Source: Armatimonadota bacterium | Lineage (GTDB): Bacteria; Armatimonadota; Fimbriimonadia; Fimbriimonadales; GBS-DC | DNA length: 64,000 bases | Direction: 5' to 3' | Assembly: GCA_037444405.1 (NCBI GenBank) | Contig: JBBIML010000011.1 | Coordinates: 32,001 to 96,000, forward strand | Shown: positions 1 through 64,000 of the stretch, piece after piece | Layout of the letters: each line of letters opens with the position of its first letter | How positions within the stretch are numbered: the first letter of the stretch is position 1 | Notes under the pieces: model-generated | What the model was told of the DNA's origin: nothing | The model's database searches: none | Seen by the model: the letters and a program-made list of their open reading frames with translations, nothing else | Made by a program: the position numbers and the translations under genes

Positions 1-105
1 CAGGTGGGGTAGCGTGATGCGCCGATTGGTCTGCAGGCGCGGCTCCCAAAACTGGTCGTGTATCTCCACCTGTGTATGTGCAATCGCCCTCGCTTTGCCT
101 GCCAT
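1..105 (-). CDS. 5' end (partial) of probable glycoside hydrolase family 127 (beta-L-arabinofuranosidase-like) protein
   Basis: Own translation from ATG at 105: MAGKARAIAHTQVEIHDQFWEPRLQTNRRITLPHL, resembling the GH127 N-terminal V-x-I-x-D-x-FW-x-PR motif; TATACT -10 (113-118, minus) 7 nt upstream; runs off the window edge. Confidence 0.6.
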   Translation of the reverse strand, partial: MAGKARAIAHTQVEIHDQFWEPRLQTNRRITLPHL

Positions 106-127
106 CGTGAAGAGTATACCTGCTCTC

Positions 128-155
128 TGAAAAATCCCCGCGTTTTTGCCGATAA
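128..155 (+). promoter_or_regulatory. sigma-28 (FliA/SigD)-like promoter upstream of pilus operon
   Basis: TGAAA(128-132)-N15-GCCGATAA(148-155) versus consensus TAAA-N15-GCCGATAA. Confidence 0.5.
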
Positions 156-215
156 TCGAAGCCAGCGTGATGGAAAGAGTGCCAACAGGTTGCCGTCACA
201 GGGAGGCATACGCGC

Positions 216-1031
216 ATGTATGAGGCGTACTGGGGCTTAACGGAACCGCCGTTCACCCTGACCCCCGACCCACGCTTCCTCTATATGAGCAAGGAACATG
301 AGGACGCGCTGGTGATGCTGCATTACACCATCACCCGCAATCGGGGCGCAGGAATGCTGGTCGGCGATATCGGGCTGGGCAAGACGACGCTCAGCCGTAA
401 ACTGCCGGAGCTGCTCGACCCTGTCGAGTACAAAATCGTGCTGATAGTGAACCCCGTGCTGACGCCTATCCAGCTGTTGCAGGAGGTGCTGCACCAGCTC
501 GGCGTGCCCACCATCAGCCGCAATCGGCAGGTGCTGGTTCAGCAGCTGTTCGATCACCTGTTGCAGCTGTATGAGCATGGTCAGCGCGTGGTGCTGATTG
601 TGGACGAGGCGCACCTGATCCGCTCACTCCAGACTTTTGAGGAGTTGCGCCTTTTGCTCAATTGCCAGATGAACGACCGGTTCCTCATCAGTTTGCTGCT
701 GCTGGGTCAGTTGGAGTTGCGCAAGAAGATTGAGCGGGTGCCTGCGCTCAAGCAGCGTCTGGCGGTACGCCATCAGCTGAAACCGCTGGACCAGCAGGAG
801 ACCGCCGCCATGATTGAGTTTCGGTTGCGCACGGCGGGCTACGCAGGCGAGCGTATCCCGTTCACCCCCGATGCGCTGTACGAGCTGTATCAGCACACAG
901 GCGGCTACCCGCGCCTGATCTGCCAGCTCGCCGATAACGCGCTGATGATTGGGATGGCGGAACGCGCCAGCCAGATCGACGGGTTTTTAATGCACAGCGT
1001 GATTATGGACTTCGAGGGCAAGGAGTGGTGA
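216..1031 (+). CDS. ExeA/GspA/MshM-family AAA ATPase
   Basis: MYEAYWGLTEPPFTLTPDPRFLY N-terminus, Walker A GDIGLGKT, Walker B LIVDEAH, GGYPRLI; SD GGAGG upstream. Confidence 0.9.
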   Translation: MYEAYWGLTEPPFTLTPDPRFLYMSKEHEDALVMLHYTITRNRGAGMLVGDIGLGKTTLSRKLPELLDPVEYKIVLIVNPVLTPIQLLQEVLHQLGVPTISRNRQVLVQQLFDHLLQLYEHGQRVVLIVDEAHLIRSLQTFEELRLLLNCQMNDRFLISLLLLGQLELRKKIERVPALKQRLAVRHQLKPLDQQETAAMIEFRLRTAGYAGERIPFTPDALYELYQHTGGYPRLICQLADNALMIGMAERASQIDGFLMHSVIMDFEGKEW

Positions 1032-1032
1032 G

Positions 1033-1461
1033 ATGAACCTGGTGGACGCTATTCGCAAAGCGGCGCAACAGTCGCAGGGTGTGCAGGGTGAGAGCGCAAC
1101 GACCGCGCCTCGTGCGCCAGCCAGCGCGCCCGCAAATGCATCCGACGCCCCTCAGCATGAGCCAGAGGCGATGCAGACCGTGCGCTTCGAGGTGCGGCTC
1201 ACCAATCAGCAGCTCTATGACCTGCTCAGCTGGCTGGCTCGCGCGTTGCACCCTGTGATGACCTTGCGCGAGGCGGCGCACTATCTACGCCTGCGCATTG
1301 CCGAACTCGAAGCGCTCGCCGAGCAGGGAGCCATCCCCGCGTTCAAAGTGGATGGGCGCTGGCGGTTCCTCAAAAATGCGCTCGACGAGTGGATGCTGCT
1401 GCAAAAAGCGAGCGATCTTGAGACCCACCTTGAGGAGAAGGAGGAGAGCCATGCCGCGTAG
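1033..1461 (+). CDS. excisionase-like helix-turn-helix (HTH_17) protein
   Basis: VMTLREAAHYLRL...GAIPAFKVDGRWRFLKNALDEW; tightly coupled to neighbours. Confidence 0.8.
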   Translation: MNLVDAIRKAAQQSQGVQGESATTAPRAPASAPANASDAPQHEPEAMQTVRFEVRLTNQQLYDLLSWLARALHPVMTLREAAHYLRLRIAELEALAEQGAIPAFKVDGRWRFLKNALDEWMLLQKASDLETHLEEKEESHAA

Positions 1462-2674
1462 GAACGAGCCGATTCTGGCGATTGACATCGGCGCGACCGC
1501 TGTGCGTGCCTGCATCGGGCGTCTGAACCCCGACGGGTTGGTTGTGGAGCGTTTGATCGACGCACCCCTGCCTCCCAACAGTGTACGGGAGGGGCTGATT
1601 CTGGAGCCGGATACGGTGGCGCGAGCGTTGCGCACGCTGCTTCAGCAAGTGGGCGTTCGCCAGCGGAACGCGCTGGTCTCGGTCGGCGGTCCGCAGGTGA
1701 CGGCGCGCCCCGTGCGCCTGCCACCGATGACCCCCGAAGTGTTGCGCAAATCAATCCAGTATGAAGCGGCCCGCTACCTGCCCTCCGCTGCTGAAGAACA
1801 TCTGATCGGCTTCGAGATATTGCACAGCGGCGAGGACTATCTGGAAGTGTTGCTGGTGGCGGCGCCGCGCTCCACAGTGGATAGCATAGTGAACACTTTG
1901 GAGAGCGCGGGGCTGGAGGCGGAGCTGCTGGAGATTCAGCCGTTCGCCTGCCTGCGAGCGGTGCATGCGAGCTGGCAGGAGTCGATGCCGTCGCTGTTCG
2001 CGCTGGCGGATATCGGCGGCGGGCACACCCAGATTAGCGTGGTGCGGCAGGGCACGCTCGCGCTCACGCGCTACATCCCCATCGCCGGTGAGACGCTGAC
2101 CGCCGCCCTTAAGGGCTACTTCCACTACTCCGACGAGGAAGTCAGCCATATCAAGCAGGCGTTGAACCTCGAAGAGCTGCTTCAGACGGGCGCGCCCCAC
2201 GAGAATCCGCCTCTGCGCCTGGTGCAGCCCATTCTGGACGAGCTGATTCGGGAGATCCGCCGCTCGCTGAACTACTATCAGTCGCAGGTGCAGGCGAACC
2301 CGGCGCATGGGGGGCGCATCGATCAGCTGATCCTGACGGGAGGTGGCGCGCTCATGCGCGGGATTGCCCCTTACTTCGAACATCGGCTCGGCATCCGCGT
2401 GCAGGTGTTCAATCCGCTGCCGTTCGATGAGCCTCTCTCGACACCGCTTACGCCGCTGCCCGATAATGGGGCTGACCAGCCAGTGGCTGAGGCGTCCCGC
2501 CCCGGTCGGACTTTTGCCGCGGCACGCTCGCTGGTGCATGCATCAGCAGTGCCGCCAGAGCAGTGCGCTCAGGGCGCGCAGTGGGTGGTGGCAATCGGCA
2601 CTGCGCTGGCGCCGCTGGAGCAGCGGATGCCGTTCCGCCTCACCGAAGAGCAACCCGAACTGCAAGCCGCATGA
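1451..2674 (+). CDS. pilM: type IV pilus assembly protein PilM
   Basis: Actin-like motifs LAIDIGATAVR, DIGGGHT, LTGGGA; EIRRSLNYY; start moved to ATG 1451 after GAGGAG. Confidence 0.9.
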   Translation: MPRRNEPILAIDIGATAVRACIGRLNPDGLVVERLIDAPLPPNSVREGLILEPDTVARALRTLLQQVGVRQRNALVSVGGPQVTARPVRLPPMTPEVLRKSIQYEAARYLPSAAEEHLIGFEILHSGEDYLEVLLVAAPRSTVDSIVNTLESAGLEAELLEIQPFACLRAVHASWQESMPSLFALADIGGGHTQISVVRQGTLALTRYIPIAGETLTAALKGYFHYSDEEVSHIKQALNLEELLQTGAPHENPPLRLVQPILDELIREIRRSLNYYQSQVQANPAHGGRIDQLILTGGGALMRGIAPYFEHRLGIRVQVFNPLPFDEPLSTPLTPLPDNGADQPVAEASRPGRTFAAARSLVHASAVPPEQCAQGAQWVVAIGTALAPLEQRMPFRLTEEQPELQAA

Positions 2675-2689
2675 ACCGGAGGTGAAGGG

Positions 2690-3295
2690 ATGCCCGTTAT
2701 CAATTTGATTGAGCCAGAGATTCAGCTCCGTCAGCGACTGCAACGGCGGGTGCGCCTGCTGGGGCTGGTCGGTTTCGCCCTGCTAACGCTTGCCGCTGTG
2801 GGCTGGGGCGGGCTAATCCTCTATGCAGGCTACCTACAGATGCAGAAAGCCAGCATGGAAGCCGAAATTGTGCGCCTCACACCAGCGCTGCACGCTGTCC
2901 AGCAAACCCAGATGGAGCTGAACGCCCTGCAACCGCTCATCAGCACCCTGCAGACCGCCCGCACCCAGACCGGACGCTGGCGGCTACTGCTCCAGCACCT
3001 GAGCGTGCAGACTCCACCCGCCTGCTACCTCACCAGTGTAGAACTGGGCAAGCGCACCGACCCCAAAAAGCCGATAGAGATAGTGATCAAAGGCATCGCC
3101 GCCAGCCAGCAAGCGGTGGGCGACTTCATGCTGCGACTCAATCAATATAGCGAGCTGGAGAATGTGCGCCTGGACTACACGCAGGAGCGCGAACTCAGCG
3201 AGCAGGGCAGAGCCTTCGAGTTCCAGATAACGGCACAGGTCAAAGGCACCGCCGCACCGCAATCATCCTCTGGAGGTGGCAGCAGTGGCTCTTAG
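2690..3295 (+). CDS. pilN: type IV pilus assembly protein PilN
   Basis: N-terminal INLI motif, one TM helix, coiled coil, position after pilM. Confidence 0.85.
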   Translation: MPVINLIEPEIQLRQRLQRRVRLLGLVGFALLTLAAVGWGGLILYAGYLQMQKASMEAEIVRLTPALHAVQQTQMELNALQPLISTLQTARTQTGRWRLLLQHLSVQTPPACYLTSVELGKRTDPKKPIEIVIKGIAASQQAVGDFMLRLNQYSELENVRLDYTQERELSEQGRAFEFQITAQVKGTAAPQSSSGGGSSGS

Positions 3296-4046
3296 CCGAC
3301 GCACGCAGCGATTGGAGCAGTTCGCTAAACTGCTAAGCATCGGGCTGATCGGACTGCTGGCGCTCAGCGTGGGCAGCGTCTATCTACCCTTCAGTATGGT
3401 TCAGCAAGCCCGGCAGCAGGTGGCGGAACGCCAGCAGCAGCTGGACAAAGCGCGTCAGGCGCCCCAGCAACTGCGCCTGCTCCAGCAGCAGCACGAAAAT
3501 GCCTTGCGCGAACTGCGATTCCTGGAGCAGGGCGTCTCGCAAGCTGCGTATATCCCCACCATGCTCAAACAGATCGAGCAAACCGCCCGACAGCTTCAGC
3601 TGGAAATCGTCGCCGTCCGACCCCAGCAGAACCAGCAACAGAGCGGTCAGACCACCCAGAGCGGCTCCAGTCAGGGCAATCAGCAGGGCAACGGCGCCGC
3701 GCCTGCCCGCAAAGCCTATGAGGAGCAACTCATCGAAGTGAGCCTGCAGGGCAGGTTCTGGAGCCTTATGAGCTTCCTGCGCCAGCTGGATGAGTTTCCC
3801 AAGATTCTGGCGGTGCAATCGCTGAATGCGCAGGCGAAACCCAAAATCGACCAGCCGAACGCGAACCCCGATCTGGAGATTCGCATGACGATCAAGGCGT
3901 TCATCTTCCCGTCGACCCGATTGCCGCTTCCCGCTGGTCAGGGCATGCAACCGCCTCTCCCCGGAGGGGAAAGCGCGGGGGTGAGGAACGCTCCCCTCTC
4001 CCACAGCGTGGGAGAGGGGCTGGGGGTGAGGGGTGAAGGAAGGTGA
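3276..4046 (+). CDS. pilO: type IV pilus assembly protein PilO
   Basis: TM plus coiled coil plus G-x-F-x-x-L-x-x-FL PilO-type core; C-terminus encoded by a BoxC-like palindrome. Confidence 0.8.
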   Translation: MAAVALSRRTQRLEQFAKLLSIGLIGLLALSVGSVYLPFSMVQQARQQVAERQQQLDKARQAPQQLRLLQQQHENALRELRFLEQGVSQAAYIPTMLKQIEQTARQLQLEIVAVRPQQNQQQSGQTTQSGSSQGNQQGNGAAPARKAYEEQLIEVSLQGRFWSLMSFLRQLDEFPKILAVQSLNAQAKPKIDQPNANPDLEIRMTIKAFIFPSTRLPLPAGQGMQPPLPGGESAGVRNAPLSHSVGEGLGVRGEGR

Positions 4047-4708
4047 AAATTATGGAAAAACCCCCTGAGATGAAGACGAACCAGATCAGTCTGAAGCAGG
4101 GTCTCGCGATTGGCGTGCTGGTGCTGATCCTGCTCAGCGTTGGGGTCTGGCAGTGGCAGTCGATGGGCGGGCGTCGGAACCCGTCGCGCCCTGCGAGCGC
4201 GTCCACTTCCAACAGCAACATGGGCGTTTCGGCGACTGTCAGCACTTCGGGTGTGGTGCTGGCGAGCGTGCCGCTGGCGCCGCTGCCCGCGCGCGACCCG
4301 TTCCGACCCACCATCCAGATCGGCGAGCTACCCGGTCGCGTGGCGTCGCCTGCCACCAGCAGCACGAACCAATCGCCCCGACGCGCGATCACGGGCACGC
4401 CGCCCGTGCCGCCTGTCGCGCTGCCCGCGCCCGGAGGGCTGGAAATCAGACGCGCAGAAGAGCCTGCCCCCATACCCGACTGGACACTGGTCGGCGTTGT
4501 GCAGGGACCGCGCACGATTGCCATTCTCAAAGATTCGGAGGGGCATCGCCGCTTCGTGCAGATTGGCGACCTGCTGGAAGAGGGCTGGCGTGTGCGCCGC
4601 ATCGAGCGCGGCGTTATCACCCTTCAAAAAGGGAAGCAGACAATTGCCATTCAGGTCGGCACTTCCACGCAACAAGATTCGCAGTCCACAGGAGGCACAC
4701 AGCAATGA
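4043..4708 (+). CDS. PilP/GspC-like pilus assembly protein
   Basis: TM, RDPF motif, LVGVVQG...AIL...VQIGD...V-x-x-I beta-domain; lies between pilO and the secretin. Confidence 0.7.
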   Translation: MKIMEKPPEMKTNQISLKQGLAIGVLVLILLSVGVWQWQSMGGRRNPSRPASASTSNSNMGVSATVSTSGVVLASVPLAPLPARDPFRPTIQIGELPGRVASPATSSTNQSPRRAITGTPPVPPVALPAPGGLEIRRAEEPAPIPDWTLVGVVQGPRTIAILKDSEGHRRFVQIGDLLEEGWRVRRIERGVITLQKGKQTIAIQVGTSTQQDSQSTGGTQQ

Positions 4709-6870
4709 GAGTTATCGGGCGTACTGGATGGATGGTTGGCTTGCTGATTCTGGCGTTGCCGCCCTGCTGGAGCCAGTCGGTGAAAGCGGTCAAAGCCTTC
4801 GAGCAGGGCGGTCAGGCAGTTGTGCAGGTGATCGGTGAGCGATTGCCGCGTCCTGGCGTCTCCGTCTGGCGCGGGCGCTATCTCACGCTCGATTTTCGGG
4901 CGCGGCTCGCCACACGCCGTCAGGAGACCCGCTTCATCACGCCCGTCACCACCTATCTGCGCTACGGTTGGTTCAGCAGCAATCCGCCACGCGTGCGGGT
5001 GGTCATTACCATGCGCGGCACGAAGCCCTATCAGCTTGAAGCGATTGAGGGCGGCTGGCAGGTTCGAATTGGCGTCGCGTCATCCCCCTCATCGGACGCT
5101 GGCGAGCGCACCGCGATCGGCTTGCCCCAGCAAGAGCCGAAGACCGCTGAACCCCAGCCTGCCTCGCAGAAAGGGAGCCGGTCGACTCAGCCAGTAAAAG
5201 AGGAGGGCTGGCAGATTGCGCAGCGCACGGATACGAGCCTCCCGCGCCCGCCACGCCCGTCCGATGTGCAACCGCGCCAGAGCCAGCAGGTGGCAAGCAA
5301 ACCGGCTGGCGCCGCGCCACCGCCTGAGCCAACCATCTCGCTCGACTTCGTGGGCGCCGAAATCGGCGATGTGCTGAAAGCGCTCGCCATCCAGTCGGGC
5401 GCGAACATCGTCACCGCGCCCGATGTGAAGGGCACCATCACCATCAGCCTCAACCGCGTAACGGTCGAAGAGGCGCTCAACCTCATCACGCGCCTCAGCG
5501 GCTACCGCTACGAGCGCATCGCGAACACCTATGTGGTCGGCACGCCCAAATCGATTGAGGCGTTTAAGGGCAGCGAGCCGAAACCAGAGCCGCCGCGCAC
5601 CGCCGAACTGCTGACGCTGAAGCAGGCGAACGCGACAGCCGTCGCCACTTTCTTGAGCGCGCGCTATCCGAACCTCAAAGTGACTCTGCCCGGCGAGAAG
5701 AATGCGAACTACCTGATTGTGGAGGGCGAGGCGAGCGTGGTGAACGAGGCGAAAGCGGCGGTCGCTCGCTTCGAGGAGGCAACCGCTCAGGGCGAGGAGA
5801 TTATCACGGAGGTCTATCGCGTGCGGTTCGCCGACGCGCGCGACTTGATGCGCATTCTGAACCAGCTGGTGCCCACCGTGAGCGTGTCGCTGGGACCGGG
5901 CGCGATGCTGAGCGCCGCGCGCACGGGCAGCGGCGCGAGCAGCACGGCCATGAGCGCCGGCGATATGCCAAACGCGGCTGCCCAGCAGATGGGCGCCGCG
6001 ATGCCCGCCGCCTCAGGCGCCAGCGCCAGCACGGGCGACCAGCCACCCAACCTGCTGGTGCTGATGGGCGCCTCCCGCGATGTGCAACGCGCCCTCGATG
6101 TGCTGCAGAAGGTGGATGTCAAACAGCCACAAGTTCTGATCGAAACGCGCGTGATGGATATCTCCGAAGCCAGCCTGCGCTCGCTGGGGCTGTCATGGAG
6201 CATCTTCCAGTCCAGCAGCATCCAGACGCTGGATCGCACGCAGCAGCCGCCGTTCCCTGCTGGCACCACCGTGACACCGAACCAGCAGGGCATCCGCTTC
6301 AACAAAGATGGGCAGCTCGGCATCGACATCATGGTGCTGAAGCAGCCCACCGATGTGACAGCGACTCTGAACGCGTTGGCGCAGGATCAGCGCAACCGCC
6401 TGCTGGCAAACCCGCGAATCGCCACACTCGATGGGCGACCTGCCCGAATCTTCATCGGCGACGAAATCAACTATGTCAAGCTCATTCAGCAGACCCAGCA
6501 GGGCGCGAATGTGCAGACCGATTCGGTGCAGGCAGGCATCATTCTGGAGGTGCTGCCGCGCGTGCATGAGGACGGCTCCATCACGCTGCAGATTAAGCCG
6601 GAAGTGAGCGTGATTACAGGCTTCCTGCAGGTGCCCGGCGGCGGTTCGCTGCCCCAGCTGGCGCGACGCAACGCCGAGACCACCATCCGCCTCAATAATG
6701 GCGAAACGCTCGTGATTGGCGGGTTGATTCGGGAGAGTGACATCAAAACCATCCAGAAGGTGCCCCTGCTGGGCGATCTGCCTTTCTTTGGCTACCTGTT
6801 CCGCAAGACGAACACCCAGCGCGACCGCTCGGAGATTGTGATCACGCTCACCGTGCGTGTGCTGGAATGA
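4705..6870 (+). CDS. pilQ: secretin (PilQ/GspD family)
   Basis: Signal peptide, AMIN-like N-terminus, ISLDF..AEI.DVL N0 domain, QVLIE, LANPRIATLDG, GETLVIGGL, KVPLLGDLPFFGYLF; real start ATG 4705 after GGAGG. Confidence 0.9.
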   Translation: MRVIGRTGWMVGLLILALPPCWSQSVKAVKAFEQGGQAVVQVIGERLPRPGVSVWRGRYLTLDFRARLATRRQETRFITPVTTYLRYGWFSSNPPRVRVVITMRGTKPYQLEAIEGGWQVRIGVASSPSSDAGERTAIGLPQQEPKTAEPQPASQKGSRSTQPVKEEGWQIAQRTDTSLPRPPRPSDVQPRQSQQVASKPAGAAPPPEPTISLDFVGAEIGDVLKALAIQSGANIVTAPDVKGTITISLNRVTVEEALNLITRLSGYRYERIANTYVVGTPKSIEAFKGSEPKPEPPRTAELLTLKQANATAVATFLSARYPNLKVTLPGEKNANYLIVEGEASVVNEAKAAVARFEEATAQGEEIITEVYRVRFADARDLMRILNQLVPTVSVSLGPGAMLSAARTGSGASSTAMSAGDMPNAAAQQMGAAMPAASGASASTGDQPPNLLVLMGASRDVQRALDVLQKVDVKQPQVLIETRVMDISEASLRSLGLSWSIFQSSSIQTLDRTQQPPFPAGTTVTPNQQGIRFNKDGQLGIDIMVLKQPTDVTATLNALAQDQRNRLLANPRIATLDGRPARIFIGDEINYVKLIQQTQQGANVQTDSVQAGIILEVLPRVHEDGSITLQIKPEVSVITGFLQVPGGGSLPQLARRNAETTIRLNNGETLVIGGLIRESDIKTIQKVPLLGDLPFFGYLFRKTNTQRDRSEIVITLTVRVLE

Positions 6871-8573
6871 ATATTGGCGAGCTGTTTGTGCAGGCAGGTC
6901 TGGTCAGCCATGAGCAGCTGCAGGATGCCCTGCTGAAGCAACAGGAGGGCATCCCACTACCGCTGGATCGGCTGCTGGTTCAGCTGGGCTACATCACCGA
7001 AAAAGACCGCGTGCGTATCCTGGGTCAGCACTGGGGCATCCCCTTTATCGATCTGGTAGAAACACCGCCAGACCCCAGGTTGAGTTCAGTGATTCCTGCT
7101 GATATGGCGAAGCGCTATCGCGCTGTGCCTGTGATGCAACAGAACGGCAAGCTCACCGTTGCCCTTGCGGACCCGCTCGATATCTTCGCCATCGACGAGA
7201 TTCGCCAGCACACCAAACTGGAAATCGAAGCCGTTATCGCCACCGAGGACGACATCCAGAACGCTCTGCGCCAGCTCTATCGGGTGAGCGCTGCTGTCTC
7301 CGAGACGGTGCAGGAGCTGATGCGCGATATGGGCGAGGCGCAGATTCAGACTCTTGCGAGTGAAGAGGAGGACCTCTCAGCGGAGGAGCTGCGCGAAATC
7401 GCTGACGATGCGCCCGTCGTGCGCCTCGCCAACATGATTATCACGCAAGCCATCAACGACGGCGCCAGCGATATTCACATCGAACCCGCGCGCGATTGCG
7501 TGAAGGTGCGCTACCGCATCGATGGCGTAATGATCGATTCGCTGGTGCTGCCCAAGCGCGTGCAGGCGTCGCTCACCTCCCGCTTCAAGATCATGGCGGA
7601 TATGGACATCGCCGAGAAGCGTGTTCCCCAGGATAACCGCATCAGCGCAACGATTGATGGACGCGAGTATGATTTCCGTGTTTCAACCCTGCCATGCATC
7701 TACGGCGAGAAGATTGTGATGCGCGTGCTGGACAAGTCGAGCGTGCGCGTCGGGCTGGACAAGCTCGGCTTTTTGCCCGACACCCTCGCCAAACTTGAAG
7801 AGGTGATCAGCCGCTCCTACGGCATTATTCTGGTGACGGGTCCGACAGGTTCGGGCAAGTCCACCACGCTCTACTCGATTCTGTCGCGCCTGAACACGGG
7901 GCTGGTCAACATTATCACCGCGGAAGACCCTGTGGAGTATGAGTTGCCGGGCATCAATCAGGTGCAGGTGAACCCGAAGGCGGGGCTGACTTTCGCATCA
8001 GCGTTGCGGGCGATGCTGCGCCAGGACCCCGACATCATCATGGTGGGCGAGATGCGCGACACCGAGACCGCCACAATCGCGGTTGAAGCTGCGCTCACGG
8101 GGCATCTGGTGCTGTCCACGCTGCACACCAACGATGCGTCCAGCGCGCCGCCGCGCCTGATCGAGATGGGCGTGGAGCCGTTTATGATTGCTTCGTCGCT
8201 GATTGCGGTGCTGGCGCAGCGACTGGTGCGCACGCTCTGCCCGCGCTGTAAGCAGCCCTATCATCCCACTGAGTCGGACTTCCTGCGCTACGGCTTTACT
8301 CCCCCCGACAATCTGCATGCTATCGAAATCTTCCGCGCTAAAGGTTGCGACTATTGTAAGCAGACGGGCTACAAGGGGCGTACAGGCATCCACGAGCTGC
8401 TGGTCATCAACGACGCCATTCGCGACCTGATTTTGCAACATGCCGCGGCGTATGCCATCCAGAAAGTGGCGGTCGAACATGGGCTGCGCCTGCTCAAAGA
8501 GGACGCCCTGCAGAAGGTGCTGCTCGGACGCACCAGCATCGAGGAGGTTGTGCGCGTGATCTACAGCGGTTAA
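6867..8573 (+). CDS. pilB: type IV pilus assembly ATPase PilB/GspE
   Basis: GASDIHIEP, GPTGSGKST, EDPVEY, RQDPDIIMVGEMRD, STLHTN, CPRC/CDYC zinc motif. Confidence 0.93.
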   Translation: MNIGELFVQAGLVSHEQLQDALLKQQEGIPLPLDRLLVQLGYITEKDRVRILGQHWGIPFIDLVETPPDPRLSSVIPADMAKRYRAVPVMQQNGKLTVALADPLDIFAIDEIRQHTKLEIEAVIATEDDIQNALRQLYRVSAAVSETVQELMRDMGEAQIQTLASEEEDLSAEELREIADDAPVVRLANMIITQAINDGASDIHIEPARDCVKVRYRIDGVMIDSLVLPKRVQASLTSRFKIMADMDIAEKRVPQDNRISATIDGREYDFRVSTLPCIYGEKIVMRVLDKSSVRVGLDKLGFLPDTLAKLEEVISRSYGIILVTGPTGSGKSTTLYSILSRLNTGLVNIITAEDPVEYELPGINQVQVNPKAGLTFASALRAMLRQDPDIIMVGEMRDTETATIAVEAALTGHLVLSTLHTNDASSAPPRLIEMGVEPFMIASSLIAVLAQRLVRTLCPRCKQPYHPTESDFLRYGFTPPDNLHAIEIFRAKGCDYCKQTGYKGRTGIHELLVINDAIRDLILQHAAAYAIQKVAVEHGLRLLKEDALQKVLLGRTSIEEVVRVIYSG

Positions 8574-8604
8574 AGGCAGGCTGGGCATAACGGAGGGACA
8601 GAGC

Positions 8605-9459
8605 ATGTCAACCCAAACGCAGGCGATTATCGAGAAAATCAAGGAGTTGGCGGTGCTGCCGCAGGTGGTCTATCAGGTGCTGGATTTGACCAACGACCCG
8701 AACGCGACCGCCCGCGATCTGGAGCGGGTCATCAGCATCGATCAGGGCATGTCGGCGCGGGTGCTGAACACGGTCAACTCCGCCTATTACGGCTTGCCCC
8801 GCAAAATCGCCTCCATCAAAGATGCCGTGGTGCTGTTAGGCTTCAAGACCATTCGCAATCTGGCGATGACCGCCAGCGTGTTCGATCTGTTTGTCGGCAA
8901 GATTGATCGGCAGAATCTGCGGCGGGGCAAGTGGTGGCGGCATTCACTTGACACTGCGCTCTGCTGCCGCCTGATTGCCAGCCAGCTGCCCGGCTGCTCG
9001 CCTGACGAAGCGTACACGGCGGGCTTGCTCCACGATATTGGCAAGCCGCTGCTGGATCGGTACGGGCAGTCGCCGTATGAGGAGGTGGAGTCGCTGATGG
9101 AGCTGGGTGTGCCCGAGCTGCAGGCGGAGCGTGAGGTGTTCGGCTGCGACCATGCGGAGCTGGGGCGCGAGGTGAGCCTGCACTGGGGCTTCCCGGAGAA
9201 GCTGGCAGAGGCGATTGGCGCGCACCACGCCGAGAGCGTGTTCGGGCTGAATGAGCCGACGCTCACCGCGCTCACCGCGCTGGGCAACTATATCGCCCAC
9301 TGGCTGCGCATGCCTGACCATTCGGAAGACAATTTCCTGTTTTCCATCCCGCAGTGGATTTACGAGGTGCTGAATCTGCAGCCGACGAATCTGCGCCCAC
9401 TCAAGCTCGCCTGCGAGGCGGAACTCCACGCCTCGCCGTTGCACACGCTCGCCCGCTAA
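8605..9459 (+). CDS. HDOD-domain signalling protein
   Basis: NSAYYG, AVVLLG, WRHS, AGLLHDIGK, DHAELG...WGFP...IGAHH. Confidence 0.9.
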   Translation: MSTQTQAIIEKIKELAVLPQVVYQVLDLTNDPNATARDLERVISIDQGMSARVLNTVNSAYYGLPRKIASIKDAVVLLGFKTIRNLAMTASVFDLFVGKIDRQNLRRGKWWRHSLDTALCCRLIASQLPGCSPDEAYTAGLLHDIGKPLLDRYGQSPYEEVESLMELGVPELQAEREVFGCDHAELGREVSLHWGFPEKLAEAIGAHHAESVFGLNEPTLTALTALGNYIAHWLRMPDHSEDNFLFSIPQWIYEVLNLQPTNLRPLKLACEAELHASPLHTLAR

Positions 9460-9467
9460 AGGCTAAC

Positions 9468-10331
9468 TTATGTTTCACGGGGAATGAGCGCGATACCCAC
9501 GCTCCCTTCATGCGCCAGCTGCCGAACGGGAGGTGCAATCCATCTACCCATCACGACGGGCATAGCGCGTTTGCCCATCTTTTCGAGAATGTGCGCCCGC
9601 CGTATCGCGTGCTCCACATCGCCCTTGCCGATGCCCCATGAGGCTTCCACCACCAGATACAGCTCCTGCTGATCCACACGGCTGCGCCCGCGCAGCACAA
9701 AGTCCGCCCGATGGAGTTCGTCCCACTCGTCTTCCGTGATCAGACCCGCGTCGAATGCCGGCTCCAGCAGGTCATCCAGCTCCTCATGGGAGAGCAGGCG
9801 GCAGCGTCGCACGAATCGGCTCAGATACGCCGGCGCGTGCCGACAGATTTTCCACTCCACATGCATCCCTTTGAGCGGCGCCAGGTCCTGCTCAATCTGG
9901 TCCAGATGCTGATCATGCCGCTGCAACAGCATCGTGTGTGTCTGCAGAATCGTTGCCTGTTCCTGCAGAGCCGCCGTGTGTTCCCGCAGGATTGCTGCAT
10001 GTTCCTGCAGGATTTGTTCATGATGCCTCTGCATCTCTAAAATTTGCTGAGCCAGCTGTTCGAGGCGTTCCAGTCGCTCTTCATGCCGCTGGTGTAGCCT
10101 CGCATGCTCCTGCAGAATCTGCTCGTGGCGCAGCTGCACCTCCAGAATCTGCTGCAAGAGCTGCTCGTGGCGATCGACGCGCGTAACTAGCTGCTGTGCC
10201 AGCTGCGCCACCAGTTCGGGCAGGCGCAACAGTTCGTCGGTCAGCAGCAGTCGGCGCAGCTCTGCCCGCCACTCTGGACGCTTTTCCAGCAGTTGAATCA
10301 GTTCCCGAAAATCGAGCTCATCGAACGGCAT
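9468..10331 (-). CDS. coiled-coil protein with C-terminal PD-(D/E)XK-like domain (DUF3782-like)
   Basis: PEWRAELRRLLL start, long heptad repeats, ADFVLRG...LVVEAS...DV..A..RA. Confidence 0.65.
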   Translation of the reverse strand: MPFDELDFRELIQLLEKRPEWRAELRRLLLTDELLRLPELVAQLAQQLVTRVDRHEQLLQQILEVQLRHEQILQEHARLHQRHEERLERLEQLAQQILEMQRHHEQILQEHAAILREHTAALQEQATILQTHTMLLQRHDQHLDQIEQDLAPLKGMHVEWKICRHAPAYLSRFVRRCRLLSHEELDDLLEPAFDAGLITEDEWDELHRADFVLRGRSRVDQQELYLVVEASWGIGKGDVEHAIRRAHILEKMGKRAMPVVMGRWIAPPVRQLAHEGSVGIALIPRET

Positions 10332-10357
10332 CGGCTATCCCAGCAGGGATTATACCA

Positions 10358-13168
10358 TTAAAACTGGAAATTCAGGTTGGCGTCCAGTGAGCGGGCGCGG
10401 TAGCTGTACTGGCGGTACTGTGGGTCGAGGTTCAATTGCTCGCGGAAGCGATAGCTCAATACAAACGAGAGATTGCGCGCGATTCGGTACTCGTAGCCGA
10501 AGTTGAACAGCGTATCGCGCGACGCCAGATAGCCGCGCAGGTCGGTGCGCTGCCACTCGGCGAACAGGCTCTGATTCTTGCCAATCGCGTAGCTGGCGCG
10601 GAACGCCAGCCCGACAGGTTGCTGGGTGAACGCGCCGGGCGTGCTGCCGAACCCCTCACCCAGCACGCTGCGCGTGGTCATCTGATAAAAGCTCAGGTTG
10701 AAGGTCCATCGGTTCAGCGGTCCGATTTCCGCCGTGAGCGAGAGGTATTCATTATTCGAGCTGCCCGTCGCGGTGAGAAACCGCACATCCTGTCGTGACC
10801 AGTTCGCGTTCAATGAGAGCCACTCGAACGGCAGGTAGCTGATGCCCACATTGAGCGCGCGCTGTTCGCTGTTGGTCTGAAAGTCGCCGGCGGAGCGCTG
10901 GATGCTTGCCTGCACATCGACGGAGACGGTATCGAGGGGCGTCCAGCGGATGCTCAGGTCGTGCCCTTTGCCGCGCACGCCGAAGTAGGTGTAGCCGCTG
11001 TAGAAGGGTGCGCCTGACGAGAAGCCGTTGCCGTTGTAGCCGACGCCCCACGGGTTCTGGAAGCCGTTCCCGAACGGCGGCTGGAAGCCGCCCGTCTGAC
11101 GCGAGCGCCCGATAAAATCGCTGCCCAGTCGCCCCGAATCGAGGTCGCTCCAGCGGTAGCTGACCTCCAGCCGATCGGATGGTCGCCAGGAGGCGCTCAG
11201 GCTGAAATCGCGTGCCCGTGAAGCTGAGCCAGACTGATTGACATTGCTAACAGCGGCGGTGCCCTGCAGGCTCAAGCGCGGGTTGACCGTCCAGTCCACT
11301 CGTGCCCGCAGGCTCTGAATCCGATAGGTCTGCAGGGTGGGGTTGCCCTGCGTGCCCTGAAAGCGTGCGGTCGCCTCCGTGCGGTCATAACCCAGCGAGA
11401 AGTTCACGCGCTTCCATGTGCGCCCGATGCTGATGGAATCGATGGTCTGCTGATTGTGGCTGCCGGTTGAAGTGGCACGGTTGAGGGTGCGTGTGAGGCT
11501 CAGGCTAAAGCCGTTCGCGGGCGCGTGCGACAGGGTGTAGGTCTGGATATCGGTGTCGGTGAAGCTGGTGCTGAAACCGCCGCTGAGCGGGTTGAGCGAC
11601 GCGACGCGCGACTGGCTCCAGTTGAGCTGGAACTGGGTCGCACTGCCCAGCCGATAGGCGAGGCTGCTGCGGTGCCCCGTCTCGTTGCGGCGGAAGCCTG
11701 TCGATTCGATGCCGATAAACTCGGCGGGGATGCGGTAGTAGCTGCTGTTCAGGTTAAGCCGACCAAAGTTGGACTTTATTTCGCCGATATGGGCGATTCC
11801 TTCCAGCGATGTGGTGAGCGCCTGCGCCCGACTGCGAGCCACATTCCATGCGAGACTCCCCACCTTGCCCAGCGGCAGGGTGATGTCCAGCCCCACCACC
11901 TCGCGGTCGCCGCCAATCGTGGAACCCGGATCGGGCAGCGGCGTGTAGGTCACCTGCACAATCAGATTCTGCGGGATGAAGCGCGTGAAGAAGAAGCGAT
12001 AGGGCAGCACAGGGTCAAAATAGTAGTCTTCCCCTTCGCGCTGGGGCACGCCTGCCACCAGCACCGTGATGGGATGGGCGCTGTCGCGCAGGGGCGGAAA
12101 CTCAAGGTCGTAGGGCACACTGGGCGCGCCCCGCCCGTAAAACTGCTCCGTCCTTGTGCGTAATCCCAGCCCCCCGCGCACCTTCTGGCTCAGCATGCTG
12201 ATGCCCAGATTGATGCCCTGGCCCAGACTGGTTTCCAGTCGCCAGCCCTCCAGTCGGCTCGGACGCGAGTTGAAAGCGTAGGTCTCATAGGTCACCACGA
12301 TTGTGGAGGTGCGCGGGATAATCATTCCCTCGCGGAACTGTAGGATGCCCGCATAGTAGTCGATGGTGTAGTCCTCGCCGCGCCGTTTCTCGACGCCATC
12401 GACCTGCACGCGCTCGCTACCGTCCACAATCTGGCTGCCCTGCAGGTAATAGGGGCCGGGGCTGTCGTTGCCCTGGATGGTGATGGTACGCGCGGCGGCT
12501 TTGGTCTCGGAGGTGATGTAGCGCATGGAGCTGCGCCCGAACTTCGCAGTAGCGATTGCGCCTTTCAGCGTGCGGTTGAACGCCACCAGCTGATTGGAAC
12601 CGCCCAGAATCGCGTTAATATCGCCCCACTCCAGCGTGAAGTTCGGCGATTCATAGGTCCAGGTGATGCGGGAGTCGAACGGGTTGCGGAAGCGGCTGTT
12701 GCTCCAGCGCCAGTCGAAGCTGAACAGTCCGAACAGCCGATCGACGCGGATGCTGAGGTCGGTGTAGTCGGTGGTGCGTTGACCGCCCTGGCCGTAGTAG
12801 TTCTGGTCGCGGAAGGAGGCGGTGTCGCCCTCCACCTGATGCAGATGGAAGCCCATCGTTTTGCGCCCGCTGATGGTGACGCGCTCGCGCAGCTCCTGTT
12901 CAAAGGCGTCCCATGAGCGCAGGGCGTTCCGAATCGCGTCCAGCGTGTTGCGCCGTCCAGCACGGGCATGGACAGGTGGCTGATTAGGCGGGCGATTTGG
13001 GGGTGGGTTCTCTGGCGGCGCTTTCCAGCCGAAGTAGTCGGCGACCTCCTTGGGAATGGTGATGACAGGCAGCGGCACCTGCGACCAGCCTGCTGACCAG
13101 AGTCCCATCAGCAGGCTCACAAGCCCCGCGCACCCGATAGTGCTAACCCCTGTCAGATGCCGCCTCAT
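10358..13168 (-). CDS. large secreted outer-membrane beta-barrel protein with SprA-like internal domains
   Basis: Signal peptide, GSERVQVDG..RRGEDYTIDYYAGILQF, long amphipathic beta-strand C-terminal half, terminal Phe (LNFQF). Confidence 0.65.
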   Translation of the reverse strand: MRRHLTGVSTIGCAGLVSLLMGLWSAGWSQVPLPVITIPKEVADYFGWKAPPENPPPNRPPNQPPVHARAGRRNTLDAIRNALRSWDAFEQELRERVTISGRKTMGFHLHQVEGDTASFRDQNYYGQGGQRTTDYTDLSIRVDRLFGLFSFDWRWSNSRFRNPFDSRITWTYESPNFTLEWGDINAILGGSNQLVAFNRTLKGAIATAKFGRSSMRYITSETKAAARTITIQGNDSPGPYYLQGSQIVDGSERVQVDGVEKRRGEDYTIDYYAGILQFREGMIIPRTSTIVVTYETYAFNSRPSRLEGWRLETSLGQGINLGISMLSQKVRGGLGLRTRTEQFYGRGAPSVPYDLEFPPLRDSAHPITVLVAGVPQREGEDYYFDPVLPYRFFFTRFIPQNLIVQVTYTPLPDPGSTIGGDREVVGLDITLPLGKVGSLAWNVARSRAQALTTSLEGIAHIGEIKSNFGRLNLNSSYYRIPAEFIGIESTGFRRNETGHRSSLAYRLGSATQFQLNWSQSRVASLNPLSGGFSTSFTDTDIQTYTLSHAPANGFSLSLTRTLNRATSTGSHNQQTIDSISIGRTWKRVNFSLGYDRTEATARFQGTQGNPTLQTYRIQSLRARVDWTVNPRLSLQGTAAVSNVNQSGSASRARDFSLSASWRPSDRLEVSYRWSDLDSGRLGSDFIGRSRQTGGFQPPFGNGFQNPWGVGYNGNGFSSGAPFYSGYTYFGVRGKGHDLSIRWTPLDTVSVDVQASIQRSAGDFQTNSEQRALNVGISYLPFEWLSLNANWSRQDVRFLTATGSSNNEYLSLTAEIGPLNRWTFNLSFYQMTTRSVLGEGFGSTPGAFTQQPVGLAFRASYAIGKNQSLFAEWQRTDLRGYLASRDTLFNFGYEYRIARNLSFVLSYRFREQLNLDPQYRQYSYRARSLDANLNFQF

Positions 13169-13232
13169 CACCCTCGATTATATTTTAGACGCTCGAACCC
13201 CGCTCATGGAATGCCGTTCTGGTGGCTGGCAC

Positions 13233-13272
13233 AAAAAGAGGACCGGGTGCGAGGGGGGCAACACCCGGTCCT
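13233..13272 (-). terminator. intrinsic terminator of groESL
   Basis: Stem AGGACCGGGTG(13239-49)/CACCCGGTCCT(13262-72) followed by a T-run on the minus strand. Confidence 0.8.
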
Positions 13273-13297
13273 TGGGGGTGGGAGGGGAAGGAAAGGC

Positions 13298-14935
<1,638 letters not shown>

Positions 14936-15223
14936 CTATTCGCGAATAGCGAAGATTTGATCCTCATCCAGAATGAGATACTTCTTGCCGTCATATTCGA
15001 ACTCGTTGCCCGCATATTTGGAGAAGACCACGCGCTGTCCAACCTGCACGCTCATCGGGGCGCGCTCGCCGTTTTTGAGCAGTCGTCCCGGTCCGACGGC
15101 GACGACAACCCCCTCTTGCGGACGCTTTTTAGCGGTATCGGGCAGAATAATACCCGCGCTGGTCTTCTCATCTTCCTCTATCAGCTCCACCACAACCTTG
15201 TCACCAAGCGGTTTGAAAGTCAT
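14936..15223 (-). CDS. groES: co-chaperonin GroES
   Basis: [10 protein letters not shown]...GIILPDTAK...VVAVGPG...SKYAG. Confidence 0.98.
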
Positions 15224-15371
15224 ACATCTCACCTCCTTCGAAAGTCTGGAATAAAACGCTCAGGCACGCGGCTTGCGTGTCGCCTTAATATATACCTGAT
15301 GCGGGATGGGGGTTGTCAAGGGGTGGGGAGGGTGTTCGAAAATTCGGGGCATAATATCGACCTGAGCGAAG

Positions 15372-15459
15372 CCCCCTCACCCATACCCTCTCCCTCAAAG
15401 GGGGAGAGGGGGCTTAGTTTCTCCCTCTCCCCAGCGGGGAGAGGGTCGGGGTGAGAGGC
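15372..15459. repeat. BoxC-like CCCTCTCCC..GGGAGAGGG palindromic repeat (doublet)
   Basis: CCCTCACCC-ATA-CCCTCTCCC...GGGAGAGGG unit and its inverse; related copies at 3954-4033, 23035-23070, 33197-33236, 36846-36883, 39790-39880. Confidence 0.8.
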
Positions 15460-15524
15460 ATCTTTGCCTCTGGGCTGGGAATCCTACTCCCAGATTGGAA
15501 TTTTCGAACACCCTCTCCCCCCCC

Positions 15525-15554
15525 TTGACTTTTCTGTCATCGATGTGGTATAAT
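15525..15554 (+). promoter_or_regulatory. sigma-70 promoter of nosZ
   Basis: TTGACT-N18-TATAAT with extended TG. Confidence 0.75.
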
Positions 15555-15619
15555 AAACGGTGTCATTAGGCTGAGCAGGTCTAATGACCTCATAAATGCG
15601 GTCAACGGGAGGAGATACA

Positions 15620-17602
15620 ATGAAAAGCTGGCTGAAGTACCTGACTGGAGCTGTGGTGTTGATTGTGGTGATCGCGATTGTGCTGGTAGTGCGCAATATG
15701 CGCCAGACGGCTCTACCAGCTGGTTTACCTGCAGACGCGCTGTCAGTTGCACGCGAGCGCGGTCTGACCCCCGACGATGTGTATGCTGCGCTGGCGACCT
15801 ATGTGCCAGGCGGCAAACCCGACGAGTATGTGATGTTCGCCTCGGCTGGACACGGCGGACAGGTGATCGCCATCGGCATCCCCTCGATGCGCATTCTGAA
15901 GGTGATCGCCGTGTTCGCTCCGGAACCGTGGCAGGGCTATGGCTATGGTGTGAAGGAGAACCCGCTCCATGAGCTGTACGGGCGTGGTCCCTATCCCGCT
16001 GCGGACACGCATCACCCCGCCTTGAGTGAGACCAACGGCGAATATGATGGGCAGTTCCTGTTCATCGGTGATAAGGCGAACGGGCGCGTTGCCGTGATCG
16101 ACCTGCGCGACTGGGAGACCAAGCAGATTGTGAAGAACCCCGTGTTCGAGAACAACCACGGCGCGGCGTTCGTCACGCCCAACACCGAGTATGTGGTGGA
16201 GGTCTCGCAATACGGCTTACCGCTGGGCAACAAATACGCGCCGATCGAGCGCTACAAGGAGGAGTATCGCGGGCTGATTACTTTCTGGAAGTTCGACCGC
16301 AAGAAGGGGCGGATTATCCCGGAGCAGTCGTTCGGCATCGAGGTGCCGCCTTACTGGCAGGACCTTGCCGATTGCGGTAAGGCTGCCAGCGACGGCTGGG
16401 TGTTCGTGAACTCCTTCAACACCGAGCTGGCGACAGGCGGCATCGAGAAGGGTCGGCCGCCCTTCGAAGCGGGCGTTTCCCAGAACGACATGGACTACCT
16501 CCATATCATCAACTGGAAGCAGGCGGAGAAACTGGTTCAGCAGGGCAAGTTCGTCACCATTAATGGCTTCAAGGTGCTGCCGCTGAAGGAGGCGGTCGCG
16601 GGTGGCGTGCTTTACTTTACTCCTGAGCCGAAAAGCCCGCACGGCGTCGATGTGTGCCCCTGCGGGAAGCATATCGTGGTCGGCGGCAAGTTAGACCCGC
16701 ATGTCACCATCTACAACATCGAGAAGATTAAGCAGGCGATTGCCCGCAAGGACTACGAGAAGATCGACCCGTACGGTGTGCCCGTGCTGCGATTCGACGC
16801 CACCAAAGAGGCGCAGGTGGAGGTGGGGCTGGGACCGCTGCACACCCAGTTCGACGACAAGGGCTACGCCTACACCAGCCTGTTCCTGGACACGGCGGTC
16901 GCCCGCTGGACGCTGGGCGATTGCAAATACAAAGCGCCGGAAGAGCCGTGGAAGCTGGTGGGCAAGATTCAGACCCACTACAACATCGGGCACCTCGCCG
17001 TAACGGAGGGCGACACGGTCAACCCGCAGGGCAAGTACCTCGTCGCGCTCAACAAGTGGTCGGTGGACCGCTTTGCGAACGCTGGTCCGCTGCTGCCGCA
17101 GAACCTGCAGCTGATTGATGTTAGCAACACGGGCGAGACTATGCGCCTGCTGTACGATATGCCTGTGGGCATCGGTGAGCCGCACTATGCCCAGATTATC
17201 CGCGCCGACCGCCTGAAGAGCTGGGAGGTCTACCCCGAAGTCGGCTGGGACGCGCACCAGCAGGCGAAAAGCCCGCATGCCGCGACCAAAGGGCGCGTCG
17301 AGGTGCGCGGCAATACCGTCACGATTTACCAGACGCAGATCCGCAGCCACTTCGAGCCGGAGCATATCAAGGTGAAGAAGGGTCAGCGGGTCATCTGGCA
17401 TCTTACCAACCTGGAGCGCACGCGCGACGCCACTCACGGCTTCACCCTGCCCGGCTACGGGATCAGCGCGAGCATCGAACCCGGTGAGACCGTCACGATT
17501 GAGTTCGTGGCGGATAAGGAAGGGGTCTACTCCTTCTACTGCACGGAGTTCTGCTCCGCGCTGCACCTGGAGATGATGGGCTATCTGCTGGTGGAGCCGT
17601 GA
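15620..17602 (+). CDS. nosZ: nitrous-oxide reductase, clade II (Sec-dependent)
   Basis: CuZ His motifs DTHHP, NNHG, SPHG, GPLH, NIGH, EPHY; CuA DATHG...CTEFCSALHLEM; hydrophobic leader without twin-Arg. Confidence 0.96.
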   Translation: MKSWLKYLTGAVVLIVVIAIVLVVRNMRQTALPAGLPADALSVARERGLTPDDVYAALATYVPGGKPDEYVMFASAGHGGQVIAIGIPSMRILKVIAVFAPEPWQGYGYGVKENPLHELYGRGPYPAADTHHPALSETNGEYDGQFLFIGDKANGRVAVIDLRDWETKQIVKNPVFENNHGAAFVTPNTEYVVEVSQYGLPLGNKYAPIERYKEEYRGLITFWKFDRKKGRIIPEQSFGIEVPPYWQDLADCGKAASDGWVFVNSFNTELATGGIEKGRPPFEAGVSQNDMDYLHIINWKQAEKLVQQGKFVTINGFKVLPLKEAVAGGVLYFTPEPKSPHGVDVCPCGKHIVVGGKLDPHVTIYNIEKIKQAIARKDYEKIDPYGVPVLRFDATKEAQVEVGLGPLHTQFDDKGYAYTSLFLDTAVARWTLGDCKYKAPEEPWKLVGKIQTHYNIGHLAVTEGDTVNPQGKYLVALNKWSVDRFANAGPLLPQNLQLIDVSNTGETMRLLYDMPVGIGEPHYAQIIRADRLKSWEVYPEVGWDAHQQAKSPHAATKGRVEVRGNTVTIYQTQIRSHFEPEHIKVKKGQRVIWHLTNLERTRDATHGFTLPGYGISASIEPGETVTIEFVADKEGVYSFYCTEFCSALHLEMMGYLLVEP

Positions 17603-17615
17603 GACCTCTCCACTG

Positions 17616-17647
17616 GGGGCAGGGGACGCCCCCCTGCCCCACTTTTT
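17616..17647 (+). terminator. intrinsic terminator-like hairpin after nosZ
   Basis: GGGGCAGGGG-ACGCC-CCCCTGCCCC-ACTTTTT. Confidence 0.75.
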
Positions 17648-17670
17648 GGACGCACGCCCAAAAGCAAGAT

Positions 17671-17782
17671 CGGGCATCCTGCCCAAGATGGAATAAAGTA
17701 GCCCGGGCATCCTGCCCGGGATGAGGCAAAGTGGCTTGAGCATTCTGCTCAAGGGATTTCACAGGCAAGATGCCTGTGCTAC
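17671..17782. repeat. cluster of REP-like palindromes (GT(A/G)GC-stem-CATCCTG-stem)
   Basis: Copies at 17671-85, 17698-17720, 17731-53 and inverted 17760-82; further copies at 21640-62 and 43763-85 (minus). Confidence 0.75.
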
Positions 17783-17812
17783 GACGAAAGAGTCTGGTGA
17801 GGAGGAATAACT

Positions 17813-20800
17813 ATGGCAACAACTGGTCACTGTCCAAGAGAGGTTCGAAACAAAGTGATGCTGGGCGTCGCGGCGTTGCTGGTGTTCATCTCCATCTGGC
17901 TGCCCTACTGGCAGATGCACATCGTCGCGCCGCAGTACCCGAAAGGGTTGAATGTGATTGTCTATGTAACGGGCGCAGGCGGCGATGTGCGCGAGGTGGA
18001 TGGACTGAACCACTATATCGGCATGCGTCCACTGGGCGAGGCGGCGCCTTTTGAACGCAAAATCTCGGTGCCCGGTTTGAGCGCGATTGCGCTTGCGCTG
18101 CTTTTCATCATGCTCATTCCGCGCGCCCCACGCTGGTTCCAGATTCTGCTGGCGTTGCCCGTGTGGGCGGTTCCGTTCGTGTTCGCAGGCGACCTCTACT
18201 ACTGGTTGCGTGAATACGGCTTGAATCTGGACCCTAAAGCGCCGCTGAGCGCGATGATCAAGCCCTTTATCCCGCCGCTGGTCGGACCAGGCAAGGTGGG
18301 ACAGTTCCATGTGATTGCGTGGTTCCATATCGGCTACTTTGTGGTGATCGCAGCGGGCGTGCTGACGCTGATTGCCATCCGGCAGCGGTTCCGGTGTGAG
18401 CAGTTGCGGCAGGCGGTGCCAGCGATAGCGAAAGCTGCTGCCGCGCTCCTGCTGATGGTCGTTCTGCCGAACGGCTGGGCGCACGAATGGGTCATCAGCC
18501 CACAAAGCGACCAGAGCCTGCAGGCGGTCATCCAGCAGGCGCGGGCAGGCGACACCATTCGGGTGATTGGCGGCGAATATCGGGGCAACTTCATCGTTGA
18601 CAAGACGCTCACTCTGGTGGGCGAGCGCTCCCCCGTCCTCGACGGCGAGCGGCGGGGGAGCGTCATTCACCTCAAAGCGCCCCGATGCGTCCTCAAGGGC
18701 TTCATCATTCGCAACAGCGGTATCACGCTCAGCACCCAGGATAGCGGCGTGCGGGTCTCCGCACCCAATTGTATCGTGGAAAACAATCGCATCGAGCAGG
18801 TGCTGTTCGGCGTCCATCTGGAGCATGCCGACCGAACAGTTATTCGCAATAACGAAATCTATTCGCATGACCTGCCCATCGCTCGACGCGGCGACCAGAT
18901 TCGAATCTGGTACAGCCACCACACCCTTGTGGAGGGCAATCAGGTGGTGGGCGGGCGCGATCTGGTCTTCTGGTATTCGGAGGGGCTGACCATCCGCAAC
19001 AATCGCGTGCGCAACAGCCGCTACGGTATCCACTTCATGTATTGTAACGATAGCCATGTGGAGAGCAACCTGCTGGAGAACAACTCGGTGGGCATCTACA
19101 TTATGTATAGCGAGGGGGTGCAGGTGCGCGGGAATCAGATTCTGAACTCGCGCGGACCGAGCGGTATGGGGCTGGGCATTAAAGACGGCTACCGCCTGCT
19201 GATTGAAAAGAATCTGGTTGCGCACAATCGCACGGGGTTATTTATTGACAGCGGGGAAGGGGTCTATCGAGAGAACTGGTTTCTGCGCAACGATGTGGGC
19301 ATCCATCTGGTGTTGGCGGTGAAGCCGAACCGTTTTGAGGCGAATCGGATGGTGGAGAATATCGAGATGGTGCGGATGGATCGCCCCGATTCGGTGGCGG
19401 GCGTGCGCTGGGAGGGCAACTTCTGGAGCGATTACACGGGCTATGACGCGAATGGCGATGGCGTCGGCGATGTGCCCTATCGGGCGGTGAGGGTTTTCGA
19501 TCAGATTGCGGCGCAGAATGCGGCGTTGCGCCTGCTGGCGTACAGCCCATCGGCACAGGCGCTCGATTTCGGGGCGCGGCTGTTCCCGCTCTTTGCGCCA
19601 CAACCGCTGGTGGCAGATGCGCGTCCGCTGGTGCGGGCGGGCGAGCCGCCACGCCCGATGAGTCCAGCCCAGACACCCTCGCGAGCGAAGGGGCTGCTGT
19701 TCATGGCAGGGCTGCTCGCGCTCGGTCTGTTGAGCCTGCGGACGCCGGGCACCTCGCGAGCGGGAAAGTACCGCCCCATCACGAATGGAAAGCCATCCCG
19801 GAAGTCGCTCATGAGCCGTTCAGCGAAGCCCGCAATGGTGATTCGAGTGGAGCATCTGACCCGGCGATTTGGCAGGCTGGTGGCGGTGGATGATCTCACC
19901 TTCGGCGTGCGCGCGGGCGAGACGGTCGCGCTCTGGGGCGCGAATGGCGCGGGCAAGACCACCATCCTGCGCTGCCTGCTCGGACTGCTGCGCTTTGAGG
20001 GGTCGGCATCGGTGCTGGGCTATTCGGTCAAACAGCAGGGCACCGCTGTCCGTCAGCGTGTCGGCTATGTGCCCCAGCTTGTTCACCTGCATCCCGATAT
20101 GAGCGTGCAGGAGACCGCCCAATTTTATGCGCAGTTGCGCGGCGTTTCAGCGGAGCGTGCCGATGCCCTCCTACGGGAGTGGGGCTTGAGCGAGCATGCT
20201 GACAAACCCGTGAGCGCGCTCTCTGGCGGCATGAAGCAGAAGCTTGCGCTGGTACTGGCGCTGCTGTCCGACCCGCCTGTGCTGCTGCTGGATGAGCCGA
20301 CCGCCCATCTGGACACCGCCGCCCGCGCCGAATGGCTCCAGCTGCTGCAACGGCTCAAAGCGCAGGGCAAAACGCTGCTGTTCTGCACGCACCAGTTCAA
20401 CGAGGTGCGCACGCTTGCCGATCGGGTGGTGGTGCTGGAGCGCGGGCGCAAGGTGGCGGAGCTGACAGGTGCGCAGTTCGTCGCGCTCTGGCAACGGCAT
20501 GGCAGCCTGCGATTGTCTGTGCCCCAGGAGCAGGTGCAGGTCGCCATCGGGATTCTCAAGCAAGCAGGCTACGATGCGCAAGCCGTCGACGGTGTCCTGC
20601 TGATTCGCCATCTGGAGGCGAAGCAGGTGGAACCGCTCAGCCGACTGCTGCAGGGAGGCATCGAGGTGCTGGATTACGAGTGGCGTCCGCCCAGCGAGCC
20701 GCCCGACTGGAGCCAGATTCCCGAATCGGTACGCTTCGCGGCTCTGACCTCCTCACTTGACGATACACACCCCAACCCCCAGCATAAAGGAGAGAAACCC

Positions 20801-21634
20801 CCCTTGCGGCGTGTGGTGGGGTTAATCGCAGGCAAAGAGATACGCGACGCCCGCCGCAACCGCTGGCTGGTGCTGCTGATGGGCGTCTTTATTCTGCTGT
20901 CGCTGCTGTTGACCCTGTTCGGGCTGACGGGCGCAGGCGCGGGCAGCATGGCGGGCTTCGGGCGCACCTTCGCCAGTCTGCTCAACTTATCGCTGTTGAT
21001 TGTGCCGCTGATGGGACTGCTGATGGGCGCGCTGAGCATCGCTTCCGAACGCGATCAGCGCACGCTGGACACCCTGCTGGCTCAACCGCTCACCCCCGCG
21101 TCGATTCTTGCGGGCAAGCTGCTCGGCGCCATGCTCGCCCTCAGCGCCGCTGTCCTGATCGGCTTCGGCAGCAGCGGGTTGCTCATCTACATGGCGGGTG
21201 CGAATCTGCCCCTGACGCCCTTCCTGACCCAGCTCCTGCTCACCATCCTGCTGGGATGGGGCTGCCTGTCGCTGGGCACGCTCGTGTCGGTGCTGGTGAA
21301 GCGGGGTGCAACGGCGGTCGGTATCGCCCTCCTGCTTTGGCTGATGCTGGTGTTCGTCAGCGATCTGGGGCTGATCGGCACAGCCATCGCGCTCCAGCTG
21401 AGGGCGTCCACCCTGCTCTGGCTGACCCTGCTCAACCCGCTGCAGGTGTTCAAGCTTGCCGTGATCCAGGTGATGGAGGGCAATCTGGAGGTGCTGGGTT
21501 CGGCAGGGCTGTACGCGCGCGAGGTGATGGGTGATGCGATTTTACCCATCCTGTCGGGTATCCTTCTGATGTGGGTCGCGGTTCCGTTACTGCTCGCGCT
21601 GCTCTGGTTCGTGCGCCGGGGAGCAGTCGAATGA
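17813..21634 (+). CDS. nosBDFY (fusion): fused NosB-like/NosD/NosF/NosY copper-site maturation ABC transporter
   Basis: One ORF: APQYPKGL..DGLNHYIGM membrane domain; NosD beta-helix with GNFWSDYTGYDANGDGVGD; ABC ATPase GANGAGKT/LSGGMKQ/LLLDEPT; NosY permease KEIRDARRNRW...LLAQPL...LLNPLQVF. Confidence 0.88.
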   Translation: MATTGHCPREVRNKVMLGVAALLVFISIWLPYWQMHIVAPQYPKGLNVIVYVTGAGGDVREVDGLNHYIGMRPLGEAAPFERKISVPGLSAIALALLFIMLIPRAPRWFQILLALPVWAVPFVFAGDLYYWLREYGLNLDPKAPLSAMIKPFIPPLVGPGKVGQFHVIAWFHIGYFVVIAAGVLTLIAIRQRFRCEQLRQAVPAIAKAAAALLLMVVLPNGWAHEWVISPQSDQSLQAVIQQARAGDTIRVIGGEYRGNFIVDKTLTLVGERSPVLDGERRGSVIHLKAPRCVLKGFIIRNSGITLSTQDSGVRVSAPNCIVENNRIEQVLFGVHLEHADRTVIRNNEIYSHDLPIARRGDQIRIWYSHHTLVEGNQVVGGRDLVFWYSEGLTIRNNRVRNSRYGIHFMYCNDSHVESNLLENNSVGIYIMYSEGVQVRGNQILNSRGPSGMGLGIKDGYRLLIEKNLVAHNRTGLFIDSGEGVYRENWFLRNDVGIHLVLAVKPNRFEANRMVENIEMVRMDRPDSVAGVRWEGNFWSDYTGYDANGDGVGDVPYRAVRVFDQIAAQNAALRLLAYSPSAQALDFGARLFPLFAPQPLVADARPLVRAGEPPRPMSPAQTPSRAKGLLFMAGLLALGLLSLRTPGTSRAGKYRPITNGKPSRKSLMSRSAKPAMVIRVEHLTRRFGRLVAVDDLTFGVRAGETVALWGANGAGKTTILRCLLGLLRFEGSASVLGYSVKQQGTAVRQRVGYVPQLVHLHPDMSVQETAQFYAQLRGVSAERADALLREWGLSEHADKPVSALSGGMKQKLALVLALLSDPPVLLLDEPTAHLDTAARAEWLQLLQRLKAQGKTLLFCTHQFNEVRTLADRVVVLERGRKVAELTGAQFVALWQRHGSLRLSVPQEQVQVAIGILKQAGYDAQAVDGVLLIRHLEAKQVEPLSRLLQGGIEVLDYEWRPPSEPPDWSQIPESVRFAALTSSLDDTHPNPQHKGEKPPLRRVVGLIAGKEIRDARRNRWLVLLMGVFILLSLLLTLFGLTGAGAGSMAGFGRTFASLLNLSLLIVPLMGLLMGALSIASERDQRTLDTLLAQPLTPASILAGKLLGAMLALSAAVLIGFGSSGLLIYMAGANLPLTPFLTQLLLTILLGWGCLSLGTLVSVLVKRGATAVGIALLLWLMLVFVSDLGLIGTAIALQLRASTLLWLTLLNPLQVFKLAVIQVMEGNLEVLGSAGLYAREVMGDAILPILSGILLMWVAVPLLLALLWFVRRGAVE

Positions 21635-21696
21635 GCATAGTGGATTGGGCATCCTGCCCATATCTTACAGGGGTTCGTGCGCAGGGAGGCAATCGA

Positions 21697-22146
21697 ATGA
21701 GGACCTGTCCGCTCCTGATGTTGGCGTTGATCGCGGGCTGTCAGCCAGCGGATCGCCCGCCCACCATTCGCTACGGGGAGGACGCCTGCGCGAACTGCCG
21801 CATGATTATCAACGAGCCGCCCTACGCCTGCGCCGTTGAAACCGAGCAGGGCGAACTGCGCAAATACGACGACCTCAACTGCATGGTGCTGGACAGCACG
21901 CGCATTAAGCCCCGGCGCTACTGGGTGCATGACTTCGAAAAGCCTGACCGCTGGCTGGACGGCACGCGGGCGTTCTATGTGCGGGCGGACCATCTTCAGA
22001 CGCCGATGGGCAGCCGCACGATTGCTCTTGCGACGCGCGAGCAGGCGGAGCGCAAAGCGCGCGAACTCAACGGCAGGGTGTTCACTTTCGAGCAGATTCG
22101 GCAGGAACTCCTGCCGAAAAAACAACCTTCAGAGAGCAGGAGGTGA
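21697..22146 (+). CDS. nosL: NosL copper chaperone lipoprotein
   Basis: Lipobox IAGC, CANCRMII, YDDLNCM, TPMGS. Confidence 0.88.
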   Translation: MRTCPLLMLALIAGCQPADRPPTIRYGEDACANCRMIINEPPYACAVETEQGELRKYDDLNCMVLDSTRIKPRRYWVHDFEKPDRWLDGTRAFYVRADHLQTPMGSRTIALATREQAERKARELNGRVFTFEQIRQELLPKKQPSESRR

Positions 22147-22991
22147 AGAGGATGGAACGATGGACATATTTCTGGGCGAAGCGCGTTGCCCTCTGGGGCG
22201 CAATCGCGCTGATGGTCGTGATGTTCACCAGTTGCAGAGGCGGTCAGCAGCAGCAACAGGGTCAGCAGCCTGCTGCTCCGCAGGCGCCGTCGGCGCCAAC
22301 CGGTCAACCGGCTGCAACCGCACCGACGCCGCCACCTGCCCCCACCGATGGCACAGCCACCATCTTCGGGCTGGTCAAGTTCGAAGGCACGCCGCCCAAG
22401 CCAGAACCCATCAGCTTCGGCGCGGAACTGCAGTGCGCTGCCATGCACCCCACACCGCCCACCAAAGAAGACCTGGTGGTGAACCCCAACGGCACCCTGC
22501 GCTGGACGCTGGTCTATGTGAAGGCGGGACTGCCTGCCGATTACAAACCGAGCGTGCCTTCCGAGCCTGTCGTGCTGGATCAAAAAGGGTGCGTGTTTAT
22601 TCCCCATGTGGTAGCCGTGATGGCGGGGCAGGAGATAATCTTCCGCAACAGCGACCCCGTGCTGCACAACACGCGCGGCACATCCAAAAACAACGGCAGC
22701 TTCAACTACACTCAGCCGAAGCAGGGTGAAGAAACCCGCCATGTGTTCAAAAACCCTGAACTGGGCATCAAAACCGTGTGTGATGTGCATCCGTGGATGG
22801 TCAGCTACATCCATGTGCTGTCGAACCCCTTCTTCGCCGTGATGGGCGAGGACGGCAGCTTCACCATCAAGGGTCTCCCGCCTGGCAAATACACGCTGGA
22901 GTTCGTCCACGAGAAGCTGGGCACGCGCACCGTCGAGGTGGAGGCGAAAGCGAACGCCGTCACTCAAACGGAGGTGGCGTTCAAGCAGTAG
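22143..22991 (+). CDS. cupredoxin-like lipoprotein with carboxypeptidase-regulatory-like beta domains
   Basis: Lipobox FTSC, Q/P-rich linker, DQKGCVFIPHV, HNTRG, CDVHPWM (type-1 Cu ligand pattern). Confidence 0.75.
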   Translation: MKRMERWTYFWAKRVALWGAIALMVVMFTSCRGGQQQQQGQQPAAPQAPSAPTGQPAATAPTPPPAPTDGTATIFGLVKFEGTPPKPEPISFGAELQCAAMHPTPPTKEDLVVNPNGTLRWTLVYVKAGLPADYKPSVPSEPVVLDQKGCVFIPHVVAVMAGQEIIFRNSDPVLHNTRGTSKNNGSFNYTQPKQGEETRHVFKNPELGIKTVCDVHPWMVSYIHVLSNPFFAVMGEDGSFTIKGLPPGKYTLEFVHEKLGTRTVEVEAKANAVTQTEVAFKQ

Positions 22992-23002
22992 TGGCGTTCA
23001 AA

Positions 23003-23034
23003 CGGTAGGGGCGAGGCATGCCTCGCCCCTACCG
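23003..23034. repeat. GTAG-family REP, perfect 32-bp palindrome between convergent genes
   Basis: CGGTAGGGGCGAGGCA|TGCCTCGCCCCTACCG. Confidence 0.8.
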
Positions 23035-23087
23035 ACCCATACCCTCTCCCCCGCTGGGGGAGAGGGTATGCTTTGACCTGAACAGGT

Positions 23088-23756
23088 TCAGACGCTCCCC
23101 GCCCCGCCCTGTTCGACGCTTTGCGCCTGCAGGCGCACCTGCAGAATCGTGCGCAATGTTGGAATTGCCTGACGCAGCACCTTCGCGCGGTGGCTGATAC
23201 GGTTCTTGAAGGCGGGAGGCAGCTCGGCGAGCGTGCAGCCGAACGCGGGCAGGTAGAAGATGGGGTCATAGCCGAAGCCGTACTGTCCGCGCGGCGCCTG
23301 TGCGATACGCCCCTCCAGCGTGTCTTCAAAAAGGTGCAGGTCGCCTTCGGGCGTGGCAATCGCGACGGCGCAGCGGAAGCGTGCGGTGCGCCGCTCGTCG
23401 GGCACCGCCTGCAATCGCTCCAGTATCAGCCCCATCTTGACGGTGAAGGGCGTCCGCTCGCTTGCGAATCGGCGCGAGTGCAAGCCGGGTTGACCATCCA
23501 GCGCGTCGATCTCCAGCCCCGCGTCGTCCGCCAGCGAGACCTCGCCGGTGAACCGGGCGCAGGCGCGCGCCTTCAGCGCGGCGTTGCCCGCATAGGTCGA
23601 TTCGGTCTCTTCAGGCACGGGCGCGTTCGGATAGTCGCACAACAGCTGAATCTCCACTGGCAAATCGCGCAGACCCTCGCTCAGCAGCGCAACGATTTCG
23701 CGCGACTTGGCGCGATTGTGGCTCGCAATCACCACACGCAGTCGCTCAGCAGCCAT
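23088..23756 (-). CDS. rdgB: non-canonical purine NTP pyrophosphatase
   Basis: ASHNRAK, NAALKA, LADDAGL, GFGYDPIF, KNRISHR. Confidence 0.93.
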   Translation of the reverse strand: MAAERLRVVIASHNRAKSREIVALLSEGLRDLPVEIQLLCDYPNAPVPEETESTYAGNAALKARACARFTGEVSLADDAGLEIDALDGQPGLHSRRFASERTPFTVKMGLILERLQAVPDERRTARFRCAVAIATPEGDLHLFEDTLEGRIAQAPRGQYGFGYDPIFYLPAFGCTLAELPPAFKNRISHRAKVLRQAIPTLRTILQVRLQAQSVEQGGAGSV

Positions 23757-24162
23757 CGCCCTCCATCAGCAATCGGTTAATCAGCGCCTTGACCCGCTCG
23801 CCAATCGTGTCGCGAATGCGGCGGAACTCCTCCATCGGCAGCCCGACGGGATCGGGGATGTTCCACTGCTCGCGCACGCCCCCGAAGTTCGCAGGGCACA
23901 GCGTGTCGGTGGATGCATCGCACAGGCTGACCACCGCATCGAAGCTGCCCATATCGAACTCCTCCACCGACTTGGGATACTGGCGGGAGATATCGATGCC
24001 GATCTCGCGCATGGCTTCGACGGCGAGCGGATGCACCCGCGCAGCAGGCATCGTGCCCGCGCTGAAGGCGACCACTTTGCCCTGACCGAGCGCGTTGGCG
24101 AACCCCTCCGCCATCTGGCTCCGACACGAATTGCCCACACACACAAACAGTATCGTTTTCAT
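23746..24162 (-). CDS. arsC: thioredoxin-dependent arsenate reductase (LMW-PTP family)
   Basis: CVGNSCRSQMAE P-loop, two downstream Cys, W..PDP. Confidence 0.85.
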   Translation of the reverse strand: MKTILFVCVGNSCRSQMAEGFANALGQGKVVAFSAGTMPAARVHPLAVEAMREIGIDISRQYPKSVEEFDMGSFDAVVSLCDASTDTLCPANFGGVREQWNIPDPVGLPMEEFRRIRDTIGERVKALINRLLMEGDGC

Positions 24163-24163
24163 C

Positions 24164-24910
24164 TCAATAGCCCCGTTGTCTGAACTGTTCGATGCTCTGC
24201 TGATAGCGTTGTTGCCCGTCGGGACGGTTAATGCTGGCGAAGATGGTGGGGGGCTTGCCCGCCGCCACCATTATTTCAACGATACCTGCCACCAGCGCCC
24301 ACAGTGCGGCGGCGGCGCCGATGCCCGAAGCGGGGCAGAATGGCGTTTCCAGCCCCTCAAGGCTCATCATCGCATCACCATAGGGCGCGGCGTTATCGAT
24401 GACCAGATCCGCCACCTCAAAGAGCCGCTTGCCCGACTCATGTTCCGATTCGAGGCGGGACGAGTAGTCGAGGGCGGTGAGCGCGATGGTGAACACTCCG
24501 CGCTGCCGTGCCTGCAACGCCAGCTCCACAGGGATTGGCGTCTTGCCCGACACGCTGCCGATAATCAGCACATCGCCTGGCACGATGCGACTGCGATCCA
24601 GTGCGGCACGCACAATCGCGCGAACAGTATCAGGCGTGGGCCCAGCGCTGATCCCATGCGCCTCGCGATAGGGGTGCGGGTTCTGCACCTGCAGGTCGAA
24701 GCTGAACGGGATGAACGCTGCCAGCCCGCCCGCGCGATTGATAAGTTCACGCGAGACGAGATGCCCTGTGTCGTACACATGGATCGCGCCACCGCGTAGC
24801 AGGCACTGGGCGCACCGCTCAGCTGCCTGCTCAATCGCGCTCAGCGAGCGGCGCTCCAGCTCCTCCAGCTGCTGACGCAGCCGTTGAAAATAGGCTCCGG
24901 GCAGGTTCAT
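24164..24910 (-). CDS. SIS-domain (sugar isomerase-like) protein
   Basis: YDTGHL..E...RAGGL, SVSGK, HESGKRL, NAAPYGDA. Confidence 0.8.
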   Translation of the reverse strand: MNLPGAYFQRLRQQLEELERRSLSAIEQAAERCAQCLLRGGAIHVYDTGHLVSRELINRAGGLAAFIPFSFDLQVQNPHPYREAHGISAGPTPDTVRAIVRAALDRSRIVPGDVLIIGSVSGKTPIPVELALQARQRGVFTIALTALDYSSRLESEHESGKRLFEVADLVIDNAAPYGDAMMSLEGLETPFCPASGIGAAAALWALVAGIVEIMVAAGKPPTIFASINRPDGQQRYQQSIEQFRQRGY

Positions 24911-24937
24911 CGGGTTCGATTGTACCCGCCCGCTATC

Positions 24938-25672
24938 TCACCATGGTGTGGGCACGCGGCTCGGATCCTCGATCGCCCGTATCTCCGTTTTGATGCCCCA
25001 CTGCTGCAGGTCTTTGACCAGCATTTCGGCTTTTCGGCGTGGCAGGTTGGTCAGAATGACCACGGGCGCACTCTGGAGCAGTTTCTTCACATCGGGTCGG
25101 GTGAGCGTGAGGAACGACTCCAGATGGGCGATGGCTTCTTCTTCCTTCAGGCGTTCCACGCCGAGCAGCACCAGTTCGTAAGGTGTGGGGTCGTCCTGCG
25201 GCAGGGGCATAGAGACCTGTGTTTGTGCGGGGGCGACCACGCTGAACTCGCGCTGGCAATGCTCGCAGATGGCGGTTCGGGCACGGGGTGAGACCTTCTC
25301 GGTGGCGCGGCAGTGGGGGCAGCGCACCGTTACCACCTCCAGCACATGCCCGTTCTCCACCGGCACGAGCCGCCGACAGTGTTCGCAGGTGAAGTCGCTT
25401 TGCGGCGGCGCCACGAACACATTCTCCTTCTGGCAGTAGGGGCAGCTCACGGGATAGGCGGGGATATTGCGCGTTTTATAGAGTGACCAGCCCGCATATG
25501 CCCACGAGCCGAGCCACACCAGCCCGAAACCCCATGAGAAGGAGTGGAACATGCCCCCATAGCGCCAGAACAGCCATGTTAGCAGCAGCATCACCAGCCC
25601 CAGCAAACCATAGATGACGGCTTGCGTGTACTCTTTTTCCACAGCGTCAGAGCGCTTAACTGGCTCTTCCAC
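24938..25672 (-). CDS. membrane protein with two zinc ribbons and L7/L12-CTD-like domain
   Basis: Two TM helices; CPYC, CEHC, CPHC, CEHC; C-terminal KKLLQSAPVVI...AE.LVKDL; GTG start after GGGAGG. Confidence 0.6.
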   Translation of the reverse strand: MEEPVKRSDAVEKEYTQAVIYGLLGLVMLLLTWLFWRYGGMFHSFSWGFGLVWLGSWAYAGWSLYKTRNIPAYPVSCPYCQKENVFVAPPQSDFTCEHCRRLVPVENGHVLEVVTVRCPHCRATEKVSPRARTAICEHCQREFSVVAPAQTQVSMPLPQDDPTPYELVLLGVERLKEEEAIAHLESFLTLTRPDVKKLLQSAPVVILTNLPRRKAEMLVKDLQQWGIKTEIRAIEDPSRVPTPW

Positions 25673-25724
25673 GCTTATCGCCTCCCTGTGGAAAGGGTTC
25701 GACCGACTGCCGCGCGATTCCTGC

Positions 25725-27692
25725 CTATTCCTCCTGACCCTCGTATTTCTCTTTGAGCGCCTGCACGACGGCAGGGTCGGCGAGGGTGGTGGTGTCGCCC
25801 AGCGCACGCCCTTCCGCCACATCGCGCAGCAGGCGACGCATAATCTTGCCACTGCGCGTTTTGGGCAGGTCGGCAGTGAAGATTATATCGTCGGGTCGGG
25901 CAAGCGCGCCGATTTTCGCCACCACATGCTGCTTAAGTTCCTCGCGCAATCGCTCATCGGCGGTGTAGCCCTCTTTGATAATCACGAAGGCAGCCACCGC
26001 CTGGCCCTTGATCTCGTGCGATTTGCCGATGACGGCAGCTTCGGCGACTGCCGGGTGATCCACCAGCGCGCTTTCGATTTCCATCGTGCTGAGGCGATGC
26101 CCCGACACATTGATCACATCGTCCACGCGCCCCAGCAGCCAGAAGTAGCCGTCCTCGTCGCGCTTGGCGCCGTCGCCCGTGAAATAGATGCCGGGGTACC
26201 GGCTCCAGTAGATTTGCTGGAAGCGTTCGGGGTCGCCGTACAGCCCGCGCGTCATCGCCGGCCAGGGGCGCGTCAGCACCAGATAGCCACCCCTGTTCGG
26301 CGGCACCGGGTTGCCCAGCTCATCCAGAATGTCGGGGAACACCCCTGGAAACGGCTTGGTGGCGGAACCGGGCTTGGTCGCCACGATGCCTGGCAGCGGG
26401 GTGATCAGAATCATGCCCGTTTCGGTCTGCCACCAGGTGTCGACAATCGGGCAGCGTCCGCCGCCGATATGCTCGTGGTACCACATCCACGCTTCGGGGT
26501 TGATGAGTTCACCGACGGTGCCCAGCAGGCGCAGACTGCTCAAATCGTGGCGGCGCGGGTACTCTTCGCCCCACTTCATAAAGGCGCGGATGGCAGTCGG
26601 CGCGGTGTACAGAATGTTCACCCGATATTTCTCCACTATCGCCCAGAATCGGTCGCGGTCGGGATAGTCGGGTGCGCCCTCGTAAATCACGCAGGTCACC
26701 CCGTTCGCCAGCGGACCGTACACGATGTAGCTGTGCCCTGTAACCCAGCCCACATCGGCGGTACACCAGAAGATGTCTTCGTCCTTGAGGTCGAAAACCC
26801 ATTTGCTGGTGATGGCGACGCCCACGAGATAGCCGCCTGTGGTGTGCATGATGCCTTTCGGCTTGCCCGTGGAGCCGGAGGTGTAGAGCAGATAGAGCAG
26901 GTCTTCGCTGTCCATCGGCTCTGGCTCGCAGGTGAGCGGCGCGTTCGCCATCAGCTCGTGCCACCAGAGGTCGCGCCCTTCCTGCATCGGCACGGTGTAG
27001 TCGCCACCGATACGCTGATAGACAATCACTTTTTCGATGGAGGGTGTGTTGCGCAGGGCTTCGTCGGCATTGCGCTTGAGCGGCACGATCGAGCCGCGGC
27101 GCCAGCCACCATCGGCGGTGATCAGCACCTTCGCCTGCGCGTCGTTGATGCGGTCAGCGAGGCTCTCCGCGCTGAACCCGCCGAACACCACCGAATGGGG
27201 CGCACCGATTCGCGCACACGCCAGCATTGCAATCACCACTTCGGGGATGAGCGGCAGATAGATACACACACGGTCGCCTTTGCGCACGCCCAGCGCCTTC
27301 AGCACATTGGCAAACTTCTGCACCTCGCGATAGAGGTCGTTGTAGGTCAGCACGCGCTCCTCGCCTGGCTCGCCCTCCCAGATGAGCGCGGCTTTGTTGC
27401 GCCGCCATGTCTTCACATGTCGATCCACGCAGTTGTAGCAGGCGTTCAGCTTGCCGCCGACAAACCACTTCGCATAGGGCGGGTTCCACTCCAGCACCGT
27501 GTGCCATCTCTGATACCAGTCGAGAATCTCGGCGCACTTCGCCCAGAACGCCTCATAGTCGCGCGCCGCCTCTTCATAAATAGCCGCATCGCTGATATTC
27601 GCCTGTCGCACGAACTCTTCCGAAGGCGGGAAGACCCGCTGCTCCTGCAACAACGCCTCAATCGCCATTGTGGTCTGCATCGTCTCCATCAT
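25725..27692 (-). CDS. acs: acetyl-CoA synthetase (AMP-forming)
   Basis: [44 protein letters not shown]. Confidence 0.97.
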
Positions 27693-27795
27693 CTCACCTC
27701 ACAGGGGAACGATTCGCCAGCAGGCAGCCCTTTTCCTGCTTTATCTATGCCTCTGGGGGGCGAAACGGGATTTTTCTCCCTCTTGCAGGGAACTC

Positions 27796-27818
27796 TTGAC
27801 AGAGGTCTGGGGTATAAT
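27796..27818 (+). promoter_or_regulatory. promoter of the ubiquitination-like operon
   Basis: Perfect TATAAT 27813-18; TTGACA 27796-801 lies only 11 nt upstream (non-canonical spacing); SD GAGGTG before ATG 27837. Confidence 0.55.
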
Positions 27819-27836
27819 AGGGGTGAGGTGTTGCAT

Positions 27837-28037
27837 ATGGCAACAAGGAACGCAGTCAAGGAAAAGGTTCGCCTGAACGGCGTCGACTATGAGATCACGC
27901 TGACGCCTGCGACCACGAACGACCCGACCACGCTGAACACGCCGATCACTCCGTCTCAGCCGACCACGCCGCAGGAAGTGGTGCGTCGCGCACCTGCCGT
28001 CACCGAGCTGCCGCGCTGGGAGGACGGTATCGGCTAA
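27837..28037 (+). CDS. 66-aa small protein, candidate modifier/substrate peptide (C-terminal ...WEDGIG)
   Basis: Own -10, SD and ATG; hidden as the tail of shadow ORF 25614..28037; first gene ahead of E2 and JAB-E1. Confidence 0.75.
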   Translation: MATRNAVKEKVRLNGVDYEITLTPATTNDPTTLNTPITPSQPTTPQEVVRRAPAVTELPRWEDGIG

Positions 28038-28067
28038 GCCCTGGATCGCTGTTGCGGGGATGACACC

Positions 28068-28517
28068 ATGAACGCACGCCTGCAGCGGATCGCCTACGAG
28101 GCGGCGCTTGCTGCGACGCACTACTCGCAGACGAAGCAAGCCTCCTATGACGACGAGGACGGGGAGTGGGTCATTATTCACGACTTTCCGCTCCCCCGCG
28201 GCTACAACTACACCACCACCGATGTGCTGATTCTGCTGCCGCGTCACTACCCCCAGACCCCGCCTGACTGGTTCTATGTGGATTACAACCTGCGCTTAGC
28301 GAACGGGCAGCGTCCGCCCCATGTGTTCTATGGCGACACCTCCTATGACCCCAATCGGGGTCAGTTCCGCGAGGCGCCGCCCGCGCTGAAGGGCTGGACC
28401 GCCTGCTGCCTGCACATCCATGAGTGGCGCCCTGCAGCGAACCCGCTGGCAGGGCATTCCCTGCTGAGTGTGTGCGAACTCATTAAGAAGGCGTTTGAAC
28501 GCTGGCGACGCGGGTAG
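28068..28517 (+). CDS. prokaryotic E2/UBC-fold protein (Prok-E2_E/BubB-like)
   Basis: WVIIHDFPLPRGYN...ILLPRHYPQTPPDWFY...GWTACCLHIHEWRP. Confidence 0.8.
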   Translation: MNARLQRIAYEAALAATHYSQTKQASYDDEDGEWVIIHDFPLPRGYNYTTTDVLILLPRHYPQTPPDWFYVDYNLRLANGQRPPHVFYGDTSYDPNRGQFREAPPALKGWTACCLHIHEWRPAANPLAGHSLLSVCELIKKAFERWRRG

Positions 28518-28520
28518 GGA

Positions 28521-30008
28521 GTGGAGCCGTTGCAAGCTCTGTGTGGCGAGGTACGCATCACGCGCACGCTCTGGACGCGCCTCACCGAAGCGCTTCTCGC
28601 TGACCGCTGTGTCGAGACGAAGTGCTTCATGCTGTGTCGCACGCTGGAGCTGCCAGGGCGAGCGGTGTTCCTTGTGCGCGAGCTGGTGGAGGTGCCGCCG
28701 GACGCCTACGAGGAGCGCTCCGCCAACCGCGTCATCACCCGCCCGGAGTTCGTGCATACCTTGCTGACGCGCTGCGAAGCGGAGGGCTGGTCGCTGCTGG
28801 AAGCCCACTCCCATCCGTGGACGCCCCGACCGCGCTTCTCCTCGATTGACCACCAGAGCGACTATCAGAAGTTCCGCGTCACCGAGGTGCTATCGCCCCC
28901 GTTTCGGCACGGCACGCTGGTGTTCGGCTCCGACATGGGCTTCGACGGGCACATGTGGGACTATGCGAACCAGCAGGTGGTGCCGATTGAGCGTATTCGC
29001 ATCGTGGGGCTGCCCTGCGAGACGCGCTATGCGACCGACCTCGCGCCGCCGGAGCTGGACAAAGCCCAGCGGGAGCTGTACGACCGTCAGGTACGCGCGC
29101 TCGGTGTGGAGGGTCAGGCGCTGTTGAGCCACCTGCGCGTGGCGATTGTGGGCGCGGGCGGGCTTGGCTCCCAGATTGCGCAGGCGCTCACCCTGCTCGG
29201 CGTCGGACATCTGACGCTGATCGACCCCGACCGACTGGAGCTGAGCAATCTGAACCGCATCGTGGGCGCCACCTGGTATCGCGCGATTCGGCGATGGCGC
29301 AAGGTGAAAGCGCTCGCGCTCTGGTTCAACCGCGCTCGCAGCCCCGAATGGCGCACCATCACGCCCCTGCCCGCCGATGCGCGCTCGCCTGAACTGCTGA
29401 CCACCCTGCTCGAAAGCGATATGCTGATCGGCGCGGTGGACAGCGCGACCGTGCGCCAGTATCTGAACCTGCTGGCGGTGTGCGCATTAATCCCCTATCT
29501 GGACGCGGGTGTCGGTATACGCGCGGAGGCGGGACGCATCGCGCAGGGCGGCGGACAGGTGCAGCTCATCCTGCCGGGCGAGACCGCCTGCCTCAGCTGT
29601 GTCGGGCATCTGGTGCGCCAGAGCGTGGAAGAACAGCTCACCCCTGAACAGCGTGCCATGTCGATCCAGCATGGCTACATTCAGGGCGAGCGGATACCCA
29701 ACCCGCAGGTGGTGTTCCTGAACGGCGTCGTGGCAAACCTGCTGGTGTGGGAGTTCGTGAAGCTGACCACGGGTTGCCTGCCCGCGCAGCCGTATGTCTA
29801 TTACGACCTGGTGGCACAGCAGGCGTTCCCTGCCGAAGCCGAACGCAATCCGAACTGCTTCCTCTGTTCCTATGAGGCAGGTAGCCTGCTGGCAACCGGG
29901 CTGGACGGCATCAATGGCTACCTGAAGCCGCCCCGCCAGAAGGCGCCGCCCGTGCCACGATCCCGAAGCGAATCTCCATCCCCTGACACGGAGGAGAGAC
30001 CCGCATGA
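28521..30008 (+). CDS. JAB/JAMM peptidase - ThiF/E1 adenylyltransferase fusion
   Basis: JAMM E...HSHP-x7-S-x2-D; E1 YDRQ, VGAGGLGS, IDPDRLELSNLNR, AVDS, CLSC and CFLC. Confidence 0.9.
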   Translation: MEPLQALCGEVRITRTLWTRLTEALLADRCVETKCFMLCRTLELPGRAVFLVRELVEVPPDAYEERSANRVITRPEFVHTLLTRCEAEGWSLLEAHSHPWTPRPRFSSIDHQSDYQKFRVTEVLSPPFRHGTLVFGSDMGFDGHMWDYANQQVVPIERIRIVGLPCETRYATDLAPPELDKAQRELYDRQVRALGVEGQALLSHLRVAIVGAGGLGSQIAQALTLLGVGHLTLIDPDRLELSNLNRIVGATWYRAIRRWRKVKALALWFNRARSPEWRTITPLPADARSPELLTTLLESDMLIGAVDSATVRQYLNLLAVCALIPYLDAGVGIRAEAGRIAQGGGQVQLILPGETACLSCVGHLVRQSVEEQLTPEQRAMSIQHGYIQGERIPNPQVVFLNGVVANLLVWEFVKLTTGCLPAQPYVYYDLVAQQAFPAEAERNPNCFLCSYEAGSLLATGLDGINGYLKPPRQKAPPVPRSRSESPSPDTEERPA

Positions 30009-30421
30009 AGCCAATCCCGGAAAATCGTCGTTGGGTCGAGCAGGGCAAACCGAATCAGTCGCCTCAGCGCATATCGAACGAGTCGATTATAGAGATCGAT
30101 CTTCTTGCTGATGAACTGCTCGCCCTGTTGACGGAGCAACAGGGGCAGGTGCTGGAAGCGGGTGCGCCACTGCTCTTTGCTCGCTATGAGGGCACATGTC
30201 CTGCCTGTCTGCAACCGATTCAACGGGGCGCGCTGATCACGCGCCACGCTCGAAGCGGACGCTGGGTGCATGTGGACTGCCTGAACGCTCCCGTTCAGCA
30301 CAGCATTCTTGCCCGCTATGAAGGCTTCTGCCGCATCTGCCGCCAGACGATCGCCGTCGGCGAACCCATCACCCGCGACACCAACCGCGGCTGGGTTCAC
30401 CTGCGCTGTGTGCAGGGTTGA
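30005..30421 (+). CDS. tandem C-x2-C-x19/20-H-x2-C zinc-finger protein
   Basis: Two repeats ARYEGTCPAC...WVHVDC and ARYEGFCRIC...WVHLRC; ATGA overlap with JAB-E1. Confidence 0.7.
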   Translation: MKPIPENRRWVEQGKPNQSPQRISNESIIEIDLLADELLALLTEQQGQVLEAGAPLLFARYEGTCPACLQPIQRGALITRHARSGRWVHVDCLNAPVQHSILARYEGFCRICRQTIAVGEPITRDTNRGWVHLRCVQG

Positions 30422-30454
30422 TTCCCGCATCACGGGTAAGGTATCCTGCTCTCT

Positions 30455-32041
30455 ATGCAAACTGTTCGGCGTTGCGACCTCCTGCTGCGAGGCGGCACTC
30501 TGTACGACGGCACAGGCGCACCCGCTCAGCGTGGGGATATTGCCATTCGGGACGACCGAATCGTCGCGATGGGCGCGCTGGACGACTGGGAGGCGGGCAT
30601 GGTGGTGGATGTGGCGGGGCTATGCGTGGCGCCCGCCTTCATCGACATCCACACACATTCCGACTTCTCCCTGCCACACCATCCCGAACAGCTGAGCGTG
30701 CTGTATCAGGGCGTGGGCACGCAGGTGGTCGGCAACTGCGGGCTGGGCGTCGCTCAAACCGACACCACCCCCATCTTCCAGCAGGAGCAGCGCTGGCTCA
30801 AGCCTTATGGCGCGGAGATCAACTGGAACAGTTTCGCCGAGCATCTGCGCCAGCTGGAGGAGCGCGGCGTCGGCACCAATGTGATTTTCCTCTGTGCGCA
30901 TGGCACACTGCGCAAGAAAGTGATGGGCTTCGATCAGCGTCGTCCCATGCCCGCCGAACTCGAAGCGATGAAGCGTGAGGTGGCGACCTGCATGGAGGCG
31001 GGCGCGTGGGGACTCTCCACCGGGCTGGAGTATGTGCCCGGCTGCTACGCCGACACGCAGGAGCTGATTGAGCTGGCGACGGTCGCGGCGCAGTACGGTG
31101 GATTCTACGCCACCCATCTGCGCAGCGAGGGCGACCACCTGATTGAGAGCGTGGCGGAAGCCATCGAGATTGCCGAACGCGCCGAACTGCCCCTGCAGCT
31201 ATCGCACCACAAAGCCGAAGGACGCGCCAACTGGGGCAAGGTCAAGCAAACGCTACAGATGGTCTCCGATTCAGTCAAGCAGGGGCTGGATGTGATGCTC
31301 GATGTCTACCCCTACACGGCGTACCAGACCTCGATGGGTGTCGCCTGCCTGCCGAGCTGGGTGCTGAACGGCGAGCCGCAGGCAGTGTATGAGCGCCTGC
31401 GCGACCCTGCAACCCGCGAACGCATCGTGCAGGAGATGCGCGAGCGGCACGACGACTGGAACAGCATCGTGATTGGCTCCGTCGCGGGTAATCGGTCTCT
31501 GCAGGGGCTGACCGTTGCGGAAGCCGCCGCCGCTGTTAGTCAATCACCTGAAGAGTTCGTGATTGACCTGCTGCTGGAGCATGGTCTCTATGTGGGCGTC
31601 GCCTGCTTCCATCTGAGCGAGGATGACCTGCGCATGGTGCTGCGCTATCCGCTCACAATGATTGGCTCCGATGGCGTCGGCTACGACCCGCAAAAGATGA
31701 GCGCGGAACGCCCCCACCCGCGCAGTTATGGCACTTTCCCGCGCGTGATCCGACGCTATGTGCGCGAAGAGGGGCTGCTGACGCTGGAGGAAGCCATCTT
31801 CAAGATGACGGGGCTGCCCGCTGCCCGACTGGGACTCACGGATCGCGGCACCCTGCATGCAGGCGCGTATGCCGATATTGTGGTGTTCGATGATGCCCGA
31901 ATCGCCGACCGCGCCACCTTCCGTGAGCCGCACCAGCTGTCCGAAGGCGTGGTCCATCTCATCCTCAACGGGCGCTGGGTGCTGAGCGACGGGCAGTTCA
32001 CCGGCAACCGCGCCGGCAGAATCCTGCGCAAGGGTCACTGA
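30455..32041 (+). CDS. N-acyl-D-amino-acid deacylase (amidohydrolase)
   Basis: PAFIDIHTHSD, VGNCG, GLSTGLEY, HLRSE, IGSDG, HPRSYGTFPR. Confidence 0.92.
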   Translation: MQTVRRCDLLLRGGTLYDGTGAPAQRGDIAIRDDRIVAMGALDDWEAGMVVDVAGLCVAPAFIDIHTHSDFSLPHHPEQLSVLYQGVGTQVVGNCGLGVAQTDTTPIFQQEQRWLKPYGAEINWNSFAEHLRQLEERGVGTNVIFLCAHGTLRKKVMGFDQRRPMPAELEAMKREVATCMEAGAWGLSTGLEYVPGCYADTQELIELATVAAQYGGFYATHLRSEGDHLIESVAEAIEIAERAELPLQLSHHKAEGRANWGKVKQTLQMVSDSVKQGLDVMLDVYPYTAYQTSMGVACLPSWVLNGEPQAVYERLRDPATRERIVQEMRERHDDWNSIVIGSVAGNRSLQGLTVAEAAAAVSQSPEEFVIDLLLEHGLYVGVACFHLSEDDLRMVLRYPLTMIGSDGVGYDPQKMSAERPHPRSYGTFPRVIRRYVREEGLLTLEEAIFKMTGLPAARLGLTDRGTLHAGAYADIVVFDDARIADRATFREPHQLSEGVVHLILNGRWVLSDGQFTGNRAGRILRKGH

Positions 32042-32059
32042 GGTTTGATACCAATCGGG

Positions 32060-32137
32060 CAGTCCGCGTATCACGGGCTTGCCGTGACAGATGTTCGGGT
32101 CACGCGTGATTCGGCTCAACGGCTCGTTTGCTTCCAT
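32060..32137 (-). pseudogene. truncated DUF433-family antitoxin
   Basis: MEANEPLSRITRDPNICHGKPVIRGL is the DUF433 N-terminal signature; similarity stops after about 26 aa. Confidence 0.6.
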
Positions 32138-32185
32138 CAGGTATCTCCCGCTATCTTTGCGCCAGTTGCTGTCTGGTGAGGAGTT

Positions 32186-33157
32186 TCACTCGCTTTGAGG
32201 CGGTTCGGGCGCGCGCTCGCGGCTGGGTTCGGGTGCCAGGCGCTCGATGCGTACCTGCACCTGCACCTCGCGCGCGCCAATAATCTCGACCCCGCGCGGC
32301 ACCTGCAGCGGCACTTTGAGCGTGGCGTCCTGCGTCAGGTTGCGAAGCGAGATGGGCGCGGTCTCGATCACATTAATCTCCTTCAGGCGACCGGGGCTGC
32401 CCCGCACCTGCACCGCGACTGGCTCCACCGCGAACCATGCCACCCGATAGGGGAACTGGGGCAGCTCGCCCAGTCGCGGGCTGACCGGCACCGTCTTGAC
32501 CGTCGGCTGCGGGATCAAGCGTAGTTTAAGGCGCACGCTCGCCGGGTTCAACTGCACGCTCAACACGGGGTTGCCCGCGCTATCTAATGCCATCGGGGTG
32601 ATGTCCACTTCGATATCACCCTGCAAGCCTGTCAGGTCAAAGGGCACCAGCACCTGCTGGATGCGGCGCACTTCGCTCACCGTGCCGCTCACCCGAATGC
32701 TGCCAGGCTCCGTAAAAGCCTCTGCCAGCACCTCGCGCACTTCGGGCGTGCCCGTGAGGCGCACGCGCACAGGCAGCTGGCGCGTCAGGCGCGGCTCGAT
32801 CATCACCCGCACGCGCTGTCGCTCCGCCTGCAAGCTCAACTCACCGTTCCAGCCCGGCGGGTACTGCAGGGTGATGGGCAGCCAGTTCTCGCCCGGCTTC
32901 GCCATGCGCAGATCGACGGCGGCGCGAATGCGATCCGCGCTGGTTGCCTCCACCACCTCCTTGACCCCACGCAGCGTGACGCGCACGCGCGGGCTACCCT
33001 CCAGCCGCACCTCGTATCCAGCGGGCGCGTTCAGCAACTCAATCGGCACTTCGTAGGCGCGCTCCACCATCGGGTGCAGCTGCGACTGCACATACAGCAC
33101 CAGCACGATCGCGATAATCAGCGAGCCAATCTTCTCGATAAGGTTCTGTCGTAGCAT
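32186..33157 (-). CDS. cdaR: CdaR/YbbR regulator of diadenylate cyclase
   Basis: N-terminal TM, three YbbR-like repeats, directly downstream of cdaA. Confidence 0.85.
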   Translation of the reverse strand: MLRQNLIEKIGSLIIAIVLVLYVQSQLHPMVERAYEVPIELLNAPAGYEVRLEGSPRVRVTLRGVKEVVEATSADRIRAAVDLRMAKPGENWLPITLQYPPGWNGELSLQAERQRVRVMIEPRLTRQLPVRVRLTGTPEVREVLAEAFTEPGSIRVSGTVSEVRRIQQVLVPFDLTGLQGDIEVDITPMALDSAGNPVLSVQLNPASVRLKLRLIPQPTVKTVPVSPRLGELPQFPYRVAWFAVEPVAVQVRGSPGRLKEINVIETAPISLRNLTQDATLKVPLQVPRGVEIIGAREVQVQVRIERLAPEPSRERAPEPPQSE

Positions 33158-33169
33158 CGCGGTTCTCCG

Positions 33170-34123
33170 TCAGCCTTTTCTGACCTGCTGTCCACTTCCC
33201 TCACTTGCCGCGTGGGAGAGGGGCTGGGGGTGAGGGTTATCCTTCTCGCCCGCAGGCTCGGATGAGGAGTTCACCGTGCGCTGTGGCGCGCGCATGCGGG
33301 TGGAGAAGGCGTGCCCCACGCGCCGCAACAGGCGCGGGCGCGTCTCACCAATCAACAGATCGATCAGCAGGCGGCGCAGATGCTCACCGTCCACATTCTG
33401 CGTCCACGCGCCGTCCACCGCCACCGTGATCTGACCCGTCTCCTCCGATACGATAATCGCGATGCAGTCGGCGTTCTCGGTCGCGCCGATGCCCGCGCGA
33501 TGGCGCGTGTGCAGCGTGTCGGGGATAGCAGGGTTCTCACTGATCTCGCTGAAGTAGACGGCAGCCTCCACAATCTGGTTGCCTCGCAAAATCACGGCGC
33601 CATCGTGCAGGGGCGAACCCGGATAGAAAATCGTGCGCAACAGCGGCGCGCTCACCTCCGCCTGAACCTCGATGCCGCGCCCCTCCGCCACCGTGTCCTG
33701 ACGCTCCCAGACAATCAACGCGCCGATGCGGTCACGCGCCATCTGTTGCACGGCGGTGACCACCTGATCGATGGCGCGGCGCAGCGGCTCCCCTTCACTG
33801 CCGCCAAAGCTGGCACGCCAGAACTCCACGCGCCCAATCGTCTCCAGCCCCCGCCGCAACTCCGGGAAAAACAGGATGACCAGCGCCACTGGCCCCAGTG
33901 TGGTGGCGCGATCGAGCAACCAGTGAATCGTCTCCAGGCGCATCAGGTCGCTCAAGTAGAGCGCCAGCGAGAAGATGAGCAGCCCGATCAGCACCTGGTA
34001 GGCGCGCGTGCCTTTCGCCAGCAACAGCAGCCGATAAATCAAATATGCCACCAGCAGCGTGTCGAGAGCCAGCAGCAGCCAGCGTGAAGAGAGATGCTCG
34101 ATAAACCTCAGCCAGTCGCTCAA
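33170..34123 (-). CDS. cdaA: membrane diadenylate cyclase
   Basis: Three TM helices, FPELRRGLE, PLHDGAV, TRHRAG, VSEETG. Confidence 0.93.
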   Translation of the reverse strand: MSDWLRFIEHLSSRWLLLALDTLLVAYLIYRLLLLAKGTRAYQVLIGLLIFSLALYLSDLMRLETIHWLLDRATTLGPVALVILFFPELRRGLETIGRVEFWRASFGGSEGEPLRRAIDQVVTAVQQMARDRIGALIVWERQDTVAEGRGIEVQAEVSAPLLRTIFYPGSPLHDGAVILRGNQIVEAAVYFSEISENPAIPDTLHTRHRAGIGATENADCIAIIVSEETGQITVAVDGAWTQNVDGEHLRRLLIDLLIGETRPRLLRRVGHAFSTRMRAPQRTVNSSSEPAGEKDNPHPQPLSHAASEGSGQQVRKG

Positions 34124-34175
34124 TCCACCACCTCACCCTATATTATAACCGACGGCGAAGCGGTATAATAAGAGT

Positions 34176-34518
<343 letters not shown>

Positions 34519-34520
34519 CC

Positions 34521-34552
34521 TTGACTCGACACTCGACTGCAGAGTGTATCCT
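34521..34552 (+). promoter_or_regulatory. MerR/ZntR-type promoter with 20-bp spacer and dyad
   Basis: TTGACT-N20-TATCCT with ACACTC...GAGTGT inverted repeat. Confidence 0.8.
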
Positions 34553-34562
34553 GAATCGCACG

Positions 34563-35216
34563 ATGGCACGGCTCTGGCAGATTGGGGAGATGGCGAAACG
34601 GGCGGGTGTGAAGGTCTCCACCCTGCGCTATTATGACGCCTGTGGACTGCTTCCGCCCGCTTATCGCGCCGAATCGGGCTACCGCCTCTACGCCCCACAG
34701 CAGCTGGAGCGGCTCCAGTTCATTCTGGAGGCGAAACGGCTGGGGCTGAACCTGCGCCAGATTCGGCAGATTCTGACACTCAGCGACGCGGGCGAGCAAC
34801 CGTGCGAGCGAGTTGCGCTCCTGCTCCAGCGCATGGTGGCGCGACTCGACGAGCGGATCGCCCAGCTACGGGCGCGGCGCGACGCCCTGCTGTACGCCCT
34901 GTCGCACGCCCAGCGCACTGGTTCGCCATTCCCCTGCGCGTTGCTGACCACTGCCATCGACTATCAACGGAGGTGTTCCGAAATGGCGCGTACCATCGAA
35001 GTGTTCACAGCGGGCTGCCCCCTGTGTGATGAGGCGGTGCAGCGGGTGCGGAACGCGGTCGCTCACTGCGGCTGCACGGTCATCACCCGCGCGCCCGACA
35101 GCCCCGAAGCACAACAGTATGGCATTCGGGCAGTGCCCGCGATTGTTGTAGACGGGCAACTGGTCTTCACAGGGCTGCCCACGCAGGAGCAGGCGAACGC
35201 CTTGCTCAGTCGCTAA
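34563..35216 (+). CDS. MerR-family metal-responsive regulator fused to thioredoxin/glutaredoxin-like domain
   Basis: IGEMAKRAGV..STLRYYD..GLL..R.ESGYRLY; Cys in QPC and FPC; C-terminal TAGCPLC...YGIRAVPAIVVDG. Confidence 0.85.
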   Translation: MARLWQIGEMAKRAGVKVSTLRYYDACGLLPPAYRAESGYRLYAPQQLERLQFILEAKRLGLNLRQIRQILTLSDAGEQPCERVALLLQRMVARLDERIAQLRARRDALLYALSHAQRTGSPFPCALLTTAIDYQRRCSEMARTIEVFTAGCPLCDEAVQRVRNAVAHCGCTVITRAPDSPEAQQYGIRAVPAIVVDGQLVFTGLPTQEQANALLSR

Positions 35217-35360
35217 CATGCTGGGGGCAGAGGGGAGATACCCTCTGCCCACTGCACAGGTAGGGAGATGCAACCGCCTATTAGGGGCGGGAATCCACAC
35301 TGCGATGTGGTATAATGGAAATCGGGCGGCAAGCGTTGCCAGCCCCAGAAAAGGGGGTCG

Positions 35361-36248
35361 ATGACGATGATGAGACGAGCGCTTTTGCTGATTGGCGCGC
35401 TGCTTGCGGGCAGCGCAACGGCGCAGTGCCTGCTGACCGACTTCGAGGGCTACACGGTTGGCTCCAACGGCATCGTGATGTTTCGCCAGCCCAGCTTCTC
35501 CGGCTCCACGGCAGGTTTCCTTGCCTACACCGGTTCCTGCAGTCTCGGACCCAACTGCTCCATCATCTCCGACGAGCAGAACCATACGGCGAACGGTTCC
35601 CAGTCACTGAAGGTGGTGTGGCAGTTCACTGGGACGGCATCGAACGCCTGGCTGAGGCTGACCACCTTCAACACCTTGAACCTGCCCAACCCCACCATCG
35701 ATTTCAGCCACAAGCTGGTGGTGTGGGTCTATGTGCCGAGTGGCACGCCCGACTTCTATCTGACGCTGGGCGTGCGCGAGACTGGCAGCACCGCTGGTTG
35801 TGGCGGGAACGGAGGTACCTCGGGCGGCATCGAATGGGTTGGCGCCACCTCCGGGTATCCACCCGTCGGCAAGCTGATCGACCAGAAAGACCAGTGGGTG
35901 CGGGTGGAGTTCGACATCCCGAATGAGCCGCTGGTCGCCTTCGCAGGGAGCACTGCCAACGGCATCCTGGACACCACAACAGGCACGCTGGAGCATCTGG
36001 CGTTCACACCTGTGGACCCGTTTCTAACCGACATCTACACGGTCTATCTGGACGACATCGAGACGATAGCGGCGGGTATTCCGGGTGATGTGAACGGCGA
36101 CGGCTGCGTGGACGACGCGGACCTGCTGGCGGTGCTGTTCGCCTTCGGGCAGTCGGGCAGTGGCTTGCCTGAGGATGTGAACGGCGACGGCGTGGTGGAC
36201 GACGCCGACCTGCTCACAGTGCTGTTCAACTTCGGGCAGGGCTGCTGA
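35361..36248 (+). CDS. secreted protein with C-terminal dockerin-like duplicated EF-hand domain
   Basis: Signal peptide; beta-sandwich body; GDVNGDGCVDDADLL...EDVNGDGVVDDADLL..LFNFGQGC. Confidence 0.8.
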   Translation: MTMMRRALLLIGALLAGSATAQCLLTDFEGYTVGSNGIVMFRQPSFSGSTAGFLAYTGSCSLGPNCSIISDEQNHTANGSQSLKVVWQFTGTASNAWLRLTTFNTLNLPNPTIDFSHKLVVWVYVPSGTPDFYLTLGVRETGSTAGCGGNGGTSGGIEWVGATSGYPPVGKLIDQKDQWVRVEFDIPNEPLVAFAGSTANGILDTTTGTLEHLAFTPVDPFLTDIYTVYLDDIETIAAGIPGDVNGDGCVDDADLLAVLFAFGQSGSGLPEDVNGDGVVDDADLLTVLFNFGQGC

Positions 36249-36251
36249 ATC

Positions 36252-38786
36252 TCAGGCGGCATGCTGTTGCTGGGCGGCGGCGGGCAGGCGCAGGATGAAG
36301 CAGGCGCCTGCTGGCGAATCACCTAACAGCAGTGTGCCACCATGCTTTTGCGCAATCTCCAACGAGATCGACAGCCCCAGCCCCGTACCTTTGCCCGGCT
36401 CTTTGGTGGTGAAGAAGGGGTCAAAAATCTGCATACGCAGGTCGGGCGGCACGCCCGGACCGTTATCCTGCACGCAGAGTTCGACCCATTCGCGCCCGCT
36501 TTCCTGCACGCGGCGCGTGCGGATGACCACGCGCCCATCAGGCTGACCCTCCAGCGCGTCGCGCGCGTTGGTCAGTAAGTTAATCACCACCTGCTCCAGC
36601 GAGTTCGGCTCGCCCAGCACGGGCGGAAGGCTGGATTCGTATTCTTCTACCAGTTCAATCCCGCGCTGGTGGAGCTGCTCCCGCAGCAAAATGAGCGCGT
36701 TCTCGGCGACGGTGTTCAGATTCACAGGCTCCCTGTCGACGCGCGGCTTGCGGGCAAAGGTGCGCAGGTGCAGGATAATCTGGCTCATGCGCTGGGTCTG
36801 ACGCTCGATAATGCGCATGTCGTCCAGCAGCTGACGAATCCATGTCCCCTCACCCGTACCCTCTCCTCCGCTGGGGGAGAGGGATTGGAGGCGGCTCAGC
36901 ATCTGAATCGTTTGTTGCGCAACGCCGCGGATAATCGCCAGCGGCTGATTGAGCTCGTGCGCGACGCCCGATGCCAGCGTGCCCAGTGAAGCGAGCTTGG
37001 AGGTCTGCACCAGCTGGGCTTCCGCCTTCACGAGGGCGTCCACCATCTGGTTGAACGAATCAGCCAGCTCCTGCAGTTCGGGCGCGTTGCGCGTGGGCAG
37101 CTGCACGCGCCGGCTCAAATCGCCCCCTGCAATCGTCTGCGTCGCCTCCACCAGCGCCCTCAATGGCATGTTAATCGTGCGGTACAGATAGAGGGAACCC
37201 CACAGCATGAACAGCAGCATGCACATCAGCCCCACCAGCGAGGCGTTGATCATCTGGTCTTTCAGCTGGTTCTGAAGGGTTGCTGTGAGCGCGGTAAACT
37301 GCCGGGAGAGGTCAGACAGATGCGCCAGCTGGGACAGCTCCTGCTGGAGGTGGTGCTGGCTCTGCAGGAGGGAGCGGGTCAGCATCTGATCCATGCCTCG
37401 CTGGGCAGCTTTCTGCTGGGCGTCCAGCATGCGGGTCGCCTCCTGGCGCGTTTGCTGCTCGGCACGCTGGATCGCCTGCTGAAGCTGACGGTGGTGCTGA
37501 ACCATCTGCTGACTGACCTGCCTTGAGGCTTGCTGGCGAATCCGCAGGATGGTGTTGTCCAGCGCCTGCTGCTGTTGCTGGCGCGCTTGCAGAAAGTGGC
37601 TTTGCAGGGCGGTCGCCAGTCGGAACGCCTCATCGGTGGGCTGTACTGCGATCAGGCAGGCGTTCAGGCTGGGAATGGGCGCCAGCGCGACCAGCCAGCC
37701 GTTAATCTCCTGCAGGCGTGGGTTCATCGAGCCGGCATCGGTGATGAGCGGGGCGAACTGGGTCTCCTGTTGCCCGATTCGGCGCGCGTCGGGGTGAGCC
37801 AGGATCAGCCCGTCAGCGGTGCAGAGCATCGCGTAGCCATGCTGACCGATGCGGAAGGTTCGGATAAGCGCGTTCAGGTTGTCCATCGCGACGAGTGCGC
37901 CGACCGCGCCACGCAGCTCCACACCCCGCTCGCGCACGGGCACCAGTACAGGCACCACCGGCTCCGGTCCATCGCCTGTGTCCACCATCACCACCTCGCC
38001 CACCACAGGCTCGCCCCGATGGGTCATCTCCTGCCAGAGCTGGTTCGTTACGGGCTTGAGCCTCTCTTCGGGCGCGGGGAAATCGCTGATGGTGAGCAGC
38101 TTCTCATTGGTGGCGTTGCGCAGGCACAGCAGGCGATAGGACGGCTCGCGGTCCTGCAGGGCGCGCAGAATCCACTCGCTTTCCTGCAGGTCGGCTCGCT
38201 GCAGAGCGGGCTGCTGGGCGATCAGGGTCAGCTGGGTCAGCGCGCTCTGAATGGCGGCGTTGACCTGACGGCTCAGGTTCACTGTCAGGTTCAGGTTGGT
38301 CTGCTCAATCTGCTGGCGAATGGCATCGCGGCTGGTGTCGGCGGCGCTGGTCTCCAGCTGGCGAAGCGCCTGGGATTGCGAGCGGGCAATCCCCTCAGCG
38401 GTGGTGTCCAGCGTTTGCAGCAGCGTGCGCGCGATGCCCGCCTGCAGGCTTTCGGTGCTGGATGCCGTGCGTTGCCCCAGCGTGCCCAGCGCCTTCCCAA
38501 TCAGCTGGCTCTGCTGGCGTGCGAGCTGGCTCTGTTGCAGGCTCAAATCCCGATTGATCTGTTCGCGCACGGTGGTGAAGGTTTCCGTTAGCAGGGTCTG
38601 CGTTGAGCCTTCGATCCAGTGGCGATAGTCCTGCAGAGACGCCTGCGTCTGCTGCTGGAACTGCTTCATGGTGTCGCGTAGCTGGCGGCTCAGATAGAAC
38701 ATCACCAGCGTTGCGCCTATCAGAGCGGGCACAGCAGCCGCCAGCGTGTACAACAGCATCAACCGATGTCGCAAGCCCATCTTCAT
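36252..38786 (-). CDS. sensor histidine kinase (coiled coil/Cache-HAMP-HisKA-HATPase)
   Basis: Two TM helices, HAMP, GVAHELNQPL, NLLTNARDA, DNGPG, FFTTK..GKGTGLGL. Confidence 0.93.
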   Translation of the reverse strand: MKMGLRHRLMLLYTLAAAVPALIGATLVMFYLSRQLRDTMKQFQQQTQASLQDYRHWIEGSTQTLLTETFTTVREQINRDLSLQQSQLARQQSQLIGKALGTLGQRTASSTESLQAGIARTLLQTLDTTAEGIARSQSQALRQLETSAADTSRDAIRQQIEQTNLNLTVNLSRQVNAAIQSALTQLTLIAQQPALQRADLQESEWILRALQDREPSYRLLCLRNATNEKLLTISDFPAPEERLKPVTNQLWQEMTHRGEPVVGEVVMVDTGDGPEPVVPVLVPVRERGVELRGAVGALVAMDNLNALIRTFRIGQHGYAMLCTADGLILAHPDARRIGQQETQFAPLITDAGSMNPRLQEINGWLVALAPIPSLNACLIAVQPTDEAFRLATALQSHFLQARQQQQQALDNTILRIRQQASRQVSQQMVQHHRQLQQAIQRAEQQTRQEATRMLDAQQKAAQRGMDQMLTRSLLQSQHHLQQELSQLAHLSDLSRQFTALTATLQNQLKDQMINASLVGLMCMLLFMLWGSLYLYRTINMPLRALVEATQTIAGGDLSRRVQLPTRNAPELQELADSFNQMVDALVKAEAQLVQTSKLASLGTLASGVAHELNQPLAIIRGVAQQTIQMLSRLQSLSPSGGEGTGEGTWIRQLLDDMRIIERQTQRMSQIILHLRTFARKPRVDREPVNLNTVAENALILLREQLHQRGIELVEEYESSLPPVLGEPNSLEQVVINLLTNARDALEGQPDGRVVIRTRRVQESGREWVELCVQDNGPGVPPDLRMQIFDPFFTTKEPGKGTGLGLSISLEIAQKHGGTLLLGDSPAGACFILRLPAAAQQQHAA

Positions 38787-39775
38787 TGCTCGTACACCCT
38801 ATCTGCCAAATTGAGCAGCGTGCTGGGGATTGTGATGCCCAGCTGGTGGGCGATTTTCAGGTTGTAGGCGGTGCGCAGGCGGCGCGGGGTCAGCAGCGGC
38901 ATCGCGGCGGGGTCTGCCCCATGCAGCAACTGGTCGACCAGCTCGGCGGCGGCAACGCCCTGGTCCGTGAAGTCGACGCCGACCGCAACCAGCGCGCCGC
39001 GCTTCACATAGGTCTCGGCAAAGGCGATCAGGGGCAGTTTGTGCTGGATGGCGAACGCCGCAATCTGTTCGAAAGGCTGCGGTGCCGCGCACACAGGGTC
39101 TGGAATCAGCCAGAGTGCGTCGATTTTGCCCGCGAGGTCGCTCAGGGCGCGGGGGATGTCCTGTGCTGTGCGCGCTTCAAGCGCGATTAACTCCAGCCCA
39201 TGCGGTCGGGTGTCCTCGCGCGCCTGCTCGATCAATCGGCGTGAGGTGGCGTCGTCGGGATTATAGAGGGCGCCGATGCGACGGATGCCAGGCGCGAGGT
39301 CCTGCAGGAGCTGGAACTGGCGCTGGGGGCGGACGGTGAGCGCGACGCCCGCAAAGCGCGTGCCACTGAACTTCGCGCTCTCAATCAGCCCCTCCGCCAC
39401 CGGGTCCAGCACCATCAGAAACACCACAGGCGGCTGGCGTTCGGGCGGCAGCTGGCGATAGTGTTGCTGGAGGGCGCGGGTGGCGTCGGTGCCCACCGCC
39501 ACAATCACCTTCGGCTGACGCCTGAGAATCGCCTCCACCGGGTCTTCACGCGGGCGGGGGTTCAGCGTCAGGGTGAGGTACTCGATATTGACGCCCGCGC
39601 GATAGCCGCGCTGGGTTAGTTCGCCTGTCAGCCCGCTGAGCGCCTGCTCGTAGAGGCTCCCCTCTCCGCTTTGCAGGATGGCAACCAGTGGGCGCTCGGC
39701 GAAGGCAGCCCCTGTGCCGATGCTCCACACCAGCCCCATCCACATCCCTGTCCAGAGCGATTTCCCGATTTGCAT
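38783..39775 (-). CDS. ABC-type substrate-binding protein (ABC_sub_bind-like), no cognate permease nearby
   Basis: Signal peptide, IVAVGT.A, PVVF.MV.DP, IGALYNP, LWLIPD, NLKIA..LGI.IP; start uncertain. Confidence 0.8.
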   Translation of the reverse strand: MQIGKSLWTGMWMGLVWSIGTGAAFAERPLVAILQSGEGSLYEQALSGLTGELTQRGYRAGVNIEYLTLTLNPRPREDPVEAILRRQPKVIVAVGTDATRALQQHYRQLPPERQPPVVFLMVLDPVAEGLIESAKFSGTRFAGVALTVRPQRQFQLLQDLAPGIRRIGALYNPDDATSRRLIEQAREDTRPHGLELIALEARTAQDIPRALSDLAGKIDALWLIPDPVCAAPQPFEQIAAFAIQHKLPLIAFAETYVKRGALVAVGVDFTDQGVAAAELVDQLLHGADPAAMPLLTPRRLRTAYNLKIAHQLGITIPSTLLNLADRVYEQ

Positions 39776-39892
39776 GGCAGATTGAGCAGCCCTCACCCAC
39801 TGCCCCCTCTCCCACAGCGTGGGAGAGGGGGCAACAAGTCCCTCTCCCACGCCTGCGGGGGAGAGGGTATGGGTGAGGGGGCTACCACCACT

Positions 39893-41782
39893 TCACCAGT
39901 CGCGTTGCCAGGTGAACCACAGACTGCGCCGACCGCCAGGCACTCGCCACGCCATCTCCGTGCGCACATTGAACAGGTTATCGATGCGCAGGTTCCAGCG
40001 GTTGCGGGCATCACTGCGATAGGACAGGTTCAGAAAGGTGTTCCATGCATAGGCGTTGGTGCGCCCCATGCCGACGGCGGGATAGGTGAAGGCAATCTGT
40101 GCGCTCAGCCCGCGCGATTGGTACCGCGCCAGCCGAACCACCGCCCGATCACGGGCGGGCTTATAGTCCTCCTGAATATTGCCCCGATAGTTGACGCGCA
40201 TGTAACCCACTGCCAGCTCCGCGAAGTTGAACAGGGAGCCTGCCAGTTCCACGCTCCAGCCGTCGATTCGGATACGCCCCACATTCTGATACTGTCGCAG
40301 ATAGGGGTCGCTGGGGTCTACCAGAAACACCGTGATGGCGTCGCGCACATCCTGTCGGAAGTAAGCCACATCCCATCGCCAGCCTGTGGGCATTATTCGC
40401 TTCCAGCCCAGCTCGTAGCTGACCACCACTTCGGGCTTATTATCGGGCGAGCCGTTGACCCGGAAGGGCACCGCCACCCAGTTCGTGCCGTCGAAGACGG
40501 GCGTCCAGACGAAGAAGTTGCTGACAAAGAGTGCGGCGAAGGAGGGTGCGCGGAACGCCCGCCCGATGGACGCGCGCAGCACATCGTGCCCGCTGGCGTG
40601 ATAGACCAGCCCGGCGCGCGGGCTGAGCTGATTGCCGTAGATGGAGTGGGCATCGAAGCGCAGCCCCAGCATCGGTTGCCAGCGTGCCCTGCGCCATTCG
40701 CCCTGCAGAAAGAGCGCGAAGTTGCTGGCGGAATGGGAGCCGTTCAGCAATCGCCCGCTGGCACGCATCAGGCGGAAATCGCCCCCTGTTAACATCTCCG
40801 CCTGACCCCATGGGAAGCGCCAATAGGTCTCCAGCCCCAGCATCTGCTGGTCGAAGGCGCGTCGCTCGCGCGTGTTCAGCGCGAAGGTGGGCGGCTGCGT
40901 GCGCAGGAAATCGAGTTCGCCCGCCATGCCATAGAAGCGGGCAATCTGCTGGCTCCTGCCCCGCGGCTGGCTCCACTCCGCCTGCCAGTAGTGACTGCGC
41001 GGCTGGAGGCGGTCATATGGTGTTGGGAACAGCCCGTAGCGCATGCCGACGCTGCCTCGATCCATATCAACATAGGCGTAATGGAGGTTCCACCGGCTGG
41101 AGCGCGCGTTGATCATCAGTGAGCGCACGAGGGTGTCGTTGTTGCGCACGCGGTCGCTGCCCGGATCGCGCCAGTAGGACGCCTGCACGCCGTACCGCCA
41201 GCCCGAATCAGCCGGGCTGACCCAGCGCAACGAGGCGTTATAGCCGTTGCGTGCCGTGTAGCCGTTATAAAAGGAGGACTGCCCGGCTTTGCCATGCGCC
41301 GTGATGATGTTCACCACGCCCGCCAGCGCGTTCGGTCCGTACATCGCCGAGCCAGGACCGAACGCCGCCTCGATGCGCTCCACATCGTGCGTGCTGATTG
41401 CCATCGCTGGGAAGTTGCCCAGAATCGGGTCGTTCAGCGGGATGCCGTCCAGCAGAAAGAGCGTGCGCTCGTTGAACTCCGACGAAGTGTACGCCCCGCG
41501 CGTGCTTAAAAAGCGGTGAATCGACGCCTCGTTGCCCTCGAAGTCGGCGACCATGCGCTCCAGCAGCTCCTGCACCGTCTGCGCGCCCGATAGCTCGACC
41601 TCGCGGCGGGTCAGCACGCGCACGGTGGTGAACGATTCGGAAACTTTGTGTTCGGTGCGGGTGGCGGTCCGGACCACCTCCTGCGGATCGGCAAAGAGCC
41701 ATTCGGCGGTCGCCGAAGTACGCTGGGCGTTCAGCCCCGCGCAGAGCGCCATGCCTGCCCAGAAAATCGCTATCTTTCTCAT
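39893..41782 (-). CDS. TonB-dependent receptor
   Basis: Plug motifs RTLFLLDG, IE...GPGSAMYGPNALAGVVNIIT; SPRAGL, RAFRAPS, NLFN; terminal Trp. Confidence 0.88.
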   Translation of the reverse strand: MRKIAIFWAGMALCAGLNAQRTSATAEWLFADPQEVVRTATRTEHKVSESFTTVRVLTRREVELSGAQTVQELLERMVADFEGNEASIHRFLSTRGAYTSSEFNERTLFLLDGIPLNDPILGNFPAMAISTHDVERIEAAFGPGSAMYGPNALAGVVNIITAHGKAGQSSFYNGYTARNGYNASLRWVSPADSGWRYGVQASYWRDPGSDRVRNNDTLVRSLMINARSSRWNLHYAYVDMDRGSVGMRYGLFPTPYDRLQPRSHYWQAEWSQPRGRSQQIARFYGMAGELDFLRTQPPTFALNTRERRAFDQQMLGLETYWRFPWGQAEMLTGGDFRLMRASGRLLNGSHSASNFALFLQGEWRRARWQPMLGLRFDAHSIYGNQLSPRAGLVYHASGHDVLRASIGRAFRAPSFAALFVSNFFVWTPVFDGTNWVAVPFRVNGSPDNKPEVVVSYELGWKRIMPTGWRWDVAYFRQDVRDAITVFLVDPSDPYLRQYQNVGRIRIDGWSVELAGSLFNFAELAVGYMRVNYRGNIQEDYKPARDRAVVRLARYQSRGLSAQIAFTYPAVGMGRTNAYAWNTFLNLSYRSDARNRWNLRIDNLFNVRTEMAWRVPGGRRSLWFTWQRDW

Positions 41783-42144
41783 GCTGCACACCTCACCGTC
41801 CAGATGTTCTGGAGAACCTGCCGCACCTCGCTCAGGTCGAAGGGCTTCACAAGCGTGGCGAAAACCCATTCGGCAGTCCCATCCTCCAGAAAGGCGTCGG
41901 GATAGCTATCCATCACCACGATAGGCAATGTGGGGTAGCGCTGGTGGGCAATCTGCACGAGCGTGACGCCGCTCATCAGGGGCATGTGGGTGTCGGTGAT
42001 CAGCACATCGACCGCTTCACGCTCCAGAATGTCGAGCGCTTCACAGCCGTTGCCCGCAAGCAACACCTGATGCCCCTCATCCTGCAGCACACTGCTCAGT
42101 AGGAACTGCACCATCGGCTCGTCATCCACCACCAGCACTGTCAT
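41779..42144 (-). CDS. single-domain response regulator (receiver only)
   Basis: VLVVDDE, ITDTHMP.MSG, KPF. Confidence 0.88.
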   Translation of the reverse strand: MTVLVVDDEPMVQFLLSSVLQDEGHQVLLAGNGCEALDILEREAVDVLITDTHMPLMSGVTLVQIAHQRYPTLPIVVMDSYPDAFLEDGTAEWVFATLVKPFDLSEVRQVLQNIWTVRCAA

Positions 42145-42210
42145 ATCACCTTCATTTTCGGCACGATTGGGTGCAATCTGCAGAAGACAGAACAGGTATA
42201 ATCGCAGGTG

Positions 42211-42924
42211 ATGAAGGTGTTTCGGCAGTGGACGGCGACGCAGGTGGTTGCGCTGGTGCTGGGTGGGCTGCTGCTGATTTATGGGGCGAACACGGTCTAT
42301 GGCTACTATCAGCTGAGCCATTTGCATCTGAAACCGCTTCAGCCGTCGCGCTTCACCGTTCTGGGTTTCCCATCGCGCGAGATGAGCGAGCGACGCTGGA
42401 AGATTATCATCACGCAGGAAGTGCCCAAAGTGGTGGAAGTGTTGCGCGAGCAGGGGTTTGCGCGCCCTGAATATGGCGCGGAAGAGGGTTCAACACGGCG
42501 GGTGGACATCGAGCAGGTGCTGAAAGCCTGCCCGGTGGTGCTGACCGAAGGGCAGATTGAAGCGGTGTGGGTGGAGAAGCGGGAGGCGGAGACGCTGCGC
42601 GGTCGCCCCGAATATTTTGTGGTGCATCTGCGGCTGACTCCTGAAGGGCGCGCCCGACTTTGGCGCTACGCCCGTGAGCAGGTCGGTCGCCCCCGCGCGC
42701 TGGGCGAGGCGCCCACCGAAGAGCGACTGCTGCTGCTGGTGGACAAGCAGCCCTGGGCAGCGCCCATCATCAGCTCCGAAGTCGCCAGCAGCTGGTGGCT
42801 GCTGAGTCGCGCCGCCGCCCTCCAGCGCTCCGATGTGCAAATCGTGAACATCTTCGACGAGGAAATCGCTAACGAGATTGTGAACGGCTTCAAACGCGCC
42901 CGGCAGGAGGTGAACGCTCGATGA
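42211..42924 (+). CDS. membrane-anchored hypothetical protein (SecDF P1-head-like)
   Basis: One TM; V.LRLTPEG...LLLLVD....API; coupled to mqnD. Confidence 0.5.
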   Translation: MKVFRQWTATQVVALVLGGLLLIYGANTVYGYYQLSHLHLKPLQPSRFTVLGFPSREMSERRWKIIITQEVPKVVEVLREQGFARPEYGAEEGSTRRVDIEQVLKACPVVLTEGQIEAVWVEKREAETLRGRPEYFVVHLRLTPEGRARLWRYAREQVGRPRALGEAPTEERLLLLVDKQPWAAPIISSEVASSWWLLSRAAALQRSDVQIVNIFDEEIANEIVNGFKRARQEVNAR

Positions 42925-43754
42925 CCATTCGGCTGGGACACAGCCCCGACGCCGATGACGCCTTCATGTTCTGGGCGCTCAGCGCAGGACTGGTGGAGAC
43001 ACCCCTGCAGTTCGAACATGTTCTGAAAGACATTCAGACGCTGAACGAGTGGGCGCGAGAGGGGCGACTGGAGTTCACCGCGCTGTCGGTGCACAACCTC
43101 GCCTATGTGGCGGATCGCTATGCGGTGCTGATGGCAGGCGGCAGCTTCGGCGACGGCTACGGACCGATGCTGGTCGCCCGTGAACCCATCCCGCTAAATG
43201 AGCTGGCGCGCTATCCCATCGCGGTGCCGGGGCGGCTCACCAGCGCGTATCTGGCGCTGCGTCTGTTCCTGCCGGAGGCGCAGACCGTCGAGATGCCCTT
43301 CGACGCGATTATGCCCGCCGTGCAGAGCGGCGAGATACCCGTCGGACTGCTCATTCACGAGGGTCAGTTGACCCACCGCCAGCAGGGGCTGATCACGCTG
43401 CTCGATCTGGGCGTGTGGTGGGCGGAGCAGACGGGAGGGCTGCCCCTGCCGCTGGGCGTCAACGCCATCCGCGCCGACCTGCCAGAATGGGTTCAGCAGG
43501 AAATCGCCCGCGCCTTCAAAGCGAGCATTCGGCTGGGGCTGGCGAACCGCGAGCGGGCGCTTGCCTACGCCATGCAGTTCGGGCGCGGGATGGATAGGAC
43601 GACCGCCGAGCGGTTTGTCAGCATGTATGTGAACGAGCTGACGCTGAACATGGGCGAGCGGGGACGACGCGCAATTGAAGAGTTTCTGCGTCGGGGCACA
43701 GAGGCAGGTATCACGCCGCCCGCCACCCTGCGCTTCATAGAGACCCCACTGTAG
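42921..43754 (+). CDS. mqnD: 1,4-dihydroxy-6-naphthoate synthase (futalosine pathway)
   Basis: GHSPDADDAFMF, DIQTLN, GDGYGP, PGRLTSA, LIHEG, PLPLG, MYVNE. Confidence 0.9.
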   Translation: MTIRLGHSPDADDAFMFWALSAGLVETPLQFEHVLKDIQTLNEWAREGRLEFTALSVHNLAYVADRYAVLMAGGSFGDGYGPMLVAREPIPLNELARYPIAVPGRLTSAYLALRLFLPEAQTVEMPFDAIMPAVQSGEIPVGLLIHEGQLTHRQQGLITLLDLGVWWAEQTGGLPLPLGVNAIRADLPEWVQQEIARAFKASIRLGLANRERALAYAMQFGRGMDRTTAERFVSMYVNELTLNMGERGRRAIEEFLRRGTEAGITPPATLRFIETPL

Positions 43755-43814
43755 GATGCATGCCTGGGCGGGACGCCCAAGCCACTGCCACCCTGCGCTT
43801 CATAGAGACCCCAC
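43722..43814 (+). repeat. 28-bp direct repeat of mqnD 3' end flanking a REP-like palindrome
   Basis: GCCACCCTGCGCTTCATAGAGACCCCAC at 43722-49 and 43787-814. Confidence 0.85.
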
Positions 43815-43852
43815 CATAGGAAGAGCGCCCTCCTGCTGCGAATCCATGCTGT

Positions 43853-45148
43853 GTGCGTGGGTGGCTGATCGGGCTGGCACTGATTGCCGCGCTGAATGTG
43901 GGCGCCATTCTCTACTGGCATCGGGATGACGGGCTGTGGAGCCACTTCGAGAATCTTGATGTGCGCACGATTCTGGAGCGGCTGGAACAGCCGCATCAGC
44001 CTCTGCAGTGGTTCGTGGGCGACTGGGTGCTGGGCAACGGCTTCTATCGCCCCCTGCCGAGCCTGCTGTATGAACTTGACTATCGCCTCTGGGGGCGCAA
44101 TCTGCTGGCGTACAAATGGACGAATGGGCTGTTGAGCCTTGCGTGTGCGCTGCTCATGGTGGGCTGGGTGTGGGAGTTGAGCCGTTCGCGCCCGCTCGCG
44201 CTCCTGGCAGGCTTTCTCTTTACTGGCTGGCAGACGGGACTGTTGCCGGCGTTGCCCGAATCGCTGCTGTGGGCATCGGCGATCGTAGCGACGGGGCTTG
44301 CGTGGCGGCTCCAGCGCGATTACCGTAGAGCGCTGATTGTGGGCTGCATGGTGCTGATGCTGGGGCTGGAGCTGAGCTTTATCCCCAAACTGCCCGATCT
44401 GCATCAGGCATCGTTCGCCTATCGCGCAATCGGCTGGATACCGGGGCGCACGGCGACGCTGATGACGCTGTTCGCGCTGATCTCGCTCTGGGCGTATTGC
44501 CGACTCTGCTGGCGTGGGGGCTGGCAGTGGGCGATAGTGAGCCTGCTTGCCTATCTCGCCGCGCTGGGCAGCTATGAGCAGGCGGTCTGTTTGCCGCTGC
44601 TGATGGCGGCATACGGGTTGGCGGTTCGGGCGCAGGGCGGGCGATTCGTCGCATGGTTGCCCGCCGTCGCGCTCATCATTCTGGAACTCTATCTCTGGTT
44701 CTATCTGGCGAATATCCCATCGCAGACCGAGTATCACCAGCAGCGATTGCGCCGTTTTTACGCGCTGGGCGGCTCGCTCGGCTACTGGCTGCTGCCGCCG
44801 CTGCCGGAGGTGGCAAATCAACTGAGCCTGCTCATCGATGCGCCGCTGGCGTTCATCCTGCCTGGCTTCTGGAAGGCGTGGCTGGTGATGGCAGCGTATG
44901 GGGTCGGGTTATGGCAGGTTCGGCGTCAGCCGCTGGCGTGGGTGGGGCTGGTCGGCTCGATGCTGGCTTATTTGCCGCTGGCGCCCGTCATTCCGCTGAT
45001 GCACTACTACTATCTGCCAGCGGTGTTCCGCACGCTGTGGGTGGCAGTGCTACTGGCAACCCTCGTCAGGAGAGTTGCGCCAGATAGTTCCGCTCGGATT
45101 GCCGTCGAAGACACAGCTTGGAGCCAGCGTGCTGCGGAAACTGTTTGA
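43853..45148 (+). CDS. polytopic membrane protein, possibly GT-C glycosyltransferase-like
   Basis: Many TM helices; FYRPL, SYEQA and YYYLP motifs. Confidence 0.55.
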   Translation: MRGWLIGLALIAALNVGAILYWHRDDGLWSHFENLDVRTILERLEQPHQPLQWFVGDWVLGNGFYRPLPSLLYELDYRLWGRNLLAYKWTNGLLSLACALLMVGWVWELSRSRPLALLAGFLFTGWQTGLLPALPESLLWASAIVATGLAWRLQRDYRRALIVGCMVLMLGLELSFIPKLPDLHQASFAYRAIGWIPGRTATLMTLFALISLWAYCRLCWRGGWQWAIVSLLAYLAALGSYEQAVCLPLLMAAYGLAVRAQGGRFVAWLPAVALIILELYLWFYLANIPSQTEYHQQRLRRFYALGGSLGYWLLPPLPEVANQLSLLIDAPLAFILPGFWKAWLVMAAYGVGLWQVRRQPLAWVGLVGSMLAYLPLAPVIPLMHYYYLPAVFRTLWVAVLLATLVRRVAPDSSARIAVEDTAWSQRAAETV

Positions 45149-45369
45149 ATAGGAGCGGAGGCGAGACGAAGGGCACAATCACACAAACAGCAGGAATCGG
45201 CTCATTCGCCCCGAACCAAACCTGCACCTGAAGGGTGCAGCGATGCACCACCCATCCGAGTGCCACAACTGGACGGAAGCCGAATGGCTTCAGCAGCTGC
45301 AGCGGCGCGCCGCCCGACTCACCTGCTGCGCAGACGACGCCGATCTCGCGCACGACTGCCTCTGCGCCT

Positions 45370-45995
45370 TTTGAGGTTGATGGGGGAGTGGATTATGCTG
45401 AGATTGAAGTGTTCTTCCCTCCGAACGATACAAATCACCCTTCAGGTGGCCCAGCTTGATTTATATTGGTGAAAGAGCCGATCCTGTGTACGGTGATTAT
45501 CATGTTCATCTTTACCGCTTGGTTCGAAGAAGAGACCGTGATGGACGCCTTCGTCAACTCATCACCTGGGTTGACCAGCTGGAGACCCGTGGAATACACC
45601 GATTTATTGCTCTTCTTGAGCATGAAAAATCACATCGCAAGTACTATACTCAGCGCATTTCGCGATGTGATTGGAGCAATCAAGAAGATCCAGACCAAGA
45701 CAGCTTACCGAGCTGGTGGGAGCGCATGCATGGGCTGGATCCAAATAATCACAACACAACAAATACACCTGGTTTGGATGATGATCCCGAGGGCGATTCG
45801 GATGCGGTTGCCGAGATAGAGGCGTATGGCGCCCTTCCAAGAGCAAAGGACTACTGGAAACAGGATTGGGCGGAGGGCAGCCTACAGTGGGGAACACCGC
45901 CATCTCCTTTCCCCTGGAGGTATCATTCGACGAACACCAACCAACCGCGCTATACGGATTTACTGAGAAGCGTATCCCGAACAGGAGGACGCTGA
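45370..45995 (+). pseudogene. fragmented C-terminus of a large HExxH metallopeptidase-like protein
   Basis: Two abutting frames (...AEIEVFFPPNDTNHPSGGP, then ...LEHEKSH...DPDQDSLPSWWE..HGLDP); no good start; lower GC. Confidence 0.5.
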
Positions 45996-46015
45996 AGGAA
46001 GAAGGAGGCAAGACG

Positions 46016-47038
46016 ATGAAAAACACCATCGGTAGTCGGATAACAGCGGTGCTTGCCATAAGCACCATCAGCGCATCGCTGCTGGGGCAAACGCCCAACC
46101 CCTCACCTGGCACGACGCCTCCAGCAGATACCGAAAAGCTCTGGTTTACAGACCTCAGCCTGTGTCAAAGCACCGCCCGCCGCAAAGACCCTGCCCTGCT
46201 TCCCTACATACGCGAGATGCTCCAGTCGCCAAGGCAACGCTATAAAGAACACGCCCATTCCCTGACTGTGTGTGCGCTGGTCGCCCTCGGGCGTATCGGA
46301 ACCGAAGAGGCGCTTACCGCGCTGGAAAGCGTTGCAAACAATCTCAAGCCCTACTATCGGGAGTCGTATGTGCCTGTTATCAGGGCGCGCATTCGCGCCG
46401 ACATGGAGTTCCCTACGGTCCACACTCGCGAGCAGTGGGAGCAGAAAGTGGCGTTCTTCCTGCAGGAGGCAGGGCTGACCCGCGAAGCGCTGCAGGAGGC
46501 TCTGAAAAATCATCCCCAGTTCGGAGACCCGATGGTTTATCCGTCGCGCGGGGTCGTGGCGGTGCGGGTGCTGCTGGAGATGGCAGGCGAGGCGTATGCG
46601 AATGGGGTCAAAGAAGCGCTGGAGCTGTTTCAGGGGCTGGAGTTAGAGCGGGACGACCCCTCACGGGTTCGGTATCAGCTGATACCGCTGAACAGACAGC
46701 AGCGGATTGAGTGGCTGATCCATTCGCTGACCCACAAACCAGCAAGTCGTTTTCGGGATCGGTACGAGTTGCTGGCGCTGTGGCAGTGTGGCGAGGCGGC
46801 GATACCTGCGATTCTGGCGAAGATAGAGGAGCTGTCTTCGCAGAAGCCGAAGGAGGAGGCGGAGATTGTTCGGGTGAATGTTGGGATAGCGAACCTGCTG
46901 GAGGTGCTGGCAGGTTTTGATGACCCGCGCGTGGAGCCGATTATGACACGATTTGCCCAGAGGGGCTATCACGAGGCAGAAGAGTTTCTCCGTCGGAATC
47001 GGAAGGGGCTACGCGGAATTATTATTTATGATTGGTAG
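46016..47038 (+). CDS. secreted alpha-helical (HEAT-like) hypothetical protein
   Basis: Strong SD AAGGAGG, signal peptide, ALVALGRIGTEEALTAL and ALWQCGEAAIPAIL repeats. Confidence 0.65.
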   Translation: MKNTIGSRITAVLAISTISASLLGQTPNPSPGTTPPADTEKLWFTDLSLCQSTARRKDPALLPYIREMLQSPRQRYKEHAHSLTVCALVALGRIGTEEALTALESVANNLKPYYRESYVPVIRARIRADMEFPTVHTREQWEQKVAFFLQEAGLTREALQEALKNHPQFGDPMVYPSRGVVAVRVLLEMAGEAYANGVKEALELFQGLELERDDPSRVRYQLIPLNRQQRIEWLIHSLTHKPASRFRDRYELLALWQCGEAAIPAILAKIEELSSQKPKEEAEIVRVNVGIANLLEVLAGFDDPRVEPIMTRFAQRGYHEAEEFLRRNRKGLRGIIIYDW

Positions 47039-47047
47039 ACCGAGCCG

Positions 47048-47940
47048 ATGTATGGCTTGGTGCGCAAGGTGAGAGACGCGCTGGGGCGGGCGACGGAGTA
47101 TCAGGATTACGCAGCCGATGAGGCGAACCTGGCGCGTCGGGGTCAGGTAAAGCGGGTGATTGTGCCGGGCGGTTACTGGCGGGAGTTAGACTATGGCGGA
47201 CTGGGCTGGATGGTGCGTCGCGAGGTGCAGACGGCGAGTGGGAGCGAGGTGACGACCTACACCTATGACGCGTGGGATCGGTTGCGGGGGATAGACTACC
47301 CGCGCAGTGCCGATGTGAATATGGGCTGGGACGGTGAGAACCGTCGGGTATGGGTTGTGGATGGTGGTGCAGGGCGTCGGGAGTATACCTACGATGCGTG
47401 GGGTCGGGTGGTGCGCCAGCAGGGATGCTGTGGGAGTGAGCTTGTTGACATAGTGGCAGTAGAAGCCCGTTATGATGCCGCCGGCAGACGCACTGAAATC
47501 CGCGAGATAACCCCATATGGCACAGGACGCACCATTTATACCTTCTACGACGGGTTGGGGCGCGTCAAAGCCATCGGACCGTCACCCAATCCCCCCTGAC
47601 CCCGAGGGAGATAGAAATGTGATTTACTATTATGACAGTGCGGGGCGCCTGTGGAAAGAGGCGTTCCTGAATGGCAACCACTTTATTCACAGCTATTACG
47701 GTACCGATGGCGCAGGTGGAGGATGCTCTCAGTGGGGCAGTGAACCGCTTTGCGTGGAACCCTGAAGGCACGCTGGCGCGATGGAGTACCAATCAGCCGA
47801 ACAGTTATGCGCGGGTGTTTGGGTATGATGAAGAGGGTCGCCTGACGCGGATAGAGCGGGATTATGGCAGCGGCAACTTGCAGATGGCGTATGAGTATGG
47901 GTACAATAGTGAGGGTGTGCGGGTGTGGAAGCGGGGTGTT
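47048..47940 (+). pseudogene. Rhs/YD-repeat protein remnant
   Basis: YTYDAWDRL, YTYDAWGRV, YDAAGRR, YDSAGRL, YDEEGRL spread over three frames; shifts near 47591-99 and about 47707; no Rhs core end. Confidence 0.8.
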
Positions 47941-47983
47941 CCTGTAAAAGTCGTTGTGAGGCGGAAAATGCCGGATGAGGTTT

Positions 47984-49024
47984 TCAAATGCCTGGGGTGC
48001 TTTCGAAGTGATCCCAGCCGCCTGCAGGCATCGGTGTGCGGTTGCCTTCCGCATCCTCCAGCCATAGCCCCTTCTCTTCAACGAGGTGTCCGATGGGTGT
48101 GAGGGGAGTTCCTGTCTGGGCGGGCAGCATCTCCATCAGCGGCTGGGCAGTCGCGGGCGCGGCGGCGATCAGCAGCTCATAGTCCTCGCCACCTGACAGC
48201 GCGAAGAGCATGGGGTCTTCACCCCTCTGCTCGCACCAGCGCCGTGCGGCTGGATGAACGGGTATCTGCACCGACTGGACGACGGCGCCGCAGCGGGAGG
48301 CGTGCGCCAGCTTCGGCAGGTCCGCCGCCAGTCCGTCGCTGATGTCCATCATGGCATGGATGCCACCTACGCGCAGCAATTGCCCTTCCGCAAGGCGCGG
48401 AACGGGTCGGAAATGCGCCTGCAGGGCTTCGCTATCGGAGCGGTCGCCCTGCGTCAGGCGCATCAGTCCTGCCCGCGAGCCGCCCAGCGCGCCCGTGACC
48501 AGCAGCCAGTCGCCCGGCTGACCGCCTCGCCGCAGCACGGGCGACCCCTGCACGCTGCCCAGCACGCTCACATCGATGATGAGGGCGCCGTTCGCGGGCG
48601 CGGCGCGGTTGGTGTCGCCGCCAATCAGGGGCACACCATAGCGGCGGGCGCACTCCAGAAAGCCCTCGATGAATCGGTCGAGCCAGTCGCCCGTGCGTTC
48701 GGACGGCAGCGCGAGGCTCAACAGCGCACCGAGCGCTTCGCCCCCCATCGCCGCTATATCGCTCAGATTGACCGCGAGCGACTTCCAGCCCAGCTCGCGG
48801 GCGTCCATCCAGTCGAGCCGAAAATGGACGCCCTCAATCAGCATATCGGCTGTCCACAGCATCAGGCGGTCGCCCACCTGTAGCACGGCGGCGTCATCGC
48901 CGATGCCCTCTATGAGGCTAACGCCCGCTAACAGAGGAAGCGGGTCGCTCCCACCCAGCGCGGCGCGAGCGATGCGCCCGATCAGCGCGTATTCGGCGCC
49001 CAGTTCGGACCAGTTATTTAGCAT
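47984..49024 (-). CDS. thiL: thiamine-monophosphate kinase
   Basis: [39 protein letters not shown]. Confidence 0.95.
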
Positions 49025-50285
49025 ACGGTTGCAGTTTGGCGGCGACGGTGGGGATGACCTGCGCGCGCAGGTGGATGCCCTGCTCGTGATAGTCGACCGA
49101 CAGCACGCGCCCCAGCTCGTAGCATTCGGCGACGAGCGCGCTCGCCTCATACGGCAGCCACACATCGACGCTCACCAGCATCCCCTGCAGCGTGCTGACG
49201 ATGCGATCCATCAGGTGGGGGATACCCTGCGCCTGCTTCGCGGAGATATAGACCGAGTTCGGATGCTCGGCGACCAGCTGGCGCAGCCAGTAGGTATCGC
49301 GCACGCGGTCAGCCTTGTTGAACACCAGAATAGTGGGCTTCTGATCCGCGCCCAGCTCAACGAGCGTGGTCTCCACCGCGTCGCGCTGGAGTTCCCAGTG
49401 CGGGCTGGAGATGTCGATTACATGCAGCAAGAAGTCGGCTTCCAGCACCTCTTCGAGCGTGGCGCGGAAGGCTTCTAACAGCATCGGGGGCAGATTCTCC
49501 ACGAAGCCCACCGTGTCGGTCAACAGTACCGACCAGCCATCGGGCAGCACCACGCGGCGCGTGGTGGGGTCCAGCGTGGCAAACACGCGCGAATCGACAT
49601 AGGTGTGCGAGCCAGATAGCACATTCAGCAGGGTCGATTTGCCCGCGTTGGTGTAGCCGACGATGGCGCCGCTGGGGAAGGGCAGTCGGCGTCGGGACGC
49701 GCGCTGATGTTCGCGCTGACGACGGATTTCGTCGATTTCGTGGCGCAGGTGGGCGATGCGCTCGCGTACGCGCCGCCGATCCATCTCCAGCTTGGTCTCG
49801 CCGGGACCGCGCGTGCCGATGCCGCCGCCCAATCGGGAGAGCGCGTTGCCCTTGCCCGACAGGCGCGGCATCAAGTACAGCAGCTGCGCCAGCTCCACCT
49901 GCAACGCACCCTCACGCGAGCGCGCCCGCCGCGCAAAAATGTCCAGAATCAGCTGCGTGCGGTCGATCACGCGCGTCTGGGTCAGCTCCTCCAGATTGCG
50001 CTGCTGCACGGGGGTCAGTTCGGTGTCAAAAATAATCAGGTCGGCTTCCTTTTCGCGAGCCAGCACGAACAGCTCCTCCGCTTTGCCCCTGCCGATGCAG
50101 GTGGCGACATCAGGGCTGTGGCGTCGCTGGCGCATCTCGGCGATAATCGTCACGCCCGCCGACCGGCTCAGCGCCCGCATCTCGTCCGCCCAGTACGACT
50201 CTTCGAGGTCAGTGTCCGCGTGGCACAGCACCAGGATGGCTCGCTCTGGCTCCGCGATGGCTCGCACCTGTGCGATAGCGGTCAC
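49014..50285 (-). CDS. hflX: ribosome-splitting GTPase HflX
   Basis: [42 protein letters not shown]. Confidence 0.97.
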
Positions 50286-50291
50286 CTCCTA

Positions 50292-50507
50292 CTAATCTTC
50301 CAGCTCGCGACGCGAGAGGGGCGATTGCAAGTGGGCGTGCTGCCAGTGACGGATCAGCCCGTACACGATCAGCCCCGCTCCCACCAGCAACAGCAGCGGG
50401 AATAGCATCGCCACCAGCCGCATCGCGATAGCCAGAACGCGAAACGCGACCTGAAGCAGGACCACGGCGAGCAGGATCAGCAGTCCCAGCCGCACATAGC
50501 GGTTCAT
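50292..50507 (-). CDS. small membrane protein
   Basis: Two hydrophobic helices; coupled to neighbours. Confidence 0.6.
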   Translation of the reverse strand: MNRYVRLGLLILLAVVLLQVAFRVLAIAMRLVAMLFPLLLLVGAGLIVYGLIRHWQHAHLQSPLSRRELED

Positions 50508-50782
50508 TCGCGCCCCTCCTGTGAACTGGTGCTAACGGCTTGCGCTGGGCTGGACGCCGAATCGCTGCTGACAGGCATCGGCGCGGCGGCTTCTGTCGCC
50601 GCCTTCGCCTTCGCGCTTTTGCGCAGCTCCATCGCCAGCCCGATCAGGATCAGCGCGACGCCCGCACCCGCGCTCCAGGGCAAAAACCACTGGATATGGT
50701 TCAGCAGCACCGCGCCCAGATAGAGCAGCACCGATGCCGACAGCACCAGCACCCCAAGATACATCACCTTGTTTTTCGGCAT
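50504..50782 (-). CDS. small membrane protein
   Basis: MPKNKVMY start after GAGGTG; two TM helices; Ala/Ser-rich tail. Confidence 0.6.
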   Translation of the reverse strand: MPKNKVMYLGVLVLSASVLLYLGAVLLNHIQWFLPWSAGAGVALILIGLAMELRKSAKAKAATEAAAPMPVSSDSASSPAQAVSTSSQEGRE

Positions 50783-50840
50783 AGCCACCTCTTTATAATA
50801 CCCCACTTGCCTGCTAAATTGCACCGTTAGGTATCCTCTG

Positions 50841-51647
50841 ATGATGATAGAAAGGCTGGGCACTTTGTGGGAGCGATGGTCGGAGCCAGTGCTGACAGGG
50901 GCGCTGAAAATCGCGCTGGTTGTGGCGCTGGTGCTGATTGCGCGCTGGTTGATGGCGCGCGCGATTATGGCAGCCCTGAACACCCTCCAGCGCCGCTTCG
51001 AGGTGTCCGAGCGACGCGCCGCCCAGATTCAGACCCTCACCGCCCTGCTCATCAGCATCCTCAACTACACGCTGCTCTTTGTGGCGCTATTGACCATCCT
51101 GAGCGTGTTCGGTGTCAATCTGGGACCCGTGCTGGCGACGGCGGGCATCACCGGGCTGGCAATCAGCTTCGGGGCGCAACGGCTCGTGCGCGACCTCATC
51201 AACGGCTTCTTCATTCTGCTCGAAGATCAGTTCGCGGTGGGCGAATATGTCACGGTGGATGGCATCAGCGGCATGGTGGAGACGATGGGCATGCGTATCA
51301 CCCGCCTGCGCGACGACGAGGGACGACTGGTCACGATTGCCAACGGCGACATCAATCGTGTGATCAATCACAGTCGGGGCGAGAAGCGGCTGGTGCTGGA
51401 GGTGGGTATCGCCAGCACGGTGGAGCTGCCCGCCGCGCGCGAATGGCTGCAGCGCACCGTCGAATCGTTCCAGCATCCCGCGCTGCGCACGCCCCTGAGC
51501 GTGCAGGGACCCGCCTCGCTGGAGAGCAACCGCTACCTGTTCCGCATCGAGGGGCGCACGGTCAACCAGCAGGGTACAATTGTGCAGGACGCGCTGCGCG
51601 AGCATCTGCTGCTGGCGGCGCGTCAGCACAACATTCCACTGGCATAG
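50841..51647 (+). CDS. mscS: small-conductance mechanosensitive channel family protein
   Basis: AGITGLAISFGAQ..VRD..NG.FIL.EDQF.VG. Confidence 0.9.
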   Translation: MMIERLGTLWERWSEPVLTGALKIALVVALVLIARWLMARAIMAALNTLQRRFEVSERRAAQIQTLTALLISILNYTLLFVALLTILSVFGVNLGPVLATAGITGLAISFGAQRLVRDLINGFFILLEDQFAVGEYVTVDGISGMVETMGMRITRLRDDEGRLVTIANGDINRVINHSRGEKRLVLEVGIASTVELPAAREWLQRTVESFQHPALRTPLSVQGPASLESNRYLFRIEGRTVNQQGTIVQDALREHLLLAARQHNIPLA

Positions 51648-51656
51648 GAGTGAACA

Positions 51657-52157
51657 ATGAGGGCGCGTGTGAACTTTCTGAAGGAGCTGCTCATCCAGGC
51701 TTATGAAGGCAGCCGCTGGCACAGCTTCAAAACGGCGGTCAGAGGGCTGACGCCCGAAGAGGCGCTCTGGAAGCCCCCAACAGGCTACAAAGGCTTCCGC
51801 TGGGCGGACGGCTCCATCCTGAAAATCATTTTTCATCTGGGCGCCGATAAAATCGTGCAGATTTCCACCGCCTTCGGTGAGGGCGCAGTCGACTGGAACG
51901 CGATGGAACATCGCTTCCGGGCGATGGGAGGCGACCTGAACGCCGCCCTGCAAATCGCACAGGAAGGCTACGAAACCAGCCTCGATGCGCTCGCGCCCCT
52001 AACCGACGACGACCTGCAGGTGGAGCGACCCTACTGGGGCGGCGGACGCATGCCCACCGGCGACCTGTTCCTGATGCTGGCAGAACACGACCTCTACCAC
52101 GCCGGACAGATTCAATACATCCGCGCGATGTACGCTGCGCTGAAGGGGGCAAAATGA
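51657..52157 (+). CDS. DinB/YfiT family protein
   Basis: SI..IIFHL and [10 protein letters not shown]. Confidence 0.8.
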
Positions 52158-53323
52158 TGAAGAAGACCGTTCGCGATATTGAGGTGCGGGGCAGGCGCGT
52201 GCTGGTGCGCGTCGATTTCAATGTGCCCCTTCAGGACGGACAGATTACCGACGACCGTCGCATTCGTGAAGCGCTGCCGACGATTCAATATCTGCTGGAG
52301 CAGGGTGCGACGGTGATCCTGATGTCGCATCTCGGTCGCCCCAAAGGGCGGCGCGACCCGCAATATTCGCTGCGCCCCGTGGCGCAACGGCTGAGCGAGC
52401 TGCTCGGTCGCCCTGTGCGCTTTCTGGACGACTGCATCGGCGACGCGGTGGAGCAGGCGGTGCAGGCAGCGGCGCCCGGCGAAGTAATCCTGCTGGAGAA
52501 CCTGCGCTTCCATCCTGAAGAGGAGGCGAACGACCCCGCCTTTGCGCAGGCGCTGGCGCGGCTGGGCGAGATTTATGTGAACGACGCTTTCGGCTCGGCA
52601 CATCGAGCGCACGCCTCCACTGAGGGCGTGACGCGCTACCTGCCTGCTGTCGCAGGACTGCTGATGGAAAAGGAGCTGCGCTACCTCAGCCATGCGCTTG
52701 CCAGCCCCGAGCGCCCCTTTATTGCCATTCTGGGCGGCGCGAAGGTGCATGACAAAATCGGCGTGATCCAGAACCTTCTGCCGAAGGTGGATCGGCTGCT
52801 GATTGGGGGCGGGATGGCGTTCACCTTCCTCAAAGCCCAGGGCTACGAGATTGGGCGCTCCCTGCTGGATGCCGATAGCCTTGAGTTCGCGCGACAGGTT
52901 CTGCAGCAGGCAGGCGATAAGATGGTGCTGCCCGTCGATGTGGTGGTGGCGCCCGCACCCGAATCGGAGACATGGCAGATTGTGCCTGTCGATGCCATGC
53001 CGCCCGACCAGATGGGGCTGGACATCGGTTCCGAAACGGTCGCCCGCTTCGGGGAGATAATCCGCACGGCGAAAACCATCGTGTGGAACGGACCGCTGGG
53101 GCTGTTCGAGCGGGCGCCGTTCGCGCAGGGCACGCGCGCGGTGCTGCAGGCGGTCGCTGAATCGGGCGCGGTCTCCATTCTCGGCGGTGGCGATACCGCT
53201 GCCGCCGCCGAGCAACTGGGCTTCGCGGACCGTATCACTCACATCTCCACAGGCGGCGGCGCGGCGCTGGAGTTCCTTGAGGGGCGCGAACTGCCCGGCG
53301 TGGCAGCGCTGCAGGACAGCTAA
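52154..53323 (+). CDS. pgk: phosphoglycerate kinase
   Basis: [39 protein letters not shown]. Confidence 0.98.
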
Positions 53324-54231
53324 TAGAGGCGCTCGACCTCTTCACGGCTTGGCAACGAGGGCTGGGCGCCCCAGCGCGTTACGGCAACGGCAGCCGTACA
53401 CTGCCCGAACCGAACCGCCTCATGCAGGGGTTTACCTTCGGTCAGCGCGACGGTGAAGCCCGCCACGAAGGCGTCGCCCGCCGCCGTGCTGTCCACCGCC
53501 TGCACTGGCAGGGCAGGCTGGTGATGAACCGCTTCGGCAGTGCCGTAGAGGGCACCGCGTGCGCCCAGCGTGATGACCACCGTCGGACAGCCCCATTCCA
53601 GCAATCGGCGCAAGATTTCCCGCTCATCGGTCTGCTCGTCCACACCGGTCAGCTGGCGTGCCTCCGTCTCGTTGGGGATCAGCACCGCCGTCTGGCGCAG
53701 CAACTCGAGGGGTAACGGGCGCGCCGGCGCAGGGTTCAAAATGAAGGGCACGCCGTGTCGCCCTGCAATCTGTGCCGCCACCTCCACCGCCTCTAACGGA
53801 ACCTCCAGCTGGGCAATCACCGCATCGGCTTCCGCAATCGCGGGCGCTGCCGCTTCAACTTGCTGAGGGCGAAGCGCCATGTTCGCGCCGGGCGCGACCA
53901 CAATCGCGTTCTCGCCCCGTTCCGAGACCGCAATCAGCGCGACACCCGATGGATAATCCGCCGTGCGCACCAGATAGCGCGTGTCGATGCCCTCTCGCTG
54001 CAGGTTCTGCAGGGTCTGCTCGCCAAACTGATCCTGCCCGATACAGCCGATGAAGCACACCTGTGCGCCCAGCCGCGCGGCAGCCACTGCCTGATTTGCC
54101 CCTTTACCACCCGCCACCATACGCAATGCGTCGCCCAGCACCGTCTCACCTGATGCCGGGATCGACGGCACCTGCACCACCAGATCGGTGTTCGCACTGC
54201 CGACAACAACAATCCGCTTTCGGCTCGACAT
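53320..54231 (-). CDS. rbsK: ribokinase
   Basis: [34 protein letters not shown]. Confidence 0.93.
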
Positions 54232-54244
54232 CGCTGTCTACAGG

Positions 54245-54640
54245 CTACGGCGTCAGCAGGCGCACGAAACCCTCCTGCTCAAAGTGATGGCCGGTGGTGA
54301 GCGCCTCGGTAATGCCATAGGTTCGCATCACGACGAAGCTCACCGCATCACAGAGCGAATAGCTTTTATCGGGTCGCGCCTGCAATAAATCGATCGCGCT
54401 CTGGTGCAGCGGCCTGTCCACCCAGACGACTTCTACATCTGCGTTGTCCATCAGGTCGGAGGCAAATGCCAGCGCCGCTGTGCGGTTCACTCTCCTTGCC
54501 TGACAAAGCGCCACAAATTCTGCCAGCACATAGTTGTGAGTGAGCAGCTTCGGTGCTGCCTGGAACAATCGAACGGCTTCAGCATGCAATAGCTCGTCAC
54601 GATGGAGGTAGCAAAATAGCCCTGATGTATCCAGTAACAT
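54245..54640 (-). CDS. vapC: VapC PIN-domain toxin
   Basis: LLDTSG, VLAEF, YSLCDAVSF, ALTTGHHFEQEGF. Confidence 0.88.
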   Translation of the reverse strand: MLLDTSGLFCYLHRDELLHAEAVRLFQAAPKLLTHNYVLAEFVALCQARRVNRTAALAFASDLMDNADVEVVWVDRPLHQSAIDLLQARPDKSYSLCDAVSFVVMRTYGITEALTTGHHFEQEGFVRLLTP

Positions 54641-54924
54641 TACTTTTCCTCCTCATGGGGACTGAGATACTCGCGGGCCAGATCGGCGTCGATGCTTTCG
54701 TTGTCTATACCTGTTGGATAGCCAAGACTGACCGCCCCCGCATGGCAGAGCAGGCGCTTTCTTGCCTCTCTACGCTCAGCCTCCGTCAATTGCGGTTGCG
54801 GTTTGAATCGATGCTCCAGCACGAACTCCAGCACGAGCGCCTCCACCGGGCGCCCCTGCTGGCGAGCCAACTCCTCACACGCCTGATACACCTCATCCGG
54901 CACTTCGATCGTGATGGTTTTCAT
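54640..54924 (-). CDS. vapB: RHH/CopG-type antitoxin
   Basis: MKTITIEVPDEVY..CEELARQQGR; DNESIDADLAREY; one-base overlap with vapC. Confidence 0.8.
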   Translation of the reverse strand: MKTITIEVPDEVYQACEELARQQGRPVEALVLEFVLEHRFKPQPQLTEAERREARKRLLCHAGAVSLGYPTGIDNESIDADLAREYLSPHEEEK

Positions 54925-54978
54925 CGGATCCACTCCTCTGCAGGAATTATACCGTCCCGTGAGTATAATCGGGGTGAG

Positions 54979-56982
54979 ATGAAGCGCAAAATCACGATTG
55001 AGGACCTGTTCCGCATTCGGCTGCTGGGTAGCCCGCAGATCGCGCCCGACGGCAGTCGGGTGGTGTTCGTGCAGAAGTGGATCGATGCGGAGAAGAACAA
55101 ATACTTCTCCAACCTGTGGCTGGCGCCGTTTGAGGGCGGCGAGGCGCGCGCCTTTACCTGTGGCGAGTGGAGCGATTCGCAGCCGCGCTGGTCGCCTGAC
55201 GGCAGGCAAATCGCCTTCGTCAGCAATCGCCAGAAGCCCAAAACGCAGATTTATCTGATCCCTGCCGACGGCGGTGAGGCGCGTCCCATCACCAATCTTG
55301 AGGAGGGCAGCATCGGCGAGATTGTCTGGTCGCCCGACGGCACTCGCATCGCCTTCACCTATCGCGAGACCGCCCCTGAATGGCGCGAGCAGGCGGTCAA
55401 AGAGCGCAGGGAAAAGGGCTTCTCGAACCCACCGCGCATCATCACCCGCGCCTACTGGCGACTGGACGGCGATGGCGCATTCGTTGACCAGCGCTATCAC
55501 CTCTATGTAGTCGATGTGCGCACGGGCGAAACGAAACAGCTCACCACCGACCCCACCTATGAGGAGTACAGCCCAACCTGGTCGCCCGATGGCAGACAGA
55601 TAGCCTTTCTGTCGAACCGTCGCCCCGACCCTGATAATGACCCGGATCGCATCGACATCTGGCGGATTTCGGTGGAGGGCGGCGAGCTTCAACGGGTGGA
55701 GGCGCCTGAAGGTCCGAAGTATGCTCTGCGCTGGTCGCCCGACGGACGCTATCTGGCATATCTGGGACACACTTATCCCGATGACCCTTATCCCCGCTGC
55801 GATCATCTCTGGCGCGTGTCGCCCGCAGGCGGCGACGCGACCAACCTCACGCCTGACCTGGATAACCTGATAGGCGTCGCGACGCTCACCGATGTGCGCG
55901 AGTTCGGTGGCGGGAACGGGTTCTACTGGAGTGCGGACAGTCAGCGGCTCTACTTCCTCGTCAGCGAGCGGGGCGGGGTCTATCCCTACCGCGTCGATGT
56001 GAACGGCTCGCGTGTGGAGCGGCTGCTGGAAGGCGATTTCGAAGTCGCCGATTTTTCGCTGGCGCAGGACGAAACGCGGTTCGCCCTACTCTATGGCACG
56101 CCAACCGCCCCGCACGAGGTGTACGCTGGCACCCTGCAGGGCAACACGCTCACCCTTCGCCCGCTGACCGCGCTCAATCAGCCTCTGCTGGGCGAGGTGC
56201 AGATTGTGCCGCCCGAAGAGTTCGAGGTGGAGGCGGACGACGGCGTAAAAATTCACGGCTGGCTCATCAAGCCGCCCGATTTTGACCCCTCGCGCCGCTA
56301 TCCGACCATCCTGATGATTCACGGCGGACCGCATGCGCAGTACGGGCGCGTCTTTTTCCATGAGTTCCAGCTGACGGCGGCGCAGGGCTATGTGGTGGCA
56401 TATACGAACCCGCGCGGCAGCTGGGGCTATGGCGAGGCGTTCGCCCGCGCCATCAAGGGCGATTGGGGCAACCGCGACTTTCGCGACCTGATGCATGTGG
56501 CGGACTATCTGGCAAGCCTGCCGTTTGTCGACCCTGAACGGATGGGCGTGGCGGGCGGCAGCTACGGCGGCTATATGACCAACTGGATTGTGGGGCACAC
56601 CGACCGCTTCAGAGCCGCCATCACCGACCGCAGTGTGGTGAACCTGGTGAGCATGGGCGGCACCTCCGACTTCCCGATGATTCCCAACCGCTACTGGCAG
56701 GGCAACTTCTGGGACGAGCCGCAGAAGCTGTGGGAGCGTTCGCCGCTGGCGTACGCGGGGCGCATCCGCACGCCGCTGCTGATTGTGCATAGCGAGGGCG
56801 ACCTACGCTGCCCCATCAGCGAAGCCGACCAGCTCTTCGCCGCGCTCAAACGGCTCGGGCGCGAGGTGGTCTATGTGCGCTACCCGCAGGAGACCAGCCA
56901 CGGGCTATCGCGCAGCGGTCCACCCGACCTCCGCGCCGACCGCCTCAAACGCTACCTGGAATGGTGGGCAAAGTATCTGTGA
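54979..56982 (+). CDS. S9 family (acylaminoacyl/dipeptidyl) peptidase
   Basis: WSPDG propeller repeats, IHGGP, GGSYGG, D (EGDLRC), H (TSHG). Confidence 0.95.
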   Translation: MKRKITIEDLFRIRLLGSPQIAPDGSRVVFVQKWIDAEKNKYFSNLWLAPFEGGEARAFTCGEWSDSQPRWSPDGRQIAFVSNRQKPKTQIYLIPADGGEARPITNLEEGSIGEIVWSPDGTRIAFTYRETAPEWREQAVKERREKGFSNPPRIITRAYWRLDGDGAFVDQRYHLYVVDVRTGETKQLTTDPTYEEYSPTWSPDGRQIAFLSNRRPDPDNDPDRIDIWRISVEGGELQRVEAPEGPKYALRWSPDGRYLAYLGHTYPDDPYPRCDHLWRVSPAGGDATNLTPDLDNLIGVATLTDVREFGGGNGFYWSADSQRLYFLVSERGGVYPYRVDVNGSRVERLLEGDFEVADFSLAQDETRFALLYGTPTAPHEVYAGTLQGNTLTLRPLTALNQPLLGEVQIVPPEEFEVEADDGVKIHGWLIKPPDFDPSRRYPTILMIHGGPHAQYGRVFFHEFQLTAAQGYVVAYTNPRGSWGYGEAFARAIKGDWGNRDFRDLMHVADYLASLPFVDPERMGVAGGSYGGYMTNWIVGHTDRFRAAITDRSVVNLVSMGGTSDFPMIPNRYWQGNFWDEPQKLWERSPLAYAGRIRTPLLIVHSEGDLRCPISEADQLFAALKRLGREVVYVRYPQETSHGLSRSGPPDLRADRLKRYLEWWAKYL

Positions 56983-56997
56983 GGGTATTTTTATAGC

Positions 56998-57735
56998 GTG
57001 CTGACCAGTACCTATATTCATCTATCGGGCATTAGCGACGAGCTGGAACGCCAGCTCTGGGCGCAGGGCGCACGCGACTGGCACACCCTGCTGGAGACCC
57101 CTGATTGCTGGGTGATCGCCGAGCCGTACCGAACGGCGATTTTGCGCGGGGCGGAACGCTCGCTCGATATGCTCCAGCAGGGCGATTATGCCTTCTTTGC
57201 AGGACGACTGCGCGTCGGCGAACACTGGCGAGCGTTACCGGAGTTCGGACATCGCACCGCCTATCTCGATGTCGAAACCGACGGCGGCACGACCATCACG
57301 GTGATTGGCGTCTACGATGGCATAGAGGTTCACCAGTTCGTGCGGGGCGTCAACCTGCAGGAGTTCCCTGACTTTATTCGCTCTTTCGCGCTGCTGGTGA
57401 CCTTCAACGGGCTGAACTTTGACCTGCCGATGCTGGAGCGCAACTTCGCAGGTTTGATGCTGGACCAGCTCCATCTGGATTTGTGTCCGACTTTGCGACG
57501 GCTGGGCTTGCGGGGCGGGTTGAAACGCATCGAGCAGACGCTGGGGCTGATTCGCGACCCCGATGTGGACGGGCTGGACGGCTGGGCAGCGGTGCGCCTC
57601 TGGCAAGCCCACTGCGCAGGGCACACCGCCGCGCTGGAGACGCTGCTGCGCTACAATCGCGAAGACATCGTGAATCTCAAACCGCTCGCCGAGCTGGCAT
57701 ACCGCCGCCTCAAAAGGCGGCTGCTCGGAATCTAA
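56998..57735 (+). CDS. RNase H-like 3'-5' exonuclease (YprB/RNase_H_2)
   Basis: YLDVETDG, TFNG..FDLP, GGLK.IE, YNRED. Confidence 0.85.
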   Translation: MLTSTYIHLSGISDELERQLWAQGARDWHTLLETPDCWVIAEPYRTAILRGAERSLDMLQQGDYAFFAGRLRVGEHWRALPEFGHRTAYLDVETDGGTTITVIGVYDGIEVHQFVRGVNLQEFPDFIRSFALLVTFNGLNFDLPMLERNFAGLMLDQLHLDLCPTLRRLGLRGGLKRIEQTLGLIRDPDVDGLDGWAAVRLWQAHCAGHTAALETLLRYNREDIVNLKPLAELAYRRLKRRLLGI

Positions 57736-57750
57736 AACCCGATTAGCCTG

Positions 57751-59319
57751 CTAACAACCCTCACCGAAGTGAAACAGCACAATCAGCAAATCGCCATCGT
57801 CGACATCGCCGTCAAGGTTCAGGTCTTCCGCCAGCCCTGTGCCGCTCTGACCGAAGGCAAACAACACGCGCAGGAGATCGCTGTCGTCCACACAGCCGTT
57901 GCCGTCCACATCGCCTGGCTGACGATGATAGAAAACGATATTGCCACGGTTGTCCCAGTCGGTAACGCCCATTTCCAGTCGGGTGGAGTATTCATACTCA
58001 ACGATCAGGCTCTGTGAAGGGCTGTTGCGCAGCGAGATCCAGCCGTTGGTGAGATTATAGCAGTAGTCAGCGGGCGACAGGCTCTGTCCATCCGCCACCA
58101 CCTGAAGGATGCGCTCGATTGGCTGATGCCCCAGATAGTGCAGTTTTTGCCCCTGTGAGGAGGTGTAGGTCGCTCGCACGATGCCGTCGCGGTTCAAATC
58201 CCCAAAGCAGATGGCTTCCACCACGGGCTGCACGGCAGAGTTCCAGATGGGCGTGGACGAAAGCCCTGTTCCTGTGTTGAGGAAAAGGCGAATATTGCCC
58301 CACCACTTGCCCGCCGCCAGGTCAAGGCGTCCGTCGCCATTAACATCCGCCAGCGCGACACCCGAAACATAGCCGTCGTAATAGCGCCAGCCAGGGGTCG
58401 ATTCAAAAACGCCCGTGCCCAGATTGCGATAAAGCTTGTGGTATCCCGACCCGCCACTCAACTGGTTATTATCGCTCATAATCAAATCGAGATAGCCGTC
58501 GCCCGTCACATCACCCAGCGCCAGCGTGTTCGCAAACTGGCGGTTGTTGTCAGTGCTAACCCAGTCAGGCATGGTGCTGATGACGCCGTTCTGATTGCGA
58601 AAAATCAGATTGCCCTCCCGCGTGATGGCAACCAGGTCCAGATCACCGTCGCGATCGACATCGCCAAACTCCATGTGGGCAACATCGCGCACGGTGGTCA
58701 CCTCCCAGCTGGGTGTTGTCTCCAGCATGCCGTTCCGATTAAAGAAGATGAAATGGCGCGTCTGTCCACTGCCATACGGCCAGAACCCTCCAATAGCCAG
58801 GTCCAGATCACCATCCGCATCCGGGTCACCCAGCGCAGGATGCCAGCCATAAAAAGAGACCGCCGAGACCCAGCTCGGCGTCGGTGAGAGAGTGCCGCCT
58901 TGATTGAGATAGAGCTTGACACCCGGACCACCCTGCGGTAGCAGCACTGCCACCACCACATCGAGCCAGCCATCGCCATTAATATCGCCCACCGTCAGGT
59001 GACCATGGTAGCCGGTATCGCTCGACTCCCAGCTGGGAGTGGTCTCAAGCACGCCGTTAATGTTGTAGTAGACGGCAACCCGCTCGCGGCGCATGTCGTT
59101 GCCGTTCGAGACCACAAAATCGAGCCAGCCATCGCCGTTGATGTCGGCAAAGAGTCCACCCGTTGCATAGTGTCGGTCAGCCGAGCGCCAGTCAGGAGAG
59201 GTGTTATACGGGAGCTGTGCCCAGCCACACATTCCCGACCCAATTGTAAGCCCGACGCCCACTATCCAGCAGGCACTCGCGCGCCACCATGTACCGACCA
59301 TCCAAGCCCTCATTTCCAA
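57751..59319 (-). CDS. secreted FG-GAP/VCBS repeat protein with dockerin-like C-terminus
   Basis: Repeated D-x-N-G-D-G-x-L-D; tail GDVDGNGCVDDSDLL...FHFGEGC. Confidence 0.85.
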   Translation of the reverse strand: MEMRAWMVGTWWRASACWIVGVGLTIGSGMCGWAQLPYNTSPDWRSADRHYATGGLFADINGDGWLDFVVSNGNDMRRERVAVYYNINGVLETTPSWESSDTGYHGHLTVGDINGDGWLDVVVAVLLPQGGPGVKLYLNQGGTLSPTPSWVSAVSFYGWHPALGDPDADGDLDLAIGGFWPYGSGQTRHFIFFNRNGMLETTPSWEVTTVRDVAHMEFGDVDRDGDLDLVAITREGNLIFRNQNGVISTMPDWVSTDNNRQFANTLALGDVTGDGYLDLIMSDNNQLSGGSGYHKLYRNLGTGVFESTPGWRYYDGYVSGVALADVNGDGRLDLAAGKWWGNIRLFLNTGTGLSSTPIWNSAVQPVVEAICFGDLNRDGIVRATYTSSQGQKLHYLGHQPIERILQVVADGQSLSPADYCYNLTNGWISLRNSPSQSLIVEYEYSTRLEMGVTDWDNRGNIVFYHRQPGDVDGNGCVDDSDLLRVLFAFGQSGTGLAEDLNLDGDVDDGDLLIVLFHFGEGC

Positions 59320-59403
59320 TCACCCACTTAGTAGTATACTACACGGGCGCTGCTGCTTCTCCACGCTTTCAGGCAGGAATTGAAAAAGAGTAGACTCTTC
59401 CCG

Positions 59404-61371
59404 ATGGCGCGTGTGCCGCTGGGGAAAGGGTTGCAGGTGCTGACGGTGCCGTTGTTAGAGGCGGGCAGGGAGCCGCCACGCCTGCGCCCACGCGCCCTGC
59501 TGATCGGACTGCTGTTGATGACCCTCAACATCTTCTGGATCACCGCAATTGAGGTGCGGTGGTACACCCTTGATGTCACCAGCCTGCCTATCTTCATCAC
59601 GCCCGTGTTCACGCTGTTCATTGTGGCGATGCTGAATCTGGCTCTGACGCGCTGGCGACCCGCGTGGCGACTGTCGGCGGCAGAGCTGCTGATTATCTAC
59701 ATTATCATCGTGACGGGCGCGGTGTTCGCAGGGCACGATATGCTACAGAACCTGTTCGGCGCCATCGGGCACGCGCAGCGCTATGGCACGCCCGAATCGG
59801 GCTGGCGCGAGCGATTCTTTGCCTTCATCCCGCGCGAGCTGTTCGTGTGGGACGAGCGCGTCCTGCGCCCCTATTATGATGGCGGTATGTTGCCCTATCG
59901 GCTGGACTGGCTGACGGTGTGGGTGAAGCCGTTGCTGTTATGGGCGGGGCTGATGCTGACGCTCGTGCTGATGTGCCTCTGCCTGAACTTTCTGGTGCTT
60001 AAGCAATGGACGCAGCATGAGCGGCTCACTTTTCCGCTGATTCAGTTGCCGCTGGCGATGGTGGAGCCGTCGGGCGCGTTCTGGCAGTCGCGCGCGATGT
60101 GGATGGGGTTCGGCACGGCGATGAGCATCAGCGGGCTGAACGGGCTGCATGTGCTGTTCCCTGCGCTGCCCCATATCGAATGGATTAAACTGTATGATAT
60201 AGGTCCCTACTTCACGACACGCCCGTGGAGCGCGGTCGGTTCGTTTCGCATATCGGCGTATCCGTTCGCGATCGGGCTGGCGTATCTGATGCCGCCCGAT
60301 CTGGCGTTTTCGGCGTGGTTCTTCTTTGTGGCACGCAAGCTGTTTCAGGTGTTTGGTGCGGTGATGGGCTGGGACGCGGCGGAGAATCGGGGCTTCCCGT
60401 TTCTGAACGAGCAGGCGGCGGGCGCGTGGCTGATGCTGGGCATCTTGCTGCTGTGGGGTGCGCGCTCCACCTTCCGCGAGGCGTGGCAGCTGGCGTGGGG
60501 CGCTTCTCATCCGGAACGCCTCCTCTACCGCCTCAGCTGGCTGGGGCTGGCGCTCGGCGTCAGCATCCTCATTCTCTATAACATGCTGCTGTTGCGCATG
60601 GATGGCTGGGTCGCCATGCTCTTTTTTGGCATCTATTTCCTGCTGGCGCTCACGATTACGCGCGTGCGGGCGGAGCTGGGCGCACCCCACGAAATCTACT
60701 TTGTGAACCCGCAGCGGATTTTGTTCGATGTGTTCACCCTGCGCGGGCTGGGCGTGGAGAACCTGACCGTGTTGCAGTCGCTCTACTGGTTCAATCGCGG
60801 CTATCGGTGCCATCCGATGCCGAACCAGCTGGAGGCGTTGCGCATGGGGCAGAGTTATGGGATTGCGCCGCTGCGAATGGGGCTGCTGATTCTAACTGTG
60901 TCGGTGCTGGCGTTCGCGATAGTGTGCTGGGCGAACCTACATGTGACCTATCTGTATGGCGCGGAGGCGAAATGTCGCGGCTTCAAAAACTGGGTGGGCA
61001 ACGAGTCGTTCGGGCGGTTGAACACATGGCTGGTGGAGGAGCCGTTCCGCAATCCGAACCGCTGGTACTATCTGGCAGGTGGTGCGCTGATGGTGCTGGG
61101 GCTGCGGGCGTTGCGCAACGCCTTCGCGGGCTTCCCGTTCCACCCGACAGGCTACGCACTCGGCGTGAGCTACGCGGTGGACTACTTCTGGTTCGCCTTC
61201 TTTCTGGGCTGGTGCTTCAAGGTGCTGCTGATGCGTTTGGGCGGGTTGCAGGCGCATCGGTTCGGGCTGCCCTTCGCGCTGGGGCTGATCCTGGGCGACT
61301 TCACGATGGGGTCGCTTTGGTCGCTCGTTACACTTCTCTTTCAGGTTCCCACCTATCGAATCTATATCTGA
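59404..61371 (+). CDS. polytopic membrane protein, DUF6785/DUF6784-like (putative transporter)
   Basis: Many TM helices; QW..HERLTFPL..LP and FPFHPTGY motifs; start uncertain. Confidence 0.7.
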   Translation: MARVPLGKGLQVLTVPLLEAGREPPRLRPRALLIGLLLMTLNIFWITAIEVRWYTLDVTSLPIFITPVFTLFIVAMLNLALTRWRPAWRLSAAELLIIYIIIVTGAVFAGHDMLQNLFGAIGHAQRYGTPESGWRERFFAFIPRELFVWDERVLRPYYDGGMLPYRLDWLTVWVKPLLLWAGLMLTLVLMCLCLNFLVLKQWTQHERLTFPLIQLPLAMVEPSGAFWQSRAMWMGFGTAMSISGLNGLHVLFPALPHIEWIKLYDIGPYFTTRPWSAVGSFRISAYPFAIGLAYLMPPDLAFSAWFFFVARKLFQVFGAVMGWDAAENRGFPFLNEQAAGAWLMLGILLLWGARSTFREAWQLAWGASHPERLLYRLSWLGLALGVSILILYNMLLLRMDGWVAMLFFGIYFLLALTITRVRAELGAPHEIYFVNPQRILFDVFTLRGLGVENLTVLQSLYWFNRGYRCHPMPNQLEALRMGQSYGIAPLRMGLLILTVSVLAFAIVCWANLHVTYLYGAEAKCRGFKNWVGNESFGRLNTWLVEEPFRNPNRWYYLAGGALMVLGLRALRNAFAGFPFHPTGYALGVSYAVDYFWFAFFLGWCFKVLLMRLGGLQAHRFGLPFALGLILGDFTMGSLWSLVTLLFQVPTYRIYI

Positions 61372-61418
61372 ATGGGGACGAATCGCACCGATTCTCTGCC
61401 AAAAAGTGCGTGCAACAC

Positions 61419-61448
61419 TTGACATGGGTGTCATGCGCATGGTACAAT
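61419..61448 (+). promoter_or_regulatory. sigma-70 promoter of small orphan gene
   Basis: TTGACA-N18-TACAAT with extended TG; SD GGAGGTG. Confidence 0.75.
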
Positions 61449-61480
61449 CTTGCTGTCCATTCTGCGGAGGTGAACGATCG

Positions 61481-61717
61481 ATGGCAGATGAGCGAACCGC
61501 TTATATCGAGGGTATCCTTAAGGCATTCAAGGCAGGTGAGATCGATATGGCAGATGCAGTGAAGGCATTACGGAAACGCAAGCCGAATCAGGCGAAGGTG
61601 GAGGGCGCGAAGGAGTTCGCGAAACTGGTGATGGAGGGCAAGATCGAAGAGGCGTTCACTCGCTTCCGCTTCGGTCTGAAGGATGTCCGCAAGCGCCGCA
61701 AGGCGAAGGCATCCTGA
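61481..61717 (+). CDS. 78-aa basic helical hypothetical protein
   Basis: Consensus promoter, SD and ATG; Lys/Arg-rich tail; GC-rich hairpin downstream. Confidence 0.75.
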   Translation: MADERTAYIEGILKAFKAGEIDMADAVKALRKRKPNQAKVEGAKEFAKLVMEGKIEEAFTRFRFGLKDVRKRRKAKAS

Positions 61718-61869
61718 AACCGCCTTCTCGCCATGTTCACAGGCGTGGCGGGGCTTACTCCGCCGATCGCCTGAAGAGCCAGCAGGGGCGCGGTGACCGC
61801 GTCCCTGCGCCATCCGAAACTCCCTTCACCTGTGAGAGGGAGCGCGAGGCAACCCGCGCTCCCTCCGAT

Positions 61870-62673
<804 letters not shown>

Positions 62674-62834
62674 CGACTCTCTACCTCCTGCTGATTCAGA
62701 ATACACCTGTGGGCGGCGCGATTCCTGCCTAATGGAACCCTTTTTGCAGGAAGCGCGCCGAGCGTGGCGAATCGGGAAGCGCGACGCAGGAGGTGCTATG
62801 CACACTGGGACAGCCCATTGCAGGGAGGAACGCC

Positions 62835-63794
62835 GTGGTTAGCCTGACCCAGCTGGCGGAGGCGACCGCGCGCGTGCAGGAGCAGATTGGACGGGTGATC
62901 CTGGGTCAGCAGGAGGTGATCCAGCAAGCGCTGTGTGCCCTGCTGGCAGATGGGCATCTGCTGCTGGAGGGCGTGCCGGGCATCGCCAAAACGCTGCTGG
63001 TGCGCGTGCTGGCGCAAACGCTCGGGCTCGAATTCCGCCGCGTGCAGTTCACGCCTGACCTGATGCCGTCCGATCTTATTGGCACGACCATCTTCGATGC
63101 GCGCACGGGCGAGTTTCGCGTGCGCTACGGTCCCATCTTCGCCAATATCGTGCTGGCGGACGAGGTGAACCGCACGCCGCCCAAGACGCAGGCGGCGCTG
63201 CTGGAGGCGATGGAGGAGCGGCGCGTGACCATCGACGGCGTGCCCCACCCGCTGCCACGCCCCTTCATGGTGTTCGCCACGCAGAACCCCATCGAGTATG
63301 AGGGCACCTATCCCCTGCCCGAAGCGCAGCTCGACCGATTCCTGCTGAAGGTGGTGATGAGCTATCCTGCGGAAGAGGAGGAGCGCGCGATTTTGCAACT
63401 GCACGATGAGGGCTTCCGCGCCCATCGCCTCGAAGAGGTGGGACTGGAGACGGTGCTGACCGCCGACGAGCTGGAACACTGCCGCGAAATCGTGCGGGAG
63501 GTGCAGGTCGCGCCCGAAGTGATGGAGTATATCCTGCAGATTGTGCGCCGCACGCGCCAGAGCGACTATCTCCTGGTGGGTGCCAGCCCACGCGCGGGTA
63601 TCGCGCTGTTACTGGTCAGCAAGGCGCTCGCCGCCATGCGCGGACGCGCCTTCGTCACACCCGACGATGTGAAACAGATGGCGCTGCCCACCCTGCGCCA
63701 CCGCCTGATTCTCAAACCCGAAGCTGAAGTGGAAGGGCTGACCGCCGACCGAATCCTGCGAACGCTGTTAGACCAGATCCCGGTGCCCCGATAA
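62835..63794 (+). CDS. MoxR-family AAA+ ATPase
   Basis: [53 protein letters not shown]. Confidence 0.95.
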
Positions 63795-64000
63795 TGGCGA
63801 CCGCTCTCTTAGAGAAGCCGGAACTGCGCACGGAACCCATGCCCGAAACGGAAGAGCCGGGCGTGGCGCGGATCCCCGTGCTGCTGGTGGTGCGCCCCAG
63901 CAGCAGCGGCATGCTGCGCCATGTGCAGGGGCTGATCAAATACCTGCCCGAACACCACTTCGCGCCCACGCTCACCGGTCCCGACTTCATTCGCGACCGG
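63794..64000 (+). CDS. 5' end (partial) of probable family 4 glycosyltransferase
   Basis: Own translation MATALLEK...RIPVLLVVRPSSSGMLRHVQGLIKYL; TAATG coupling with MoxR. Confidence 0.5.
   Translation, partial: MATALLEKPELRTEPMPETEEPGVARIPVLLVVRPSSSGMLRHVQGLIKYLPEHHFAPTLTGPDFIRDR

Follow-up and report, generated by a model that had tools for sequence, protein, structure and literature searches.

A Bub-type operon of Armatimonadota that probably uses a short non-beta-grasp peptide as its modifier

Ubiquitination-like conjugation pathways of the Bub kind form class 6E of the classes 6A-6E, which a paper of 2009 is said to have named. [quoted passage not shown] In the account of BubCD given by the Bub preprint (bioRxiv 10.1101/2024.11.21.623953), the JAB domain cleaves BubAB right after a conserved glycine, and the roles of BubCD residues used below come from the same account. 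E1-E2 enzymes with non-Ubl substrates are also known, as stated in a review, and in Type II CBASS the E2-E1 fusion Cap2, with the JAB peptidase Cap3 as partner, applies such chemistry to the non-beta-grasp C-terminus of a large CD-NTase.

We describe here a four-gene operon of Armatimonadota, located in a window (the whole stretch of DNA analysed, 64,000 nucleotides long), that probably encodes a Bub (6E) ubiquitination-like conjugation pathway with a peptide of about 64 residues, of other than beta-grasp fold, as its modifier. The operon shares with Type I Bub the JAB-E1 residues including the adenylation arginine and the crossover tyrosine, a Prok-E2_E-type E2 with an Asp ... x-His pattern, and a precursor modifier that would need a cut after a conserved glycine. 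It differs in that the candidate modifier is a separate ORF of 66 codons rather than a domain of the E2, the catalytic Ser of the Bub E2 is replaced by Cys114 while the E1 tyrosine is kept, and the E1 carries a four-Cys zinc site where the aligned stretch of BubCD has no Cys. The last gene encodes a tandem C2HC zinc protein, Pfam gave no match to DUF6527 in the four operon proteins, and the cassette is passed on within a single family, next to housekeeping genes, instead of lying in mobile islands. Type II CBASS has in common with it E1/E2 chemistry on a non-beta-grasp C-terminus and the JAB partner, whereas here the putative substrate is a small peptide, the E2 and JAB-E1 are separate proteins, and the enzymes belong to another family.

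Operon layout and enzymes

All four genes lie on the plus strand and are tightly packed (Table 1), with gaps of 30 nt and 3 nt followed by an ATGA overlap, and the ORF coordinates agree on this point with the initial annotation. The same annotation had placed the operon behind its own promoter, a claim that was not confirmed. Although TTGACA and TATAAT hexamers precede the first gene, they stand 11 nt apart and a consensus scan gave no sigma-70-type promoter on the plus strand before the operon, so the pair was rejected as a canonical promoter and its promoter function is doubtful. For the flanks, which had been read as acs and D-aminoacylase, Pfam bears out the first but assigns the second only to the amidohydrolase family. 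Comparison of neighbors across loci showed that the operon flanks vary between genera; thus, acs and the amidohydrolase gene are considered to be outside the system. The host lineage consists of hot-spring bacteria and is thermophile-associated.

Table 1. Positions of the operon genes, their main features and the flanking genes in the window
Feature	Position	Strand	Remarks
Acetyl-CoA synthetase gene (acs)	25725-27692	-	Flank; Pfam AMP-binding + ACAS_N
TTGACA + TATAAT	27796-27801 + 27813-27818 (27796..27818)	+	Perfect hexamers
Peptide gene	27837-28037	+	66 aa + stop; proposed modifier precursor
Peptide hairpin	Residues 7-22		N-terminal; AF2
Peptide LPRWEDG	Ends at Gly64, codon 28026-28028	+	Invariant; alignments
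Peptide tail Ile65-Gly66	28029-28034	+	Two residues after Gly64, then stop
E2 gene	28068-28517	+	149 aa; Prok-E2_E (BubB-like)
E2 Asp67	28266-28268	+	Aligned to BubB D299
E2 Cys114	28407-28409	+	In Ser column of Bub Ser-x-His
E2 His116	28413-28415	+	In His column of Bub Ser-x-His
JAB-E1 fusion gene	28521-30008	+	495 aa, GTG start; BubCD-like
JAB part	Residues ~9-165, 28545-29015	+	Glu32, His96, His98, Ser107, Asp110
ThiF/E1 part	Residues 187-446, 29079-29858	+	Arg246, Asp307, zinc cysteines 357/360/446/449
Crossover-loop Tyr386	29676-29678	+	= BubCD Y370
Zinc protein gene	30005-30421	+	138 aa
Zinc protein MKPIPENRRW	30005-30034	+	N-terminal; alignment
Zinc protein C2HC module 1	Ala59-Cys92, 30179-30280	+	Alignment
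Zinc protein C2HC module 2	Ala103-Cys135, 30311-30409	+	Alignment
Amidohydro_3 protein gene	30455-32041		Flank; Pfam

Among solved structures, the best relative of the JAB-E1 fusion is Citrobacter BubCD (E 9.6e-24), the match running over residues 12-425 and both domains; MoeB, ThiF and MccB are also among its PDB matches. Pfam detects ThiF at 3e-36 and Prok-JAB weakly (0.068). E32, H96, H98, D110 and R246 align with BubCD E28, H91, H93, D104 and R227, and the catalytic and zinc residues listed in Table 1, together with Tyr386, are invariant in 12 sequences. The E2 matches Prok-E2_E (PF14462) at 4.2e-14, above the cut-off, and its best solved relative is BubB (2.1e-6). Asp67, Cys114 and His116 are invariant in 11 orthologues and are proposed as its catalytic set, with either Cys or Ser at the Cys114 column in close E2 relatives. 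These matches to BubB and BubCD narrow the earlier assignment of a Bil/Bub kind of E2 and JAB-E1 to the Bub type rather than the Bil type. A PADLOC run on the operon returned only generic E1 matches, all on the ThiF part, which is also the only part matched by the Cap2 models, and an NCBIfam scan of the operon gave nothing specific.

Genomic distribution and the question of phage defence

The initial annotation named E2/JAB-E1 loci without a similar upstream peptide as grounds for refuting the modifier role of the small gene, and its reading passes this test, as all close loci have the gene there. It is directly upstream of the E2 gene in 30/30 Armatimonadota loci found with the E2 and, conversely, metagenome loci found with a peptide query have the E2 gene next in 52/54 cases, the remaining two stopping at a contig end. 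Among 20 loci of relatives, the peptide gene is upstream of E2 in 17; the other three are JAB-E1 genes without an adjoining E2 gene, in genomes that have an E2 elsewhere (G006, G010) or the peptide gene on another contig (G014). JAB-E1 at the level of orthologues occurs in 21/24 of the family's remaining genomes and in 0/16 genomes from the other families of the order. G004, G007 and G008, the three of the family that lack it, also have no E2, peptide or PIPxNRRW motif. Moreover, some genomes carry additional peptide-E2 modules without an E1, in which the peptide was duplicated together with the E2 paralogues, and these suggest that several E2s may be served by one E1.

Such a system could act in antiphage defence, like Bil or, as has been proposed, Bub, with the peptide conjugated to phage proteins or triggering an abortive response. 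We regard this as possible but rather unlikely for the operon described here. Bil is antiphage, and the Bub preprint reports that Bub operons are often carried by mobile elements and accompanied by CapW or CapH/CapP regulators (bioRxiv 10.1101/2024.11.21.623953). A cassette from another Armatimonadota family (G047), which has no zinc protein, has as its neighbors an Mrr_cat nuclease gene, a gene that matches Abi_2 weakly, and HTH genes; a restriction-modification pair precedes one further locus (L032); and outside the family this E2 type is sporadic in the phylum, being present in 14/401 Armatimonadota genomes including the window's own. Within the family, however, the cassette stays in most genomes beside housekeeping genes that differ between genera, and no CapW/CapH/CapP-type regulator was found in the 60 flanking ORFs scanned of the 110 called at ten loci, operon ORFs and shorter overlapping ORFs being set aside. 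With housekeeping flanks and no specific PADLOC matches, there was no sign of phage defence in the window's lineage. The Discussion of the Bub preprint also states that even classical Bub has so far given neither phage protection nor known targets (bioRxiv 10.1101/2024.11.21.623953), and membership in the family therefore says little about function. Inheritance within one family and housekeeping neighbors are more in keeping with an endogenous role in protein regulation than with a mobile island for defence.

The peptide in the modifier slot

The peptide ORF is a real gene under purifying selection, since its position and sequence are conserved and its dN/dS is low, at 0.04-0.17 in 11/11 pairs (0.04-0.26 for E2 in the same pairs). 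Across the family the peptides have 61-70 aa, and members of 54-57 aa with a Gly/Ala/Pro-rich middle also exist. In the window's peptide the middle is Thr/Pro-rich, with 9 Thr and 6 Pro within 24 residues, and alignments show that this part varies in length between members. At the C-terminus, in both genome and metagenome loci, an invariant W-[ED]-D-G is followed by a variable tail of 2-7 residues, and in three peptides (G047, G062 and P0068, the last ending ...WEDG) the stop codon comes immediately after the glycine. An invariant glycine whose tail varies or is missing is the hallmark of modifiers that are cut back to a glycine end, and we infer such trimming here.

Relatives of the peptide are few. 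A word-indexed search gave two proteins, and a full profile search of 1.84 billion representatives gave 11 at E <= 0.001, of which the nine inspected (P0060-P0068) all belong to the peptide's own family, P0065-P0067 differing in the C-terminal part. The ESM Atlas returned no usable match to the peptide, and Pfam matched neither Multi_ubiq nor any other family in it. PF14452 was not found in the genome, a search in which control genomes equally gave no signal.

What the slot holds in distant relatives is informative. In the sister-clade operons (L052 from Anaerolineae, and G319 and G369 from Armatimonadota), gene order, a Cys-x-His E2 and the GY motif of JAB-E1 are the same, but the slot holds what appears from size and motifs to be a beta-grasp Ubl, either free, as a protein of 70-73 aa whose C-terminus reads DAPTFEYG-SIPG or APQRVKGG-C (L052 and G369), or fused to the E2 (...DAPRFRWG-APP in G319). 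The presence of a Ubl-sized protein of about 70 aa in that very place identifies it as the modifier slot. In the window's operon, AF2 models only two strands of the peptide (residues 7-13 and 16-22), with a mean pLDDT of 66 and a pTM of 0.25 from 17 fairly similar sequences, and hhalign against three sister-clade Ubl-like proteins gave a probability of 1.1%, the sole match being the N-terminal hairpin. Together with the lack of a Pfam match, these results support the initial annotation in placing a Pro/Thr-rich, apparently non-beta-grasp peptide in the Ubl slot, and the peptide seems mostly unfolded in the model. The alignment behind the model is shallow, and a fold may form only upon binding.

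The peptide could instead be a degenerate beta-grasp Ubl that retains strands 1 and 2 as well as the strand and tail at its C-terminus and that takes up its fold on the E1 or E2, which would make the system an ordinary Bub with split Ubl and E2. In its V-x-V-N-G-x-x-Y hairpin the peptide is similar to the opening strands of the Ubl-like proteins from the sister clade, and it may thus be a reduced Ubl instead of something unrelated to them; its C-terminal Pro-x-aromatic-x-x-Gly is like the ends of those proteins, the hairpin is what hhalign matched, and AF2 on shallow alignments can miss folds. Nevertheless, we consider this reading unlikely, given the very low hhalign probability, the absence of a match to Multi_ubiq or another Pfam family, a Thr/Pro- or Gly/Ala/Pro-rich middle of variable length, and members of 54-57 aa that look too short for a helix and two more strands. 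Ubiquitin has 76 residues. In size and predicted disorder the peptide resembles Pup, a largely unfolded modifier of about 60 residues whose C-terminus is processed before ligation (PafA/Dop). Pup, however, is ligated through the side chain of a C-terminal glutamate by a glutamine-synthetase-like ligase, without E1 or E2, whereas the peptide here would end in glycine and travels with E1/E2 homologues.

The QbsE/QbsD/QbsC and CysO/Mec pathways are likewise marked by a small protein with a tail after glycine, a JAB peptidase, and an adenylase of the ThiF/MoeB type that has a four-Cys zinc site. A sulfur-carrier or peptide-natural-product pathway, in which the JAMM-exposed glycine would be adenylated for thiocarboxylation or MccB-like chemistry, would account for the same component set and for MoeB, ThiF and MccB among the PDB matches, but it is very improbable given that every locus has a dedicated E2 with conserved Asp/Cys/His, duplicated with the peptide, that Pfam detects neither a rhodanese domain on the E1 nor biosynthetic enzymes among the operon proteins, and that BubCD and BubB, which act in conjugation, are the best-matching relatives. 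Equally improbable is a peptide that acts as regulator, chaperone or leader while E1 and E2 activate another C-terminus, as Cap2 does with CD-NTase; known non-Ubl substrates of E1-E2 enzymes (review) give this idea a precedent, but it hardly explains the invariant terminal glycine with a variable or absent tail, and the peptide sits in the slot of a Ubl-sized protein and accompanies every E2 paralogue.

The zinc protein and the proposed pathway

The zinc protein, which according to the initial annotation may supply targeting, has four pairs of potential ligands, C65/C68, H89/C92, C109/C112 and H132/C135, in which all cysteines and His89 are invariant and His132 is nearly so; 16 residues separate the second and third pairs. 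AF2 predicts residues 55-138 with pLDDT >90 and the linker after the N-terminal motif poorly. All Pfam matches are below threshold (zf-ANAPC11 at 23.0 bits against a cut-off of 25, and zf-RING_2), Foldseek gives weak, mixed RING, PARP-type and C1 matches with a best E-value of 0.011, VIA-align mixes C1 and RING domains at Z <= 4.2, and the ESM Atlas returned only the protein's own unnamed cluster. In RING domains the eight zinc ligands are cross-braced, and 1-3 residues lie within and between the central pairs. As with RING-type E3 ligases, a small Cys/His zinc protein closes an E1/E2 operon and there are weak RING matches; in contrast to them, it has two tandem C-x2-C ... H-x2-C modules and no cross-braced spacing. 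Its C2HC repeats and 16-residue spacing are not those of a canonical RING, and with matches that are weak and mixed, none of them significant, we do not class it as an E3.

The N-terminal motif [KR]PIPxN[RK]RW of the zinc protein is shared with a set of membrane proteins and is kept in the satellite modules. It resembles the E1-tail motif [KR]PIPxPR, and the C-terminal tail of JAB-E1 is Pro-rich (PPVPR). In a sequence search, the small membrane protein P0070 was found only in the window's genus. The downstream gene of the sister-clade operons encodes a membrane protein, not a zinc protein, and that of L052 begins MARPIPIN. We suspect that [KR]PIPxN[RK]RW docks its carriers on the conjugation machinery as adaptors or substrates. 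A metagenomic protein, P0071, has the peptide joined through its glycine straight onto a protein starting PIPENRR; this fusion would fit a natural linear form of a peptide-PIPxN conjugate.

The Bub-type enzymes and the conserved peptide in the modifier slot support the variant conjugation system envisaged by the initial annotation. From homology and sequence we infer four steps for it. The JAB domain of the fusion would cut the precursor after Gly64, taking off the variable tail, and the E1 domain would use ATP to adenylate that glycine. The acyl group would then move to E2 Cys114, either through Tyr386, as in BubCD, or directly, giving a thioester in place of the serine oxyester of classical Bub. 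Finally, the E2 would attach the peptide to target proteins at their amino groups. More tentatively, and with less than even confidence, we propose that the peptide, some 60 residues long and largely disordered, is a genuine E1/E2-dependent modifier, unfolded as Pup is but attached through ubiquitin-type chemistry, and that several paralogous E2s deliver it to [KR]PIPxN[RK]RW proteins, namely proteins with zinc fingers and membrane proteins with a single pass, perhaps at the N-terminus or close to it. Full-text literature searches, which did not extend to the supplementary operon tables of the Bub preprints, found no paper on a peptide modifier in Bub/6E operons.

With four small genes and close solved relatives, the operon is a cheap test case. 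It could also yield a tool, in the form of a short, heat-stable tag that can be encoded genetically and comes with its own ligation enzymes. The candidate docking motif could help to name targets, which are not known even for classical Bub. The Ser-to-Cys switch at the E2 active site inside one family is relevant to how cascades change between oxyester and thioester. Moreover, beta-grasp proteins are generally taken to be what E1/E2 cascades act on; a peptide tag would widen the range of what can be attached, and the peptide could show the minimum needed for E1 recognition, a hairpin and a tail.

Architecture of the operon and its Bub-type enzymes

Examining the operon, we found four same-direction ORFs whose junctions are those that the initial annotation had described: gaps of 30 nt and 3 nt, then an ATGA overlap. 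They lie between a divergent acetyl-CoA synthetase gene upstream and a gene for an Amidohydro_3 protein downstream. Profile searches likewise bore out the identities proposed for the E2 and the JAB-E1 fusion, which are members of a known family. The operon's own promoter, also proposed there, is doubtful: both hexamers are perfect, yet the spacer is only 11 nt, and a promoter scan returned none on the + strand. In three related loci (L012, L017 and also L008), the JAB-E1 and zinc-protein genes lie in one frame with a single stop codon between them (...PRGG-stop-PMAKPIPINRRW); these junctions appeared in the genome search as open frames interrupted once by a stop.

Genes of the operon (window coordinates) and the gene carrying the second genomic copy of the zinc protein's N-terminal motif
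Feature	Position	Strand	Basis
Peptide gene, 66 aa	27837-28037	+	ORF call
E2 gene, 149 aa	28068-28517	+	ORF call; Pfam Prok-E2_E 4e-14
JAB-E1 gene, 495 aa, GTG start	28521-30008	+	ORF call; Pfam ThiF 3e-36, weak Prok-JAB match
Zinc protein gene, 138 aa	30005-30421	+	ORF call; Pfam zinc-finger matches all sub-threshold
P0070 gene	G000 (the window's own genome), contig C13:78612-78866 (locus L127:1112-1366), outside the window	-	Motif-pattern match

The bacterial ubiquitination-like Bub operons, earlier named "6E" or "DUF6527", are described as being of two types (bioRxiv 10.1101/2024.11.21.623953, companion 10.1101/2024.11.21.623966). Among all solved structures, the top match of the window's JAB-E1 is Citrobacter BubCD (9.6e-24, residues 12-425, so that both domains are covered), and that of the E2 is Citrobacter BubB (2.1e-6). 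In the Bub pathway as reported, the BubCD peptidase cleaves the Ubl-E2 protein BubAB immediately after a conserved Gly, and the pathway uses an E1 crossover-loop Tyr (Y370) and an E2 Ser-x-His (S333/H335, with D299) and no catalytic cysteine (bioRxiv 10.1101/2024.11.21.623953). In a HMMER alignment that takes a two-residue PDB-chain offset into account, Glu32, His96, His98, Asp110, Arg246 and Tyr386 of the window's JAB-E1 correspond to BubCD E28, H91, H93, D104, R227 and Y370, and all are invariant among 12 sequences, including an Anaerolineae protein at 36% identity. In the E1 part, Cys 357, 360, 446 and 449 are also all invariant and form the structural zinc pattern of MoeB/ThiF, whereas BubCD has no Cys in the aligned stretch. 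In the E2, Asp67 lies opposite D299 in the alignment to the BubB structure sequence, and when 21 members of the family are aligned, Cys114-x-His116 occupies the Ser-x-His column. Thus, given the BubCD and BubB matches and the aligned catalytic residues, the enzymes are by their sequences of Bub type with one notable change, an active-site cysteine in the E2.

In the E2 alignment (A5), the column of residue 114 of the window's E2 holds Ser in all distant Bub-like members and Cys in the close clade, except for Ser in three proteins (P0035, P0041 and P0043); at this active-site position, close relatives switch between the two residues.

Strict linkage of the peptide gene to the E2 gene

We searched 40 related genomes, 24 further members of the same family and 16 from other families of the order Fimbriimonadales. 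A JAB-E1 of orthologue level (62-97% identity) is present in 21 of the 24 and in none of the 16. The search returned 20 loci, and in 17 of them the peptide and E2 genes immediately precede JAB-E1. In the remaining three loci, JAB-E1 stands apart from the peptide and E2; two of these genomes (G006 and G010) encode the E2 elsewhere, and the third (G014) has its peptide gene on another contig. The three family members that have no JAB-E1 (G004, G007 and G008; 94-100% complete) also have neither E2 nor peptide. When neighbourhoods were compared with the E2 as query and one genome per species (31 loci in total), the upstream peptide of the initial annotation recurred immediately before the E2 gene in all 30 Armatimonadota loci. 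In the reverse test, with the peptide as query, E2 follows directly in 52 of 54 metagenome loci; the two exceptions come from contigs that stop within 216 nt or part-way through the peptide gene. In all 11 pairs compared, the peptide ORF has a dN/dS of 0.04-0.17, similar to that of the E2. The peptide ORF is a genuine gene, conserved and linked to that of the E2.

In the genome G015 (L019/L043), an in-frame stop lies within the conserved hairpin of the peptide (KIND-stop-EFEI) and the remaining operon is intact, which could reflect a sequencing error or a pseudogene.

Several genomes carry second peptide-E2 modules, with or without a zinc protein, that adjoin no E1. Such E1-less modules were found at L038, L039, L040, L042, L048, L049 and L051 and in 19 of the metagenome loci, and some satellite modules carry a one- or two-finger zinc protein. 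On the E2 tree, the satellite E2s fall into three distinct clades of their own, each well supported (99/93, 99/96 and 99/100). Paralogous E2s, every one accompanied by its own peptide copy, are therefore maintained, a pattern that fits one E1 for several E2s.

The peptide as a candidate modifier

Ubiquitin-like precursors are marked by an invariant glycine and a dispensable tail. In alignments, the peptide has a conserved N-terminus, E-K-V-x-[ILV]-N-[DG]-x-[ED]-[FY]-E-I, a middle rich in Thr and Pro that varies in length and sequence (9 Thr and 6 Pro within 24 residues of the window's copy), and a conserved C-terminal stretch that ends in L-P-[RINH]-W-[EQ]-D-G. The tail after this Gly, of 2-7 residues, varies freely between species (IG, GLR, AF, AY, AN, AQ, GC, APA, ATKR, TDGASA and others), and the ORF ends exactly at ...W-E-D-G in G047 and G062, genomes of another Armatimonadota family, and in the metagenomic protein P0068. 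With its invariant Gly and dispensable tail, the peptide thus resembles a modifier precursor. Its position also appears to be a modifier slot, since distant relatives hold Ubl-like proteins there: a 73-aa protein without a Pfam match, ending DAPTFEYG-SIPG, in the Anaerolineae locus L052 (E2 42% and JAB-E1 36% identical), a 70-aa protein ending APQRVKGG-C in another Armatimonadota genome, and a Ubl-sized protein fused to E2 in a third relative (...DAPRFRWG/APP..., the slash marking the junction). By length and motifs, these sister-clade proteins look like single beta-grasp Ubls.

The peptide itself gives no detectable beta-grasp signal, in keeping with the initial annotation, which had placed a non-beta-grasp peptide in the Ubl slot. 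It matched nothing in Pfam, NCBIfam or PADLOC. Against 1.84 billion representatives, a profile search gave 11 proteins at E <= 0.001, and the nine retrieved and examined are all members of the peptide's own small family, in which those of 54-57 aa have a Gly/Ala/Pro-rich middle. Profile-profile comparison with three sister-clade Ubl-like proteins (from L052 and Armatimonadota genomes G319 and G369) gave a probability of 1.1% over nine aligned columns, confined to the N-terminal V-x-V-N-G-x-x-Y. AlphaFold2, given 17 sequences, predicts a single element of regular structure, a beta-hairpin with strands 7-13 and 16-22 at a pLDDT of about 85; for the model as a whole, mean pLDDT is 66 and pTM 0.25. 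The common hairpin and the similar Pro-x-aromatic-x-x-Gly end do allow, on a shallow alignment, that the peptide descended from a beta-grasp Ubl via loss of the helix and inner strands, and it is conceivable that it adopts a fold when on the enzyme.

In the proposed conjugation mechanism, the JAB domain of the adjoining fusion, by analogy with BubCD the obvious trimming enzyme, would remove the tail after Gly, and the peptide would then be adenylated, transferred via Tyr386 and Cys114 and conjugated to proteins, with putative roles for the zinc protein and a docking motif. Its free, apparently non-beta-grasp peptide modifier, E2 Cys, lack of DUF6527 in the operon, C2HC protein and N-terminal motif form a new combination, a new variant of the Bub theme. 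Full-text literature searches turned up no published description of a peptide modifier in such an operon, although the supplementary tables of the Bub preprints may list these loci. A 2025 review presents Cap2 as the sole system known to activate a protein that is not a beta-grasp.

The zinc protein, its motif and the role of the system

In alignment, the zinc protein starts with M(A)[KR]PIPxN[RK]RW, followed by a linker that varies and by two A-R-Y-x-G-x-C-x2-C ... W-V-H-x2-C repeats; the double zinc finger first proposed is thus a pair of tandem C2HC repeats, and AlphaFold2 is confident over residues 55-138. Fold searches gave weak mixed matches to RING, PARP-type fingers and C1 (Foldseek best E 0.011, VIA Z <= 4.2), and a cross-braced RING was rejected because the ligands are spaced as in two tandem C2HC fingers.

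More informative than these fold matches is the [KR]PIPxN[RK]RW motif. It is retained in satellite modules without an upstream E1, and in a six-frame translation of the genome its pattern has only two matches, the zinc protein N-terminus and P0070, an 85-aa single-pass membrane protein that starts MARPIPTNRRW. In two genomes of the same genus, G001 (L141:1976 onward) and G003 (L144), the zinc-protein gene is immediately followed by a fifth operon gene, for a membrane protein that has an N-terminal RPIPPNRRW and an acidic repeat-rich C-terminus, and the gene after JAB-E1 in L052 (6895-7419) encodes a membrane protein that starts MARPIPIN. As a DNA pattern, PIPxNRRW occurs in 16 of 41 genomes, namely the window's own and 15 of the 24 other family members. 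It is absent from the 16 genomes outside the family and from G004, G007 and G008, which have no system, and a reversed-pattern control gave no hits. JAB-E1 C-terminal tails carry a similar motif, [KR]PIPxPR[GQ], and we suspect a short docking motif common to the E1 tail and adaptors or substrates. In the metagenomic protein P0071 (254 aa, one 2159-nt contig), the peptide is fused via its terminal Gly directly to A-P-I-P-E-N-R-R, followed by a domain of ~190 aa that has no Pfam match and to which weak matches occur in the genomes G431 and G005. Possible readings of P0071 are a natural linear precursor, an imitation of an N-terminal conjugate and an artefact of assembly.

The genes on either side of the cassette vary between genera and are housekeeping in character (FtsX/MacB, SurE, iron-sulfur protein, H+-pyrophosphatase, SDR, RtcB, MscS, GH57 and others). 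Flanking ORFs of ten loci include one restriction-modification pair and one Uma2 gene, and no CapW or CapH/CapP-type regulator occurs among the 60 scanned of the 110 called. Beyond the family, this type of E2 is found sporadically (14 of 401 phylum-sampled genomes, including the window's own). One such cassette, from another Armatimonadota family (L125, G047:C37:14500-24500), comprises peptide, E2 and JAB-E1 without the zinc protein and neighbours an Mrr-type nuclease (Mrr_cat-YdjM), a weak Abi_2 match, HTH genes and a weak phage Rep-O-like protein. The Bub authors describe neither protection against phage nor any known target (bioRxiv 10.1101/2024.11.21.623953). On these grounds, we limit our commitment to the conjugation mechanism, which as a whole we consider probable, and, for this lineage, somewhat favour endogenous regulation over defence.

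Follow-up and report, generated by a model that had tools for sequence, protein, structure and literature searches.

The conjugation systems most closely related to the locus described here belong to the Bub family. According to the 2024 preprint of Ye, Gong, Chambers and Corbett on Citrobacter BubAB, BubCD and BubE, which represent Type I (6E.1), the JAB domain of BubCD cuts the Ubl-E2 fusion BubAB right after a conserved Gly, and the freed Ubl, consisting of 1-3 beta-grasp domains, is conjugated via Tyr and Ser oxyesters (PMC11601596). In the same preprint the DUF6527 protease BubE, a serine protease, is always present and the Ser of the E2 is described as invariant (PMC11601596). For the '6e' class, Iyer, Burroughs and Aravind (2006) list one to three beta-grasp repeats of 70-75 aa and an E2-like domain described as lacking Cys (PMC1779556). 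In the Ub operon of Caldiarchaeum, Rpn11 processes the Ub precursor, and E1, E2 and a small zinc-finger protein are co-encoded, as stated in two reports (PMC6043591, PMC5654768).

In the window, i.e., the whole stretch of 64,000 nucleotides analysed here, four genes have been found on the + strand in the order of a 66-aa peptide, a Prok-E2_E-type E2, a JAB-E1 fusion and a tandem zinc-finger protein. Their coordinates are compiled in Table 1. A preliminary description of this DNA had proposed the peptide as a candidate modifier in an E2/JAB-E1 operon, and the sequence comparisons presented below support this proposal.

Table 1. Positions in the window of the peptide gene, its parts and upstream signals, and of the genes downstream of it.
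Feature	Position	Strand	Evidence
Promoter-like region: GGAAC box (27789-27793) and TATAAT (27813-27818)	27789..27818	+	Sequence; function inferred
Shine-Dalgarno-like GAGGTG, 6 nt 5' of ATG	27825..27830	+	Sequence
66-aa peptide gene (candidate modifier precursor), stop included; ATG at 27837, Gly64 codon 28026-28028, stop 28035-28037	27837..28037	+	Translation, conservation, dN/dS
Residues 7-22, conserved beta-hairpin VKEKVRLNGVDYEITL	27855..27902	+	AF2, conservation, dN/dS 0.19
Residues 23-46, Pro/Thr-rich variable linker	27903..27974	+	Composition, indels, dN/dS 0.43, AF2
Residues 47-64, conserved tail ...APAVTELPRWEDG ending in invariant Gly64	27975..28028	+	Alignment, codons, complex model
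Residues 65-66 (Ile-Gly), variable extension, predicted to be removed	28029..28034	+	Tail lengths in 46 members
149-aa E2 (Prok-E2_E), C113-C114-L-H116; C114 codon 28407-28409	28068..28517	+	Pfam, BubB profile match
495-aa JAB-E1: JAB ~1-170, ThiF-type adenylation domain ~187-446; Tyr386 codon 29676-29678	28521..30008	+	Pfam, BubCD
138-aa protein: MKPIPxNRRW motif (30005-30034), helix, zinc fingers 30197-30280 and 30329-30409	30005..30421	+	Alignment, AF2
528-aa amidohydrolase, probably outside the system	30455..32041	+	Pfam Amidohydro_3

The matches of the JAB-E1 to BubCD and of the E2 to BubB place the operon in the '6e' class of Iyer et al. (2006), which corresponds to the Bub family. Like Type I Bub, it has a JAB-E1 fusion, whose homology extends over the whole length and takes in the crossover Tyr and the JAB catalytic residues, and a Prok-E2_E-type E2 with a His two residues past the nucleophile; its putative modifier gene lies directly 5' of the E2 and carries a conserved Gly followed by extra residues, as described in the preprint. 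Compared with Type I Bub as described there, the modifier would be a peptide of 54-78 aa lacking a beta-grasp instead of 1-3 beta-grasp domains, and is encoded by a separate ORF instead of an E2 fusion; the E2 nucleophile is Cys in the window's lineage instead of Ser, and BubE (DUF6527) is absent from both operon and genome. Further differences are the fourth gene, which encodes the tandem zinc-finger protein, and the genomic surroundings: in 10 loci the neighbours are varied genes of ordinary metabolism and housekeeping, and no CapW/BrxR or CapH/CapP regulators have been found among them.

The size of the peptide resembles that of Pup in actinobacteria, a largely disordered, non-beta-grasp protein of about 60 aa ligated via the side chain of its C-terminal Glu by the glutamine-synthetase-like PafA. 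Like Pup, the window's peptide is about 60 aa long, largely disordered and without a beta-grasp, but unlike Pup and UBact its conserved C-terminus is Gly rather than Gln/Glu, and the neighbouring enzymes are of the E1/E2/JAB type, not PafA. MccA is a heptapeptide ending in Asn that has neither E2 nor JAB; the MccA/MccB pair shares with our locus a ThiF/E1-like enzyme and a short unstructured peptide, the C-terminal action being a proposal here, whereas BubCD is a far better match of our E1 than MccB (E 1.9e-5). In contrast to the beta-grasp modifiers (Ub, ThiS/MoaD, SAMP, BubA and BilA), the peptide has no beta-grasp, while the C-terminal Gly pattern is present in its sequence. A small zinc-binding protein is also found in operons of the '6e' class, but its zinc signature, as given by Iyer et al., is C-x3-C-x35-38-H-x2-C, whereas two C-x2-C-x19-20-H-x2-C units are present here (PMC1779556). 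With Caldiarchaeum, as described in the two reports, the locus shares the combination of E1, E2 and a small zinc-finger protein, JAB maturation being proposed here; the Caldiarchaeum modifier has a true ubiquitin fold and its zinc protein is a RING E3, neither of which is established for our locus (PMC6043591, PMC5654768).

Translation of the peptide gene gives 66 residues followed by TAA, identical to the peptide described previously, and the TATAAT, the SD GAGGTG and the ATG noted at that time are present. The exact 66-aa sequence is included in the protein collection, and a homologue search with the peptide gave only one other match, an unnamed 69-aa NCBI relative (P0005). Upstream of the ATG the frame stays open for 807 codons (25614-28037), because it runs antisense to an acetyl-CoA synthetase gene at 25725-27692 on the - strand; ORF length is therefore uninformative, and the start has been taken from the SD/ATG and from conservation. 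All intact copies of the peptide gene upstream of the E2 in relatives start with ATG and have a G-rich SD 5' of it. A TA[TC]AAT box lies 24-41 nt 5' of the peptide ATG in 22 of 31 distinct upstream regions (in a 23rd, that of L040, the match is found only at -84), and a GGAAC(T/C)TTT box recurs across relatives about 19 nt 5' of the TA[TC]AAT box. In the window, only 11 nt separate the TATAAT from a TTGACA at 27796-27801, and scanning for consensus promoters gave no sigma-70-type site on the + strand. No Rfam family matched positions 27000-32500 at E<=0.1. The sequencing runs found for the locus were 4 DNA runs of a single study, with no RNA run among them, and a protein-atlas search yielded no usable match.

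For 31 distinct nucleotide sequences of the peptide gene, dN/dS was 0.28 overall, with values of 0.19 in both conserved blocks (residues 7-24 and 47-64) and 0.43 in the linker. An in-frame premature stop was found in the peptide gene of one locus (L044). Judging from this pattern, the peptide ORF is a real gene under purifying selection. Since the relatives are kin, consisting of one bacterial family and a few outliers, these and the following counts cannot be taken as independent observations; even so, the codon pattern speaks directly for selection on the protein.

Three parts can be distinguished in the peptide. With a 30-sequence alignment, AF2 predicted strands at residues 7-13 and 16-22 (pLDDT 89 for the hairpin block), and beyond this hairpin an extended chain without secondary structure, the mean pLDDT being 74 and the pTM 0.27. 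The linker contains 9 Thr and 6 Pro in its 24 residues and differs by indels among relatives. Among 30 distinct peptides, E9, V11, N14, P24, N28, P53, L58, P59, W61, D63 and G64 are invariant, and peptide length in the family ranges from 54 to 78 aa. The arrangement of hairpin, T/P linker and tail proposed in the preliminary description agrees with this model, and the structure prediction that it had recommended as a check gave a single hairpin and no beta-grasp fold. Pfam contained no family for the window's peptide at E<=0.01 nor for five other members at E<=1. A PDB profile search with the 30-sequence alignment found no Ubl, the only match being a marginal one to the hairpin of the TyrR PAS domain (E 0.004). 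PADLOC gave no match for the peptide, the E2 or the zinc-finger protein, and the JAB-E1 was matched by generic E1-E2 models only. On the basis of the predicted structure, the peptide is of a non-beta-grasp type, composed of an N-terminal beta-hairpin, a flexible Pro/Thr-rich linker and a conserved tail ending in LPRWEDG. A shrunken beta-grasp that has kept the first hairpin and the tail was considered and rejected as lacking sequence support, the hhalign probability of the peptide profile against three beta-grasp Ubls of related operons being 0.2%.

The two enzymes are assigned more clearly. The E2 matched PF14462 at 4.2e-14 (52.8 bits against a cut-off of 25), and the best solved relative of its profile is Citrobacter BubB (9eae_C, E 7.3e-7). 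C113, C114 and H116 are invariant in 9 sequences, and C114-x-H116 is aligned with the S-x-H of Multi_ubiq-linked E2s. The nucleophile column is Cys in the window's family and in L055, L060, L061 and L063, and Ser in L053, L057, L058 and the canonical loci L064-L066, while a His follows two residues later in all E2s of either kind. This Cys/Ser swap at one column is as a nucleophile position would show, and with Cys at this position the window's branch would not be bound to the oxyester-only chemistry reported for Bub. In the JAB-E1, Pfam detected ThiF at 2.9e-36 and missed the JAB third. Residues 12-425 were aligned to residues 10-408 of the Citrobacter BubCD chain 9ea4_A with E 9.7e-24, including JAB E32, H96, H98 and D110 and the crossover-loop G385-Y386; the chain numbering is offset by 2 from that of the paper, by our own count (Y370). 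Among 18 JAB-E1 sequences, conservation is 90% or higher at E32, H96, H98 and D110 and complete at S107, the GxGGxG, R189, N245-R246, K261, D307 and G385-Y386. Other PDB matches of the JAB-E1 include MoeB 1jw9_B (E 1.4e-16) and MccB 3h5n_A (E 1.9e-5). In locus L033 the JAB-E1 gene contains a stop.

The peptide gene has been found in constant linkage to the E2. In a survey of the order (Fimbriimonadales), 24 of the 28 other genomes sampled from the window's own family were found to carry the E2, against none of the 32 sampled from four further families, and in 20/20 loci from that survey an ORF ending in ...PRWEDG plus 2-4 residues lies just 5' of the E2. A scan of one genome per species, which largely overlaps the same-family survey of 28 genomes, gave 31 E2 loci, all but one with Armatimonadota, Fimbriimonadales or Armatimonadetes MAG titles; a homologous small ORF is located directly 5' of the E2 in all 31 and is intact in 30. 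When metagenomes were searched from the peptide side, using a narrower peptide alignment (A5), 3/3 loci had an E2 (about 50% identity) and a JAB-E1 (52-54%) directly downstream. A phylum-wide sample of 401 genomes contained relatives of the E2 in 14; among these are L057 and L058, two distant Armatimonadota loci whose E2s are about 48% identical and whose peptides, of 54 and 57 aa, stop exactly at ...WEDG. A profile search of 1.84 billion representative proteins gave only 16 matches at E<=1e-3, including one spurious repeat protein, three apparent frameshifted fragments and three distant peptides with ...WEDG as their exact end.

Several genomes contain a second, partial copy, consisting of peptide, E2 and zinc finger or of peptide and E2 alone, with no JAB-E1. 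Peptide and E2 are separate ORFs, with a gap of 30 nt in the window and of -4 to +87 nt in relatives, and a search with the E2 for longer proteins found no fused form at E<=1e-3, which is weak evidence. In the loci compared, no conserved transporter, tailoring, sulfurtransferase or cofactor-biosynthesis gene was found next to the operon. In the literature covered, Bub was represented by two preprints of the Corbett laboratory, and neither a peptide-type modifier nor these Armatimonadota operons were found; the supplementary tables of the Bub preprints, with 544 operons and outside that scope, might list them.

In other Armatimonadota operons of the family, the same gene slot is occupied by a Multi_ubiq beta-grasp Ubl: standalone Ubls with Multi_ubiq matches of 1e-14 to 1e-17 in L064-L066, Ubls fused to the E2 in L061 and L063, and a standalone Ubl ending in GG plus one residue in L062. 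No Multi_ubiq match was obtained in the window's genome, which is 98.9% complete, while the positive control worked in 4/5 other genomes. DUF6527 was likewise found neither in the operon proteins nor in this genome, with a positive Caulobacter control; it is located beside the JAB-E1 in the canonical Bub loci of 3 Armatimonadota genomes and elsewhere in the genome of G067. In an unrooted tree of 15 JAB-E1s, from which most close relatives were left out, as were L059 (broken), L060 (E1-less) and L063 (partial), 10 peptide-linked sequences were split from 5 beta-grasp-linked ones with a branch support of 100/99, and this sequence tree fits a single origin of the peptide type.

Information on the C-terminus was obtained from 46 distinct family members, all of which have kept the Gly of ...LPxWEDG. 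The number of residues after this Gly is 0 in five members, 1 in five, 2 in 23, 3 in nine, 4 in three and 6 in one, and the sequences of these extensions are unrelated. All four codons are used for Gly64 (GGC 11, GGG 10, GGT 6 and GGA 4 in 31 sequences). Residue 66 is Gly in only 2 of 30 aligned sequences, those of the window and of a same-genus relative, and other extensions end in F, Y, R, C, N, E, A, H or I. Since the Gly is invariant, the extension is variable and five members stop at the Gly, the functional C-terminus would be Gly64 and not Gly66. An invariant Gly with an optional, unconstrained extension is, as a sequence pattern, the textbook signature of modifier precursors that lose their extension by clipping. 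The earlier suggestion that the JAB trims IG to expose ...EDG fits these tail data, and the search upstream of homologous E2 genes for a C-terminal motif, suggested together with it, has brought out the conserved ...LPxWEDG.

A complex of the JAB-E1 (18-row alignment), peptide residues 1-64 (28 rows) and ATP was modelled. The ipSAE values were 0.80, 0.65 and 0.77 (median 0.77), and the best control gave 0.00; of 157 solved complexes 116 reach the ipSAE mark, against 2 of 215 mismatched pairs, counts that hold only roughly here because our own alignments and a ligand were used. Contact agreement among the runs was at least 0% and partner pLDDT at least 49, i.e., the runs need not share contacts and the fold of the partner is uncertain. 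The best run brings peptide residues 50-55 and 57-64 into contact with JAB residues 32, 34, 69-86, 94, 96, 107, 109-110 and 113-124, an active-site groove in which E32, H96, S107 and D110 are among the contacted residues; D63 is placed beside H96, and W61 is packed on residues 72-78 and 117. This run places the tail in the JAB site and not in the adenylation site. Such docking supports, without showing it, recognition of the tail by the peptidase, does not address the adenylation site, and is consistent with the trimming proposed previously, since residues 50-64 are predicted in the groove. The pass may reflect likeness to solved structures, because complexes of JAB domains with Ubl tails have already been solved.

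The 138-aa product of the fourth gene was modelled by AF2 with a pLDDT of 83 and has two C-x2-C...H-x2-C (CCHC) zinc fingers and a variable helix. Its Pfam matches are weak and below the cut-off (DUF2175, zf-ANAPC11, PHD and DUF7837), and when the zinc-finger model was compared with the PDB by Foldseek, nothing reached E<=0.001, PARP-1 zinc fingers, LIM and RING coming closest at E 0.03-0.6. Because the RING-like matches are at E 0.1 or worse, identity as a RING E3 is not established. The N-terminus M-[KR]-P-I-P-x-N-R-R-W is invariant in the window's family. In distant loci the gene after the JAB-E1 is otherwise unrelated and still begins with ...IPINRRW... or ...IPFNPRW...; by eye, one of these two proteins has a single TM-like hydrophobic segment and the other is hydrophobic, Gly-rich and apparently multi-pass. 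From this conservation, the IPxNRRW motif is probably a docking or acceptor element, and we may speculate that the fourth gene product is a candidate adaptor or target. The amidohydrolase gene further downstream is shared, among 31 related loci, only with the same-genus L023.

Putting these sequence and model data together, we consider it probable that the peptide is a non-beta-grasp modifier precursor: the JAB would remove the residues beyond Gly64, and the E1 would then adenylate the peptide and hand it on to Cys114 of the E2. As part of this reading, the peptide would be the functional counterpart of BubA in a diverged Bub/6E-type conjugation operon. The comparative data and the complex model suggest that the JAB domain of the JAB-E1 would bind the tail, cut after Gly64 and release Ile65-Gly66. 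The ThiF-type domain would adenylate the carboxylate of Gly64, as its intact adenylation motifs and homology to BubCD indicate. The peptide may then move to the crossover-loop Tyr386 and on to E2 Cys114, by alignment with BubCD Y370 and BubB S333/H335, and the final transfer would be to an amine of some target. In known E1s it is the globular beta-grasp body of the Ubl that is recognised, and the lack of such a body in the window's peptide counts against the modifier reading, as do the absence of Ubl sequence homology and of BubE, the placing of the modelled tail outside the adenylation site, and the stops in L044 and L033.

The missing beta-grasp body, together with docking of the modelled tail in the JAB groove and not in the adenylation site, would also be accounted for if the peptide were bound by the JAB-E1 or E2 and never conjugated, serving as a pseudo-substrate, inhibitor or assembly cofactor while the true substrate lies elsewhere; the IPxNRRW of the fourth gene, which resembles the tail LPRWEDG and could compete for the groove, can be added on this side. 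We judge it unlikely, because an invariant Gly and a disposable tail of 0-6 residues are predicted by a cleaved, activated C-terminus, because no other Ubl candidate (Multi_ubiq) has been found in the genome, and because conservation extends to the adenylation residues, Tyr386 and the E2 nucleophile alike. Direct adenylation of the encoded Gly66 by the E1 without trimming, the other branch of the previous proposal, is suggested by the terminal Gly of the window's peptide; with Gly at this position confined to the window's genus (2/30), different ends elsewhere and five members stopping at the conserved Gly, it has become highly improbable.

It had also been proposed that the peptide is a ThiF-modified RiPP-like precursor, i.e., a microcin-C-like one whose C-terminus would be activated by the ThiF-type enzyme toward a modified small molecule. 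E1-like enzymes can adenylate peptide C-termini, MccB 3h5n_A is among the PDB matches of the E1, and the peptide is short and unstructured; however, the C-terminal tail is invariant and the middle variable, contrary to what a leader/core layout would give, the peptide gene always has beside it an E2 gene whose nucleophile-x-His is conserved, no conserved transporter or other tailoring gene is nearby, and the best homologues are BubCD and BubB, not MccB. This alternative is therefore disfavoured and appears quite improbable. A ThiS/MoaD-type sulfur carrier, thiocarboxylated at a C-terminal Gly, would be in keeping with the ThiF-type E1 and its match to MoeB 1jw9_B (E 1.4e-16), and the N-terminal V-x-V-N-G hairpin is reminiscent of ThiS-like starts. 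Against it are the absence of a beta-grasp and of Ubl homology, the presence of a dedicated E2 and JAB, and the absence of sulfurtransferase or cofactor-biosynthesis genes conserved alongside, and we give this function very little credence.

If the modifier reading is correct, the system would possibly be, and we put this forward tentatively, the first ubiquitin-type E1-E2 cascade with a non-beta-grasp modifier: a mostly disordered peptide of about 55-65 aa, recognised mainly through a linear LPxWEDG tail and a hairpin and matured by the E1's own JAB, which would combine a Pup-like form with ubiquitin-like chemistry. Since E1 enzymes have been thought to need the beta-grasp body of the Ubl, a near-linear substrate would show how little of a modifier suffices. 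Disordered tags of the Pup kind would be connected with ubiquitin-style chemistry, and a minimal, thermophile-derived peptide-ligation system would become available. Because the family is small, the modifier hypothesis can be tested directly with four recombinant proteins. The Bub family would be extended to members in which the E2 nucleophile is Cys or Ser, BubE is dispensable and inheritance is stable outside obvious defence islands. The occurrence of the E2 in 24 of 28 other genomes of this Armatimonadota (Fimbriimonadales) family, among ordinary metabolic neighbours, indicates that the system may be a housekeeping protein-tagging system of these bacteria and not a mobile phage-defence module.

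Among the loci related to the window (designated L023 to L066), partial modules without JAB-E1 were found, and the zinc-finger gene is also missing from some of these. The copies at L039, L043, L050 and L052 consist of the peptide, E2 and zinc-finger genes, and those at L040, L041 and L049 of the peptide and E2 genes only. The peptide and E2 were never separated in partial copies. For six of the seven, a full operon is present in the same genome record; for L050, none from the same record was found among the loci fetched. In some genomes, individual genes are disrupted: an in-frame stop interrupts the JAB-E1 gene of L033, a premature stop occurs at codon 17 of the L044 peptide, and the E2 of L059 is split, with a TAG. 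These disruptions are possible signs of decay, and assembly errors could be their alternative source.

The nucleophile column of the E2 alignment is occupied by Cys in the window's family and in L055, L060, L061 and L063, and by Ser in L053, L057, L058 and the Multi_ubiq-linked loci L064-L066. In all cases, with Cys or Ser, the column is followed by x-His. The E2 Ser is described as invariant in the Bub literature consulted (PMC11601596).

The gene 3' of JAB-E1 opens with an IPxN[RP]RW motif in every case, both in the window and in the distant loci, and P3, I4, P5, N7, R9 and W10 are invariant in an alignment of 12 sequences. This motif is similar to the modifier tail LPRWEDG. Beyond the motif, one group of these proteins is a tandem zinc finger, and those of the distant loci are hydrophobic and, as judged by eye, apparently membrane proteins. 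The motif could serve as a docking or acceptor site.

Coordinates of features in the window and related loci
Feature	Position	Remark
Promoter-like region with the GGAAC box and the box 3' of it	27789-27818	window
E2 nucleophile region	28404-28415	window, residues 113-116
IPxN[RP]RW motif	30005-30034	window, MKPIPENRRW, start of gene after JAB-E1
Gene after JAB-E1 with motif start	L053:5895-6596	
Gene after JAB-E1 with motif start	L055:5038-6144	
Gene after JAB-E1 with motif start	L056:2966-4072	
JAB-E1	L033:4486-5928	in-frame stop
Peptide	L044:3400-3612	premature stop
RtcB RNA ligase	L047:1-2415 (-)	intein-interrupted

When the window was compared with the upstream regions of L023-L052, a GGAAC(T/C)TTT box was found to be conserved about 19 nt 5' of the GGTATAAT box in most relatives. 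Since this spacing differs from that of canonical -35/-10 elements, the pair may be recognised by a dedicated regulator or by an alternative sigma factor. In a profile search against PDB, peptide residues 5-40 gave a marginal match (E 0.004) to 2jhe_A 144-179, where the N-terminal domain of TyrR forms a beta-hairpin; the match probably reflects a convergent hairpin pattern. In one relative, L047, the operon has an intein-interrupted RtcB gene (Pfam RtcB, 1.6e-106; Intein_splicing, 5.8e-13) a few kb away.

One Armatimonadota genome (G067) holds a canonical Bub set with Multi_ubiq and DUF6527 on contig C36 and a peptide-type operon (L057) on contig C37, showing that the two types can coexist.
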